DNA of 64,000 bases, from assembly GCF_011386835.1 (NCBI RefSeq), contig NC_088813.1, positions 12,028,001 through 12,092,000 on the forward strand, read 5' to 3'. This stretch comes from Chrysemys picta bellii (Eukaryota). Position numbers and translations under genes: made by a program. Of this stretch, positions 1 to 64,000 are shown piece by piece; positions within the stretch are counted from its first letter, which is position 1, and every line of letters begins with the position of its first letter. The notes under the pieces are model-generated. The model was not told the DNA's origin. It ran no database searches and worked only from the letters and a program-made list of their open reading frames with translations.

Positions 1-139
1 TTATTACCCAGCATGCGGCCCATGAAACAACTTCCAATCCTTTCTCTGCCTCCCTCCCCCTTTCCCAGTGGGTCCTGCCTATTCCTCCCAAAGCCCCACC
101 AAGTTTGGCAAGAACACTTCCACTTTCCATCTCTGAACC

Positions 140-145
140 TTTATT
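140..145 (-). terminator. Candidate polyadenylation signal AATAAA
   Basis: Plus-strand TTTATT at 140-145; GU/U-rich sequence follows on the minus strand. Confidence 0.7.
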
Positions 146-661
146 ACTATGGAATATACAAAACAACCCAACAACACGGTTATAAAAACGAGGTCACAGG
201 GAAACGTGAAGCAGCCCGGTTTTGAAATGCTCTCAGTGTCCCGGTGCTGGGTCAAATATAAAACGAGGCGTATTTATACATATACAAAATATAAAAGGAA
301 GGTTACATTAGAAATGTATAAAACAAATGGCTGACGAGTGGTATTTACATCCGGGGTGGGGTGGAGGGGCCGTGCCCAGAGCCGGCAGCATCTGTTTAGC
401 AGCCATGTTTCAATGCATCTGAGAAAGTCTCCTTGGAGCGAGGAGCTGCCGGCTGGGATCAGCCCTGTTTGAAGGTTCTGCATGACTGACGGTTCAGTAG
501 AAAGCTGCTGCCTGTGATCGATTCAGCAACAGGCCAAGACAAAGGGCGAACAAAAGCATTGGTTTGTCTATGTGTAGGCTGCCATTATTAGCAGATCTGC
601 TATCTCAACCGTGAAACAGAAACTCTGACCTGTGGCCTGGGGGGAAGAAAATACAAAGTAC

Positions 662-693
662 AAATAATAATAATAATAATATTAATAATAATA
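662..693. repeat. (AAT)n microsatellite in the 3' UTR, interrupted
   Basis: aaataataataataataatattaataataata. Confidence 0.85.
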
Positions 694-890
694 AATTCAA
701 CCGAGAGAAGTTCCACGTTCACATTGAGAATGGATTGTCCAAGCACTTCCTCGCGCTGAGTGTCTCCCTCCCAGGGGAACGAACGTGTTCAAGTACAGGC
801 AATGAGGCGTGGCGTGAGGTTGTGTTCCGTTTGGGTCCAACTTGCCGGCTTCAGGAGAGAAGTCCCAGCGTAAGTGCAGCCCTGGGCTCT

Positions 891-1005
891 TTATAGCTCC
901 TTGAGGATGATCTGGATTTTGTCCTCTGCTTCCACTATGTCCAGTAAAAAAGCCATGTGGTTGCTGTAATGCTGGATGATGTTGTTATCCATGTTCACCA
1001 AGATG
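891..1005 (-). CDS. GRHL3: GRHL3 exon 16, coding part (115 nt including TAA)
   Basis: ctcctag|C ATC TTG GTG AAC ATG GAT AAC ... GAG CTA TAA; [37 protein letters not shown]. The exon sum is 1812 nt = 603 aa plus stop. Confidence 0.97.
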
Positions 1006-1589
1006 CTAGGAGAGGAGAGAGATTGGATTAGGGGCGCATATTTCAAGCAGTCACTTTAACTGCGGAGCGGTGGGAACTGGGACATCCCGAGTTCTCGTCC
1101 TGCCTTTCCCACTAACTTGCCACGTGGCCTTGCGCAAGTCCTAGCACTTCACTGTGCCTCAGTTTCCACCTAGGTGCAATAATAGGACTGACCTACCTGG
1201 GCCACACAGGTGCTGGGAGGATCAGATAGTCTTTTATAAAGAGCTTTGAACAGGCAAAGCACCATACAAACAGTCTGGGTTCTGGTTACTAACCAGTTTG
1301 CAACCAGACCCTTATTGTGACCGATTGGTTCCTTTCTGGGGCTCTGCGGTAAGCAACGGGTGGCTCATTTCCACTTGGGAAGCCAGCTTGCTCATTTAAC
1401 AACAGGAGCAGGCGAGCTGGGAGGGCACCCACAGAATACTGCATTGTCCACTTTCTCCTACCCCGGGCTTCAGGGCATTGACGAGTTGGGCTGCAATGCG
1501 AAGAATTGACCGGGAGAGTCTTTTCCACTTACAACCGCCAAGATCCCCGTGCAGAATGTAAGCGCTGTACGCCCGTTCTCCCAGAGAGG

Positions 1590-2000
1590 CAGAGGCGGAT
1601 TAAGGTTTTGTGGAGCCCTGGGCCAGAGCAAGTGGGAGCCCCTCCCTATCCCTTCCATCTGCATTCCTCCCGTATCCCCCTGGTCAGGGTGCAGGGGCTT
1701 CCCCCCTCTGCCTAGGTATTCCTGCCAGGGAGCGGGGTCAGGGTGTGGGCACTTGCCCCGCTCCACCCGCCTGGCGCTCCTGCCAGGGAGCATGGTTGGG
1801 GCGCTTCCCCTGCTCTGCAGCAGGCGCGCCAGGCAGGCAGAGTGGGGCAAGTCCCTGCGGCCCGACCCCAGTCCCCAGCAGGAGTGCTAGGTGGGCAGAG
1901 CGGGGTGGGGGCACAGGTGTGCCCATTTTTTCAGGGCCCCGCAATTGGCCAGGGCCCCTGGGCACAGGCCCCGTTGGCCCAGTGGCTAATCCGCCAATTG
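1590..2000. mobile_element. GC-rich hAT-type MITE
   Basis: TIRs cagaggcggatta / taatccgccaattg; degenerate 8-bp TSD cagagagg / cagaaaag. Confidence 0.7.
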
Positions 2001-4571
2001 CAGAAAAGAACACATGCCGCCTGAATATACAGCATCAGCAGGAGAGCCAGCACTCCAAATTCTTTGTCCTTCCAAGCGGCCACATCTTTCCTGACCGCAG
2101 ACTGGTTACAAACTTCAGTGACAGTCATAAAATCAACTGCTTGGAACCAGAAATTATAAAGGACAGGGGGAGAAGCATTTCAACAGCTGATTTAAAGCCA
2201 AGGCCACGGCTCCCCATCATACCAGAGTTCCTCATTAAAATATCATTGATGTCGCAGGGCGTCACACGGCTATGTTCCCATAAATCACAGGAGGCACTCG
2301 GAACTGTTTGGAAGTGGCAAAGAGAACAAACCGTCTTTCATTGCACACAGCACGTTCCCTCCAGGTCTCTACTGGGATCATTAATGGGGCAATAGCCTTA
2401 ACTGTGCAATACTCAGAAATAAAGAGGCTTCAGTTTCTAGCAAATCTAGTAATTTGTCAGGCACAGAGGACAGGCCAGACCCTCAGGTGATGTAAATCAT
2501 CGAAGTCCCTTGGCAGTCAATGGAGATACACCAATTGACAGCACCAGAGCATCTGGCCCATCCATTCTAAAACAGTGCAGAATTCAAGGAATGTCAGATT
2601 GCCTTTGAAACAGGAAGTGCATCAAGCAGGTGAAGGGGCACGGTTTGCCTTTTCATTCAGATTTGTTAATTACATGCTTTAGAATGTGACCGGTGCTCAA
2701 TAATTTATTCTTCACTGCACTTTTCAGAAGATCTCAAAATGCTTTATAAGCAGGTTGATTTCCTATATCTAGGGCCTTTCAGTGTAGGGCATTAAACATG
2801 ACACGTGGGTAAACTGAGGCACAAAATAACTTGTCCAGAGTCATGCAGCTGTTACACAAACACAACAAGGAGGCCCAGCCTCTTTGGCAATGAACATGAG
2901 AGAGGACAGAGATCCAGAGGCTGTGGGGGCAGATAAAAAGGTGAGTGGATGGGCAGCGGCAGAAGCAAAACAGTCACAGAGTAGGATGACAATCTACCCA
3001 GCTGCCAAAATCCCCCAACCCTCCTCTTAGATTCTTCAATTGCTTTTCCACTTTTGTACTAGGAGTTCTGCTTTGTAAGCCGATTCCAGTCATCCCAGAA
3101 GTAGACAGCTGCATGCTGCTTTAAACACAGAGTGGAAATCTAGGGCTGTGTCACACAGGTGTGTCCGACCCACGCTGTTGCCTTATGCAACCCAAAACCA
3201 AGGTGACTTTAAATGACAAATGAGGCATCTCCAAAAAGTCTTTCATATTTCATCCACCTACAGCTGGGAAAGGCATCCGGTTTGGAAGCGACTTGTCCCA
3301 CCCAGCCTTATTTCAGCTTTGAAAAATGCTACCCACTGATCAGAGTGGGTGAACACGCCACTTCGGATTAAAAAATGAGGTAAGTGTGTCCAGCTGTTAG
3401 AGCAGGGGGCCTCGGAGACTATTCCCAGCTCTGCCAACAACTTCCTGTGTGACATTGACCAAATCACCACATCACCTCAGTTTCCCAATCTGTAGAATGG
3501 GGACGCTACCTGCCTAAACTCAGGCATTTAGCAGCCGCCTGGTGAAAGGTCCACTATAGATACTGAGTTACATTAAAACTATTAACTGAATCAAACCTTC
3601 ATCTAGGTATGAATCAGACACAAGCTTTATGGGAGATGGGAAAAGTTGGGTCAGGTTTCTTCATCAGCTGTTTTCCTGCTGCTTTGAACTTTTGACCAAC
3701 ATGGAAAGAGAATCTTTGCACCCAAAGTGACATGAGTTCTCTCCAGTTCATCCTGATTCCTAGACATGAGGCACTGGGAGTCACACGAACCTCATGCTGT
3801 TGGGTTTCCAGTCCGATTTCTCAATCAAAAAGATTCAGGTAAGTCATGAAGAGAAATCCAGACCTTAGATTGCAGATCCAGACCAAGCTCACAATTATAT
3901 GACATTTGCCCCTTACTTCTACTGAGTCATCCTGAAATTCATGTCATCTGCCTATGAGCTGAAGGGGGACAGGCATAGTAGGTCACCATGCTGACAAGGC
4001 CCACTTTTAATGCCATGTCCTCAGATGGTGTAAATCAAGGTTGTTCCACTGAGCCACATTGGTTTATACCAGCTGAGGCCCACAAAGTAAATGCCAAGGA
4101 GAAAGATAATTGCTCAGGGTGAGGCAATAGGATGAAATCACGCAAAGGGAAAATGAAGGCTAGGAGAGCAGGAAACATTTCGCAATACCCTAAGATCTAG
4201 TAGATTGTAGCCGAGTTTGAATCTGAGTAAGGTATTTGCTCAACAATAACTGGTGACAATGAGTTCCAAAGCTTAATTACAAGTTGGCTATGACGGTATT
4301 TCATTTGGTCTGCTTTACATGTGTTGTCTTTTCATTTCCTTGTTCCTCCGTTTTGGGCAGGGATAAGAACCTCTGGTTGATTCTATCTCCCAAGCATTCA
4401 TTACTTCATAATATTAACTTGGGATCAGATAGAGTAACAAACAAAAATCAAGTTATAGGTGGTTCCCTCAACCAGACAAGACCCTTTTTTCCCCTGCCTC
4501 ACAGGAACTCATCTGTGCAGGGGACTCAGATTCACACAGCTGGGTAGCATAGTCAGTTCCGACCCAAGTTA

Positions 4572-4574
<3 letters not shown>

Positions 4575-4620
<46 letters not shown>
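4575..4620. repeat. (GT)n microsatellite
   Basis: About 23 GT units. Confidence 0.95.
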
Positions 4621-4621
<1 letters not shown>

Positions 4622-5245
4622 TTTACTGAAAGCGACACACAAATTTAAGCACCTTCCTGCATCTGGGCCTTGAGATGGGATTTTCAGATGCACTCAGGGC
4701 TGCTTGCTGCTCTGTTCCCACTGACCTCAATATCAAACTCCCAGACAGATGCCAGTGCAGAGTGTGTTAGAAGCTCCCCCCCCGAGAAGCCCTCTTCTCT
4801 CAGACTTTCTCACACTGACATCAACGGAACGGGACAGCAGCGAGAGTCCCTTTAAACTACCCATGGCCGCTGCCAACATTCTGGGACGGTTTCTTCCGCC
4901 TTGTTAGACGCTTGTCAGGCGCCCCATCACCAAAACCACCTAATGCACAAACTGGCGTCATTCTAATTCTCCTCTCTGTCTCCCTCTGCGCTAAAAACCT
5001 GGACCTGCGCCAGTACAAACAATTCATTCATTTTCCAGCAGTCACTGGTGCTTGCAAAGCGCGATCATATCTCTGTGTGCATGGAGGACTCGCTGTCTGG
5101 ATTTATGAAAATAAGCTTGGCAGCGGATGAGTCTTTCCCCATTCATCGGGGGAAGGGAGCGGTTCAGAGTTCTTTATTTCAGAACGCGTTCTGGAAAATA
5201 GCAATTAGCGCGTTCTCAGGGATGCACCCCTCCACTGAGGTCAAT

Positions 5246-5333
5246 GGGCCAGATCCCCAGCTGGTGTAAACCCATGTCGCTCCATTAAAGTCAACAGAGC
5301 TACGCCATTTGACACCAGTGGAGGATCTTGCCC
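5246..5333. mobile_element. 88-bp palindromic MITE (GGGCCAGATC terminus family)
   Basis: gggccagatccccagctggtgtaaa ... tttgacaccagtggaggatcttgccc; whole-element hairpin. Confidence 0.75.
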
Positions 5334-5615
5334 ATTGTTTTCAATGGGGATCAAGCCCCGAAGGGTTTTTCACATGTGATTAGCACGTCCTCAATTGTAC
5401 ATTGTACAATTGTACAGCTATAACTCAGTGTCTCTGACTGCTAGGAAAACACAGAGCAGGAGCTGGCTTTATTTGCACATATCTCAGCGTGTCTGAGTAA
5501 CAAAGGTCTGTTTAAAGAGCGTTTCAGCTAATGCCCCAGAGCTGCACAGGATCTGCAAAGTAGCTATGTTCAGCAAGTGCCATATTGCCCTGCGAACTCC
5601 CAACAAACCAAAACT

Positions 5616-5631
5616 CCCCCCCCCCCCCCCC
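5616..5631. repeat. Poly-C tract (C16)
   Basis: Direct read. Confidence 0.9.
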
Positions 5632-6529
5632 AGCATCTCGGGGGCAGTCACAGTGATTAGGTGTTTCTAAGATTACGTTAGAAAGAGAATTTCCAAAGCA
5701 GCAGCTTTGGGACTGAAGCGGGAACCGAAAAGAGAGCAGCAGTAGACATGCCCGGGCAGATCACGGACTGGGGGTTGGATTCACCTTCAGTGGGGTCCTC
5801 CAAGAATCACTTACAGTCTGAACTAAGAAAAGGCTGATTCCCAGAAGTCCTTCCCCCAGACTCCCCCAACCCTGCCTAAGCACAAGCACTAGTTCTTCCA
5901 CGTAGGGGAGACGTGTTTGTCATGGGGGGGGGGTCCCTGTCAGGTCTGATTACGCCTCAAAAATCACACTTTGCTCATGGTTTGGTGACAAAACAACCCC
6001 ATCTCCCACCTGCGGCGCCAGCTCCAATCTTCAACTCCGAGGGCTTTTTTCTCTGGTCACTTAGCAAAGAAAGCAAGACGCTGTACAATAACGTCCCCCG
6101 GTGAAATTCTTGAGCTCTTTCCAGGCAAAGGATCACCTCGTGGCTAGGAGGGATCCTTCAACTTCAACAATCAAAGCCTCCCTTTCAGACAACGGCAGAT
6201 TAACAAAACTATTCGCTCCGTCTCCGAGGAGGGCATTGCTATTATTTGCTGTTCGTTGCTCCCAAGTTATAATTACAACAGTACACAATAACGTCAAGCT
6301 GCGGCTTGGTGGCCCAGGACCATGGGTTTCCAGACACAACAAGCGCCTCTGTGGGGGTAGGGCACAGTGAAAGTGCACTCGACGTATTCTTTGTCTGGCA
6401 ACATGAGCCCTTTGACAGAAGATTAGCAAGAATCCCGCTGCACGGCAAACCCGTTCTCTTGCTCTGCATTACAGTATCAAATGATCAGCTGAGAACGAAC
6501 TGACCGTGCTGCATACCCCTCAAAGTGTC

Positions 6530-6865
6530 TATTCCCATAACAGCTGCCATAGTGGGTCACCCATTGTCCATCTTGCCCAGTGTTCTGTCCCCGACAGTGG
6601 CCCGTACCTGAGCTTCAGGGGGAGTGTACAGAACAGGGTAGTTATGGAGTGAGCCAGTCCCGTCTTCCACTCCCAATTTCTGGTTGTCAGGTTTAGGGAC
6701 ACCCAGAGCATGGGGTTGTATCCCTGACCATCTTGGCTAATAGCCATCGATAGACCTGTTTGCCATGAACTTATCCAGTTCTTTTTTCAACCCAAATAAG
6801 TTTTTGGCTTTCACAGCATCCCATGGCAATGAGTTCCACAGGTAAGTTGTGTGCTGTGTGAAAAG
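6530..6865 (-). mobile_element. CR1 LINE 3' fragment (degraded)
   Basis: Similar to 14659-15224 and to the reverse complement of 62540-62901; the minus strand encodes LWNSLPWDAVKAKNLFGLKKELDKFM, the CR1 ORF2 C-terminus. Confidence 0.85.
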
Positions 6866-7366
6866 TCCTCCCATCACTTTGTAGGGCAGGGTAGGGATAG
6901 GGCTGTCCTTGAAGTTAATCTCCCACAATGCCATGGCAGGACGTGCAGGCACCACCACTACGACACGGTTTTGCTCTTCTGGAGTCATTGAAGGAAACTT
7001 TTAGACAGCTCAACCCTGGGAGCTAAAAGGCCACCTGCTTGTTTCCGTGAAGTCATTAACGAGCCCTCTACAATAGCTAACAGGCAAAGGTGTGAATCAA
7101 AAGTACCAGAGTAAAATACTGTCCGACACTGACTAATGCTGCCTTCACAAACCCTGTGTGGTTATCAAAGACAGACTCGAAGAGGACTTTCCCAGTCTCA
7201 TTCATTCCATTGTCGGTGGAGTTGGATCCCAAAGTTCTTGGGTTTTTGGAGACCTCTTGGAAATTTTTTATATCACCCCTGAATTTTTTTCCCCATTAAA
7301 TTCCATATTGGATTGGCAGCCCCAGAGACTGAGTCCTTTATTTATCCACAGAGCACTATGGGAAAT

Positions 7367-7454
7367 GGGTCAGATCATCAGCCGGTGAGAATTTGCATAG
7401 CTCCATTCATGTCAATGCAGCGACACCGGTTTACACCAGCTGATGATCTTGCCC
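7367..7454. mobile_element. 88-bp palindromic MITE with AAT target duplication
   Basis: AAT|gggtcagatcatcagccggtg ... caccagctgatgatcttgccc|AAT. Confidence 0.75.
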
Positions 7455-8457
7455 AATGTACCTTAACAATGATCTGGAGGGACCACCTACAGGGGAGAGA
7501 AGGGAGTTCAGTCTATGGGTTAGTCAACCCTAGGAGCCAGCTAGTACCTACGGAGGTGGTGCTTTGTGACGTGAACACACTGGAACCAGGTGAGACGCAG
7601 CCCCTCTGACTCATTTCACATGAGCCACCAGACAACCAACAGATGGTAACAACCTTCATCACCACTGACCTAGCTCAGGCTTGGACGGCTGCTCTAGACA
7701 GGGCCTGTTGCCCCAGCACATCAAACCAACGCACCAAAGAACAACATGTTTTCATAGCGGTGCCTTCAGCAGGAGATACAAATCCTTTTCTTAATCAAGG
7801 CAGGAGTTTAAGTCTAAATTCCTATTAAGGTTCATTCTGTCCGTGGCATCTATATATTCAGGGTGCGTGTTCATACGTAGGGTCTGACCATCACCTACCA
7901 GAGTCCAGGAAGGACTCCCATGGTGTGGATCACTCCAGTAGCGAATGATGGCTGATGAGTTGGCAAAACTGGGAACGAAGGTGCCCTGTTTGTACCTAAC
8001 CCTTGGGAAGAGTCAGTGGAACACAATGCAAAGCTTTCTAACCCTGCTGTTTTGTCTGCAGCCCAACAGTCTCCACACTGGCCAGTCCTGATGCCAGTCA
8101 TGCACACTAGTTGTGAGAAGCAAACATCTGTACCTCGCAGATTGAGATAAGATAAATTCACTCTAAGCCCAGGCTTTCACTCCGAGAGATCATCCATTAA
8201 ACCACCCACCCAGCTCCTCCCCCCACCTTTCCCGAGGAGACTTCACCACTCAGAATAAAGTTAGTACAAACAAACGTTATCCCAAATCTTTAAAGGGCAG
8301 AACGAGTTCTGTGTTTTATATGCTCCAAATGGCCCAGACCTCCCATAGCTTTGGTATTTATTATCTTGTTAAAATACGGTTTCATCCCGTGGCAAGGCAC
8401 CAAAGGGTACAAAGATCCTAGGCGCCCAGTGCAAATGCAGATGGGAGATTTGCTTAC

Positions 8458-8522
8458 CCTCGTTTGCACTTTTTATAGACTTTATAGATGCTTTCTTCAG
8501 GCAGCTCATATTTTTCTGAAAT
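8458..8522 (-). CDS. GRHL3: GRHL3 exon 15 (65 nt)
   Basis: cctgcag|ATT TCA GAA AAA TAT ... CGA GG|gtaagc; ISEKYELPEESIYKVYKKCKR(G). Confidence 0.96.
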
Positions 8523-8975
8523 CTGCAGGAGAAAACGTGACACTTTAAAATCTTTTTTTTTTTTTTGCACATTCAGAATGAAATCCCAGCAGATAAAATA
8601 AAAGGGATCTTTGCCGTAGGGTCACTCCTCAATGGAAGAATTTCCCCCCCTCCTCCTCATAAAAAAAATGCTAGAGCAATGATGTAGCTTATACTGGGGT
8701 TACTACGGTAACCTGGCCTTTTGCTGCTGCAGCTTGGTTCAATGGACTCAGGAGACCTGGGTGCTAACTCCTGGTTCCACCACTGAAGTGGTACATGACC
8801 TTGGGAAGTCACCTCCTGGGCACACAGAGACAAACTAATGCACCTGTGCAAAGCCTCTGCACCTTAGAGCTTTTGGTTTACCAACAGAAAGTGCATGTCT
8901 GACTCTGATAGCCCTGAATCCCTTGCGATCACGACTTTTGCTGAGGTTCTGGGTCAAGCTGCAAAGGCTTCTAGC

Positions 8976-9138
8976 CAGGGCCGGCGCAACCCATTAGGCG
9001 ACCTAGGCGGTCGCCTCGGGTGCTATAATTTGGGGGGCGGCGACCGCGGCGGTATTTCGGCGGCAGGACCTTCCGCTGCCTCTGTGGGGGGCGGCATTTC
9101 GGGGCGGGACCTTCCGCTGCCTAGGGTGGCAGCTCCTG
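8976..9138. mobile_element. hAT-type MITE (CAGGGCCGGC terminus)
   Basis: Perfect 8-bp TSD CTTCTAGC at 8968-8975 and 9139-9146; CpG-rich interior; right TIR degenerate. Confidence 0.85.
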
Positions 9139-9910
9139 CTTCTAGCATCATAAGTGCTTTGATGACACTCTGAGCAGGTTTGGAAATTGAGGGAGAGTTT
9201 TACATTCATTCGGCAGCATTTTCTGTGAAGGGTCTTGTCTGCTTGGCTGTATTGCCGTGGGGAGGAAGCTATAACCTGACATTCTGCAACCTGCCTCTGC
9301 TCTGTTTTTAAAAGTTTGTAAAAACAACAACCCCTCCCACCCCCCAAAGCGCTGCCATAAAGGCACCATTGGATCATTTAGGTTTATTGTTTGTTTTATT
9401 CCACCCCCCAAAGAGGAGCTAGGGTTATCGGGGATTCTTCTGATAATCATCACAGAAATATGCCCTGTGTGTTCCTCAAACAGAAAATTCCATCCTAAGG
9501 TGGATAGCAGGTAGACTTGCTCTGGCTTCAGATCCCCCGGAGATAGAGCCAGGGAATGGTGAGGGATGTTTTACAGCTGAAAATACGAAAACACTGTAAT
9601 AAAAGGAGAATCCTAGGGCTTTTATACTGTGATCTGAACAAAAGACTGCACTGATAAGGTTTGTGCTCCTGGAGAGAGCTCACCTCTCACGCTACAGCTC
9701 TCAACGCATGGGCTGACTTTTTCACTGGGGTGGAATTCTTAGCACAAGGCCTACGCACCATTTAGCTCCTCCAAACAGGGCATACGTGAGATAGAAGCGG
9801 TACCCCATCCTTGTGCTGAGCCCCTGCACAGGGAGTTAATTCTAACACCCCCTCTCCCCTCCCCGACCCCTGATTTCCGAGAACACACTGCAGTTTGTGT
9901 GTCACAGTCA

Positions 9911-10090
<180 letters not shown>

Positions 10091-10286
10091 TTAAATGAAG
10101 ATCCCAAATGAGTTGGGCCATGTGACGAACCACTTGCCAAAGGAATTGAATTCCCAACGGGGAGGTTCTGGAAGGTGTTTGGGGCAGGGACCCTCTGTTC
10201 TGTGTTTGCACCGCACCTAGCAACATGGGGGCCTGGGCTGTGGTTTGGGCTGTTCGGTGCCACGATAATCTCAATAATAACAATAC

Positions 10287-10375
10287 CTCTCTTGGCATCT
10301 TCTTCTTTGGCTAGTTTGGAAGGTGAAGGATCAAACTCATCCGAGAACGAGGGACAGCCCCGTTTTAATGGCAAC
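10287..10375 (-). CDS. GRHL3: GRHL3 exon 13 (89 nt)
   Basis: cttag|G TTG CCA TTA AAA CGG ... AAG AGA G|gtattg; LPLKRGCPSFSDEFDPSPSKLAKEEDAKR. Confidence 0.95.
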
Positions 10376-11064
10376 CTAAGTAAACACGAGAGGAGACCGT
10401 CAGGAAGACGTATGACAGAAGCAAACATTCCAACAGTTAAAGGGGAGGTTCCCAAATGCCGGTGACAGAAGCATTACCGGAGTTGGACTGTGGCCAGGAC
10501 ACCGAAGATAACACCCCTCTCCTTGAGTGCAACGGGATCTCCAGTGATCACAAGTGGGGAGGGGTTTGGGTTTATATCCCAGGCAAAAGACATGCAATGT
10601 CTCAGAATTACTGGGCCCGGTCCAAAAGCCACTGATGTTAATGAGAGTCTTTCCACTGACTTTTGGATCAGGCCAAGGCGGGTATCTGAACTTCCCACCT
10701 CAGTGATTTTGAAAGCAAGGGTTTCTCTCTCTTTCAGCTTCCTTTACGGCTGCCTCTGCCTTTGGCTACCTTAGCCCGTCCAAGCCGGTTCAGGGATCAT
10801 TCTGATTTTTAAACATGTTCCGTCACCCGATTACCACAATAGCTTTTCAGGGTGGTAAAGGAAACGTCACAGCAGTTTTTTGGGGGGTGGGGCTGAGTGT
10901 TATGAGAGTCCATTCCACACCTTTACATGAGAGAAGACTTCAGAGCAGGCAGAGGGTGCACCTGCAGTGAGCTGGTATGTGTGCACATGCTAAGCTCCAC
11001 AGGTACCAGAACAATTACTGGCCCGAAGAGGTGAAAAGATTGATGAGCCCCTGTCCTTTCCTAC

Positions 11065-11102
11065 CTGTTTACGTTGTTAGGAACAGCAGCAGCAGGAAGC
11101 AC
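11065..11102 (-). CDS. GRHL3: GRHL3 exon 12 (38 nt mini-exon)
   Basis: cttttcattcaag|GTG CTT CCT GCT GCT GCT GTT CCT AAC AAC GTA AAC AG|gtagga; VLPAAAVPNNVN(R). It is the candidate I found with the required phases 0 and 2 between exons 11 and 13. Confidence 0.85.
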
Positions 11103-12270
11103 CTTGAATGAAAAGAAAAAAAGAGATCGTTTTAGTTTAAATTTTGTTTTCAAGAGCCCATAAGATGTCCCTTGATGGGCTCCCCACTAAGATATTCATT
11201 CTCGCCTTAGATCTCACGGCCCGATCCTGTCCTTGGCTACAGCCATGCAGCTGAAGGCAGAATATGGCTGTGTAGGGTTCAGGGGAGGGATGTGCCTATA
11301 TGGGATCAAATCTTGGCTCCATTTAAATCCAGGGTAGTTTTGCAATTTACTTCGGTGGAACCAGGATTTCAACCATGGATTCTTAGCGTATCCCCTGCTG
11401 CTTGGGCTGTTTGGCATCCCTTGTAGAGCGGCATTATCCCCTTTTCAACAGGAAGAGCCTACCCATCTGCAGGACATTCGGGAGTCTGGGGACCCGTGAA
11501 ATGCCTTGTTGGGATGTGCCGTGGGGTGATGCGGTATCATGACAATGACGTCATCACTGAATAGAATAATTCAGCTGGGGATGGAACAACATGGGCTGGT
11601 CTCAGGTTTGCAAACCCAACTGATTTTTTTGTTTTAAAGGTCGGATGATTTTTTCCCCTTATACCGTCATTTCCCCCCAGGAAACTGTAATTAAAGAACA
11701 AACACACATCCACGTTTTTCTGACTAAGTGACTCAGCAGATTCTGGTGTGGCAGACCGAGATCTCCTGTCCCCTAGCTTCAACACTGTTGCACCAAAATA
11801 TCATCCTGTTGCAAGAAGACGCCACAATGTTGTCCTGGCTGAATTTGCCCATTTGGACAAACTCAGACAGGTGGCAACTCAACTTCTTGAATGATGGCCT
11901 CCAGAGCACTACTGAGCCGTTTGGAAGCCCAGCTCTTCTCAGCTGCAGGGAGGATCATCGGGAACAGAGAGAGGCCGGGGAGAAGCTGAGGGATATCCCA
12001 CAGATGGAGGTGTTTTGAATGGAGGAATTTTGCTAGGGGTCATTTTGTGCAAATGCTTTTGCTCTTTCCAGCTCAATCCACCGTGCAAATTTGCAGGTAA
12101 TCCTTATACAACCCTTCTTGAGAAAACTTTTCCTCAAGTTCACCTTTCCCCAAATTAAAACTCCCTTGACCTTGAAATTGTTAGTTAATAAAATTGACGC
12201 CGTGGGTTCTTTTCCTCTACACGATGCAATTAGTGTCTGTAGGACGCACTCCATTGACCCAGCTTTCAAG

Positions 12271-12271
<1 letters not shown>

Positions 12272-12310
<39 letters not shown>
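12272..12310. repeat. (TG)n microsatellite, read as (CA)n in the pre-mRNA
   Basis: About 19 units, ending about 39 nt from the exon 11 donor. Confidence 0.95.
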
Positions 12311-12313
<3 letters not shown>

Positions 12314-12349
12314 TTTGTTCGTTCAGGGGATGTTTTTACAAGGACTTAC

Positions 12350-12483
12350 CACACCACATCTCTGAAGATTTGAAAAATGGACGTTTGGAATAAACAAGAC
12401 CGGCTCGGTTTCTAAATCCGTCTCCGGCCTGAGGAATGTGATTTCGTTCCCTCGAAAGCCAGACAGCAAACAGCCTTTCAAAC
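12350..12483 (-). CDS. GRHL3: GRHL3 exon 11 (134 nt)
   Basis: ctcgtag|GT TTG AAA GGC ... GGT GTG|gtaagt; [45 protein letters not shown]. Confidence 0.96.
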
Positions 12484-12829
12484 CTACGAGAACAACAAGA
12501 AATCTCATTTCAGAAAACCTTTGCCAGTCTGCAGCTTCATCGCATCAGTGGGATCTGTCACATTATGATAGAGATTTATGCGCATGACCTGAGAACACAC
12601 AGCCCAAAGTTTAGTTACTCACGTGTTATACAGAGTGCATGAAACACAAGATATTTCTTAATGAGCAGCGAATAAAGCCCTAACTCTCATCTGTAGATGG
12701 ACAGGGTCACTCTGTGCAAATTTAGGACAGTTCATGGCCTTTACCCTTAATGGTTTCCAAGGGAGGTTTTATTTTATTTGTCCTTATTGGAAGAGCCATT
12801 CATGCTGGTGAAAGATAGTAGCCAACCTG

Positions 12830-13560
12830 ACGAGGAGGAGCGGTGGGTGGAGCCCACCAGATTAAAAGGCCCCGATGGCACGGACAAGGGAGGGACCACA
12901 GAACCCAGACATCAAATGAGCATAGGCAACAAAAAATAAAACAGGAATTGGGGTGCAGGTCACAAGGTCATAATGAGCGAACCGGAAGGAGACACCAAGC
13001 AGAGAACCCAGACAGCACCCAAGACCAACTCCAAAGAGTCAGTGGATGCTCCCCAGAGCAACTGTGCTTGGATGCACGCATGGACATAGGACCAGAAAAA
13101 AGTCCCACAGAGGCAGAGAACCCTCCTGCTCACCCAGCTCCCTCCTCCTGGGCTGAGAGACGGCCAGGGTTGGTCCCTGCCAGGAGGAGGTTAACAGCCC
13201 TGGAGACAAGCCCCATTTAACCCCAGAATGGGTATCGCAGTGCGAGCTTCCCCACTGCGCTCACACGCCTCACTCATGACTTGAAGGAACCACCTCTAGG
13301 TGCCCATTCAACAGACCCAAGACCATCTCATTGCCCATGGACCCCCGGCCATCAGACAGGAACTACTGACCTTGGAACCAACACCTGGGGTGTGGGAGGG
13401 GACAAGTGGTGTGGCGTGCAGAGCCTGAGACACCCAGCCTTCCCGGAACCTCCTCATTAGAAGCTTCTCTTGCATGAAGGAACCATCTGCCTTTTGTTAT
13501 CCCCCACTGTGTGTTGGCTCTAGTAGGTGCCCCACCCCTACCCCGCTGGAATAGACTTGC
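12830..13560. mobile_element. Possible old solo LTR
   Basis: LTR-like composition (ttaaaagg followed by short purine-rich repeats such as gcagagaaccc twice). Termini and TSD not resolved. Confidence 0.3.
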
Positions 13561-14027
13561 ACAAGCAACAAAGGGCAAGCAGCAATTGTAGAATATTGCA
13601 TTGCATTAGGAAGGACGGGGCGATGGTAATTAACATCACAAATCTCTGTTTCACTCTCTCTTCACCCGGGTTAGATTATTTCACATTCCAATGGGAGCGA
13701 CGGCTTAGCCCAGTTCTGAGCTCTCAGACAGTGCGCAACATTTTCAAAGCATTCCCAGCCAGGACTCACACAGCCGCCCAACACCTCGCTCGGGCAGCGT
13801 CACTGGGACAGCGAGACACAGAGAGAGGTTCGGTCTATCTGTCCATCTAGGCACTTAATCGCTGTCTGTCTCTGCAGGATCGGAGCAAATTGCTCCAGGC
13901 TACACAGTGAATCCGCGGCAGAGAGCCCAGACGCTCCTGTCTCCCTGTCCTGGGCACACAATGCTTTCTGGCTCTGACGCTAGTTTGGGTAGATCTCATC
14001 CTAGTACACTGTTTAGCGACTCGCTCT

Positions 14028-14099
14028 GGGCCTGACCCAGAGCTCACTGGAGTCAGTGGAAAGACTCCTATTGACTTCAGTGGGCTTTGGATCAGGCCC
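14028..14099. mobile_element. 72-bp palindromic MITE
   Basis: gggcctgacccagagctcactg ... cagtgggctttggatcaggccc; related copy at 10613-10674. Confidence 0.7.
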
Positions 14100-14134
14100 C
14101 TTGTTCCCTCCCGGTGACTAGTCCTTGTACTAAC

Positions 14135-14213
14135 CGTTGTTATTGGAGTCCAGGCATTTCCCTTTCCTTCTGAACTGCTTGCGCTCATCGTCCCGCATTT
14201 TCCTCTCTGCTCC
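14135..14213 (-). CDS. GRHL3: GRHL3 exon 10 (79 nt)
   Basis: cccacag|GGA GCA GAG AGG AAA ATG ... AAC AAC G|gttagt; [26 protein letters not shown]. Confidence 0.96.
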
Positions 14214-14658
14214 CTGTGGGGAAGGTTAGGCAAAAATTAGCTCCAGCTATAGTGTTAACAGTACTCCACTTTACAGCAAACATCCCTGGGAAACTGAGGC
14301 CCGGGGGGGCTAAGTGACTTACCCAAGGCCAAAGGATGAGACTGTGTCAGAGCTGGGATCAGCATGAGTGTCCGAACTCCCAGGTCTGGGCTCAGATCAC
14401 GTCTTACCTTTACCTTTTAATATGCTAAGAAGATTGGGGTAAATTCCCTGTTGGTGCAACTCCATTGACTTCAGCGGAAATTGCATCTCAGCAGAGAATC
14501 TGGCCCATTGTTGTTGTTTTTATTGGACATTTGCTTCTTAAATGGGGGGCAACAAAAGACCCTGTCAGTCTCCATAACAGCAGCACTTGCACAGATACAA
14601 TGTTCTGTTTGTGAGGGCACAGCAAGATTTGAAAAGGTCCAGTCAGTGAGCCTTTTAT

Positions 14659-15224
14659 GAACATAAGAGCAGCCACATTGGGTCAGACCAAAGGTCCATC
14701 TAGCCCAGTGTCCTGTCTTCCGACAGTGGCCAATGCCAGGTGCCCCGGAGGGAATGAACAGAACAGGGAATCACCAAGTGATCCATCCGGTCACCCATTC
14801 CCAGCTTCTGGCAAACAGAGGCTAGGGACACCATCCCTGTCCATCTTGGCTAATAGCCATTGATGGACCTATCCTCCATGAATTTATCTAGTTCTTTTTT
14901 GAACCCTGTTATAGTCTTGGTCTTCACAACATCCTCTGGCAAAGAGTTCCACAGGTTGACTGTGTGTTGTGAAGAAGTATTTCATTTTGTTTGTTTGAAA
15001 CCTGCTGCCTATTCATTTCATTTGGTGACCCCCTAGTTCTTGTGTTATAAGAAGGAGTAAATAACACTTCCTTATTTACTTTCTCCACACCAGTCATGAT
15101 TTTATAGACCTCCATCATATCCCCCCTTAGTCGTATCTTTTTCAACCTGAAAAGTCCCAATCTTATTAATCTCTCCTCTTATGGAAGCTGTTCCATACCC
15201 CTAATCATTTTTGTTGCCCTTTTC
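14659..15224 (-). mobile_element. CR1 LINE 3' fragment
   Basis: The minus strand encodes [30 protein letters not shown]; 3' tail ...tcttatgttc. Confidence 0.93.
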
Positions 15225-15231
15225 TTTTAAT

Positions 15232-15455
15232 AATACCACTTTGTTCTTACATTGCACTTTTCATCAGTAGATCTCAAAGCAGTTTACAAAGGGAGAGAAG
15301 TATCATTTTACAGATGGGGAAACTGAGGCACAGACAGGGGACATGACTTGCCCAACATCACCCAGCAGGCCAGTAGCAGAGCAGGGAATTAGAACCCAGG
15401 TCTCCTGAGTCCCAGTCCTATATGTGCTTCATCCACTAGGCCACAATGCCCCCTG
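15232..15455 (-). mobile_element. MIR/CORE-SINE-like element
   Basis: Core motif gatggggaaactgaggcacag ... gacttgccca ... agaacccagg. Similar fragments at about 1060-1260, 3380-3560, 8735-8870, 14285-14400, 21520-21650, 23570-23690, 29870-29990, 38350-38480, 40250-40325, 55600-55830 and 59900-60105. Confidence 0.75.
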
Positions 15456-16165
15456 TTGAGTTAAATATGACACACTATCTACCCATCACCGTGGTATCTG
15501 AGCACCTGACTTTGCACTTGCCCCACCTGGGATTGGAAGACTCTGTGGTGACTGGAAAACTAGTGGAATTTTAAGAGCATAAAATTTGATCAATTGAAAG
15601 GGGAGGGAATTATTAGTCAAATTACTTAGATCTTTTTTTAATTAATACATTGTTAACTTCATTGACTAATTAACACTTAGGATAATGGAAGCCCTTGTTA
15701 AAAAGATTCCACATCCCAAGGGACTCCCAGTAAATAGCCTGAACACCTCCCAGAGGTCTTTCAGGAAAATAAGACCAGGCCTTCCTGATATTTCTAAAGT
15801 TAAGAAAAAACAACCCCCCTTTAAAATGGAAAATATAGGCTAAACATCAGGCAAAACCTTCAAACCCTGAGAGCTACAAGACTGCAAATCAGCCTCCAAA
15901 GGGAGTGGGGAAAGTCTCAGAGCTTGAGTCTTAACATTTGATTGGACTAGAGAATAAGTTACAGGGCAGAATCCTACTTAGGCCAGGGATGGATAAAATC
16001 CTCTGTCCATCTCTAACTTCTGTGAGCTAAGTGATCCAGACACACTAGCTAAATCAATCTCCTCACCCCGAGATGGCTGAACCTGTCTATTCAGTCATGC
16101 CCTCTGGGTTGTTCTGGGTTCTCATCCCCTCCAACTCAGTTAGTGGCTCCAGGTCTTTTGTGCTA

Positions 16166-16420
<255 letters not shown>

Positions 16421-17178
16421 CTAACCTGCAATCCCAGGATTTTAAATGATAGAGGGAAGGATGTCATCAGAGGGCAATCGACTCTTCAGTGCTTCTGAGA
16501 TTCATCCGTCCAGCCTTCCCAACTTTCATCCAGCACATATCCAACCACTCCTCACCAGCTTAGATCTAGCAGATTCTCTGCTGCCCTGCACTGCACTGCC
16601 TGCACGCAGTCACTTACGCCAGCCAGGAGTGAGTGTAACACTCCCATTCCGATTCAGTCGTGCTTCATGCCCTCTCTGCACGGGTGTAAATGGCTGCCCC
16701 AGATGCAGGGCGATGGGGAATCTGGCCCTAGGGCTGCACTCCCTACATTCCCCATCACGACCACATGCTGCCTCCCACCTCAGTGCTATAATAAAGAGAT
16801 CTCCCCTCCTTGCATCTTCCCATCTGCTCTTCACAGCCTACGTCCCGGAGATGGCACAGTCCATCCAGAGGGACACTTTGGTTTGGACAATCTTGATGTT
16901 CTAATGATGTCGCAACCTGTTCCTCACAGCCCTGCCAAAGGCCTCCCTGAGGGCTATTAAGGCGACAGAAACGCTCCCGTCACCTTCAGTGGGCCTTGGG
17001 TCAGGCCCCACGTTTGCCTGCGAATGTTCTCACTGAGATTTCCGTTGGGTGGGGATGCTGCCCGTTGGACCCGGGCACGCCCCTCTGTTACACACAGACA
17101 GAAGCCAGTTGCAGAGACAGAGGCAGGCTAGATCACCCCAGCGTCACGACTGGGCTCCCTTTGGAAATTAGTCCTTAG

Positions 17179-17378
17179 CAGGGGAGCTGGAACAATTAGG
17201 ATAGTGGGGGGTGCTGAGAGCCATCGAACCAAACTCTAAGCCCTGGATATGCCGGAAACCACTTCAAGCCAGGGAGTGCGGCAGCACCAGGGGGCTTCTG
17301 TAACTGTTCTATTGGGAGCCATAGTACCATTCCAGAATTCCAACAGGACCCTCAGACCCCCTAGTTCCTGCACCTATG
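17179..17378. mobile_element. hAT-type MITE (older)
   Basis: TIRs caggggagctggaac / gttcctgcacctatg; TSD 5/8 (gtccttag / ggccttgt). Confidence 0.6.
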
Positions 17379-18722
17379 GGCCTTGTTGTTAGTTAAATAA
17401 ATAACTCGTCCTGAAAACCGTCTCAGGCATCACTGCCTGAATAGAGCTACCTCCGGTGGGAAATAGGAAGAGAACGCTGGGCACTCACAAAGCCTTAGTT
17501 CTGCTTCCAAACTACAAACTCATCTGTGCAACCTGGATATTTTCCCTGGAGTTTCTGGAGACAAATACTAGGACTAGTTCCTCAGCCGGCATAAATCAGC
17601 ACAACTTTATGGGGCCTATGCGGAGGGTCTGATCCTGAAGTCAGGTCTAGCCAATACTTCTAGACCGAAAAGAAGACACTTATCTGTTGCATTAAGCTTA
17701 GCGGCACGAAGAAGAATTATGAATGAGAATTCATGTAAGAAGTACTACAGACAGCCCTCTATAGCTGGCCTCTCTTGGCAGCTCCCAGACTTTTCAGCTC
17801 TCTGAAGTCTCACCCTGAAGTAGCCCCAGGCCAGTGTGAGGACAAAGTTTCTGGTAACAGCTAAATTGTGTTTGGCTGAGGTGCCCCCAAGGGCTTGCTG
17901 CATACCTGGCATATTTCCATTTTTGACAACTGTGCCTTGAAGACATTTGTTAACCTCTGGGGGTTGTAAAAGACGAAGGTCGCCTTTGGGCTGACAGCGG
18001 GGCTCTGTGGAGATCCCAGCACAAACCAGAGTTTTCCCAAGCGACTAATTTAAGAGACCCGGTTTTCTTTTTCTTTCTGGCTTGTTTTAGCCGGCTTGTT
18101 TGTTTGTTGATGCTCCTTTCACCTTCTGACTGAAACCGGTAACACAAAGTACTAATGAGGACCTGGTCTGAGCAGACGCATGGGAGACCAGAACTTTCCA
18201 TGGTGTGTTAAGCTCAGATGTCGGTAAGAAAATGTTAGAGATTTTAACGCCAAAAGGAATCATTGGGACAATCCAGCTGATCTCCTGCCCAGGGAGTGTC
18301 ACCTGGCTATTGCTGCATCAGTCTGGAGGAGGGTTTCTTGTTCCTTAAGCTTTGGGGTGTTTTGTTTTCTTGGATTTTTTTTAAACATGCTTTGCCTATA
18401 TGCCTGGCCCTGATCTATGATGAAAAAGGCTTTGTTCTGACTTAAAAACCCATCAGCACTAGAAAAACAGATCCAAGCCTGTCTGAGCTGTAAGCGGAAT
18501 GTGTATTAGCTAGCGGTGATGCTTACGCGCACAGAAAAGCAAGGGGCTCTCCCCCACTATCCTGGTAAATGAACAGGGTCAGTGACGAGAAACGGTTTGG
18601 GATTCGAAACTCCATTTCTCGTTCAGCTGAGGGGAAAAAGACAGACTGAGCTCAGAGACAGCTGGCCTGTAACTGTGCCTCAGAACAAGCCCTCTCCTTT
18701 CCCCTCCGGGATTGGATCATAC

Positions 18723-18817
18723 CTTTGCTTCTTCGTTAGCGTTCCACACGAAGGACAACGCGTTGTACGCCATCTCGTCAATGTGCTGCACTGTGTTGAA
18801 GTTTTCTTTACAGTCGG
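18723..18817 (-). CDS. GRHL3: GRHL3 exon 8 (95 nt, DNA-binding domain)
   Basis: tttcag|CC GAC TGT AAA ... GCA AAG|gtatga; [32 protein letters not shown]. Confidence 0.96.
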
Positions 18818-19592
18818 CTGAAATGCATTTAACGAGTGATTTACTCTTTGGCGGCAAAACTAGAATCACTTCAGTGGCCGCCATGATGTTTTTAGTCAGA
18901 CATGCAATTCTACACGGGCATGCAAAATGGTGTCTTCTGTGTGGCGTGACCTTGCACGTACGGTGAGGGGAGGTATCGCCGTGCGGAGGATTCCCTTGTG
19001 TTCTACAAAAAGGCGCCTTCAATGCACGTGTTCAGGGGGCCAGAATGAATCGTCCAATGGGCACAGCCGGGCTTGGGGTATACAATGCGTGAGTTGCGTA
19101 CACAGACGCCACGCCACTGCATCACAGGTGCTTTGCATTTCTAAAATAGCTGTCACCCAAAGATCACAGAGCATTACTTCAGCCTCCCCATGCAAGAGAG
19201 AAGTGTTTCGTTCTTTATACAGTTGGATCAACTCAGGTGCATAGAGGTTAAGGAACAGGCCACAGAAGAGCCAATGAGGCTGAGGGGTTGAACCTGTTAT
19301 TGACACCTGTGAAAAGCGACTGCAGATCTCTACTAGATCAGAACAATGGCTTTTTACTGGTGCAAATGATTACAAGAATCTGAGCCAGTGGCAGGATTGG
19401 ACTAATTCCTAGGGCCAGATTCTCTGATTCACTCTGCTCCCTTTCCGCTGCCTTGGGTGCAGAGGGAGTGGAGACTGGCCACAACCGCCTTGCTGCAGAG
19501 ACCGCCAGCTTGGGAAAGACTCCAGCAGGCATGGAGCAAGTTCATGAACCTCCCCCCACACCCTCCCATAGCCCCCAGTGCAGGTGATGTGT

Positions 19593-20172
19593 TCATAGAA
19601 TCATAGAATATCAGGGTTGGAAGGGACCTCAGGAGGTATCTAGTCCAACCCCCTGCTCAAAGCAGGACCAATCCCCAACTAAATCATCCCAGCCAGGGCT
19701 TCATCAAGCCTGACCTTAAAAATCTCTAAGGAAGGAGATTCCACCACCTCCCTAGGTAACCCATTCCAGTGCTTCACCACCCTCCTAATATCCAACCTAA
19801 ACCTCCCCCACTGCAACTTGAGACCATTACTCCTTGTTCTGTCATCTACTACCACTGAGAACAGTCTAGATCCATCCTCTTTGGAACCCCTTTGAGGTAG
19901 TTGAAAGCAGCTATCAAATCCCTCCTCATTCTTCTCTTCTGCAGACTAAACAATCCCAGTTCCCTCAGCCTCTCCTCATAAGTCATGTGCTCCAGACCCC
20001 CTAATCATTTTTGTGGCCCTCCGCTGGACTCTTTCCAATTTTTCTACATCCTTCTTGTAGTGTGGGGCCCAAAACTGGACACAGTACTCCAGAGGAGGCC
20101 TCACCAATGTCGAATAGAGGGGAAATGATCACGTCCCTCGATCTGCTGGCAATGCCCCTACTTATACAGCCC
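19593..20172 (-). mobile_element. CR1 LINE 3' fragment (ATTCTATG-tail subfamily)
   Basis: Begins tcatagaatcatagaatatcagggttggaaggg, the reverse complement of the CR1 octamer tail; matches 39261-39690. Confidence 0.93.
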
Positions 20173-20805
20173 ACTTATACAGTGTTGGAGGTGGAAAGGG
20201 TGGAGTTGGGGTAGGAGGGAGTAGCGGTTGGAGTGCAATGTATTCTGACTATCCCCAGCCAGGGAATGGTCCCTTAGGAACTTTTGTCAGCTGGCATAAT
20301 TTAGAGCAGCCACCCAGGCTGTTCTAACCTGCACTGCGGTCAGTGCTATAGCAGAGTATCAAGGAGTCATAACCTGGTGCTCAATAGCTCCCACCTGGCT
20401 TTGTTGCACGCAGTGGAAACAAAGTGCAACAGAGAATCTGGCCACTAGCCTCCTGCTCTAACCACTAGGCAATGTTTTAGGTACTTTACTGGATGGACAA
20501 AACACTTGTATATGAGTTGTCAGGTCAAGTTCAATGCACTGTAAGAATAACCATGTGCTGGCAAGGGAGAAGGTCTTTGCCATCTTGGACTTGTACGATT
20601 GAACAGGAAAAGGGTAAGATTTTTCAAAAGTGCCTAAGTAATGTAGGAGCCTACATCTCACTGACTTGGCTCTTGCGTCTGTTTGGAAAATGGAATTTAG
20701 GCTCCTAACGTCATTTTGGTGCTTTTGAAAATTTCAACCTACACCTTTAAAAAGTCCCCAGACGGAAAGGCATTGACGCCCACAGGTCATTCTGCACCTT
20801 CGTAA

Positions 20806-21157
20806 CAGAGCTGGGAGGGAAAAGGTTTTTCCCAGCCTGCGAAAATTTCACACATTTAAAAAAAATCTTCCCATCCCAAAGTAGGACGAAAAGGCAAAAT
20901 CTAGAAAATTTTCCAAACTGAAAACCTGGAAAAAAAAAATTGGTTTGGGTAAATCAAAAAACTGTACAGAAAAACTGGAATTTTCCATTTAGAATGATGT
21001 CAAAACGACCCATGGACAATTTGGAAACTTTTCTTTTTTCCAAAAAAATGTCCAAGTCGATAAATTCATCACAACCTTTCCCATGAAAACTTTTGGTTTC
21101 GCCAAAGTGGCATTTTTCAACAAAAAACGTTGGGTCAAAAAATCCCCGCTCAGCTGT
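20806..21157. mobile_element. AT-rich non-autonomous DNA transposon (AGAGCTGG termini)
   Basis: A/T-run-rich interior; relatives at 32387-32671, about 54150-54354 and 57903-58364. Confidence 0.55.
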
Positions 21158-21295
21158 TTCCTAACTCCTCCAGGCCAAACTCTGTAGCTGAAGTTGCCTT
21201 ATTGTGCATTAAAAACGGACAAGGAACTTATTCTAAGAATAGCCGAGAGCCCCCCCACATTGGACGATCCCCCCCGGGAAAGCCCCGCTGCGTAC

Positions 21296-21407
21296 CGACG
21301 TCAATGACTCTCTGCTTGGCGGTTGGCTGGCGCGAATGCCAGTGCTTCCAGAACTTGAGCTGCTCTGTTGGATTTTTTTCGTTGTCAAAAACGACCATCA
21401 CGGTGCT
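21296..21407 (-). CDS. GRHL3: GRHL3 exon 7 (112 nt, DNA-binding domain)
   Basis: tttttcag|AGC ACC GTG ATG ... GAC GTC G|gtacgc; [37 protein letters not shown]. Not in the ORF track; found by reading the minus strand. Confidence 0.96.
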
Positions 21408-22644
21408 CTGAAAAATAAGCAGGACAGCCCCACGTTAATATGTTGATCACACTCAGCTCTGGGATAGCCCTTTTCATCCATAGGCCTAATGCACTGGACA
21501 AAAAAGGGATAGTATGATTCTGCCCATTTTACTGCCGGGGAAAGTGAGGCCAGAGCAGGGAAAGGACTTGGCCAAGGTCACATGGTAAGTCAGTGGCAAA
21601 GCTGGGAATCAAGCTGTAGAGTCCTAGCCGCGTTGTGCTACTGCAGGCACAGGGCTGGGATAGCCTAGGGGTTAAGCTATTTACAGGGCCTTTAATTGCT
21701 ACTAATGCTCTGCACTTAACTAGACCATTTCCTCGGAGAACTTCCCAGCACTTCATACACCTTCCTTGGTGCACCGTCCCATCACCACTGGAGGGAGAGG
21801 ACCCAACTTCTAGCCAGGGAGACCCTGGAGAACATCAGGTCTAGCTCCACCAGAATTGCCATCCAGCATCTACCCACACAAAACATCGCGCTGTGCTATG
21901 GACGTGGCTTATTCGTAAAGGACCAAATTCATCCCTGTGCCAGGGGAGGCAGTTTATACTTCCCCTTTCCGGGGCTGCAAGGAGTTATCTTGGCACAGGT
22001 TAGAGCACCCTCGTGGCTGCTCTAACTTGCCGTAAGGGCCACAATGGGCCATTTTGGGACAGCAGGATTTCCGGGGTGCAGGTCTGCTTTGGCTATGGTC
22101 TCTCTCCCCTCCACCCTGCCCTGGAATGCCCCCTTCCCCCAGTGTGCCAGGCATAGGGGTCCCCTGTTTTGGGTGATATTGCTCTTAGGAAGTGGTGCTA
22201 ACCTCGTACTGCAAGCCTTTTGCTTCAAACTAGCTGATGTAAAGGGGTCACACATCACTGATGACCAGGACCCACCTTAACAAACAGCACTTTCAAGGCA
22301 GCCTTTTGCTTCCGGTGTTTTGTGGGAATGTCTCTTGGGCACCTCCCACCCGAATGATAAAGTTAGAGGAAAAGTCTACGGTTTCCAGGTGCCGGGTAAG
22401 ATGGAGTCTGTTGACATGTTCTGAGCCTCTCTGGCCCATTCATCACTTTCATAGAATCACAGACTGGGAAGGGACCTCGAGAGGTCATCTAGTCCAAGGC
22501 AGGACTAAGTATTAGACCTTAAGTACTTTAAACCATCGTGAGCCACAAAGCACATTTTCTCTCCACGCTCCATTCCCAGGGCAGCACAATTGCTTGACGT
22601 CCGTTTATAGCATCTGTCAGCAAAACAGCCAGTGTGTCTCTTAC

Positions 22645-22801
22645 CTTCACTTTATTCGAGGACAAGTGTAAACATTTGCCGTCTCCCGCTGTCCTCAGGG
22701 TGACGGGGTAGAACTGTCCTTTGTTGAGGTAGGCCATGGGCGAGTCCCCAGATTTGATGTGAATGGCTTTGGGGGAGCCCAGGGTATATTCAAAGTCACT
22801 C
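22645..22801 (-). CDS. GRHL3: GRHL3 exon 6 (157 nt; 154 nt if the downstream GAG acceptor at 22798 is used); start of CP2/Grainyhead DNA-binding domain
   Basis: [52 protein letters not shown]|gtaaga; tandem acceptor TAG/GAG. Confidence 0.95.
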
Positions 22802-22972
22802 CTATGGAACAAAGAAAGAATGAGGACTAACCAGCCAATACCACTGCAGTCTGAACGTTACCGAGAGGGACACCTTAGCCAGCTCAAGACCTGCAAGGTT
22901 CCATTGTTACAGGGTGGAAACACACAAGCAATTGTCTCTTTTCCACTCCCCCCATCTATCTTACCCCATATC

Positions 22973-23556
22973 TAGGGCCCTATCAAATTCACGGCTATCA
23001 CGGACGGTGAAATCTGGTCTTGTGTGTGCTTTTACCCTATACTATACAGATTTCACGGGGATGACCAGCGTTTCTCAAATTGGGGGTCCTGACCCCAAAA
23101 GGGAGTTGCAAGGGGGTCAGAAGGTTATGTTAGGGGGGTTGCAGTGTTGCCACCCTTATTTTTGCGCTGCCTTCAGAGCTGGGCAGCTGGAGAGTGGTGG
23201 CCGTTGGCTGGGCGCCCAGCTCTGAAGGCAGTGCCCCAGCAGCGCAGAAGTAAGGGTGGCAATACATACCATGCCATCCTTCTGCGTTGCTGCTGATGGC
23301 GGCTCTGCCTTCAGAGCTGGGATCCCGGCCAGCAGCCGCCACTCTCCAGCCGCCCAGCTCTGAAGGCAGCGCAGAAATAAGGGTGGCAACACTGCAAACC
23401 CCAAGACAATAACCTTGTGACCCCCCACCCCACTCCTTTTTGGGTCAATTACAGCACCTACAATTACGACACCGTCAAATTTCAGATTTAAATAGCTGGA
23501 ATCATGAAATTTACTATTTTTAAAATCCTATGACCCGTGAATTTAGTAGGGCCCTA
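22973..23556. mobile_element. hAT-type non-autonomous element with internal foldback
   Basis: TIRs tagggccctatcaaattcacgg / ccgtgaatttagtagggcccta; TSD cccatatc / cccagatc (7/8). Confidence 0.88.
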
Positions 23557-25525
23557 CCCAGATCATAGTGCCTCACAATCTTTAATGTATTTAGCCTCAC
23601 AATTCCCACGTGAGGCAGAATTTGAGCAGGGACTTGAAGTCAGGTCTCTCAAGGGCTGAGCTAGTGCCCTAACCACTGCACCACGCTTCCTCTCTACCCT
23701 CACTTTGTGCTGACAAGGTAGGAATCCCCATATGTTATTGTATCTGGTACTTTGCTACGCGGTGGTAGCAGAGCTGTGGCAGGACAGAGAGTGCTTCGAT
23801 GCCTTGCCAGAATAAACCATGATAGGGACAGGAGCAAGACTTCCAAAATGCCTGACGTGAGGCCCCGCCGGTATCCACGTGGGATGACGAGCAGCAGCCT
23901 GATTGTTAGAGGTGCTGCCCGCTTGCGTTTCCTGTTCGACTGAGTGGGAGCTGCAAGTGCTCTGAACCTGGGGCCAGAATTCAAATCTGTTGCCTCCTGC
24001 AGTGAATGTGTCCAGGCCTCTGCTGCCACCTAGGATTTTGTACACACAAGGCCTGAGCCTGGTTGACATCTGAAGGTGACCAAAACTCACATTTTAGGTG
24101 CTAAGGATTTTCAAAATAAAATGTTGGGGTCTCCAGCAAACAGAAAGCCTCTTGCCTATTAAGGTGAGCTGTTGTCTGTGAGAAAGAGCAACGTGTCACC
24201 AACTGAGTCACGGTGACTGAGGAGGTGAATGAAAACCAGGAGGGAGGATCACGTTATCTAGTCACAGATTTCATACCGTTCACAGAACAGGAAAGATCTC
24301 TTTGTGGGGAAGGGCAGGAAATGGAAGAGGAAATGGCCCTGAGGGGTGTTAAACTTCCTTATGCCTTAAAAACGCAAGGAGATGGCAATGAATAAGTCCT
24401 CTGCTGGCTGAAAGCAAGGCCCCACCATGCTAGTTCAGGAAGGATGTGAAGATTTCACCCCCCTGGCTTGTGATCTGTGCTCTCTCTATCATTTGCCCCA
24501 AGAACTGGGCCTGTTTCCAGGCAGCTTCTGAAGATGATACGCAGCCAGTGAAGCTACTGGTGCAGAAAGTGTCCAGGTGCCAAGTCAAGGATGTGGAATC
24601 CGCGGCAGCAGGCATGACTAGCGTGAACACGGCTGTGAAGTGTAAGGGAGGCATGTTTGTCAGAGGCAGCAGTGGATTCAGAGAGCAGCTTCTCCACTCA
24701 CTCACACCCGTGTGCCTGTAAGAGCCCCCACCAGGGATTGAACCCGGAATCTCTCTTGAGCTAAAGCGCTACAGTCTGCCGCACATTCATAAAGGGGGAC
24801 CTTTAACACACACTCACCAGTGACTTACATACCCCCCTTGATGTCAGTGGCTTACTCCTGATTTACACTAGTGTAAGCGAGAGGAGAATCAGCGAATGTA
24901 TGTGGTCTCAACCCAAGAACCCAGCAGGGACTCCGTGCAGTGTGTAAACGCCCCTTGGCTGGCCACAACTGCATCAGAAGGTCCTTAGCAGGGTGACCGG
25001 GGTTCAAGCTGGATTGGGGTTGGCTGAGCTGCGTGGGGGAGCCTGCTTAGCATCCTCTGCCTCCGTGCTCCCTACGGACAGGGGACAGACTTCTAAAGGC
25101 CCATCACTTGGCTGCTCTATCCAAAGCAAAGTCAACAGTGTGGTTCCCGGAGTCCGGCCAGGCTGAGCGGGAAAGCTCATGAATAGAGAAAGTTCTCCCG
25201 CGTTTGCTGACACGTCAGGTTTCCAGGCGGAGAGTTTTGGTCTAGGCCCTTTCTCTACAAGCAATATCTCAAACCCTAACCACCGCTAAGAGCCCTTTGC
25301 TTCCACGTGCACTGAAATTCACCCCTCATGGCAGCACGCTCATCCTCAGTACACTAAGGACATTATTCCAGACTGGCTCACCCTTGGGGAAATATTAATT
25401 CTGTAACTCTGCCAAGGTGAGTGCCCGCCTGGATCGGCAGCTGGGCAAATGAAACGAGGGGAAATGACCACTGCCAGGTGAACTGGAAACCAGGGGACAG
25501 GCCAGACTAACGAACTGTCGATTAC

Positions 25526-25605
25526 CTCTTAGCGCCATCGGCAGGGTAACCCTCGGAACACGGCTGGTCCGGCTGGGATTTGAGGATATCACCGAAGAGC
25601 AGTGA
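25526..25605 (-). CDS. GRHL3: GRHL3 exon 5 (80 nt)
   Basis: ttccctacag|TCA CTG CTC TTC GGT GAT ATC CTC AAA ... AAG AG|gtaatc; SLLFGDILKSQPDQPCSEGYPADGAK, resembles human SMLFPDILK; phases fit both neighbours. Confidence 0.9.
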
Positions 25606-26569
25606 CTGTAGGGAAAATGAAAGCAGGATAAATGAAAGTGGAATTTTTTCCCACTTCCCCCCTGCTGCACCGGTGATTAATAATAGCAGCTACAAACATT
25701 ACAAGCAGCCAATTCTGGAGTCCGAAGGCTTGATCCATCTCCCAAAGTCAATGCAAAGACTATTCATTCAATGGGAGTTGGATGAAGTCTCTAATGCAAA
25801 GTCTCTACCTCCAGTAGGTAAGGACTGCATGATCAGGCCCAAAATTAGAGACACTGCATTGAAATTCACCTCTCAGGTGGGGACATTTTCCAATTGAGGC
25901 AAACCAGGATGGCTCTAACTAGCCCACAGTTAGTGTTTTTCCTGGAGAGCAGGGCATGACTAGTCGTGGTGTGTCAGCCACAGAGAGTGGGACTCTTTCC
26001 GAATTTTCTGGTCAAATCCTGAGCCATCGCGAGTCACATGCTACTGACGACGGGTCAGGGCCAACTTCAGCAGAGATGCAAATGATGGTGTATGAAACAC
26101 AAGGGGAAGTTGCTAAGGAGATGGGTGTGAGCGCTTACGCAATGCAGTGTTCTCTCATCAGGCCTTCCATGCACAGTGAGTAACGTACACACCCCAGGGC
26201 GGAAGGGTGTAGCAGGGCAAACAGGCAGGTGGAAGGTTAAGAAGCCCCTTCACCCTTTCTTCTTATCACACCCACCTGGATGTTGCGCCACACCCCTCAG
26301 TGTGTCAATCACACTTGTTTCATACACCCCTCGCACGCCAACGCTGTGCAAATCACACTCCCGGATATACCAGGCGTGTCACTTACTCCACCGGTTAAGT
26401 CACTGCTGCATTTGACCCAAAGACTCCGATGGGATCTGTACCCACTTACACCAGGTCTGAATTTGCCCCTGGGTCTAAACTGGAGTCACATCCCACCAGA
26501 CTGCAAGGGATTTGTTCCATGTGGATGCATTTTGCAGCAGGAGGCGCAGTTTCACTCATTGGCAGCTGC

Positions 26570-26885
26570 CTAGGTGATGATGATAAGCGTCTCAACAGCA
26601 GATCTCAAAGGGCTTTACAAAGGAGGACAGTATCCCCATTTTACAGATGGGGAAACTGAGGCACAGAGCGGTGAAGGTCACCCTAGAGGTGCTGGAGGTG
26701 CAGCAGCACCCCCTGGCTTGAAGTGGTTTCTATCAGATACAGGGTTTAGAGATGTGTTCAATTGCTTTCAGCACCCCCACTGTATCAATGCCACTGGGTC
26801 ACCCAAAAGGCCAGTAGCACAGCCAGGACTAGAACCCAGTCTCCTGAGTCCCATTCTGGTACGCTAGCCACTAGACCACACTGCC
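26570..26885 (-). mobile_element. MIR/CORE-SINE-like element interrupted by a MITE fragment (about 26684-26790)
   Basis: cagatggggaaactgaggcacagagcggtgaaggtcacc ... ctagaacccagtctcctgagtccc. Confidence 0.65.
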
Positions 26886-26901
26886 CACAACAGCTCCTGA
26901 C

Positions 26902-27238
26902 CTCCTGCGGATCGTCTTTGAAAGTGCTGTCCGGCTGCCACCTCTGCTGTTGTGGCACCACATGAATGGTCTCGAAGAGGGAGCTCAGCGAGCCGTTGTC
27001 GTACACGTCCCCCGAGGCGATGGCGTAGTTTTCGGGGGAGGGCTCCAGCTTGCTGGTGCTGGGGAGGAGGATGGCTGGCTTGAGGGGCGCGGGGACACCC
27101 TCTAGACTCAAGCCATTTTTCTTGGGCAGGTCGGAATATTCTTGGGTCCCGGAAACGTTTTCAGCCAGGAGCTTCATGAGGTGGGCAGAGCCCTCGAAGG
27201 ATGAGATCTCGGGGTCGTACTCCATTCCGTGACAGTTC
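26902..27238 (-). CDS. GRHL3: GRHL3 exon 4 (337 nt)
   Basis: ccctag|G AAC TGT CAC GGA ATG ... CAG GAG|gtcagg; NCHGMEY...[14 protein letters not shown]...[14 protein letters not shown] (inside ORF 26785..27258). Confidence 0.96.
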
Positions 27239-27639
27239 CTAGGGAAAGGAGATCCCATCAGAAACAGGGGCGGGAGTCACTGAGCCATGGGCTTGCGGAG
27301 CTAGGCAAGGCAACCCTAGACCCGAGATGAAGAAGCAAGCTGTATATTGGGGGGTAGCAGACACCAGGAATCCCAGTACAACCAGCCCATAGAGCCGTAA
27401 AACAAGGGACCCCCGGCCTCATCTCTTTGCCTGTAGCTGCAATCCGGCAAGGTGCAGAGTCCCCCCTCAATTCCCAATGGCATCAACGGACGCTGGGGGT
27501 GCTCAGCCCCTCGCCGGATCACAGAGGTTCATAGGAAGTCAGAAGATGAGCTTTTAGCAGCAATAGCTGTGCTTAGAGACAGGCCTGGGTTTTAGATCAG
27601 CTCATCTCTGCTTGGGACATTAAATATTGACAACAGTGC

Positions 27640-27900
27640 AGCATGGCCAACCCCAAGCATTCAGAAATCGTGAGTCAGCCCTCCCACCCCTAAAATCACG
27701 AGAATGGCTTAAAAATCGTGAGATTTTTTTAAATGGTGGTTTTATTTGATTTCTGGGTTTTGAGCCTTTAGGGTTTGCATATTCAGGCGCTTCTCTGCAA
27801 AACACCAGGGCTGGAAACTTACTTAATGTTTTAAAAAGAAAGCTGAGGTTCTCATACATATTCACATGACTCCAGGAGCCAGTGCTTTGAGAAATGCCCC
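27640..27900 (+). mobile_element. Older DNA-transposon-like repeat
   Basis: ccaaccccaagcattcagaaatcgtgag...; homologous copies at about 39691-39990 (+) and 51695-51915 (-). Confidence 0.6.
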
Positions 27901-28724
27901 CAGCATGGTGAGACTTGGGATAAAATCATGTTGAGCTGGCAACACTGAAGTGAGATAGATAGGGGCAAACTTCAAAGCAGGTGCAAGAGGGACAGAGCTT
28001 GGGGATAAAACAAAGCTGAAGACTCCATAGTGCCATTGGGCCAAAAATATGATTATTTTTTTCTTGAAGAATAAAATGCCACTATCCTAGGCTACCTAGC
28101 AAAAAGCACTTCTACCAGACAGAATCCTGTCCCGCTCTGGGCCGCAGTCTGATATTGCCAGGTCTGCAGCCCCGGCCTAGCTGGTGGTGATAAATTATCA
28201 CCCCGTTTCTGTTTCCATACCGAGAAGAACAAACACCCCCCCATGCTAGCAACCCATGCTCCTCTTGGCAGCCCCAGCTGTTCCCAAGGAAGCGAAGGAG
28301 AAGCAGCAGCTCCCATCCTCCTTGCTTCCCGAGCTTCTATTTCAGGGATCCATGGAACACACAATGGCTCCTCACACCTGTGTTGAGTATGTCAGTGCTC
28401 AGAGAACCAGTAAACGTCCCTGAAAATTAACTCTTCCCCTACCTCCTCTGCTAGCGAGGGGAGGGGAGTGTCACCCCTTTGCAACAGGTCAGCAGGGAGC
28501 CGGAACCCCAGCTGGCGAGCAAATATTTAAGTAACCAACAGGTCTGAAATGCTAAAAGCAACCCAGCCAGCAAATCCACTTGGGGGCCAGATCATCAGCT
28601 ACTGCAGAATTCTTAGCTCCACTGAAGTCAAAGGTGTGGCGCCGTTTTACCGCAGCTCAGGGTCTGGCCCTGCATTAGCACATGCAGCTCTGTTGCCATT
28701 ATTAAAAACTATACGTGTACCCAG

Positions 28725-29043
28725 CAGGGCCGGCTCCAGGTTTTCTGCCGCTCCAAGCGGAAAAAAAAAAAAAAAAAAAGCCAATCGGCGGCACATTGGC
28801 AGCAGCTCAATTGCGCCGCTCCATTCTTCGGCGGCACTTCAGCAGCGAGTCCTTCACTCCCTCTCTTTCTCTTCAGCGGCACTTCGGTAGCAGCTCAAAG
28901 AGGAAAAGAGAGACTGAGGGACCCGCCGACCAATTCCCGCCGAAGACCCGGACGTGCTGCCCCACTAACGGATGGAGTGCTGCCCCTTTGTATTGGCCGC
29001 CCCAAGCACCTGCTTCCTTCGCTGGCGCCTGGAGCCAGCCCTG
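28725..29043. mobile_element. hAT-type MITE (CAGGGCCGGC terminus)
   Basis: TIRs cagggccggctccagg / cctggagccagccctg; perfect 8-bp TSD GTACCCAG (28717-28724, 29044-29051). Confidence 0.92.
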
Positions 29044-29723
29044 GTACCCAGCTCCTACAGATTGAGAGCACCTCTGAAAATAATGCACAGAGCCCATCCG
29101 CCAGGCCGGGAGAGGAGAAACGGTGCCGGGACTTAGCCGCCAGGAAGGAATAAAGTGTCATTCAACGGGCCCATTGTAGGGAAAGTGCTTCAAAAATAGT
29201 TATGCAGAGCAGATTGCCAAGGTACATAGAGTCCAGCAAGGGGCACTGACTTCCCCAAGCCTAATGGGCCATTACTGTCTCAGTGAATTCTCTGAACAGC
29301 CTGGAAGCCTAGGAGGACATCAGAGGAGAACGCTGGGCAAATTGGAAGCAGTTGAAACGGAAAACTCTTATCAAGTCAATGAGTCTGTGCTGACTCTGTG
29401 ATTCCAGCCCAGCAACATATAAATAGTCCCTGGCCCAGTGTCACAAGGAGGGACACAAAAGAACAGATCCTCGGCTGGTGTTAGTCAGCCTAGTTCCACT
29501 GACTTCAATGGGGCAGATCCCCAGCTGGTGTGAATCAGCAAAGATCTATTTACATACACCGAGGACCTGGCCGAAAGAATTTTAATGTGTGTCTCTCTGT
29601 TAATAGCCTCCACTGTTGTTAGTAATAATGCTGTGCTTTGAAGTCTGTTTTATGCAAGCTAACAGATCCATCATGCATGCCAGCGGCAGACAGACAGCTA
29701 GAGAGAGCAGGACTCGGTCTAAC

Positions 29724-29785
29724 CTTTTTCCCAGTTCATTGCGTCCCATCATACCAGGTGGAAGGATCCTCTTCTCCTTTGGCAC
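29724..29785 (-). CDS. GRHL3: GRHL3 exon 3 (62 nt)
   Basis: tttgcag|GTG CCA AAG GAG AAG AGG ATC ... AAA AG|gttaga; VPKEKRILPPGMMGRNELGK(R). Confidence 0.93.
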
Positions 29786-30157
29786 CTGCAAAAGGGCAAA
29801 GCAACGACTCCCTCACTGCCACAGATTAACACATAGAACCCAGAGGCAAAATAAACCCCATCTATAATAAGTGTAGTCTAGTGGCTAAGGCCCTACACTG
29901 GGACTCAGGTGTGTCAGGTTCGCTTCCCTCCTATCCCAAATTCTGTGTGAATTATGCCTCATTTTCCCTTCTCTACACTAAAGCAGTGCCCCACCTCCCA
30001 AGGGAGTTGTGTGGATCCAGATGTTCACAGTTGTGAGGTTCTCAGATACTCTGATAATGGGGAGCCATATGAAGTACTTAAGGGCTTTGTCTACACTAGC
30101 ACTTATAAAAAGAACAGGAGTACTTGTGGCACCTTAGAGACTAACAAATTTATTAGA

Positions 30158-30197
30158 GCATAAGCTTTCGTGGGCTACTGCCCACTTCTTCGGATGC
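30158..30197 (-). ncRNA. Minimal type-I hammerhead ribozyme motif, minus-strand copy (sense in GRHL3 pre-mRNA)
   Basis: Exact reverse complement of 30395-30434. Confidence 0.65.
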
Positions 30198-30394
30198 ATA
30201 TAGAGTGGAACATATATTGAGGAGATATATATACACACATACAGAGAGCATGAACAAACAAACAAAAACAAACAAAAATAGTTTTTTTTTCTCTTACTTA
30301 ATTGGCCTCTCAGAGTTGGTAAGACAACTCCCACCTGTTCATGCTCTCTGTATGTGTGTATATATATCTCCTCAATATATGTTCCACTCTATAT

Positions 30395-30434
30395 GCATCC
30401 GAAGAAGTGGGCAGTAGCCCACGAAAGCTTATGC
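30395..30434 (+). ncRNA. Minimal type-I hammerhead ribozyme motif, plus-strand copy
   Basis: GCAT-CCGAAGA-A-GTGGGC-AGTA-GCCCAC-GAA-AGCT-T-ATGC: stem I GCAT/ATGC, core C-C-G-A-N-G-A (U4C variant), 6-bp stem II, GAAA, palindromic stem III. Activity unknown. Confidence 0.65.
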
Positions 30435-30770
30435 TCTAATAAATTTGTTAGTCTCTAAGGTGCCACAAGTACTCCTGTTCTTTTTGCGGATACAGACTAA
30501 CACGGGTGCTACTCTGAAACTAGCACTTATGTCGTTAAAACTTTTGTCGCTCAGGGGTGTGAAAAAACAAACCGTCGCCAGGAGCCGCACTCCTAGCGAT
30601 GAAGCTACCGCCCCTCGTTGGAGGTGGTTTTATTTTGCTGCCGGGATCAAGAGCGGCTAGACAGCGCGCCGTACAATGCGCCGTTGTAAGGTGCACTGTG
30701 TAGACACAGCTTAAGAGAAATCACTGAGCACACATGCAGCCTTCCCCAGGCTGCAGAGTGACAGGCTAAC

Positions 30771-31177
30771 CATAGGCGCTGGCTCCGTGACTGCTCCAGG
30801 CCTGGAGGGAGCACCCACGGAAAAAAAAAATACGCAGCACCCACCAGCCACAGCTGTTTGGCAGTGCTGCCAATCAGCTATTTGGCAGCACCCCTGATTA
30901 GCTAATCGGGGGCAACAGCAAACAGCTGATTGGGGGCTCGGGGAGGAGTTTGGGGGATGGTGGAGAGCAGCGAGCGGCAGGCGGAGGCCTTGGGGAGGGG
31001 GCAGAACTGGGGCAGGAAGAGGTGAAGCAAAGGGTGGGGCCTAGGGGAAAGGGTGGAGCGCAGGGCAGGGCCTAGGGGAAAGGGTGGAGCGCAGGGCAGG
31101 GCATGGGAGGGGCCTTGGGGGAAGAGACGGAGTGGGGGTGGAGCACCCCCAGGGAAAACGAAATGGTGGCGCCTATG
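30771..31177. mobile_element. hAT-type MITE (CATAGGCGC termini)
   Basis: TIRs cataggcgc / gcgcctatg; perfect 8-bp TSD AGGCTAAC (30763-30770, 31178-31185); internal tandem duplication of about 30 bp at 31037-31100. Confidence 0.92.
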
Positions 31178-31216
31178 AGGCTAACTGAGGGCACACGGTG
31201 CCCACTAGGAACGTAC

Positions 31217-31403
31217 CATGTAGTAGTCATAGAGGAGGCTCAGGGCAGCCACACTGTCGTCATCTCCGTTCACCCTCATCATGGCCTTGGTGGCAGCTGT
31301 CAGGGGGTTCTCCAGGTAGCTTTTCCAGGCTTCGTCTTCATTGGTGTAGGAGAATTTCGGGAAGTTCATGCTGTCGTTCTTCAGGAAGCACACGGACCTG
31401 AAA
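31217..31403 (-). CDS. GRHL3: GRHL3 exon 2 (187 nt, N-terminal activation region)
   Basis: ctcag|T TTC AGG TCC ... TAC ATG|gtacgt; encodes [62 protein letters not shown], a Grainyhead-like signature. Confidence 0.97.
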
Positions 31404-32837
31404 CTGAGCCAGCAAGGTGGGGGTGAAGGCAAACAGTCACGGGCAGGACGTTTCCCAGCGCTCCTTTCAATGGGCACAGAGCGAACGTGGGCTGGAGTCT
31501 CAAAGGAGCCACTGAAACTCAGTGGGCGCCGGACGCCTACCTCCCCTCAGCTACTCTGGAAAGCTCATTTGCGGCTGCGTTTTGTGCAGTGTTAGGGCCA
31601 CGGCCTGTCCTGACAGGAGCTATGAAGGGGAGCCAGGCAGGTGCCTTCTGCTGCAGCCATCCTGTTGGCCACAAGCGGATGCCTCAGCCCCAGCAGGGGC
31701 AGGGCAGCACAGCGGAGCAGCCTTTGCTAACACTCTGACCGCTAGAGCACGCTGCCACCCGGCCATCCCCACCCAGGGCACATCCTATGCCTGTGCGGGG
31801 TGGCACACGGGCTGCTTCGCACTCACTTCCTTTTACTCAGTGCAAAAGGGTAACGTGACAATGCGAGCTCGTCGTTTTTCCACTTTTCACAACGCAGCAA
31901 CAGGGGTCCGCAAGGAGGAGAAATGATCCGTGGGGCGCCGCGCCACGCCGGGATGAATCCAAATCCCCCTCCTGGTTTCCTGACTTTGTAAACTTTAACG
32001 TCAGTTCTCACGTACTCTTTTTAAATCATTTTTTGACGTGATCGACAGAATTCCAGTTCCAGGGAGGAAATTCCACCGGCCAGATTGTGCTTCCCTACAT
32101 TCTGCCTCAATAGGCTCTCAGACACACAATCACCTTGCTGTGAGATACACACCTTGGGCACCTTTCCTTTCCTCTTGCAACCCATAGTATTATTCAGTAG
32201 ATCAGAGCCAAAAATGTCTAGTTGTCCCTGTGCATTCTGCTCAGCTGGGCTGTAACCACTCAGAGGGGACGGGATGAGTAGCAGACCTAGCTGGCAGCAC
32301 ATGCTGGGCCCAGTGGCATTTAACACCGCAGGATCTGTTGATCGTACCCCTGACACGCTGACAATCCACCCCTCCATCATCACCACTACAGCTGGTTGAC
32401 ATTTTTCACTTAAAACATTTTTTTGTTGACAAAAAATTGCTTTATATTTTAAAATCAAAATTCCACAGGAAATATCCATTTTCTATTAAATTGGGGGTAC
32501 GGGATTGAAAAAAAAAAACAAAAAACAACCAACCTCCTTCTCCCTACTGAGAACTGGGACATTTTTTGACTGTCGGTTTTGCAACGAAAAAGTTAGTTAA
32601 TAGGAAAATTCCGCTGGATTCTCATTCTGGGTGAAACTTCCGGGGGAAAAGACATTTCTCAACCAGCGCTAGTCACTGCTGATTTAGCCCCTCTATCGGG
32701 CCATCAGGCCTTCTGTCAATCCATAAGGAGTCCTAGGGTTTGACCTTCAGCGAGACATTGGTGGAGTCATTTTCAAACAAGTTTCCAGCTTTGTTCTCAT
32801 GCCCCATCTGCACCTGCAAGACCCACTGTTGCTTATT

Positions 32838-32967
32838 CTAATGGTTTTCAACCCTTTGTCATCTGCGGACCCATAGAAATTTCAAATGGAGGCGGGAAGT
32901 CTTGGAAGTCTTAGATATAGTTTGCGGACCCTCAGGTCTCCGCGGACCACAAGTTAAAAGCCACTGG
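32838..32967. mobile_element. MER5-like hAT MITE
   Basis: taatggttttcaacc ... gttaaaagccactg termini with repeated gcggacc subterminal motifs. Confidence 0.6.
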
Positions 32968-34594
32968 CTTATTCAAAGGGCTCTTGTGCTAGCCGAAGGG
33001 GGCCGCTACCCACTGGTGCAGGCTTCAGGAGCCCACTTTCACAGCCCTAGGGGTGACCAACCCAGCCAGACCCATAGGCACTACACAGCTCATTATTATT
33101 AACAATGGGTCCTTTCGGTTCCCTTTGGTTCTGCGATGCAGGAGATCACACAGGTGTCCTGAGAGAACTCTTCCCCCTACGGCCAGGTGCTCAATGGCTG
33201 TTTCAGAGACGGCAACCGGACCTGTGGGCCTGCATCCAAGGGCAGCATTTGGCCTGAATTAGCATTGCTGCCTTTTGCTCCATCCTGTCTGGCAGCTCAG
33301 CTCTGGGATTGCGGGAAGAACAGGATGGTTTCAGAGGCCATGTTGGCACTAACCTCCCACTGCTGCAGCTCCACCAGTGGGAGCGCTGCTGAAGATGGTA
33401 CACAGGCCTTTTCATCCTCGGGTCCAGAGCCTGAGTTGTGGGGACACTAAAGGCCCAGATCCTCAACGGTATTTAGGCCCTAATTTCTGTTGAAATCAAC
33501 GGGCGTTAGGTGCCTAAATGCCTCTGAGGACATGGGCCTAACTTTCCCCCAGTGGAGCTGCGGCTGTAACAATCTAGCGGCGCCCAGTTCCCAGAACAGC
33601 CCTAGTCAGAACCACCCTGGGAGAAGAAGCTGCCTGTGCTGCTCTTTGCTCATGTCACACTCTGGCCCCATATTTTTGCAGGCAGCCCCCACCTGCGTAT
33701 AACGGAGATGCTGCGTTTGCCCTTCACTTCCTCACCCTCGCCGGCTGGGCTGATGCTCTAACCTTGGTTTCACTCGGTACGTGAAACTGCACCAGGTGTC
33801 TGGCGAGTTTCGTTGTCTCTGGCAGTTCTCACGCAGCCTTCCCTCCCCTTCAGTGCTGCTCTGCCGGTCTCTAAGGAGAGGAGCCCGGGGTGACTCAGAT
33901 TTCACGGCTGTCGCCGGGGCTGTTCAATCCTGTCTGGGCAGGAATCCTCACCCGTTCTTAACCCAATCTGCTCAAGGAAGAACAGTCAGCAGCACAGTCA
34001 ACTCGGGGGGGTGAGACTCAATTCCGATCACTTGGGGAAAGACGAAACAGCAAGGCGCAGAGGAGGTTAGAAAAGCACCTCTGTTCAAATGAGAAATGGG
34101 TTGGAACCAGTACCCCAGATCCAAACCCTCTCACACATTGGGAAAGCATCTGGATCCAGACCCTTTGGCTCCCCTGCGCCGCCAGGAACGCCTGTGCAAA
34201 GGGATTTCACAGCAGGTGTACAATGCCACTGATTCAGAGTGGTACCATTTTTACACCTGCTTTGCATTCCAAGGAGCAAGGCAGAGGGAGAATCAGATTC
34301 CACAATCTTTGCGGCTTGTGCCCAGCTCTAGTCCACGACAGGTAAAAGTTCCAAAAATGCCTTAGGAGCCTAAGCCCCATTTTTAAAGTGATGGGTACTT
34401 AGAGGTGAAAGTCACTTTCTTTTTCTTTTCTTTTTTTAAACTTTCTATTAAGGCCAAATTACAAGAAACCGTTGACACCCCACATCGTACACTGCCTATG
34501 CAGGGTCAGGGGTTCAAAGGACCTGGCTAACGGTTCTGTCTTGCTGGCTGGGGAGTCTCTCTCTGAGCATGCTAAAAAGGGCGACTTTTGAAAA

Positions 34595-35531
34595 TGTTAC
34601 CACACGTCCGTGGCACAACATTGTTTTATACCAGTCGAGGATCCGGTCAACAGCGACATTTCTAGGGCCCATATTTCTTCTTTCTCATTTGCTTTCCAGG
34701 TCAGAGGCATGGTGTTGATATGGTTCTGGCTGAGAGGTGCTGGTGACAGCATGGATCAGTGTACTAAAAGCCTGCCATTCAATGCCCTTTGTTTACTGAT
34801 AACTGAAACAATGGAAACCACCAAAGTCTGGACCAGCATGGAAACCTGGGCAGCACCTGGGCCATGTTGGCTTAAGGCTGATAATGGCTTAATGCTGGGG
34901 CTGGGTAATGTTTGTGGCAGCTGTGTGTGTGTGTGTGAGACAGAGGCAGAAGCACCAGAACAGATCGAGGGTATGTCTACACTGCAGCTGGGCGTGCAAT
35001 TCCCAGATCAAACAGACGTACGCACAGACGCTGGTCTCAAACTAGCCTGCTACAGAAAGCAGTGGGGCCACAGCAGCACGTGCTAGCCACCTGAGGACAC
35101 ACACAAGATCTTGGATGAGGTTGTGCTCAGGCAACTGTGCCAAGCTGCCGCAGCTACTCTACTATTTTTAGTTCACTAGCTTGAGCAGAGCTAGCACAGG
35201 TCCGTTGTCTCTCAACGCCAGCGTAAACAGACCCAGAGCAAGAAGCGGCTAAGAAAGCCGAGGATACAGCCAGAACAAGCATGGCCCTGAGAAAAACCTA
35301 GTGAGAGACAGAGCTTTTGGGTTAAGTGCTGGCTGGAAAGGGCTTGGAATTGTGAGCAAAGAAACTCTCTCCAGTTGTTTGGTTCCTCCTGTGTTCAGGG
35401 AAGCAGGACTTTGTACATTCTTTGTAATTAAAAAGGACTGCATCGAAGACACCTGACTCCATCATGAGTTTCTCCTCCTTACCCAAAGGACACTGAATTT
35501 TGGCCAGACACTCAGGTCAAAAGGGGTAACA
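34595..35531. mobile_element. Probable solo LTR (TG...CA) containing a Harbinger MITE
   Basis: Inverted termini tgttacc / ggtaaca; TSD not convincing. Confidence 0.45.
34969..35234. mobile_element. PIF/Harbinger-type MITE
   Basis: TIRs gggtatgtctacactg / cagcgtaaacagaccc. Relatives at about 35750-36014 and 51322-51582. Confidence 0.7.
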
Positions 35532-37427
35532 GTAACATCTGAAGCTGATTTTTCTAACCATCGCTGATACAAAGTCAACCTTGGATCTGAAACAGCAGAG
35601 ATCCTTCCAGCTCTTACCCTCCGTTGAACAGGATCTGCAGCCGGCTCGCCTGACAGTTCTGTGGATGATGTGTCAGGCAGAACAGAATGCAGCTCGCTCT
35701 CCCAGCTGTGTGGGGAGGGAGGGGGGAGGGATCAGAAGGGTTAACTAAAATCTTGTCTACACTGCAAATGCTTTGCCCATATTGCTACACCAGCAGAGAC
35801 CCCGAGTGTAGATGCAGCATATGCGGACAGAAGGAGCAACACTCCCTTCCCAAATGAAAGTAGCTATCCCAACGGAAGCACTCGTCTGTCAGCATAGTTG
35901 CACCTACGCTGGGGTTTTTGCCAGCATCAGTATTTTGGCTAGGGACTGTGTTTTTTCCACACCCTTGACCACTATAGCTATGCTGACAAAACTCTGCAAT
36001 GTACAGGTGGCCTCAGATACAAAACCACGGGCTTGGGCTAGGAGAGAAACAGATGTGTCATGCAGGCAGCAGGTGCCATTTTTAGGGTCACTTTTCTGCC
36101 TTTTGGCGCGCTTGGCTGCAATATCCCATCATGCCTTGCTGCGGCGGTTACGATGGGCTGTCTCCAGCCCTGCACCACCACCTCTGTAAATCTGGGTGCA
36201 GGAAAGAGACGAGCTTGATCCAAAACCCCAGATCCAAACACCCATGAACTTTGGATCCAGATCCACTCCAACTGCCACCCTCGAAGGCCCACACCCTCCT
36301 TGTTGCATTTGTCAAGCGAACGCTGAGCCCAGTGCAAACGGTCTCCTTTCTGTTTGGTAAAACAAACTTTCCTTTTACAAGCAGCTGCCTTTGTGTGGCC
36401 CTCAGACTAAAAGGGATCAGCTATTGAAACAAACACACGGGACGGAGGGCGTCTCTCCCAGTGTGTGCAGAGAGCTGTCCCGGCTGAGCAAAGCAGTGCC
36501 TGATTTTTGTGCAGTCTCTTTGTTTCCAAACCGTTTAGAGTCTGCCACCGAGGGACTCCCCTGCCCCATCCCATCAGTGACGGCTCCATCGTCCCCCTTT
36601 TATTTCCTGGTACTATCCCAATGGCCGGGAATAAACACCGGGGGCTATGCTGAGACAGGAAGATATGCCCAAAGGGGGCGAGATGTAATAAGCAGCCAAG
36701 TGGGGAAAAAACCCTGCGTTTATTTTCCCTTCTGTTGTGTTAGAGGTTTGTTTTGCATGCGTTTCTCCTCCCCGTTGTCTGCCTTTCTGTCCGCACCCTG
36801 GTAGCCCATTACAGCTGCTGCATAAATATGGGTCACGTCAGACGCTCATGGCTGTACAGTACATGGTGAGCGTACAGCCAGTGGTGAGCGTCCAAAGCTC
36901 CAGCACAGAGATCTGGGTCTAGCCGTCTGCCAGATTATTCCCCTTGGGGCTGCCATTCAGCCATGCTGTACCCCGGGGCCCGCACAGCCACAAGACTGGC
37001 CTTGGCTGGAGTAACCTTGTTCCTCCCATTCCAAGGTCCAGTGCTATAGCAACCTACGCCAACAAGGGGACTGGGAAGCGATCAGCATCCCGGCTTACAG
37101 ACCAGGCGGCATAAAGAGCATCGGTGAAGCACGCCTGCTTCTGGAGGCATGCTGGTTTCCCCCAGTCGTGAGCAAGGCCCAGCAAGCCGCGCTCCCTCAG
37201 AGCAGAACAGCACCCTCTGAAACGAGCGAAGAGCAGAGCTGCTGGAGACGAACCTCCGCTCTGATTCCATCCCTGCTTGTGAGCGTTTGGATAAAATAAT
37301 AATTAACAACTACATTGAGAGGCAAAGCTCCGATCCAGCCTTTCATCAAGCACGCAGCCACAAACACACCCAGACACACGTGCAATCCACAGACACACAC
37401 ACAGAAAGAGACAGACACTTACAACAG

Positions 37428-37540
37428 GTTACAAAGTAGCAGCCGTGTTAGTCTGTATCCGCAAAAAGAACAGGAGTACTTGTGGCACCTTAGAGACTAA
37501 CACATTTATTTCAGCATAAGCTTTCGTGGGCTACAGCTCA
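37428..37540 (-). mobile_element. Truncated Penelope-like terminal repeat (partial hammerhead)
   Basis: gttacaaagtagcagccgtgttagtctgtatccgcaaaaagaacaggagtacttgtggcacc... is near-identical to the reverse complement of 30410-30520. Confidence 0.85.
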
Positions 37541-39260
37541 ACGCATACAAACGAATGATGACAATTTATCCCTGTATTTTTACAGTTGCCAAGTATGCAC
37601 TTAGCACTGATGTGTCACTCTCTGACACAGAGAGTTTCCTTCCCCAGCACAATCCGCTTAGAGCATGTTTCCAACTGGGACAGTTTAGTGCAGCAATTAG
37701 AAATTCCCCGCTCTGCCTCCTAGCTCCCATGTGGACTCTCAGAGAAGACAACCTTTCCCTCTTGCCCCTGGGAATGGGCACCCCGGGCGCCGTGTGCGTG
37801 TGGAAGGGTAGCTGACCCCAGGGACGCGCCGGCCCAGACACAGCGCAGGTGTACGTGTGAGATCAGGCAGTGAAGAAAGGATGGGCAGGCGGAAAGGAAA
37901 GGGGCAGGTGGAAAACGTGTTGTGATCTCGAGTGAAGAAACGTGAACGGTGCCAGCGGGAGCTGAAGGCGCTCAGCACCTCTCAGGATGGGCCTTCAGTG
38001 GAGCAGGATCTAAGAAAGGAAAGGCCTGGCACACCCAGCATGCGGGAGGGAAGAGGGCAGGGCCCTGCTGCGGGGGCAGCCAAAAGGAATCAACAGGCTA
38101 GTGGGATGTGCTCCGGGTAAGCCCAGGCTCAGATTAGCCATAGCCCCGCTGACCCACCCACGCCTCCTTGCGCTTTAAAGTCACAACAGCTGATGGGCCT
38201 GATCCAAGTCTTTCCCCTGGGCAGTCCCTACCTGTCTAATATAGCAGGGCATCACATGCTCCCCGGCCCTGCTGGATGTTTGTAGCTCAGAATCATTTTG
38301 TGTTTTGCCCTTCTCCAGCCCATTCTCCCTCCACCCCCTAGGAGCTAGCTCATTATCACCGGTAGGGAAACTGAGCCATTGGAAAGTTTGTTAAGTGATT
38401 TTCCCAAGGTCACCCAACTAATCAGTGGCAGACCTGGGGCTAGAACCCAGGAGTCCTGATTCCTACTCCTACCAGACATTTCCTCCTTTTCTCGCATGAG
38501 AGGAGCTATATAGAGCGATTCCATAGCCTAGTGACAGAGCTGCGGGCACATCTTACTTGCTAACACTATTACTGAGGTCACCATACAAAGTACCAGCAGC
38601 AAGCCATCAAATTACCAACTACCTGATCCGAGTCAACACAACAAAACTACGCGTGTTCTTTAAATCCCTTTAGAAAAGATCTAATCTGAGTCCACCAAAC
38701 AAGCTCTCTGGTTCGTTAACATTTCTGCCAAATACCCGTGTCTCGTTTTATTTATTTACTTAATTATAACGTCTTACTATTTGATACTAAACACCACCTC
38801 ATCACATGCGCTAAGGACATTTTCTTGTATACAGTAATTGCTAGAAGATATTTCATAAATAATTCTATTTTAAAAAGAACCCTACAAATGCATAGAATTG
38901 AAGCTTCAATGAAATAAGACAGGACATTAAACCAAGGAAATAGCTCACAGTTAAGGAGCTTTCCAAAAGTGACCAGTGATTTTGAGTGCCTGTTTTTCAG
39001 GGCCCAAACTGATGTTTGTAAGAACCTGATTTTCAGAAGGGGATGAGCACTCATCCTTTGAAAATAAGATTCCTTTAAGATGCCTCTAATTGGACACCCA
39101 AGATCAGTAGGCACTTTTGAAAATCTGGGTTTGAACCTCTGCTGACTGTCTCTCTCTTATTCATATTCATTATAGACAGATAAATATACAACCCTGAAGG
39201 ATGGATTGAGAGACAGAGAGATCCTCATGTTAATATACACACACATTCAATATTAATGAT

Positions 39261-39690
39261 GAGGGGGCTGGAGCACATGACTTATGAGGAGAGGCTGAGG
39301 GAACTGGATTGTTTAGTCTGCAGAAGAGAAGAATGGGAGGGATTTGATAGCTGCTTTCAACTACCTGAAAGGGGGTTCCAAAGAGGATGGATCTAGACTG
39401 TTCTCAGTGGTGGCAGATGACAGAACAAGGAGTAATGGTCTCAAGTTGCAGTGGGGAAGGTTTAGGTTGGATATTAGGGGAAAAAATGTCACTAGGAGGG
39501 TGGTGAAGTACTGGAATGGGTTACCTAGGGGGGTGGGGGAATCTCCTTCCTTAGAGGTTTTTAAGGTCAGGCTTGACAAAGCCCTGGCTGGGATGATTTA
39601 GTTGGGGATTGGTCCTGCTTTGAGCAGGGGGTTGGACTAGATGACCTCCTGAGGTCCCTTCCAACCCTGATATTCAATGATTCTATGATT
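39261..39690 (+). mobile_element. CR1 LINE 3' fragment
   Basis: ORF 39344..39601 (AFNYLKGG...[28 protein letters not shown]...WNGLP) is the CR1 ORF2 C-terminus; tail attcaatgattctatgatt. Confidence 0.95.
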
Positions 39691-40329
39691 ACCAACTCCA
39701 AGCATTCAAAAATCGCAAGAATCCTCCCAAATCACAAGATTGGCTTAAAAATCAGGAGATTTAAAAAATATAGAGTTCTGAGTGGTTTTTATGGGCACTC
39801 TCATTTTGGAACATTTAGGCATCACATTCTCAAACTTATCTCTGCAACCAGGAGGGCTAGATGCTTACTTCTTTTTTAAATGAAAACTGAAATTCTCACA
39901 GATTCACCTGACTCCAGGAACTGGGACTTTAAGGGGGAAAAACCCCACCAAATATATTCTCACAATAATAATCATGAGAATTGGCATAAGTGGATTCACA
40001 ATCTTTCACACAAAAGTGAATGTTTTTGACAGCTCTTCAGATGACCTGAGTTTAATCCAGTAATTAATTAATTAATTATATTGTGATAGCTGACTGAGAT
40101 CAAGGCCCCATTCTGTTCTAACCAGGTTCCTATTCCACCCTCATCACCATAGCATTCAAGGGCTTTGAGTGACATGACCCGCTCCTGAAGTCAGGTGAAT
40201 TTGTGAGAATCTCAGCTTTCATTTTAAAGAAGTACAGTACTAAGAATAGCAAAGGCACAGAGAGGCTAAGTGACTTGTCCAGGGTCACACAGGAAGTCAG
40301 TGGCAGAGCTGGAACTTGAATCCAGGTGT

Positions 40330-40520
40330 GTCTGTATGTCTCTCTCTCTCTCTCACACACACACACTACAATTACCCATGTATCTTTCTTTTTCCTCCTT
40401 CCTCCCCTTCCTGTTTTTATTTCCTCTCTGGACGCCAGCTTTCCTCTCTTTCCTGTATTTCCCTTTCCTTCCTCCACCTTCAATTCTCTCCCCAACCCCT
40501 CTCTTTTTTCTCCTCATAAG
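40330..40520. repeat. CT-rich low-complexity polypyrimidine tract
   Basis: (CT)n and (CA)n followed by runs of ttcc / tttc. Confidence 0.75.
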
Positions 40521-42032
40521 TAAATTACACTTTGGCCTGGCTTGGGCTACCATCATCCCTTCCTGAATGGCCTTTTCCAGAAGCCCAACTGGTAGCTGGT
40601 AAGGTTTCCCAAAGTGGCCCGTACACGCTGGGACACAAGGATCTCCCGTGAGCAGGTCTCCCCCATGCTGGGAAAATCTTTCTTCATTTAATCAACGAAT
40701 GTCATGATATTTTTCAAATAATGTATCTGTTGAACGAATATGATTTATCCAGTTCTAGGTGTAACACAATTCAACCACCCGTTTCCTGGAGACAGGGCAT
40801 CATGGACGCCAAAGACAGAACAAGGACAACGAACAAGAGCTTGGCCACTAACAGTATGTCGACCAGTGTCATCTCATTGTTTCCTTGTGCTCTCCGCCTG
40901 TCTGTATCCCCCTGTACTGAGATTGTATAAGGGACTGTCTGTTTGCTCCGTGTTTGCAGTGGTGTCCTGATCCATAATTAGAACTCGTAGGCACGAGCAT
41001 GATACAAATAAATAACAATAATAATCATAAACAATGGAGCTTAACCTCTGAGCCCATTGAGAATCATGCATTTTTGGAGATGGGATTTAGTCTGAATTTG
41101 ATCACTAGCTAATTAAGTCAAATTGGGGAATATGTTTTTCAATTGTGTACCATGAGCATAATTGTCCTTGAGTGTTAAGTCTATGAGGACTTGGGGCTCT
41201 GATCCTGAATGAGCACCATGCAAAATCAACAGAACTTAAGCACGTGCTTAAGTGCTATGTTGAATCGGGTCCAAGCGCAGAATATACATTTTAGTGCTTT
41301 TTGGGTGATCGTTTTGATGATGATCAAAATTCCAAAGAGTGGCTCTCACAATACAGAACTGGATCCTCAGCTGGTGGAAAGAGTCTTAGCTCTGTTGACT
41401 ACGCTGGAGCTATGCTGATTTATGCCAGCTGGGAGCCTGATCCACAATATATAAAGAGAGATACTGTAGAAACGTCGATTGAACATTGCTCTGACTCTAG
41501 GGTTTACTCGGAATGGTTCTAGTTCCTTTACCGTGCATTGTGTTGCAGTTATTTGGGTTTTTAATTTACAAACCTCTCGCTACATAATTTTATAAAACCA
41601 AAACCCATGGTTTGCTTGAAAATATACGTTGCTGCCGGTACGGTTAGCCCTTCTCTGCTTTACAGCCAGGTTTTAATAAAGGGCTTTAACTTTTCATTCA
41701 CCAGGAGCATAACTCAAGTTTTAATAACACACCTTGTGCATGACAAAAATTTGCTTCTGGCGATCATGGTTTCGACCACAAAACCACAGCTGGGAGTAGC
41801 TCTTGGTTAACTCTTTCAAAACCACATGCTGCAGCGGTGCCGTGTTATACACCTGCTCAACAGAGACAGCTGGGTACGTTAAAATGTTCTTATTTATATC
41901 ATATGTGAAAAGGCTCATCTCCCTTGCAAACTGGCCCCTTTTCCAGCCCTTCTTTGTGCTGAAAATTGCTATGGAGGAAGAGGGGGTCCTTGTCATTTTG
42001 GGCCAGATCTTCAACTGGTGCATAGCTCCACT

Positions 42033-42255
42033 GGGAGTTTTTCACCTTCCTCTGCAGCATGGGGCACAGGTCACTAGTGTAACGGTGGATTCTCGGGAAC
42101 TTGACATCTTTAAATCATGATTTGAGGATGTCAGTAACTCAGCCAGAGGTGAGGGGTCCCTTACAGGAGTGGGTGGGTGAGGTTCTGTGGCCTGCGATGT
42201 GCAGGAGGTTAAGACTAGACGATCATGATGGTCCCTTATGGCCTTAGAGTCTATG
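42033..42255 (+). mobile_element. CR1 3' fragment (third tail type) inserted in a hairpin MITE
   Basis: Ends ...gactagacgatcatgatggtcccttatggccttagagtctatg; flanked by MITE halves 42000-42032 and 42256-42300. Confidence 0.65.
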
Positions 42256-42673
42256 AGTCAATACAGCTGCGCTGATTTACACCAGCTCAGGATGTGGCCC
42301 TTCCTCTCTGTGTCTTTGAAAAGTGTGTCACAGGCATGTGGTGATGGGGAGAGGATGCACACCGGAAAGGACCACGTGAAAGAGCTTGAGTCGTGCTAGC
42401 TGGACTCACCACTATCCTCTTCGGAACCAGGCTGCCACCCTCTAAGTGCTTGGTCCTGAGATGCCAAGAGCCCTCCTCTTTTACACCATGGATGAATGTG
42501 GCCCAGTGGGATTAACCCATCGTTAAGAAGTTCACCCTCTATAGCAAATCTTCCACAGGTTCCTCTCATTCAGTGACCCAAGCTTTCTCCTATCTCTGTG
42601 GCGAAGCCAGAAGCCAAAGGCTGCACTCGATGTCTGAGAATGTTTCATGGATGACTTTGATGTCACACTGTTC

Positions 42674-42797
42674 TAGGGTTACCAGACAGCAACAGGGGAA
42701 AAATAGAACAGGGGGTGGGGGGTAATAGGTGCCTATATAAGAAAAAGTCCCAAAAAACAGGACTGTCCCTTTAAAAACGGGACATCTGGTCACCCTA
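42674..42797. mobile_element. hAT-type MITE (TAGGGTGACCAGA termini)
   Basis: TIRs tagggttaccaga / tctggtcacccta; TSD cactgttc / cgctgttc (7/8). Confidence 0.85.
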
Positions 42798-44581
42798 CGC
42801 TGTTCCCATCTCCCTTATCTCCCCCTGCATGGCCCCAGGGGTATTTTCAGATCCAGGTACTCCAGGCCCATTGTCCTCTTAAACTGTTTCTCTCTGGAGT
42901 CTCCTGCAATTATTGGCTCCCCCTGCCCACATGCAGTGCACGACAGGGCATCAGCACACTGGGGCTTGAAATGTAGCTTCCAACTGCCTGAGCTCTTGAG
43001 CCAAACTTTGTGGTATCTGTGGGCTAATAAGTGAAGCTGAAGTCTCCCAAGGTCTGGAAAACTATTCACAAGCTTACGCAGTAGGAAAGTTTTCAGTTCA
43101 CATGGATTCAGTTAGCGGCCTGGGGCCTTTTACCTGATCTGCAGGCAACTAGACAAAGCAACAAACAAGAGCTGGAGACCAGATAGCAACCTCCGCATTT
43201 TTATCAATCACAAAGGAGATGCAGCTCTCACCAATTCCCTTTGTTTCATCTGAAGGACATGGGGAGGGGGGTTAACAGTCCGTTAGTAAGAGAGGGGTCA
43301 AGCAACCATGTAATTCGCTAGGTAACATAATCCCACTGCTCCATAATCAGTAGAAAAATCTAATAAATCTAATTCTGCGTGTGTGTGTGTGTACACGCAC
43401 ACACACAAAATATAGTATTTAGGGAACAAGCCATATGACATAGCTAAATAAAAATCAAAACAACTTTAAACTACCCAAAGAGTTCAAAAGGGGAAAAATT
43501 AAGACACTTTCTTTACTCAGGCCTGTAGCAATGTGTGTGTGTGTATATATATATATAATAATAATTAGCACTTCACATCTGCACTGTCCTTTACAAATTA
43601 ACAAATTAATTCCCAATACCTCTGGGAGGCAGGTCAATCTCTCTGTGTGTAAAATTATACACATTTTTTAAATGCACATTTCCAAAGCTCCATATATATC
43701 TTCTCTATATACATTACATTCTATATACACACACATGCGCACACATACAGAAATATATATATATATCCTCTTCGACTTCAGTTGGACTATCCATTTGATT
43801 AAGGGAAGCAGAATTTGGTCTCCTACTTATCCCATTCCCCTATATCGGTCCTATCTCTACCACATAATTTCATACCAATGGGCCCATTAATTATAAAACT
43901 CATCCTTTGCCTACAATGTCATGGTCCCTTGGCTGTTGGTCCGTGTGCTACCCAAAATGCATATTAACAATACAAAGTATTTTGAATCCCAAACATTTAG
44001 GAGTTCAAGTTTTGGAGGAATGGCTACTTGTCTATGAAAAACTGCATTACAATATACTTGTTTGAATACTCTTTTCCTCCCCAAAAATCAAAATAAATGG
44101 GTCCACATCCATGTCTAAGGCCTTGATAAAATCTATTTATTTAAAAGAACCCAGAAACTTTTCCAGGACTGATTATTGATTTATTTGGGGAACCTTCTAA
44201 TTAAAAAATACTCCATCAATTGTACCATAGGTTGGATTTTTTTTGTTTCAGGGCAAGGGAGAGGAATTTCTGAGGTGAATCCTTGTATGTCAAATTTCAG
44301 TCTAGGAGGAAAATTTAATATCACAATTTTAAAAAGAGGTTTGCTTTTTTTTTTTTTTTTTAATGGTTTAATGGAACTGATTCGTAACAAGCGCAGCACT
44401 GGGTTACTGTAGAATAGAAAGACAAAAGCCCCATTTCACTTTTTTAGCTTCATTTGTAAATAGCTAGATAGGCAGATTAAACCTGTGGAGTCTAAGTCAT
44501 TCACACCAGAAGTACTTAAATCCTGCCTCAGCTGAAATACTTAGGGGATTAGTTAAATTAAATAAAAAATGATCTACTTAC

Positions 44582-44598
44582 TCAAGTTCATTAGACAT
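44582..44598 (-). CDS. GRHL3: GRHL3 coding exon 1 (MSNEL-D, 17 nt, start codon)
   Basis: Minus strand reads ATG TCT AAT GAA CTT GA|GTAAG. This matches the MSNELD N-terminus of vertebrate GRHL3, and its phase 2 fits exon 2 (GA|T TTC). Confidence 0.9.
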
Positions 44599-44900
44599 GT
44601 TTCCCTGGGTTTCCAAATCTTTGCAGACAGCAAATTCTGATGACTTCTCTCCTCTAGTACCTGCTAACTACAGACATGGCCTGTGAAGTGAAGTGTTTGA
44701 TTTATGTTGAGGTTTTTGTGTACAGGTATTTTGCTGACAGGTAGGTTCCCCAGAGTTCAGCCACTGATTGGCTGATGAGACAGGTGCCATGGGACAGGTA
44801 CACCTTAAACAGGTGCAGCTGTTAACCCTTTGTGTGCTGAACCAAGTAGAAATGTGGAGGAGGAATCTACCTGTTTCTAAAGAGGAGGGGGGAAGGAAGG
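44599..44900 (-). promoter_or_regulatory. GRHL3 5' UTR and core promoter: CCAAT box (CAGCCAATCAG, 44764-44774), TATA-like CATAAAT (44700-44706), ACAGGTR cluster
   Basis: Repeat-free sequence directly upstream of the ATG, with an NF-Y consensus about 60 bp upstream of a TATA-like element. A TSS near 44670 is inferred. Confidence 0.65.
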
Positions 44901-45372
44901 AGGAAAAACCCTCCAGGGAAAAGGTATGACAAAAGTAGGAGTGGATTCATTTATTCATTTATGTGATAATTAGTTTCACACTCACGTTCAGTATCGGGAA
45001 TGCATTTCATACGCTGCAGAGCCAAACCGGAGCATCTGTCTTTCTCATGAAGCCAGAGCCTGATTTGCTCTTTGCTGTGTCTATTTAGAAGCACTCAGAT
45101 AACACACACATACACACACACACACATTAAATTAAGCTTCATATTTTCCTGTCAATTTTTGAAAGACACAATCATTTTACTTACACATTAACCCTGGGCT
45201 CCCCTTTCCTCGCCTCCTCTAGTCGTCCTTCCCATAAGGTCACTGGTGTTTTTTTCCTCTTCAATGAACCTCTTTTAAAAATGTTACTTTACTAGGTGTC
45301 AGCACCCCTCTACAGCACATGGCCTCCAACGTCAGAACACACCGGATCAAGGGATCTTTCCATTGGCTTTGC

Positions 45373-45418
45373 TGGGCCCGCTAGGGAACAAGAGTTGGGC
45401 CCGCTAGGGAACAAGAGT
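45373..45418. repeat. Perfect 23-bp tandem duplication
   Basis: tgggcccgctagggaacaagagt twice. Confidence 0.95.
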
Positions 45419-47689
45419 TCTGGAATAACCTTTCCACATACGGTTCATGCATTGCTGTCCTGTTTTCTGAACTAATAACGACAGCACTGCTCCAGCACAC
45501 ACACAGGAAGGCAAAGGGTAGCCCAGGCATAATGCCGCTTTACCACAGGGCTTCCCTGGCAATAGCTCTGTAGCAACTTGGTTGTAAATAGCCAAAAGGT
45601 TTATGCAATAAAAGAAAACTCATTGAGGATTTGAACGCTCCCATTCTCGCCGGATAGTTTCTGTCATCCGTGTTGCAAGGAGCAGGCAAAGGATGGGCTC
45701 AGTGTGTGACTCATGTTGGCTGGGCATGGAAGGCAGGCGAGGATTCCAGGGGACGTGTTGGTGCAAGCCTGAAAAAGAAAAAGAAAGAAGGAAAAAACGT
45801 TTCACGTCTCCCTTTCTCACTCCATCCTGCCTGTTTATCGGCCCGCATCAGCAGGTGAATAAAACAAGGGAGCAAGATTGGTTGCCATACCCCAGTGTGT
45901 GTGTGTGGGGATGGGGCTCAAGGTTCCCACTAGGTGCAGAGGACAATACCTGGTCTGACCCTTGCTCAACTTGGCCTTGGCTGTGCGGGGACTTTCAGGA
46001 CCCAGGCCTGTGCAAGCCATTATCTATTGTCTTCCATTCCATTGTAAAAGCTCCTACCGGCCTCAGACCTTGAATGTGAATGAAGGGGGGGGGGGCAGCC
46101 TAGTGAATGAAAGATGGGGGGAGCCTAGAGCGCCACCTGTAAGAGTAGGTTTGTGGGTTGATCAGTGCTGAGGTCCTGGGCGGTTTTCCTTCATCCAGAC
46201 CCGCTTAAAGCCAGCAATGGTGCAATTCACATGCCAAACCAGACCGGGGTGCGGTGGGGTTTCTCAGCTCACGGGAAGTCCCAAGAGCAGCACCAACTCA
46301 TCAGAGGATTTGTCGAGGTCTTTCTGGCTTGCTAGAGAGAAGGACCCATTAGGTGCTGGAGTTGAAGCAGCAGCAGTGGCAGTGAGAGAGAGAACAGACA
46401 CTGCTAAGGGAATTGGCTGGAGATCTGGCTGCAGATGGCAGCCTCTGACCAGAGCTTTCTGCCAAACGACTGGCCAGGTACAGAGAAGGAGTGCAGAGGA
46501 AGCTGGGAATGTGGAGTGGGGCCACTCGTTTGTCAGGGGAATGGGCTCCATGTAGGTTATACCCGCACACGGAGTCCAAGTCCGGGGTTGCTTGCTACCA
46601 CCCATTGTTTTATTGCCAGGGTGGCATGTAGCCATGAGGCATCGGCCACGACGAGGTAAAGGGTGTCTCTGCAGGAGGTGGCAATGATAGAAACACCGGT
46701 GTGGACCCAGGCCACCAAGTTCACCTGACTTACCGAGCTTGGAGTCAGGCTTGGAGTGTTGCCTGAGATGCTGGCGTGCAGAACGTGCCCTGGGAACCCT
46801 TTGCCTCTTGTTGTCTCTACTCCAGTTCTCTCAGGCTGTCACAGTTCACAGGAGGGGGCAGCGGAAGCTGAGGTAGCCAGTACTACTACTGGGGCTGTCA
46901 GACAGACTGACCGAGGTCCTGGCTCAGGCTGGTGGCCGGTAGCAGTGGTGCTACCCGCACTGAGCTGCTCCGCTGCACCAGGCATCCTGCTGAAAGACAG
47001 TCAAGTCCCCTCGTGAAACAGAGCAGAGCTGTGATCATCGCAACCCAATGCTCCAGCGAGCCCAAACCCTGGGGTCTCAAAGTGGCGGCTTCTTTGTCTC
47101 ATTTTTATTACTTTTGGCCTTTAGCGATCGCTTTTCCCGTAACTTTGTTGTAATTAAAATAGACCCTGACTTTTTCCAGCCTGTGGCCTAGGGCAGTGGG
47201 CTACAGAGAGGAGACCTCACCAGCTACAGAACACGCACACAGACCACTTCATCCGCACGTGCACTCACATACACATATCACACGCACATGCATGAATACA
47301 TACAGGCATGCAGACCTACCCATGTACACAGAGACACACACATACACAGTGTGCATGGCCACAGCTCAGGCTCTGGCAGGTACAACTGCTTGTGCAATTA
47401 AATCGGCACCTCTGCAAGCAGCACTGGGGCGTCCTCCTAGCCAACGCAGTATTTGCATCTAGGTGAAGGTCACAGAAAAAGCCAACACCTTTGTGCTGGC
47501 ATATCTGGTAGCTTGGGGTGCCCAGCAACCCCCACCTTTATGTGCAAATGCCAGTTTGTGCACGTGGTGAAAGCTGAACTTACAGGTGCTGCCGATGCAT
47601 TTGTAGAGGCCTGTTGAAAATGTGGCTCAGTGTGTTTGACTCTTCTTCCTTCACATCACAGATGTTCCTCATAATATGATGTTACTCTC

Positions 47690-48162
47690 TGCGCCTTTCA
47701 TGCCTTTAATCCAAGGCTGTCAGCATGCTTCACAAACAGTCAACCAATGCTCACAACCCCCATTGAGACAGGGAAGCATTATCATCCCCATTGGACAGAT
47801 GGGGAAACTGAGGCACGGCGTGGTTACGCTTACACAGCAAGTAAGTGGCAGAGCTGGGAATAGAACCCAGAACTCCTGATTTTAAGCACTGCCCCCTTTT
47901 CTAACTGCTTGATCCCCGGAATTAGTGTATATATTAGAAAAGAGGAAGAGTTTATATGTAATGAGACCACCTAGCTCTTAGATAAAACTTTGCATCAGTA
48001 GATCTCAAAGTGCCTTACAAAGCAGGTCAGTATCATTATCTCCATTTTACAGGTAGGGAAACTGAGAGGTGACATGACTTGCCCACGGTCGCCCACCACA
48101 AAGCGAGGACTAGAACCAAGCTCTTCTGAAGCCCAGTCCAGAGCGCTAGACACTAGGCTGCA
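47690..48162 (-). mobile_element. Two neighbouring MIR/CORE-SINE-like copies
   Basis: gatggggaaactgaggcac at about 47798-47817 and gtagggaaactgaga at about 48053-48067, each followed by agaacc. Confidence 0.65.
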
Positions 48163-50795
48163 CTATCTATAGATGGGGAGTGCAGTCAGCACTATGCTAC
48201 TCCAAGACACACTCTAGCTGCTGACAGAGGTGAGACCACCCCTACCCCACCTTTCTCATGATTTTGGGCACCATGCCCTATTTGTGCTAATGTATGTTTT
48301 AAGGCAACCAGAGGCCTCCAGGCCTGGGTGCTAGTATTAATATGCTAGTATTATCTTTCTAATAAGGCTTCTAAAGACCAACCCAACTTTGGACACTGTC
48401 ATAAATCCCCTTCTCCCAACCTAGCCCTCTCCTCTTGCTAAACTGATTGGGATTATTTTAAAATGGCTTCACACTGTTCTACCTGGGTGGGGGCACTCGG
48501 CACATGTCACCTCTCCAACGGACGGGGAGATTCTTCTTGAATGAGCTGAGGGGGGAGCGGGGGGAACACTGTATTATCTTTCCGTCTGCAGGACAGAAGG
48601 CATTTCCTAAGGAAAGCTGTCAATTATCCATTGCAGTAGCTCTGTGACATGCCTGCACTTTCAGCTGCACTTGGCCAAAGGTTATTAAAACACTCCAACA
48701 ATTAATAAAGCGTACAAGGAAGTAGCCTGAACTAGGTTGGAGCCGTTTGTCCTACGCCAAGCTGAGGGCTGGCTGCTTCAGCTGCTTTCCCCGCACTCAA
48801 ATGGCTTTTGATATAAGCCACAGCACCAGAAATCTTTGGGCCCAAACCAGATGTCCCGGTGTGGTTAAAACTCCCACTGGTTCGTTCGGGAACTTTGCAT
48901 GAAGGACAAGTGAAATCTGAGCATGGACTATCATAGATTGTAAGGAGGCAACGACTGTCTTTTGATTCTGTGATTGTACAGCACCTAACACAATGGGGTC
49001 CTGCTCCAGGACTAGGTGGCGAGGCACTACTGCAATACCAATAATAATATCGTTGGTGGTAGAGCCAGTCAGTGGGACCTGTAACACACACTCGCCAAGG
49101 GGTTACACTCCCGCAATACAAATAATTGCACACGCTACAAACATACAAATACATCATCATCATGAGGAGTTCAGCATTTGGCCCTCTGATTTTCAAAGTT
49201 CCTTCCTTCTCTCCCCCTTCCTTCTCTCTTTCCAAATGACCCTTTGCCACTGGTTGTTTTTCAGTTACTCAGACATTCCTAACAGCAGGATACCCAGGAG
49301 GTAAGCTGGGTCTGCCAGACCCTAGCATCAACAAACAAGGTGACCCTCTCCTCGAGTGGCTTTTTAATAGAGACGGGGCCCTGTTTGTTATTATCTGTTG
49401 TAGCCTGGGGGGTTGTAGGAAAATTCCTGTTGCTTTCAGCTAGTTCTACCAGTTTTTACATGGTAACAGATTTGGGTTGTAAACAACTGACCCAACCGTC
49501 TCGGGGCAGCCACTTTCAGCTTAAATAAACAAACAAACGTGACCCCCCTTTGCTCTCCCCCAGAATTGCCAGCTTTAGTTTAAGGCATCAGCCTCAATCA
49601 TTATCAGTTATAAAGCACCCGTAGCGCTGGGGAAAGGTGTCCGGTGGACAGCCCTGGAGACCAAAGTCCTATTTATCCACAACAGCATGGACAAAGTCCC
49701 TTGTACCTCCTGACCTGGAGGGACCACTGAAAAAGCTCTCAGTCTCTCCATGCCCATCCGATTCTTAGCCTCTGTCCCATGCCATCTAGACCATTTAAGA
49801 GCCGGCAATCATGCCAACCATTTACCCGGCTCAACCTCAGCCAGAAGGCAGACCTCAACTAAAGCAAACCCCCCAGCGGAGCCCAGGTCCCAGGCTGGGG
49901 AGGAGTGAGTTGGCTTGAGGCCTAGTGGAGAAGCTCTAGGCTTCGGCCTGGGAGGTCAACCTAGGCCACAAGGCCCAAACCTCCAGTGAGGTTTCATGAC
50001 ATGTACGTGGAGGGAAGTAGGTTGGAGCCAAAGTTTACTTTGCTCATTGCTGTGTCTGGAAATTGGTCTCAAGCCCCCAAATGAATTTCCGTTAGTCTCC
50101 TAGCAGGGGTGTTATCTTGTGCCCATGTAACAGGCTGGTGGGTGTGTTTTAAGGGTCTCTTGATGTACCTGATCCACAGAAGACGAGCTGGTTACAGTCC
50201 CAGTGGGTAGGGTTGCGTATCTTTAGCTCAAACTGTAGCAGCTCATGTGTTCAGCTTGGGAGGTCCCCAGTTCAATCCCTCGTGTGTCAGCCAAGACAGC
50301 AGCAGTCACAACCCCACACGCTTACCCCTCCTTTCTCTCCCATCAGCTGGATGTCCTGTGTTTGCAGCTCTAAGCCGAGAGACCATTTTCCTCCTACAAA
50401 TCAAAGTGGAGGTGACGAATTTTCTCCCAGTAGTTATTGAACCACAAGAGGTTGCTGCCAATAGCTGCGATGGAACAAGGGAATAGGAAATAGCCGGGCC
50501 TGTTATTTTGTGGTAGCTTGCTCTTGTGCCTGGAAAAGCTTTTGTTTAAAAAAGAAAGGCCATGTCCAAATGTAAAATCAGGCGTTGCTCCTGACTGTCT
50601 TCACCACTATCCCATCCCAACCACAGTTTCAAAAGGCCTGATTCGCCCCTTCTGTAACAACTTTGAGTCAATGGAGAGTTGCACCAGGGGTGAATTTGGC
50701 CCCACATGGGCAGTGCCTTTGGACTGGCTCGCCATTCCTCACTCCGCTGCAGAGATACCGACTCACTGTCCCAGAGCTGCTCGGCCTAGCTCAGT

Positions 50796-50971
50796 GGGGG
50801 GTGGGATAGCTCAGTGGTTTGAGCAATGGCCCAGGGTTGTGAGTTCAATCCTTGAGGGGGCCATTTAGGGATCTGGGGCAAAAAATCTGTCTCGGGATTG
50901 GTCCTGCTTTAAGCAGGGGGTTGGATCAGATGACCTCCTGAGGTCCCTTCTAACCCTGACATTCTATGATT
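50796..50971 (+). mobile_element. Tortoise-type tRNA-derived SINE with CR1-derived 3' tail
   Basis: A box tagctcagtggt, B box gagttcaatcc; tail ggattggtcctgct...gaggtcccttctaaccctgacattctatgatt aligns with the CR1 end at 39605-39690. Confidence 0.88.
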
Positions 50972-52689
50972 AAGATGGGCCTCAGCGGCAACGTTTGGGC
51001 TCCAGTCTCAACTTTCCCAGAGCGTGGGCGATTTCAGTTCAGACAGTTCCAGAGATGCTGCCGGCTACAACGTTCTGAGATGGATCTGAACTCTGGGGGA
51101 CTTTTCAGAGCTGGGATTGGATTCAGGCCCATTTCTGATTAGCAAGTCAAAAAAGAAATATTAGAGATGGGCCACAGAACACATGCCACATGGTGCCCGC
51201 CTTCTGCAAGCTCTTCCACAGCGAGCTGAGGATGCATGACTTAACAAACCTGGTTAGAGAACCCCACATGATGTCCTTATGTGGCAACAGGGTTTCCTTA
51301 GCTAGCTGAGAGATGAATTTCGGGCTTGTCTACATTTGCATTTGCAGTGCTGCAACGAACGGTGCAGCTGTAGAACTTAGTGAAGACATTACCTACACCT
51401 ACGGGAGAGCTTTTCCCATCAGCGTAAGTACTCCTTCTCCCTGAAAGGCGGTAGCTATGTCAATAGGAGAAGCCCTCCCATCAACACAGCACTGTCTACA
51501 CCAGGATCAGGTCAGTGTAACTATATCACTGCAGGATGAGAGATGTAGTTATACCAACGTACGTTGGTAGTGTAGACTAAACCTTAAACCAGCACTGTGT
51601 TGATGCCATTTAGCATAAACACTTCACATTCCATGGTTTTATCACGCGTCTTGTGACATTTAGTGGTGGTAGCATTTTTGGCTGGGTTTATTTAAGCCCC
51701 AACCCCTGCAGTCACAGGATTATGTAAGAATCTGAGCTTCCATTTTTTTAAAGTACATTTCTAGCCCTTAGGGTTGCAGAGAAAAGCTGGAAAACACGAC
51801 CCCCTAAAGGCTCAGAAATCAAGAGGCAAAAAAAAAAAAGACCCCAATTTTAAACAAAAACCAATCTCACGACTTTTAAACCAATCTCGTGATTTTTGAA
51901 TGCTTGGGGTGGACCATACCGATATCCTTCATTAATCTTCACATCACTCCTGTGATGTAGTTATAAATAGAGAGAAGGGAACAGGCCAAGATTAGAACTC
52001 AGAAGCAGCTGAAGTCCAGTCAGTGCTCCTGCCACTAGATGAGACTGCCTGTCTAAAGGCAAGCATTTGGAGGTGGCGTGTGTGTGTGTGTGTGTGTGAT
52101 TTCTCAGAGCACCATTGAAAGGGCAGTTCTGTTAGAGAAAACACCTTAATCCTCATACAATGCTTTCCAGGGAAAATCTGGCATAGGATGTGAATCAAAG
52201 TCTCTCTCGCTCTGACTTTCTGCTACCCTATTGTACCAGTGCAGGCTGTGTGATCATTTGTCTGCAGCGCCAGAGCCAGTCTTTGATATGTGCTATGAAA
52301 AGACATGCCCAGAGGAGGCATATTAAGTTCTGTTCTCTGAACAAAGCAGCAGCTGGGCTAGCAGAACCCCTGGCATGGCAAGAGGCTTGACACCTTTCAG
52401 ATCCAGATGTTTTCAGAGGGGGAGGACGACGCTGGATCTGGGATCCTGATTCAGCTCAATGTGAAGTTAGGAGCTCCTTGCAAACACCTCCAGCCGTTAG
52501 ATCCAGGTGCTGGTTTGGAACCATCTCTAGCTGATGACGTATTCAAATGAAATGAAAAATACAGAGAGGCTGGGAATGAGCAGGAAGAGCAACAGGAGGT
52601 GGGAACAGAATCGTGGGAATGATTTTCCAAAGGGAAATCATTGAATCTTGCCAGAAGGCCCCACAACTCACAGACACTATGGTCTAACT

Positions 52690-52931
52690 CAGGGCCGGCT
52701 TTATGATCTGCAGGGCCCGATTGGAAGGGGGCCCCGCTCCGGGGGTCTTCGGCGGCATTTCGGCGGCAGTGGGGTCCGCTCCGGGTTTTCCGCAGCACCG
52801 AAGGACCCCCCGCCGCCGAAATGCTGCCAAAAACCCCCGGAGCGGGGCCCCCTTAGGTATGGGCACGGGGCCCTCTTCGGCGCGGGGCCTGATTCCGGGG
52901 AATCGGATGAATCGACTTAAAGCCGGCCCTG
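52690..52931. mobile_element. hAT-type MITE (CAGGGCCGGC terminus)
   Basis: Perfect 14-bp TIRs cagggccggcttta / taaagccggccctg; perfect 8-bp TSD GTCTAACT (52682-52689, 52932-52939). Confidence 0.94.
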
Positions 52932-53299
52932 GTCTAACTGAATGAGACTGAACTCAACTGGAAATACATGAAAACATCCAGTGTGGGAGAAGCTGCAGGC
53001 ACAGAGGTCTGGTTTGCAGCTAGTTCCAGGAGTGTTGGGATTTCCCTTTGACAATCTCTCTGAAACATGCAAATTCTCAGTGAGGATCCCTCCCCTCCAT
53101 CCCATTATTGTCATGCTAACGCATGGTCATCAAAGGGAAGAGAGAATATGCAGCTTCCACCATGTCTCTGATTCTGCACCAAGCTCGAAGTGGAATTTTG
53201 CAACACTAAAGGTATTATGCTCATCATTCCCATCAAAAAAGACGGCTCAGGGCTTGGAAAATGGGCTGCAGAGTTTCACAGCTTCTAGTATCCCGCCAA

Positions 53300-54030
53300 A
53301 ATGTGAATCAGGGGAGTAGCTACAGAACATTATTGCAGTAGGAAGAGAGCCTGAGACATAAGCCCTTGTATGAGGCCTGGTATGAGGCAGGACCTGCTTA
53401 GAGAATTTGGCAAGAACAGGGCTGATATTGCAGAAATACACATTCCTAAGGAGTGCTAGTCACAGAGTGCTCCCGCAAACACATCCCGATATCAAGTGGT
53501 ACCAGAACATTCCGATATCAAAGATGGTACAAAAACATTCCCCAAGGATAACAGGAATACTCTGACCCCTCCTAAAAGGTAAGGTTGGGATGACCATACG
53601 TAATAGAGATGTTTTGATCGAACCAACATGTACAAGATGAAGGGTGATAACTAGCGACATAGGGAGCAGTAACTAACTATGTCAGAGGGGGCAGTACTAA
53701 CTTCTTTGTATCGGGGTATAAAGATGTATCTCAGAGGGAGTATCTTTGTCTGGCCTAGGGAGGACCAAAAAGTCCCGCCATTCACTGAGCTGGTCCATTG
53801 TTACGGGCATACATGTATTCGTGGTCCGGTAGAGTCTGCAGGATACTAGTACCATGCTTTGTCAACAATAAACCTGGCCGGATACCTTCATCCCTTCATG
53901 GATCTTGTGGTCATTGAGTGGTTCGCTCGAGGTCATTGGGTGGTTCGCCAGCTGTCCACGCAGGGCTGGGGCGGCACACAGAGGGAACACACACACACAC
54001 GGCCAAAACATCGATCAACATCTAATCACA
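53300..54030 (+). mobile_element. Probable retroviral-type solo LTR (boundaries approximate)
   Basis: U3-like short tandem repeats (53480-53545), TATAAA at 53717-53722, AATAAA at 53867-53872, duplication of about 22 bp at 53909-53949. No TSD found. Confidence 0.55.
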
Positions 54031-56047
54031 GTTACCATCATTTGACGGAATAGTTCAATTGTTACATTATGTCACATCAGTAGCAGTAGTGCATATTATG
54101 GACTGCTAGTACTGACACTTCATGAAATAATGTAAAAATCAATAAAAATATAAAAAGCAAAAAAAAAAAAATTCCACATGAAATTTCAAAATTCCAACAT
54201 GAACATTTTCCAAAACCAGGTTTTTTTTCCTCAGAATTTCTATTTTGTGGGAAATTTCAAAAATACCTGTTTTCATTCCAAATCGGAACAAAAACAAATT
54301 TCAAAAGGTCCAAATTTCCCATTTAAATGGAAATTCCGAGTTTCCACCAGCTCTCCAATGAGAAGACATCACAGCTTCTGCCCCCCAGAATTTACAATGT
54401 AATCCAGGCCCAGGCACCACAGTTAATTCTTAGTGCTCCAGTGTCCACATCACAGAAAACCACCACCACACCTGGCATGGACTGAGCTCCTTGTTGGCAG
54501 TGCTAGGGGCAATGCCAAGAATTCAATGGCCATGGAGACTGAACTTCCCTCTCGTCTCTCCAGGTCTGGGTTGCTAGCAGGTGCAGAGTAGCTTTGAGGG
54601 GCACTGAAATTCTGCCGTGCTCCAAATTCTGAGTGGTTCTAATATTTTGGATAGACAGAGAGAACCAGAGGTCCATTTACTCCACACTCTACCATTGAGA
54701 AACTTAACCCTGCTTCCCAGCAGGCACCGATCTATATTTGATGCCAAGTAAATGCCATCCATGCTTTGAATTCATTCAGTCTCCCTTACTCCTGTTACTC
54801 CTTTTGACTACCTACTTCACAATCCCTCTGGGATGAAAAATCTTTTCATCTTTAACCTGTCCCCTTACTGCAAGTCACATCAATGCATCATCTCCTCATT
54901 TATGGAACCTAAGCAAAAGTCCTAACTCCCATTCCTTTAGGTCGGGTGCCTAAATATCATTGAGGATCTGGACCTTACTGTCCTATATGGGACCTCTTCT
55001 AAATTCTCCCTTTTCTCGATTAAGCATGTACAATTCACGAGCCTTCCTCACAAACAAAGCAATCCCGACAGACAAGCCTTGTTGGCGAACAGCCTCTGTA
55101 GGGCTTAAACTCTCACTTCTCAGCACAGGTGGCTGGAGAGGAAGCTATCGAAGGTTCAACACAAGGTGCCTGTTATCCCACAGAATGAAAAGCCTAGAGT
55201 GTGTTGCAACGTTTAGGTAGCGAGATGCACTAAAAACATCTCGGGTGGCAGTTAGCAAATGCTACCTGCTGGCCCCTAGGGGTGTGGGGATTTTCCCTCC
55301 CTGTGGAAAGTGCCTGATACAGCACATGGACTTGATTACAAAACAGGCTGTTCCTTTTAGGTGTGCAAACATGTTGTTTTACATCAAGACCTGCTGTGGG
55401 CTTTGTTTTTCCTCTCATGAGAAGCATCCTGTCCTCTTGACCGACACGCCCACAAACGTTATGTAGCACCTATGGGTCAGTCCATGATGGTTAGTGGTAC
55501 ATGTTTCCCTGGAAAAAGGCAAATGAAATTAATCTACAAACTGAGCTGCTGTATATGAAGAGGAATGCTGTTAGTCTATGATTATAGCGGTATCCATTCC
55601 TATAGTATGGTCAGGTGCATAAGGCACTCAAGCTGGGAGAGAGGAGAGGAGTCTAGTCAATTCCCTGCTCTGTGCCTTAGTTTCCCCCTCATTCTTTGTC
55701 CATCTTGTGAATTTCAGTTGTAAGGTCTTTGGGGCAGAGACTCTCTCTCAGTACGTATTAACACAGCTGCCAGAACAATGGGGCTCTGACCTCAGCAAGG
55801 CCTCTAACCACGACCATAATGCAAATAATACTATGGAAGTTTTCTAAGACCTTTTTTACAGTGAGTTGTTAGCCACCAATGCAAACCTCTAATGCCCATG
55901 TGACATAGCAGCAGTGTGGCTTTTACCTTGGTTTGAAACTAAGTCAAAGTGCACCAACACAAATAGCACTGCATCAGTGTAAACCATGTCTATCCAAGGA
56001 GGCTGAACTTGCGCTGGTAGCTAAAATCCCACTATAGACAAAAATAG

Positions 56048-57671
56048 TAGGGCTATCAAGTGATTAGAAAAATTCATCGCGATTAATCGCGCTGATAAAC
56101 AATAATAGAATATCCTTTATTTAAATATTTATTTAGTTTTCTACATTTTCAAATATATTGATTTAAATTGCAACACAGAATATGAAGTGTACAGCACTCA
56201 CTTTATATGTATGTTTTATTACAAATATTTGCACTGTAAGGAACAAAACAAATAGTATTTTTCAATTCATCTCATACAAGTACTGTAGTGCGATCTCTAT
56301 CGTGAAAGTTGAACTTTACAAATGTAGCATTATGTACAAAAAGAGAACTGCATTCAAAAATAAAACTATGTAAAACTTTAGAGCCTACAAGTCCACTCAG
56401 TCCAACTTCTTGTTCAGCCAATTGCTCAGACTAACAAGGTTGGTTACAATTTGCAGGAGATAATGCTGCCTGCTTCTTGTTTACAATGTCACCCGAAAGT
56501 GAGAACAGGCGTTCGCATGGCACTGTTGCAGCCGGCGTCGCAAGATATTTATTTGCCAGATGCACTAAAGATTCATATGTCCCTTCATGCTTCAACCACC
56601 ATTCCAGAGGACACACGTCCATGCTGATGACGGGTTCTGCTCAATAACAATCCAAAGCAGTGCATACTGACGCATGTTCATTTTCATCATCTGAGTCAGA
56701 TGCCACCAGCAGAAGGTTGATTTTCTTTTTTGGTGGTTCGGGTTCTGTAGTTTCTGCATCTGAGTGTTGTTCTTTTAAGACTTCTGAAAGCATGCGCCAC
56801 AGGTCGCCCCTCTCAGATTTTGGAAGGCACTTCAGATTCTTAAACCTTGGGTTGAGTGCTGTAGCTATTTTTAGAAATCTCACATTGGTACCTTCTTTGC
56901 ATTTTGTCAAATCTGCTGTGAAAGTGTTGTTAAAACGAACATGTGCTGGGTCATCATCTGAGACTGCTATCACATGAAATATACGGCAGAATGCGGGTAA
57001 AACAGAGCAGGAGACATACAATTCTCCCCCAAGGAGTTCAGTCACAAATTTAATTAACACATTATTTTTTTAAACGAGCATCATCAGCATGGAAGCATGT
57101 TCTCCTGAATGGTGGCCGAAGCATGAAGGGGCATACGAACGTTTAGCATATCTGGCATGTAAATACCTTGCAATGCTGGCTACAAAAGTGCCATGTGAAA
57201 GCCTGTTCTCACTTTTGGGTGACATTGGAAATAAGAAGCAGGCAGCATTATCTCCTGTAAATGTAAACTTTTTTGTCTTAGCGATTGGCTGAACAAGAAG
57301 TTGGATTGAGTGGACTTGTAGGCTCTAAAGTTTTACATTGTTTTGTTTTTGAGTGCAGTCATGTAACAAAATAATCTGCATTTGTAAATTACACTTTCAC
57401 GACAAAGATTGCACTACAATACATGTCTGAGGTGAATTGAAACATACTATTTCTTTTGTTTATCATTTTTATAGTGCAAATATTTATAATCAAAAATATA
57501 ATATAAAGTGAACACGGTACACTTTGTGTTGTAATAGAAATCAATATATTTGAAAATGTAGAAAAACATCCAAAATATTTAATACATTTCAATTGGTATT
57601 CTCTTGTTTAACAGTGCGATGGTTTTTTTTAGTTAATTGCGTGAGTTAACTACGATTAATCGATAGCCCTA
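56048..57671. mobile_element. Non-autonomous hAT transposon with long (about 585-bp) inverted arms and transposase remnants
   Basis: TIR tagggctatc / gatagcccta; TSD aaaaatag / ataaaaag (6/8); hAT motifs LNPRFK and the C-terminal dimerisation domain (LEWW...KYLATPAATVPCERLFSLSG). Confidence 0.92.
56431..57060 (-). pseudogene. hAT transposase C-terminal remnant (frameshifted or stopped)
   Basis: ORFs 56641..57060 and 56431..56622; an inverted second copy of the dimerisation domain lies at 57089..57292 (+). Confidence 0.88.
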
Positions 57672-60665
57672 ATAAAAAGGAACCCAGTTTCACACAACCC
57701 TGAAGAAGATATAAACCTTGACAGCAAGATGATATTTTCCTCTGAGCTCCCATACGAGCTCAAGACTTACATCCATTATTTATACAGTGTCCTAGAGAGC
57801 CTGCTACCATACAGGCAGGAAGAGAAAGTCCTCTACCCTGAAGTTATTTCAGCATGAAATAGATAGATACAGCATCTGAGATCAGATCAGGCACAAGAGG
57901 GGTAGAAGCTGGGTAAAAAATGGAGCTTTTGGTTCACTGGCAATTTCAAAAATTTGAAAAAAAAATTCTTGGACCAAAATAATTTTTTTTCTTTTTTTAC
58001 TTTTCAACAAATCCAAAAGAAAAAATATAGTTTCCAGTCAAACAAATGGTTTAGTTTTAAACAAATCAAAATGTTTCATTTCAACATTTAAAAAAACATT
58101 GAAAAGTGCTCAATTTTTAAAATAAAATAAAATTAAAAGACATTTTGAAACAAAAAGCTGTTTCGGGCAAAAATAATGAAAGGTTTCAAAATTGTCATAA
58201 CTGGTCATTTTGATTTTTTCAGCGTTTTTTTTTAAGTTTTTTTTTTTCTAAACAAAATAATTCTGCAAAATCAATACATCGTTGGGAAACTTGTTGGTGT
58301 TGCCGAATCGGTATTTTTAATCACACAAAAAAAAGTGTAGGGTGAAAAGTTTTGCCCAGCTCTAAGCCCTGGGAGTAGCACCCCCAGGGATCAGTGGAGA
58401 GGGAAGGCTGCGGGTTGAGACAAAAGATGCCAGATGCTGATAGAAAAGCTAGTCACGGTGAGTTTCATTTATTTTGCACAGCGTTGATCTGAATAAAAGA
58501 CAGAGGCTAATGGAACACCAGGCTCTCACCTCTCCTATCTCACTGTCTATCTCAAGTTCTTTCACTGGCTCAGCTAAAGGGCAGGTTATACAGAGGGGGT
58601 TTCTTGCCTTAGGGACTGCACTGCCATTTCACTCTGACTGATGCAGATGGGATTAACTGTGAGCAGACACTCCCCGGCCCCTAGATAATCCCACGGGGGG
58701 TCACATCAGGCCCAGGATGGCAACCGCAACCACTGGGAGAAGGTAATACAGGTTGGGGCCAATTCTGACCCCTTTCCTGTATGCACAGAGGGTGGGTCCT
58801 ACCTGCCACCCATTTGGGTCCCACTGTGTGGGAAACAATTTGGGGAACCCCCGTAGTGGGTAGATTCAGGCCAGAGCTGGCAGCTGTCTCTCTACATAAA
58901 CCCATTGGCCTGACTGCACAATGATGGAGGAGTACAGAAGCCAAAGAGGTTGCCTCTGGATGGGAGACTGAAGTGAGCTGCAGAATAGTTCTATGGCCTT
59001 CCTCTGTGGCCTTGGGGCTCGGGTAATCCCATCTCCTCACCCACCAAGAAGCTCCCCCGTGCAGTGCCCAGCCACTCAGACTGGGCATTCTGCAGGAGTT
59101 GGCATGCAGGCACTGGAATGCTTCCCATGCTGGCCCAAGCATGAAATCCCACCGGCAGCTCTACCGTGCCCATCACCGTAGTGTCAGCTCCTTTTCCTTT
59201 TCCTGATCTCACCTAGGATGCTCCGCTCCAGGACACCCAATACAGCACCCGTGGCTAATAAAGCCAACCCTCGGCATTTACTCCCTGAGGTCAAGCTATA
59301 AAATTAGCAACCCAAAACACTCCACACCGGCGGATGTACTAATTAGTGCAAACTGGGATGGCTCCAGTGCAGTTCTGAGCACGATGCTTTTAATAACAGC
59401 ACAGATGCTGAGACGCTCATAATTCAGTTGATGACTCTCTATGAGGCTGAGGAGCCCAGATGTGTAATAAGCAAGACTGGCCCCATGACTGTAGTTTCAC
59501 CTCCTGGGCTTGGCTTATTGTCTGATCTCTTTCCCCAGTGGGAAGGTTTCTGGGGTTTCTAGTCCCTCTGGCTAGGTGGCAGGAGGACAGTATTTCTCAA
59601 CTACAACCAGGAATCAGGGAAGCCCCATATTCCAGAGCTTTCTCTTCCTTACTCAGGACCCGTTGGCAACCAGTCAAACTTGGGTTGGTGTCCGTTAAAG
59701 CATAAGAAGAGAGTGAGTAATATTTCCTTCCCAACCTTCAGGCTGAGGTGAACCCAGAAGCAGGGGAGGTCACAAACAGCAGGGAAGCTTCTAATCTGTT
59801 TAGGATTGTAAATGAACATCCAAGGCTTCAGTTCTTCCAGTTGCAGAGACAGGGGTAATGGAGAATCCCCGTGAGCAGTTTAGAGGAGCAGGTGGCTCTC
59901 TATCCCTAGTATCCGAACTCCTCACAATGCCCCGGTGAAGTAGGGAAGTTCTATTTTCCACAACGTTCAGATGGGATCGGAGGCACAGAGAGATGAAGTG
60001 ATATTCCCGAGATCACACGGGGAGTCTGCAACAGAGACAGGAACTGAATCCAGGTGAGCTAAGTTCTGAGCTGGACAGCTAAACACTGGATCATCCTTCC
60101 TCCCTCAAGTAAGGCTCTAACTGGGTGTCCAAAAAGAGTCTGCAGGTTCTTCATTTGGTGGGGTGAAGGGGTCTGTATTCTCTGGCACATCCCTCAACCC
60201 ACCCCAGCCCAAACAGGGAAAAGAACCAAACTGAGGGTCGCACAGAACTATCAGTTCAGGGAGCTGGGAATGATGTGAGACTGGCTGCATTAGCATCAGT
60301 GTTGTGTATAACCCTGGCCTTATCATTTCACACATCTGATGTCAATCATTTACCTCAGTGACAGGGAAAGAACAGCAGTGTGGGCCAGAGGATAAATCTA
60401 GGTCTCCAAGGAGGAACTGTCCTTCAGAAAGACACACATGGCTATCAAGTGTTGGATGCTACGCCGGGGAATCACTACACAGCTACCTTAAAGGTGACTG
60501 GCAAAGGAAAAAGAAGTGGGTTCATGCCCCACTTTCCCACTCTTTGTTCAAACAAGTGAAGGCCTGACAAGTTTGGGAGTTTAACTTAAGAAAACTTCTG
60601 CTTGAATTTGTTAACATACAAATTTCTTATCTTCCCTGTTTTCCTTAGAAAAATCTATGGGTGAC

Positions 60666-62901
60666 TTGTAAAAATGTAATAAGAAAAGCCAAAGAAGAGT
60701 TTGAAGAACAGCTAGCCAAAAACTCAAAAGGTAATAAAATGTTTTTTAAGTACATCAGAAGCAGGAAGCCTGCTAAACAACCAGTGGGGCCTCTCAATGA
60801 TCAAGATACAAAAGGAGCACTTAAAGACGATAAAGTCATTGCGGAGAAACTAATCTAATTCTTTCCTTCAGTCTTCACGGCTGAGGTTGTTAGGGAGATT
60901 CCCAAACCTGACCCGGCTTTTGTAGGTGACAAATCTGAGGAACTGTCACGGATTGAAGTGTCACTAGAGGAGGTTTTGGAATTAATTGATAAACTTAACA
61001 TTAACAAGTCACCGGGACCAGATGGCATTCACCCAAGAGTTCTGAAAGAACTCAAAGGTGATGTTGCAGAACTATTAACTAGGGTTTATAACCTGTCCTT
61101 TAAATCGGCTTCTGTACCCAACGATAGCTAATGTAACACCAATATTTAAAAAGGGCTCTAGAGGTGATCCCGGCAATTACAGACCGGTAAGTCTAGCGTC
61201 GGTACCGGGCAAATTAGTCGAAACAATAGTAAAGAATAAAATTTTCAGACACATAGAAGAACATAAATTGTTGGGCAGAAGTCAACATGGTTTCTGTAAA
61301 GGGAAATCGTGTCTTACTAATCTATTAGAGTTCTTTGAAGGGGTCAATAAACATGTGGACAAGGGGGATCCAGTGGACATAGTGTACTTAGATTTCCAGA
61401 AAGCCTTTGACAAGGTCCCTCACCAAAGGCTCTTACGTAAATTAAGTTGTCATGGGATAAAAGGGAAGCTCCTTTCATGGATTGAGAACTGGTTAAAAGA
61501 CAGGGAACAAAGGCCTGGTCCACACTAACCCCCCACTTCAAACTAAGATACGCAACTTAGTTCGAACTTACCGCGGGTCCAGACGCGGCAGGCAGGCTCC
61601 CCCGTCGACGCCGCATACTCCTCTCGAGGAGCAGGAGTACCAGCATCGAGGGCGAGCACTTCCGGGATCGATTTATCGCGTCTAGACAAGATGCAATAAA
61701 TCGAACCCAGAAGATCGATTGCTTACCGCCGGACCCGGAGGTAAGTATAGACGTACCCAAAGAGTAGGAATTAATGGTAAATTCTCAGAATGGAGAGGGG
61801 TAACTAGTGGTGTTCCCCAAGGGTCAGTCCTAGGACCAATCCTATTCAACTTATTCATAAATGATCTGGAGAAAGGGGTAAAAAGTGAGGTGGCAAAGTT
61901 TGCAGATGATACTAAACTGCTCAAGATAGTTAAGACCAAAGCAGACTGTGAAGAACTTCAAAAAGATCTCACAAAACTAAGTGATTGGGCAACAAAATGG
62001 CAAATGAAATTTAATGTGGATAAATGTAAAGTAATGCACATTGGAAAAAATAACCCCAACTATACATACAATATGAAGGGGGCTAATTTAGCTACAACTA
62101 ATCAGGAAAAAGATCTTGGAGTCATCGTGGATAGTTCTCTGAAGATGTCCACGCAGTGTGCAGAGGCGGTCAAAAAAGCAAACAGGATGTTAGGAATCAT
62201 TAAAAGGGGATAGAGAATAAGAAGGAGAATATATTATTGCCCTTATATAATTCGATGGTACACCCACATCTTGAATACTGCGTACAGATGTGATCTCATC
62301 TCAAAAAAGATATACTGGCACTAGAAAAGGTTCAGAGAAGGGCAACTAAAATGATTAGGGGTTTGGAACGGGTCCCATATGAGGAGAGATTAAAGAGGCT
62401 AGGACTTTTCAGCTTGGAAAAGAGGAGACTAAGGGGGGATATGATAGAGGTATATAAAATCATGAGTGGTGTGGAGAAAGTGAATAAGGAAAAGTTATTT
62501 ACTTGTTCCCATCATATAAGAACTAGGGGCCACCAAATGAAATTAATGGGCAGCAGGTTTAAAACAAATAAAAGGAAGTTCTTCTTCACACAGCGCACAG
62601 TCAACTTGTGGAACTCCTTACCTGAGGAGGTTGTGAAGGCTAGGACTATAATAGTGTTTAAAAGAGAACTGGATAAATTCATGGAGGTTAAGTCCATTAA
62701 TGGCTATTAGGCAGGATGGGTAAGGAATGGTGTCCCTAGACTCTGTTTGTCAGAGGGTGGAGATGGATGGCAGGAGAGAGATCACTTGATCATTACCTGT
62801 TAGGTTCACTCCCTCTGGGACACCTGACATTGGCCACTGTCGGTAGACAGGATACTGGGTTAGATGGACCTTTGGTCTGACCCAGTACGGTCGTTCTTAT
62901 G
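60666..62901 (+). mobile_element. 5'-truncated CR1 LINE, ORF2 reverse transcriptase region (inactivated)
   Basis: QHGFCKGKSCLTNLLEFFE, DIVYLDFQKAFDKVPH, GVPQGSVLGPILFNLFINDL, FADDTKL; stops and frameshifts; tail gttcttatg. Confidence 0.97.
61512..61758. mobile_element. PIF/Harbinger-type MITE inserted in the CR1 reverse transcriptase region
   Basis: TIRs ggcctggtccacact / agtatagacgtaccc; 3-bp TSD AAA. Removing it restores ...WLKDREQRVGINGKFSEW. Confidence 0.9.
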
Positions 62902-63897
62902 AGCACTGGTAGAATAATGATATCGCAAGTATCAAAGAAATGAAGTCTGGACAATTGAGAACGGAAGGGAGCTTTTTGGAAAGACTGTTTGTTAACACAT
63001 ATTTAACTCAAACACCCAACAAACCATCAGGGGTAAAGATCTCTGTTAAAGAGCCAACCTTTCCTTTACTTCTCACACATGGGGTCACTGGTTCTCCCAG
63101 GAAAGCGACACTAAAACAGGGATGATCAAACATGATATACCAGCTATTTCTAAGATTAAAATGTAGCAAAAATAAATCCCCCCAGTTCCATCACGAAGCA
63201 GGAAACAAAAGCACAAAGGCGATATTCCCCCAACCCCACCCCTTTGAGGACAATGGAAAGAGCTGGGAGGAGTTTTGCAGATGTCCAGGCTGAGCCTGGT
63301 TAGGGTGTGTGTGGTCCTTGTTGCTTTATGAGACTTGCAGAAACACGGAATGCTTTGTTCCAGGCTGAATAGGAAAGTTAGCCCCAAATTAGCACTAATG
63401 TGAGGTCATTTAACCCTTACGGGAGGTCTTTGGATGAAATCATAATAGAAGCAGGCAAGAGTAGGGACAGGCCAATCATGGAACCCGCAGAGGTTTTGTC
63501 CAACACTGACAAATTATCACACTTAGGCGGAGGTCAAAAATGTAAATACTCCAAGTGCAGCTGACAGCAAACATCCCCCTGCTGGGCTGCTTATTCCTTG
63601 AACAGGTGCTGCTCACAAATCCCCCTGCAATGGCTGGAGATTTCGCTCATTATTCCCACCGGGTTTCAGCCCCATGGTCAGAATTAGAGGTGAACTGGAG
63701 CTGAATGGCACCGCGGGGTCTATCAATCCAGCGTGTTCACTGGTATAATGGTTGCGTGATCTAGGCGGCTCTCTCTGCAATTTCTTTGTCCTGCCCTTGA
63801 AACAGGATCCGCTCTTTCATTGCCAGTGAAAAGGATTGTGTGTGGTTTGCTCTGGGCATGTAGAAACCTGTGAGCAAGTGGAAGCTCCCATAGGCAC

Positions 63898-64000
63898 CAG
63901 GGCCGGCTCCAGGCACCAGCCGACCAAGCACATGCTTAGGGCGGCACCTTGGAAGGGGCAGCCAATTTTGGGGTGGCGGGGGCGCTCGGGGTTTTTTGTT
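63898..64000. mobile_element. hAT-type MITE cut by the window edge
   Basis: Starts cagggccggctccagg, identical to the 28725 TIR. Confidence 0.8.

What the first reader, a model, noticed from the sequence alone, without database searches (positions are those of the whole stretch)
30107..30520. Foldback Penelope-like insertion carrying twin hammerhead ribozymes in GRHL3 intron 2
Seen: a 414-bp insertion with a 10-bp TSD whose two inverted arms each contain GCAT-CCGAAGA-A-GTGGGC-AGTA-GCCCAC-GAAAGCTT-ATGC, one copy per strand. Established: Penelope-like retroelement pseudo-LTRs carry minimal type-I hammerheads with a palindromic helix III that work as dimers, and insertions often have an inverted partial repeat. 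Inference: GRHL3 pre-mRNA contains a potentially self-cleaving motif about 370 nt upstream of exon 3. The U4C change and extra A after A9 may reduce or abolish activity.
Basis: partly seen in the sequence, partly recalled or inferred. Interest (0 to 1): 0.8.

Follow-up and report, generated by a model that had tools for sequence, protein, structure and literature searches.

The report
Penelope retroelement fold-back scar in intron
This is an ordinary, dead fragment of a very abundant turtle Penelope-like retrotransposon, inserted as a hairpin in an intron of a Grainyhead-like gene. Its hammerhead-like motif is real as a sequence pattern, but in this arrangement it is very unlikely to cut the gene's RNA.

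Summary
Window 30107-30518/30520 is an insertion flanked by a perfect 10-12 bp duplication. It has two 150-nt, 100% complementary arms, and each arm carries the quoted motif: + strand 30395-34, - strand 30197-58.

The layout is the published Penelope-like element (PLE) insertion signature. A 5'-truncated copy sits next to an inverted, shorter copy, and a 33-35 nt "tail" is present at one end only. K-mer depth suggests roughly 10^5 family copies in four related species, and the left junction is present in three of them.

The gene is Grainyhead-like, on the minus strand. The predicted cut lies 376 nt upstream of exon 3.

The ribozyme inference is weak:
- No Rfam hammerhead match, even at E<=10.
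- Core position 4 is C, apparently across the subfamily.
- Either strand's transcript holds only one sense motif, preceded by its perfect complement. There is no cis dimer, and all 40 nt are locked in a hairpin of about -323 kcal/mol.
- The extra A is a normal feature of PLE mini-hammerheads.

First readers of this scan flagged the same kind of element many times elsewhere in this genome.

Verdict: a new member of a known kind, of low interest.

The parts
30095..30106 (.). Left copy of the target-site duplication, ACTAGCACTTAT.
   Evidence: family D2: 12 nt, 100% identical, directly abutting the insertion.
30107..30256 (-). Inverted, 5'-truncated partial copy of the element (left arm). It lacks the tail. 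Its sense strand is the minus strand, the same as the host gene.
   Evidence: pair I1 (150 nt, 100% complementary). BLAST of the direct copy hits it in reverse at 100%.
30158..30197 (-). Hammerhead-like motif in the sense of the Grainyhead-like pre-mRNA. The predicted cut lies between 30162 and 30161.
   Evidence: In the predicted fold all 40 nt are paired with the upstream antisense arm.
30257..30282 (.). A/C-rich filler of 26 nt, (AAC/AAAC)-like, at the head-to-head junction of the two copies.
   Evidence: sequence. The BLAST alignment of the direct copy starts at 30283.
30283..30520 (+). Direct, 5'-truncated copy of the element. It comprises 53 nt found only in this copy, the right arm 30336-30485, and the tail.
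   Evidence: High family depth from about 30266 onwards (table 2).
30395..30434 (+). Hammerhead-like motif on the plus strand. Helix I is 30395-98 with 30431-34. The core C-C-G-A-A-G-A is 30399-30405, followed by a bulged A at 30406. Helix II is 30407-12 with 30417-22, with loop AGTA. GAA is 30423-25. A15.1-G-C-U16.1 is 30426-29 and U17 is 30430.
30486..30518 (+). The 'tail': a 33-35 nt extension present only at this end of the insertion unit. It is AC-rich, and 12 nt of it pair with 30446-57.
   Evidence: arms stop at 30485; pair I3. table 7: family copies end either at about 30486 or at 30520. Matches the optional 30-40 bp PLE tail (PMC8557442, PMC11167929).
30519..30530 (.). Right copy of the target-site duplication.
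   Evidence: family D2.
29724..29785 (-). Exon 3 of the Grainyhead-like gene (62 nt). It encodes VPKEKRILPPGMMGRNELGK and is flanked by AG and GT.
31217..31397 (-). Exon 2 of the Grainyhead-like gene. Intron 2 is 31216..29786 (1431 nt).
37432..37540 (-). Second copy of the same family. It is a single arm, 5'-truncated inside helix II, with the same 3' end including the tail.
   Evidence: 93.6% over 109 nt.

Best explanation
This is a fixed, non-coding scar of a Penelope-like retroelement (PLE).

How it arose. Only the last ~236 nt of the element's RNA were copied into the target. This is the pseudo-LTR end, which carries the mini-hammerhead motif. During the same event a second, shorter cDNA (150 nt) was made from the opposite DNA strand, starting at the inner of the element's two reverse-transcription start sites. 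The two copies therefore sit head to head, and only one carries the 33-35 nt tail. The endonuclease's staggered cuts left a 10-12 bp target duplication.

The family. It is extremely abundant (order 10^5 copies) in several related turtles. This insertion predates the split from a species whose flanks differ by about 2%.

Consequence in the host pre-mRNA (minus strand). The antisense arm is transcribed first and the single sense motif second. The RNA zips into a 150-bp perfect hairpin and the hammerhead fold is not available. Together with the non-canonical C at core position 4 and the known feeble activity of PLE mini-hammerheads, this makes self-cleavage of the pre-mRNA very unlikely. The insertion is most likely neutral. 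If it has any RNA-level effect, it is that of a long intronic double-stranded hairpin.

Shown here: the anatomy, family abundance, shared junction, gene context and predicted folds.
Inferred: the two-start-site origin of the arms, the absence of cleavage, and neutrality.
For: Anatomy: 150-nt perfect arms, 12-nt direct repeat, one-sided 33-nt tail.

Family behaviour:
- A second, single-arm, 5'-truncated copy shares the 3' end.
- Family copies end at about 30486 or at 30520 (table 7).
- More than 1,200 different arm-to-arm joints are seen in each of four species, so fold-backs with variable turn-round points are a family-wide outcome (table 5).
- Summed depth is 1-5 million over the element against 6-22 on unique flanks (table 2).
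- Unique-depth contigs of runs X2, X10 and X13 run from the flank 24 nt into the element (table 8).

Literature:
- An inverted 5'-truncated copy and a 30-40 bp tail at one end are typical of PLEs (PMC8557442).
- The tail corresponds to the sequence between two RT start sites, and the protein cleaves and extends both strands (PMC11167929).
- Mini-hammerheads in PLE pseudo-LTRs have a bulged nucleotide 5' of helix II and low activity even as dimers. Pairs on opposite strands 100-700 bp apart have been described, and turtles are mentioned (PMC4209133).
- The distal end here lies 90 nt after the predicted cut. By my arithmetic from the published positions, the Anolis Poseidon element gives 85-92 nt (PMC11167929).

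Folding:
- The monomer folds at -14.3 kcal/mol with no helix III.
- The double hammerhead scores -27.1, no better than two monomers.
- The pre-mRNA hairpin scores -323.4 kcal/mol, z = -34.6, with every motif base paired to the other arm.
Against: - No full-length family copy with reverse transcriptase and GIY-YIG endonuclease could be retrieved, so the link to an autonomous PLE rests on architecture and literature.
- Thermodynamic prediction ignores folding kinetics, helicases and RNA-binding proteins. The helix II hairpin could form transiently before the long stem zips.
- A U4C hammerhead still supports viroid infectivity (PMC3088659), so C4 alone does not prove inactivity.
- All other core positions are intact, and the common family variants inside the motif fall in loop II (30413) or make a G-U pair in helix II (30174, mirror of 30418). 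This is what a constrained structure would show (table 3).
- The arms show 0 differences where at least about 3 are expected since the split from species E (P about 0.04), which hints at something other than plain neutral decay.
Confidence: 0.85

Rival explanations
1. The motif is an active self-cleaving hammerhead that cuts the Grainyhead-like pre-mRNA 376 nt upstream of exon 3, alone or by pairing with another copy.
For: - Ten of eleven conserved core positions are present, together with helix I, helix II and a palindromic AGCU helix III.
- Common family variation spares the core.
- U4C viroid hammerheads work in vivo (PMC3088659).
Against: - No Rfam hammerhead match at E<=10, even for the isolated motif.
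- There is only one sense motif per transcript, so a dimer would need a second RNA molecule. The predicted double hammerhead (-27.1 kcal/mol) is no more stable than two monomers.
- The sense motif is completely paired with the upstream arm in the predicted fold.
- PLE mini-hammerheads cleave poorly even as dimers (PMC4209133).
- No RNA-seq ends were found at the hammerhead site of an Anolis PLE (PMC11167929).
Confidence: 0.06
2. The perfect 150-bp hairpin is itself the functional or maintained unit. It would be an intronic double-stranded RNA (a substrate for editing or dicing, or a modulator of splicing), with the arms kept identical by arm-to-arm gene conversion or by selection.
For: - The arms are 100% identical and all four CpGs are intact, although the insertion is shared with a species whose left flank differs by 2.1% (tables 3 and 8). 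At least about 3.2 arm differences are expected, so P(0) is about 0.04.
- The hairpin is extremely stable.
Against: - This is one locus with a marginal P value.
- Polishing of an assembly can homogenise inverted repeats.
- The state of the arms in the other species could not be read.
- No run on record as RNA holds the locus.
- Fold-backs arise automatically from the PLE insertion mechanism, so no function is needed to explain the structure.
Confidence: 0.08
3. It is a fold-back DNA transposon or MITE with long terminal inverted repeats, not a retroelement.
For: Long perfect inverted arms and a target-site duplication.
Against: - The ends are asymmetric, with a tail on one side only.
- A single-arm, 5'-truncated copy has the same 3' end.
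- There are hundreds of different turn-round points but fixed outer ends across the family (tables 5 and 7).
Confidence: 0.02

Closest known systems
Minimal hammerhead motifs (min-HHRs) in pseudo-LTRs of metazoan Penelope-like elements (Cervera & de la Pena 2014, PMC4209133)
   Same: - Type-I layout with a short helix I (4 bp) and a long helix II (6 bp).
[quoted passage not shown]
- No helix III hairpin, but a palindromic sequence that could pair in a dimer.
- Mostly dispersed single motifs from truncated elements.
- Pairs on opposite strands 100-700 bp apart.
- Reported in turtles.
   Different: Core position 4 is C (CCGAAGA) instead of the U required by the published descriptor. No cleavage data exist for this subfamily.
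Poseidon PLE of Anolis carolinensis, PAc (Frangieh et al. 2024, PMC11167929)
   Same: - An optional 30-40 bp tail at the outer end, explained by two RT start sites.
- Both target strands are cleaved and extended, which accounts for inverted copies.
- The AC-rich 3' region lies about 85-92 nt after the hammerhead cut site (my arithmetic from the published positions); here it is 90 nt.
- The hammerhead is dispensable for insertion in vitro.
   Different: PAc is a full element with an open reading frame that starts at helix II. Here only ~236 nt are present, and the reading frame from the upstream ATG stops after 21 codons.
General PLE insertion architecture (Craig, Yushenova, Rodriguez & Arkhipova 2021, PMC8557442)
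   Same: Heavy 5' truncation, an inverted 5'-truncated copy abutting the 5' end, a tail at one end only, and no poly(A).
   Different: No tandem pseudo-LTR and no coding region are present at this locus.
Non-LTR retrozymes of animals (PMC7229834; bioRxiv 10.64898/2026.07.22.740005)
   Same: Non-autonomous, hammerhead-bearing sequences related to PLE pseudo-LTRs.
   Different: Retrozymes are tandem direct repeats that give circular RNAs after double cleavage. This is a single head-to-head fold-back with one sense motif per transcript.
Natural U4C core variant of a viroid hammerhead (cited in Perreault et al. 2011, PMC3088659)
   Same: The same substitution at core position 4.
   Different: The viroid ribozyme has stabilising tertiary contacts and a proper helix III. 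Its activity is lowered in vitro but suffices in vivo. Nothing comparable has been tested here.

Membership tests
Penelope-like element (PLE) insertion | An inverted 5'-truncated copy abutting the 5' end of the main copy. | tested here: met
   150-nt arms, 100% complementary, joined head to head through a 26-nt filler. One search, table 5 shows many such joints across the family.
Penelope-like element (PLE) insertion | [quoted passage not shown] | tested here: met
   30486-30518/20 is present only on the right. Family copies end at about 30486 or at 30520 (table 7). Definition taken from PMC8557442 and PMC11167929.
Penelope-like element (PLE) insertion | A 5'-truncation series with a common 3' end, no poly(A), and a target-site duplication. 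| tested here: met
   Copy at 37432-37540; 12-bp duplication; the sequence ends ...CTCTGAAAC without an A run.
Penelope-like element (PLE) insertion | A hammerhead motif within the pseudo-LTR. | tested here: met
   The motif is present in both arms, with a non-canonical C at position 4.
Penelope-like element (PLE) insertion | A parent element encoding a telomerase-like reverse transcriptase plus a GIY-YIG endonuclease. | not testable with these tools
   No full-length copy lies in the window. Metagenome and viral collections gave no matches, and the five GTDB 18-mer hits are bacterial MAGs I take as chance matches. The only RT in the window (60.6-62.7 kb) looks CR1-like to me; Pfam gives only RVT_1.
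Hammerhead ribozyme (type I, PLE min-HHR) | The conserved core C3-U4-G5-A6-N7-G8-A9, G12-A13-A14, A15.1/U16.1 and H17. | tested here: not met
   Ten of eleven positions fit. Position 4 is C in both arms (30400 and 30192). No alternative letter reaching 10% was listed there among family copies, although 13 rows were hidden.
Hammerhead ribozyme (type I, PLE min-HHR) | Helices I and II flanking the core. | tested here: met
   The minimum-free-energy fold of the isolated 40-mer forms GCAU/AUGC and GUGGGC/GCCCAC at -14.3 kcal/mol.
Hammerhead ribozyme (type I, PLE min-HHR) | Helix III, here only as an intermolecular palindrome (AGCU) in a dimer. | tested here: inconclusive
   The palindrome is present. 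The predicted double hammerhead scores -27.1 kcal/mol against -28.6 for two monomers. No second sense copy lies on the same transcript.
Hammerhead ribozyme (type I, PLE min-HHR) | A match to a curated covariance model (the Rfam hammerhead families). | tested here: not met
   No hit at gathering score or at E<=10 on 801 nt or 71 nt. In my judgement these models expect a helix III hairpin, so the test is harsh for min-HHRs.
Hammerhead ribozyme (type I, PLE min-HHR) | Site-specific self-cleavage. | not testable with these tools
   Only contigs were available, with no raw RNA reads.

The most novel reading that the evidence does not exclude
The two 150-nt arms have stayed letter-for-letter identical, CpGs included, since before the split from a species whose flanks differ by about 2%. 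That would mean small retroelement fold-backs are homogenised by arm-to-arm gene conversion, or that this intronic double-stranded hairpin is under selection. Separately, the hugely successful CCGAAGA (C4) subfamily would be a natural large-scale case of a hammerhead core variant that either still works or is dispensable for retrotransposition.
Probability: 0.15. Interest if true: 0.45.

Novelty: new member of a known kind. Interest (0 to 1): 0.2.

Why it matters
For the host gene it probably does not matter. The insertion sits mid-intron, away from the splice sites, and is shared by several species.

Its value is as a clean textbook example. One small locus shows every hallmark of the Penelope-like insertion mechanism: head-to-head copies, a one-sided tail, a target duplication and the mini-hammerhead.

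It also shows why 'hammerhead motif in a pre-mRNA' should not be read as 'self-cleaving pre-mRNA'. The fold-back guarantees that the motif is masked by its own complement.

The C4 core shared by a subfamily of roughly 10^5 copies agrees with the published in vitro finding that hammerhead activity is not needed for PLE insertion.

Tried and rejected
- Rfam at gathering score on the whole window, and at E<=10 on 801 nt and on 71 nt: no hammerhead family. The only hits were weak matches to long-hairpin plant miRNA models, which reflect the fold-back.
- Exact-pattern scans for family copies. Metagenome contigs gave nothing with two patterns. Viral contigs gave nothing. GTDB genomes gave five 18-mer hits in bacterial MAGs, which I take to be chance matches. 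No family alignment, consensus or covariation test could therefore be made, and none was attempted.
- RNA evidence. No run on record as RNA holds the locus. Fourteen small runs only guessed to be RNA hold about half of the sampled words, which I think may be just the repeat portion. Reads were laid on four DNA-type contig runs, so RNA ends, strand and editing could not be examined.
- Lunse, Weinberg & Breaker (RNA Biol; PMC5785218) is not held. The supplement of PMC4209133 is not held.
- Assembly artefact as an explanation for the palindrome: rejected for the insertion itself, because unique-depth short-read contigs of three other species cross the left junction. It is not excluded for the perfect identity of the arms.
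- Presence in organism D (run X12) could not be decided, because its flank contig stops at 30061.

Full report
**1. The observation**

The repeat finder gives two arms, 30107-30256 and 30336-30485. They are 150 nt, 100% complementary and 79 nt apart. It also gives a perfect 12-nt direct repeat, ACTAGCACTTAT, at 30095-30106 and 30519-30530.

These fit both the element's end and the target. Loose ends show family copies running through 30520, so both readings are legitimate.

The quoted motif occurs exactly at 30395-30434 on the plus strand and at 30197-30158 on the minus strand. I scanned with a descriptor of my own: C[TC]GANGA, an optional bulged base, a helix II of at least 4 bp, then GAAA. 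It finds only these two sites in 64 kb, against 0.03 expected in shuffles.

**2. Gene context**

Stop-to-stop translations put a Grainyhead-like gene on the minus strand. The evidence is a C-terminal exon at 894-1055 with Pfam GRHL1_C, a CP2-domain exon at 16166-16420, and PDB hits to the GRHL1/GRHL2 DNA-binding domains.

- Exon 2 ends at 31217 and is followed by GTACGT.
- Exon 3 is 29785-29724, preceded by a pyrimidine tract and AG.
- Intron 2 is therefore 31216..29786, 1431 nt.
- The insertion lies 699-1110 nt into the intron.

Calling the paralogue GRHL3 rests on my memory of the human protein's N- and C-terminal sequences, not on a tool result.

**3. What the element is**

BLAST of the plus-strand copy against the window shows three things:
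- The direct copy spans 30283-30518.
- The left arm is its reverse complement over 150 nt.
- A third, single-arm copy lies at 37432-37540 (minus strand, 93.6% identical). It is truncated inside helix II but has the same 3' end, including the last 33 nt.

The locus therefore reads as follows: target duplication, inverted 5'-truncated copy without the last 33-35 nt, a 26-nt A/C-rich filler, a direct 5'-truncated copy with those 33-35 nt, target duplication.

[quoted passage not shown] Frangieh et al. (PMC11167929) showed for an Anolis Poseidon element that the protein cleaves and extends both target strands. They also showed that reverse transcription starts at two adjacent internal sites, and that the tail is the sequence between them.

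The geometry fits too. Here the outer end lies 90 nt after the predicted hammerhead cut. By my arithmetic from the published positions, the Anolis element gives about 85-92 nt, in an AC-rich stem-loop.

I could not retrieve a full-length, RT-encoding relative. That membership criterion remains untested.

**4. Family-wide evidence from sequencing runs**

The locus is held by DNA-type runs of at least five coded organisms. I laid the contigs of four of them (X2, X10, X12, X13) on 29650-31300.

- *Abundance.* Summed word depth over the element is 1-5 million, against 6-22 on the unique flanks. The tool warns that this is not a copy number. As an order of magnitude it points to about 10^5 copies in each species. 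This fits the high Penelope content reported for non-avian reptiles (PMC4350176).
- *Outer ends.* Loose ends pile up at 30105-06 on the left, and at 30486 and 30520 on the right. These are the outer ends with and without the tail.
- *Fold-back joints.* More than 1,200 distinct joints link a position in the left arm to one in the right arm. One example is 30200|30392, an exactly symmetrical turn-round. Fold-backs with variable truncation points are thus a general product of this family. This argues against a DNA transposon with fixed inverted termini.
- *Shared junction.* Unique-depth contigs of X2, X10 and X13 run from 29650 to 30130, 24 nt into the element, with no mismatch in those 24 nt. 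The insertion is therefore shared. X12's contig stops at 30061 and is uninformative. The X13 left flank differs from the window at 10 of 481 positions (2.1%).
- *Variants inside the motif.* Among family copies at least 88% alike, two common alternative letters fall within the 40-nt motif. One is 30413 in loop II, where T replaces A in about 90%. The other is 30174, the mirror of 30418, where C>U makes a G-U pair in helix II in about 45%. A further common variant at 30437/30155 lies just 3' of the motif.
- *Core.* No alternative reaching 10% was listed for the core, including position 4. The caveat is that 13 rows were not shown.

Unchecked first-reader notes from other windows of this genome independently describe [quoted passage not shown]. 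They also describe other subfamilies with canonical cores.

**5. Is it a hammerhead?**

At motif level it matches the PLE 'min-HHR' of Cervera & de la Pena (PMC4209133). There is no helix III hairpin. Instead a palindrome (A15.1-G-C-U16.1) could form helix III between two copies.

Ten of the eleven conserved core positions fit. Position 4 is C. Perreault et al. (PMC3088659) note that a natural U4C variant "considerably decreases activity in vitro" yet supports viroid infectivity.

Rfam finds no hammerhead family at gathering score, nor at E<=10 on 801 nt or on the isolated 71 nt. In my judgement these models expect a helix III hairpin, so the negative result is weak evidence.

I therefore call it a hammerhead-like motif of the PLE type, not a demonstrated ribozyme.

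**6. How it would behave in RNA**

The copies are joined head to head. A transcript of either strand therefore reads the antisense arm first and one sense motif second (one search shows this for the host-gene strand).

- The isolated 40-mer folds at -14.3 kcal/mol, with helices I and II only.
- A double hammerhead built from two molecules evaluates at -27.1 kcal/mol. That is no better than two monomers (-28.6) or a competing duplex (-30.4).
- The 501-nt pre-mRNA segment folds at -323.4 kcal/mol (z = -34.6). It forms a continuous 150-bp stem in which all 40 motif nucleotides pair with the upstream arm.
- The stem nucleates at the loop, and the motif lies 59-98 nt into the downstream arm. Zipping should therefore precede transcription of the motif. 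This last step is inference.

Published data point the same way. PLE mini-hammerheads cleave poorly even as dimers (PMC4209133). Hammerhead-dead mutants of the Anolis element insert normally in vitro, and no RNA-seq ends were found at its cut site (PMC11167929).

**7. What remains odd**

The arms show no difference in 150 nt, and all four CpGs are intact. Yet the insertion predates a split marked by 2.1% flank divergence. At least about 3.2 differences would be expected, so P(0) is about 0.04.

Possible explanations are arm-to-arm gene conversion, homogenisation during assembly polishing, or chance. One locus cannot decide between them.

No run on record as RNA holds the locus. Expression, editing and RNA ends could not be examined.

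**8. Verdict**

This is a well-preserved but ordinary Penelope-like fold-back scar of a known kind. First readers of this scan have already flagged the kind many times elsewhere in this genome.

The suggestion that it makes the pre-mRNA self-cleaving is not supported.

Noticed in passing
window 30084-30106 and 30519-30710: The Penelope fragment landed inside another repeat of about 215 bp with 13-nt inverted termini (GCTTTGTCTACAC / GTGTAGACACAGC, 92%). Depth there is 10^2-10^3 times that of the unique flanks, so it is itself a moderately abundant element, possibly a MITE.
   Followed up: partly
window 31037-31102: A 31-bp unit (GGGCCTAGGGGAAAGGGTGGAGCGCAGGGCA) is present in 2.1 perfect copies. 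Contigs of runs X10 and X12 join 31036 directly to 31068. Those organisms therefore carry one unit fewer, a copy-number difference between species inside intron 2.
   Followed up: partly
window 29650-31300 (run X10, organism C): Divergence is mosaic. The left flank differs at 1 of 481 positions, but the right flank at 16 of 662. Organism C thus shares the window's haplotype on one side of the insertion only. Recombination, incomplete lineage sorting or introgression could explain it.
   Followed up: no
window 30149-30154 (minus strand) and 30438-30443 (plus strand): An AAUAAA hexamer followed by a U/GU-rich stretch lies 3 nt after helix I of the motif. In the left arm it is in the sense of the host gene. 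It is a potential intronic polyadenylation signal, but it too is buried in the hairpin.
   Followed up: no
window 30391-30396 and 30431: Among the best-supported family fold-back joints, 7 of 15 have their right side at 30391-30396, the 5' edge of the motif. One joint, seen in two runs, starts at 30431, the first base after the predicted cut. More than 1,200 joints were hidden, so enrichment could not be judged.
   Followed up: no
window 30393-30458: An ATG just upstream of the motif opens a 21-codon frame through the hammerhead-like region that stops at TAA. In the Anolis Poseidon element the real ORF starts at helix II. This family's end therefore looks like a non-coding derivative of that region.
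   Followed up: no
window 60649-62707 (+): Reverse-transcriptase fragments (Pfam RVT_1, E about 1e-16) that look CR1-like to me, broken by frame changes. They are unrelated to the Penelope fragment.
   Followed up: partly
window 56434-56640 (-) and 57074-57289 (+): Two diverged fragments encoding the hAT C-terminal dimerisation region lie in inverted orientation. The first gave a Pfam Dimer_Tnp_hAT hit (E = 9e-12); the second was judged by eye only.
   Followed up: partly
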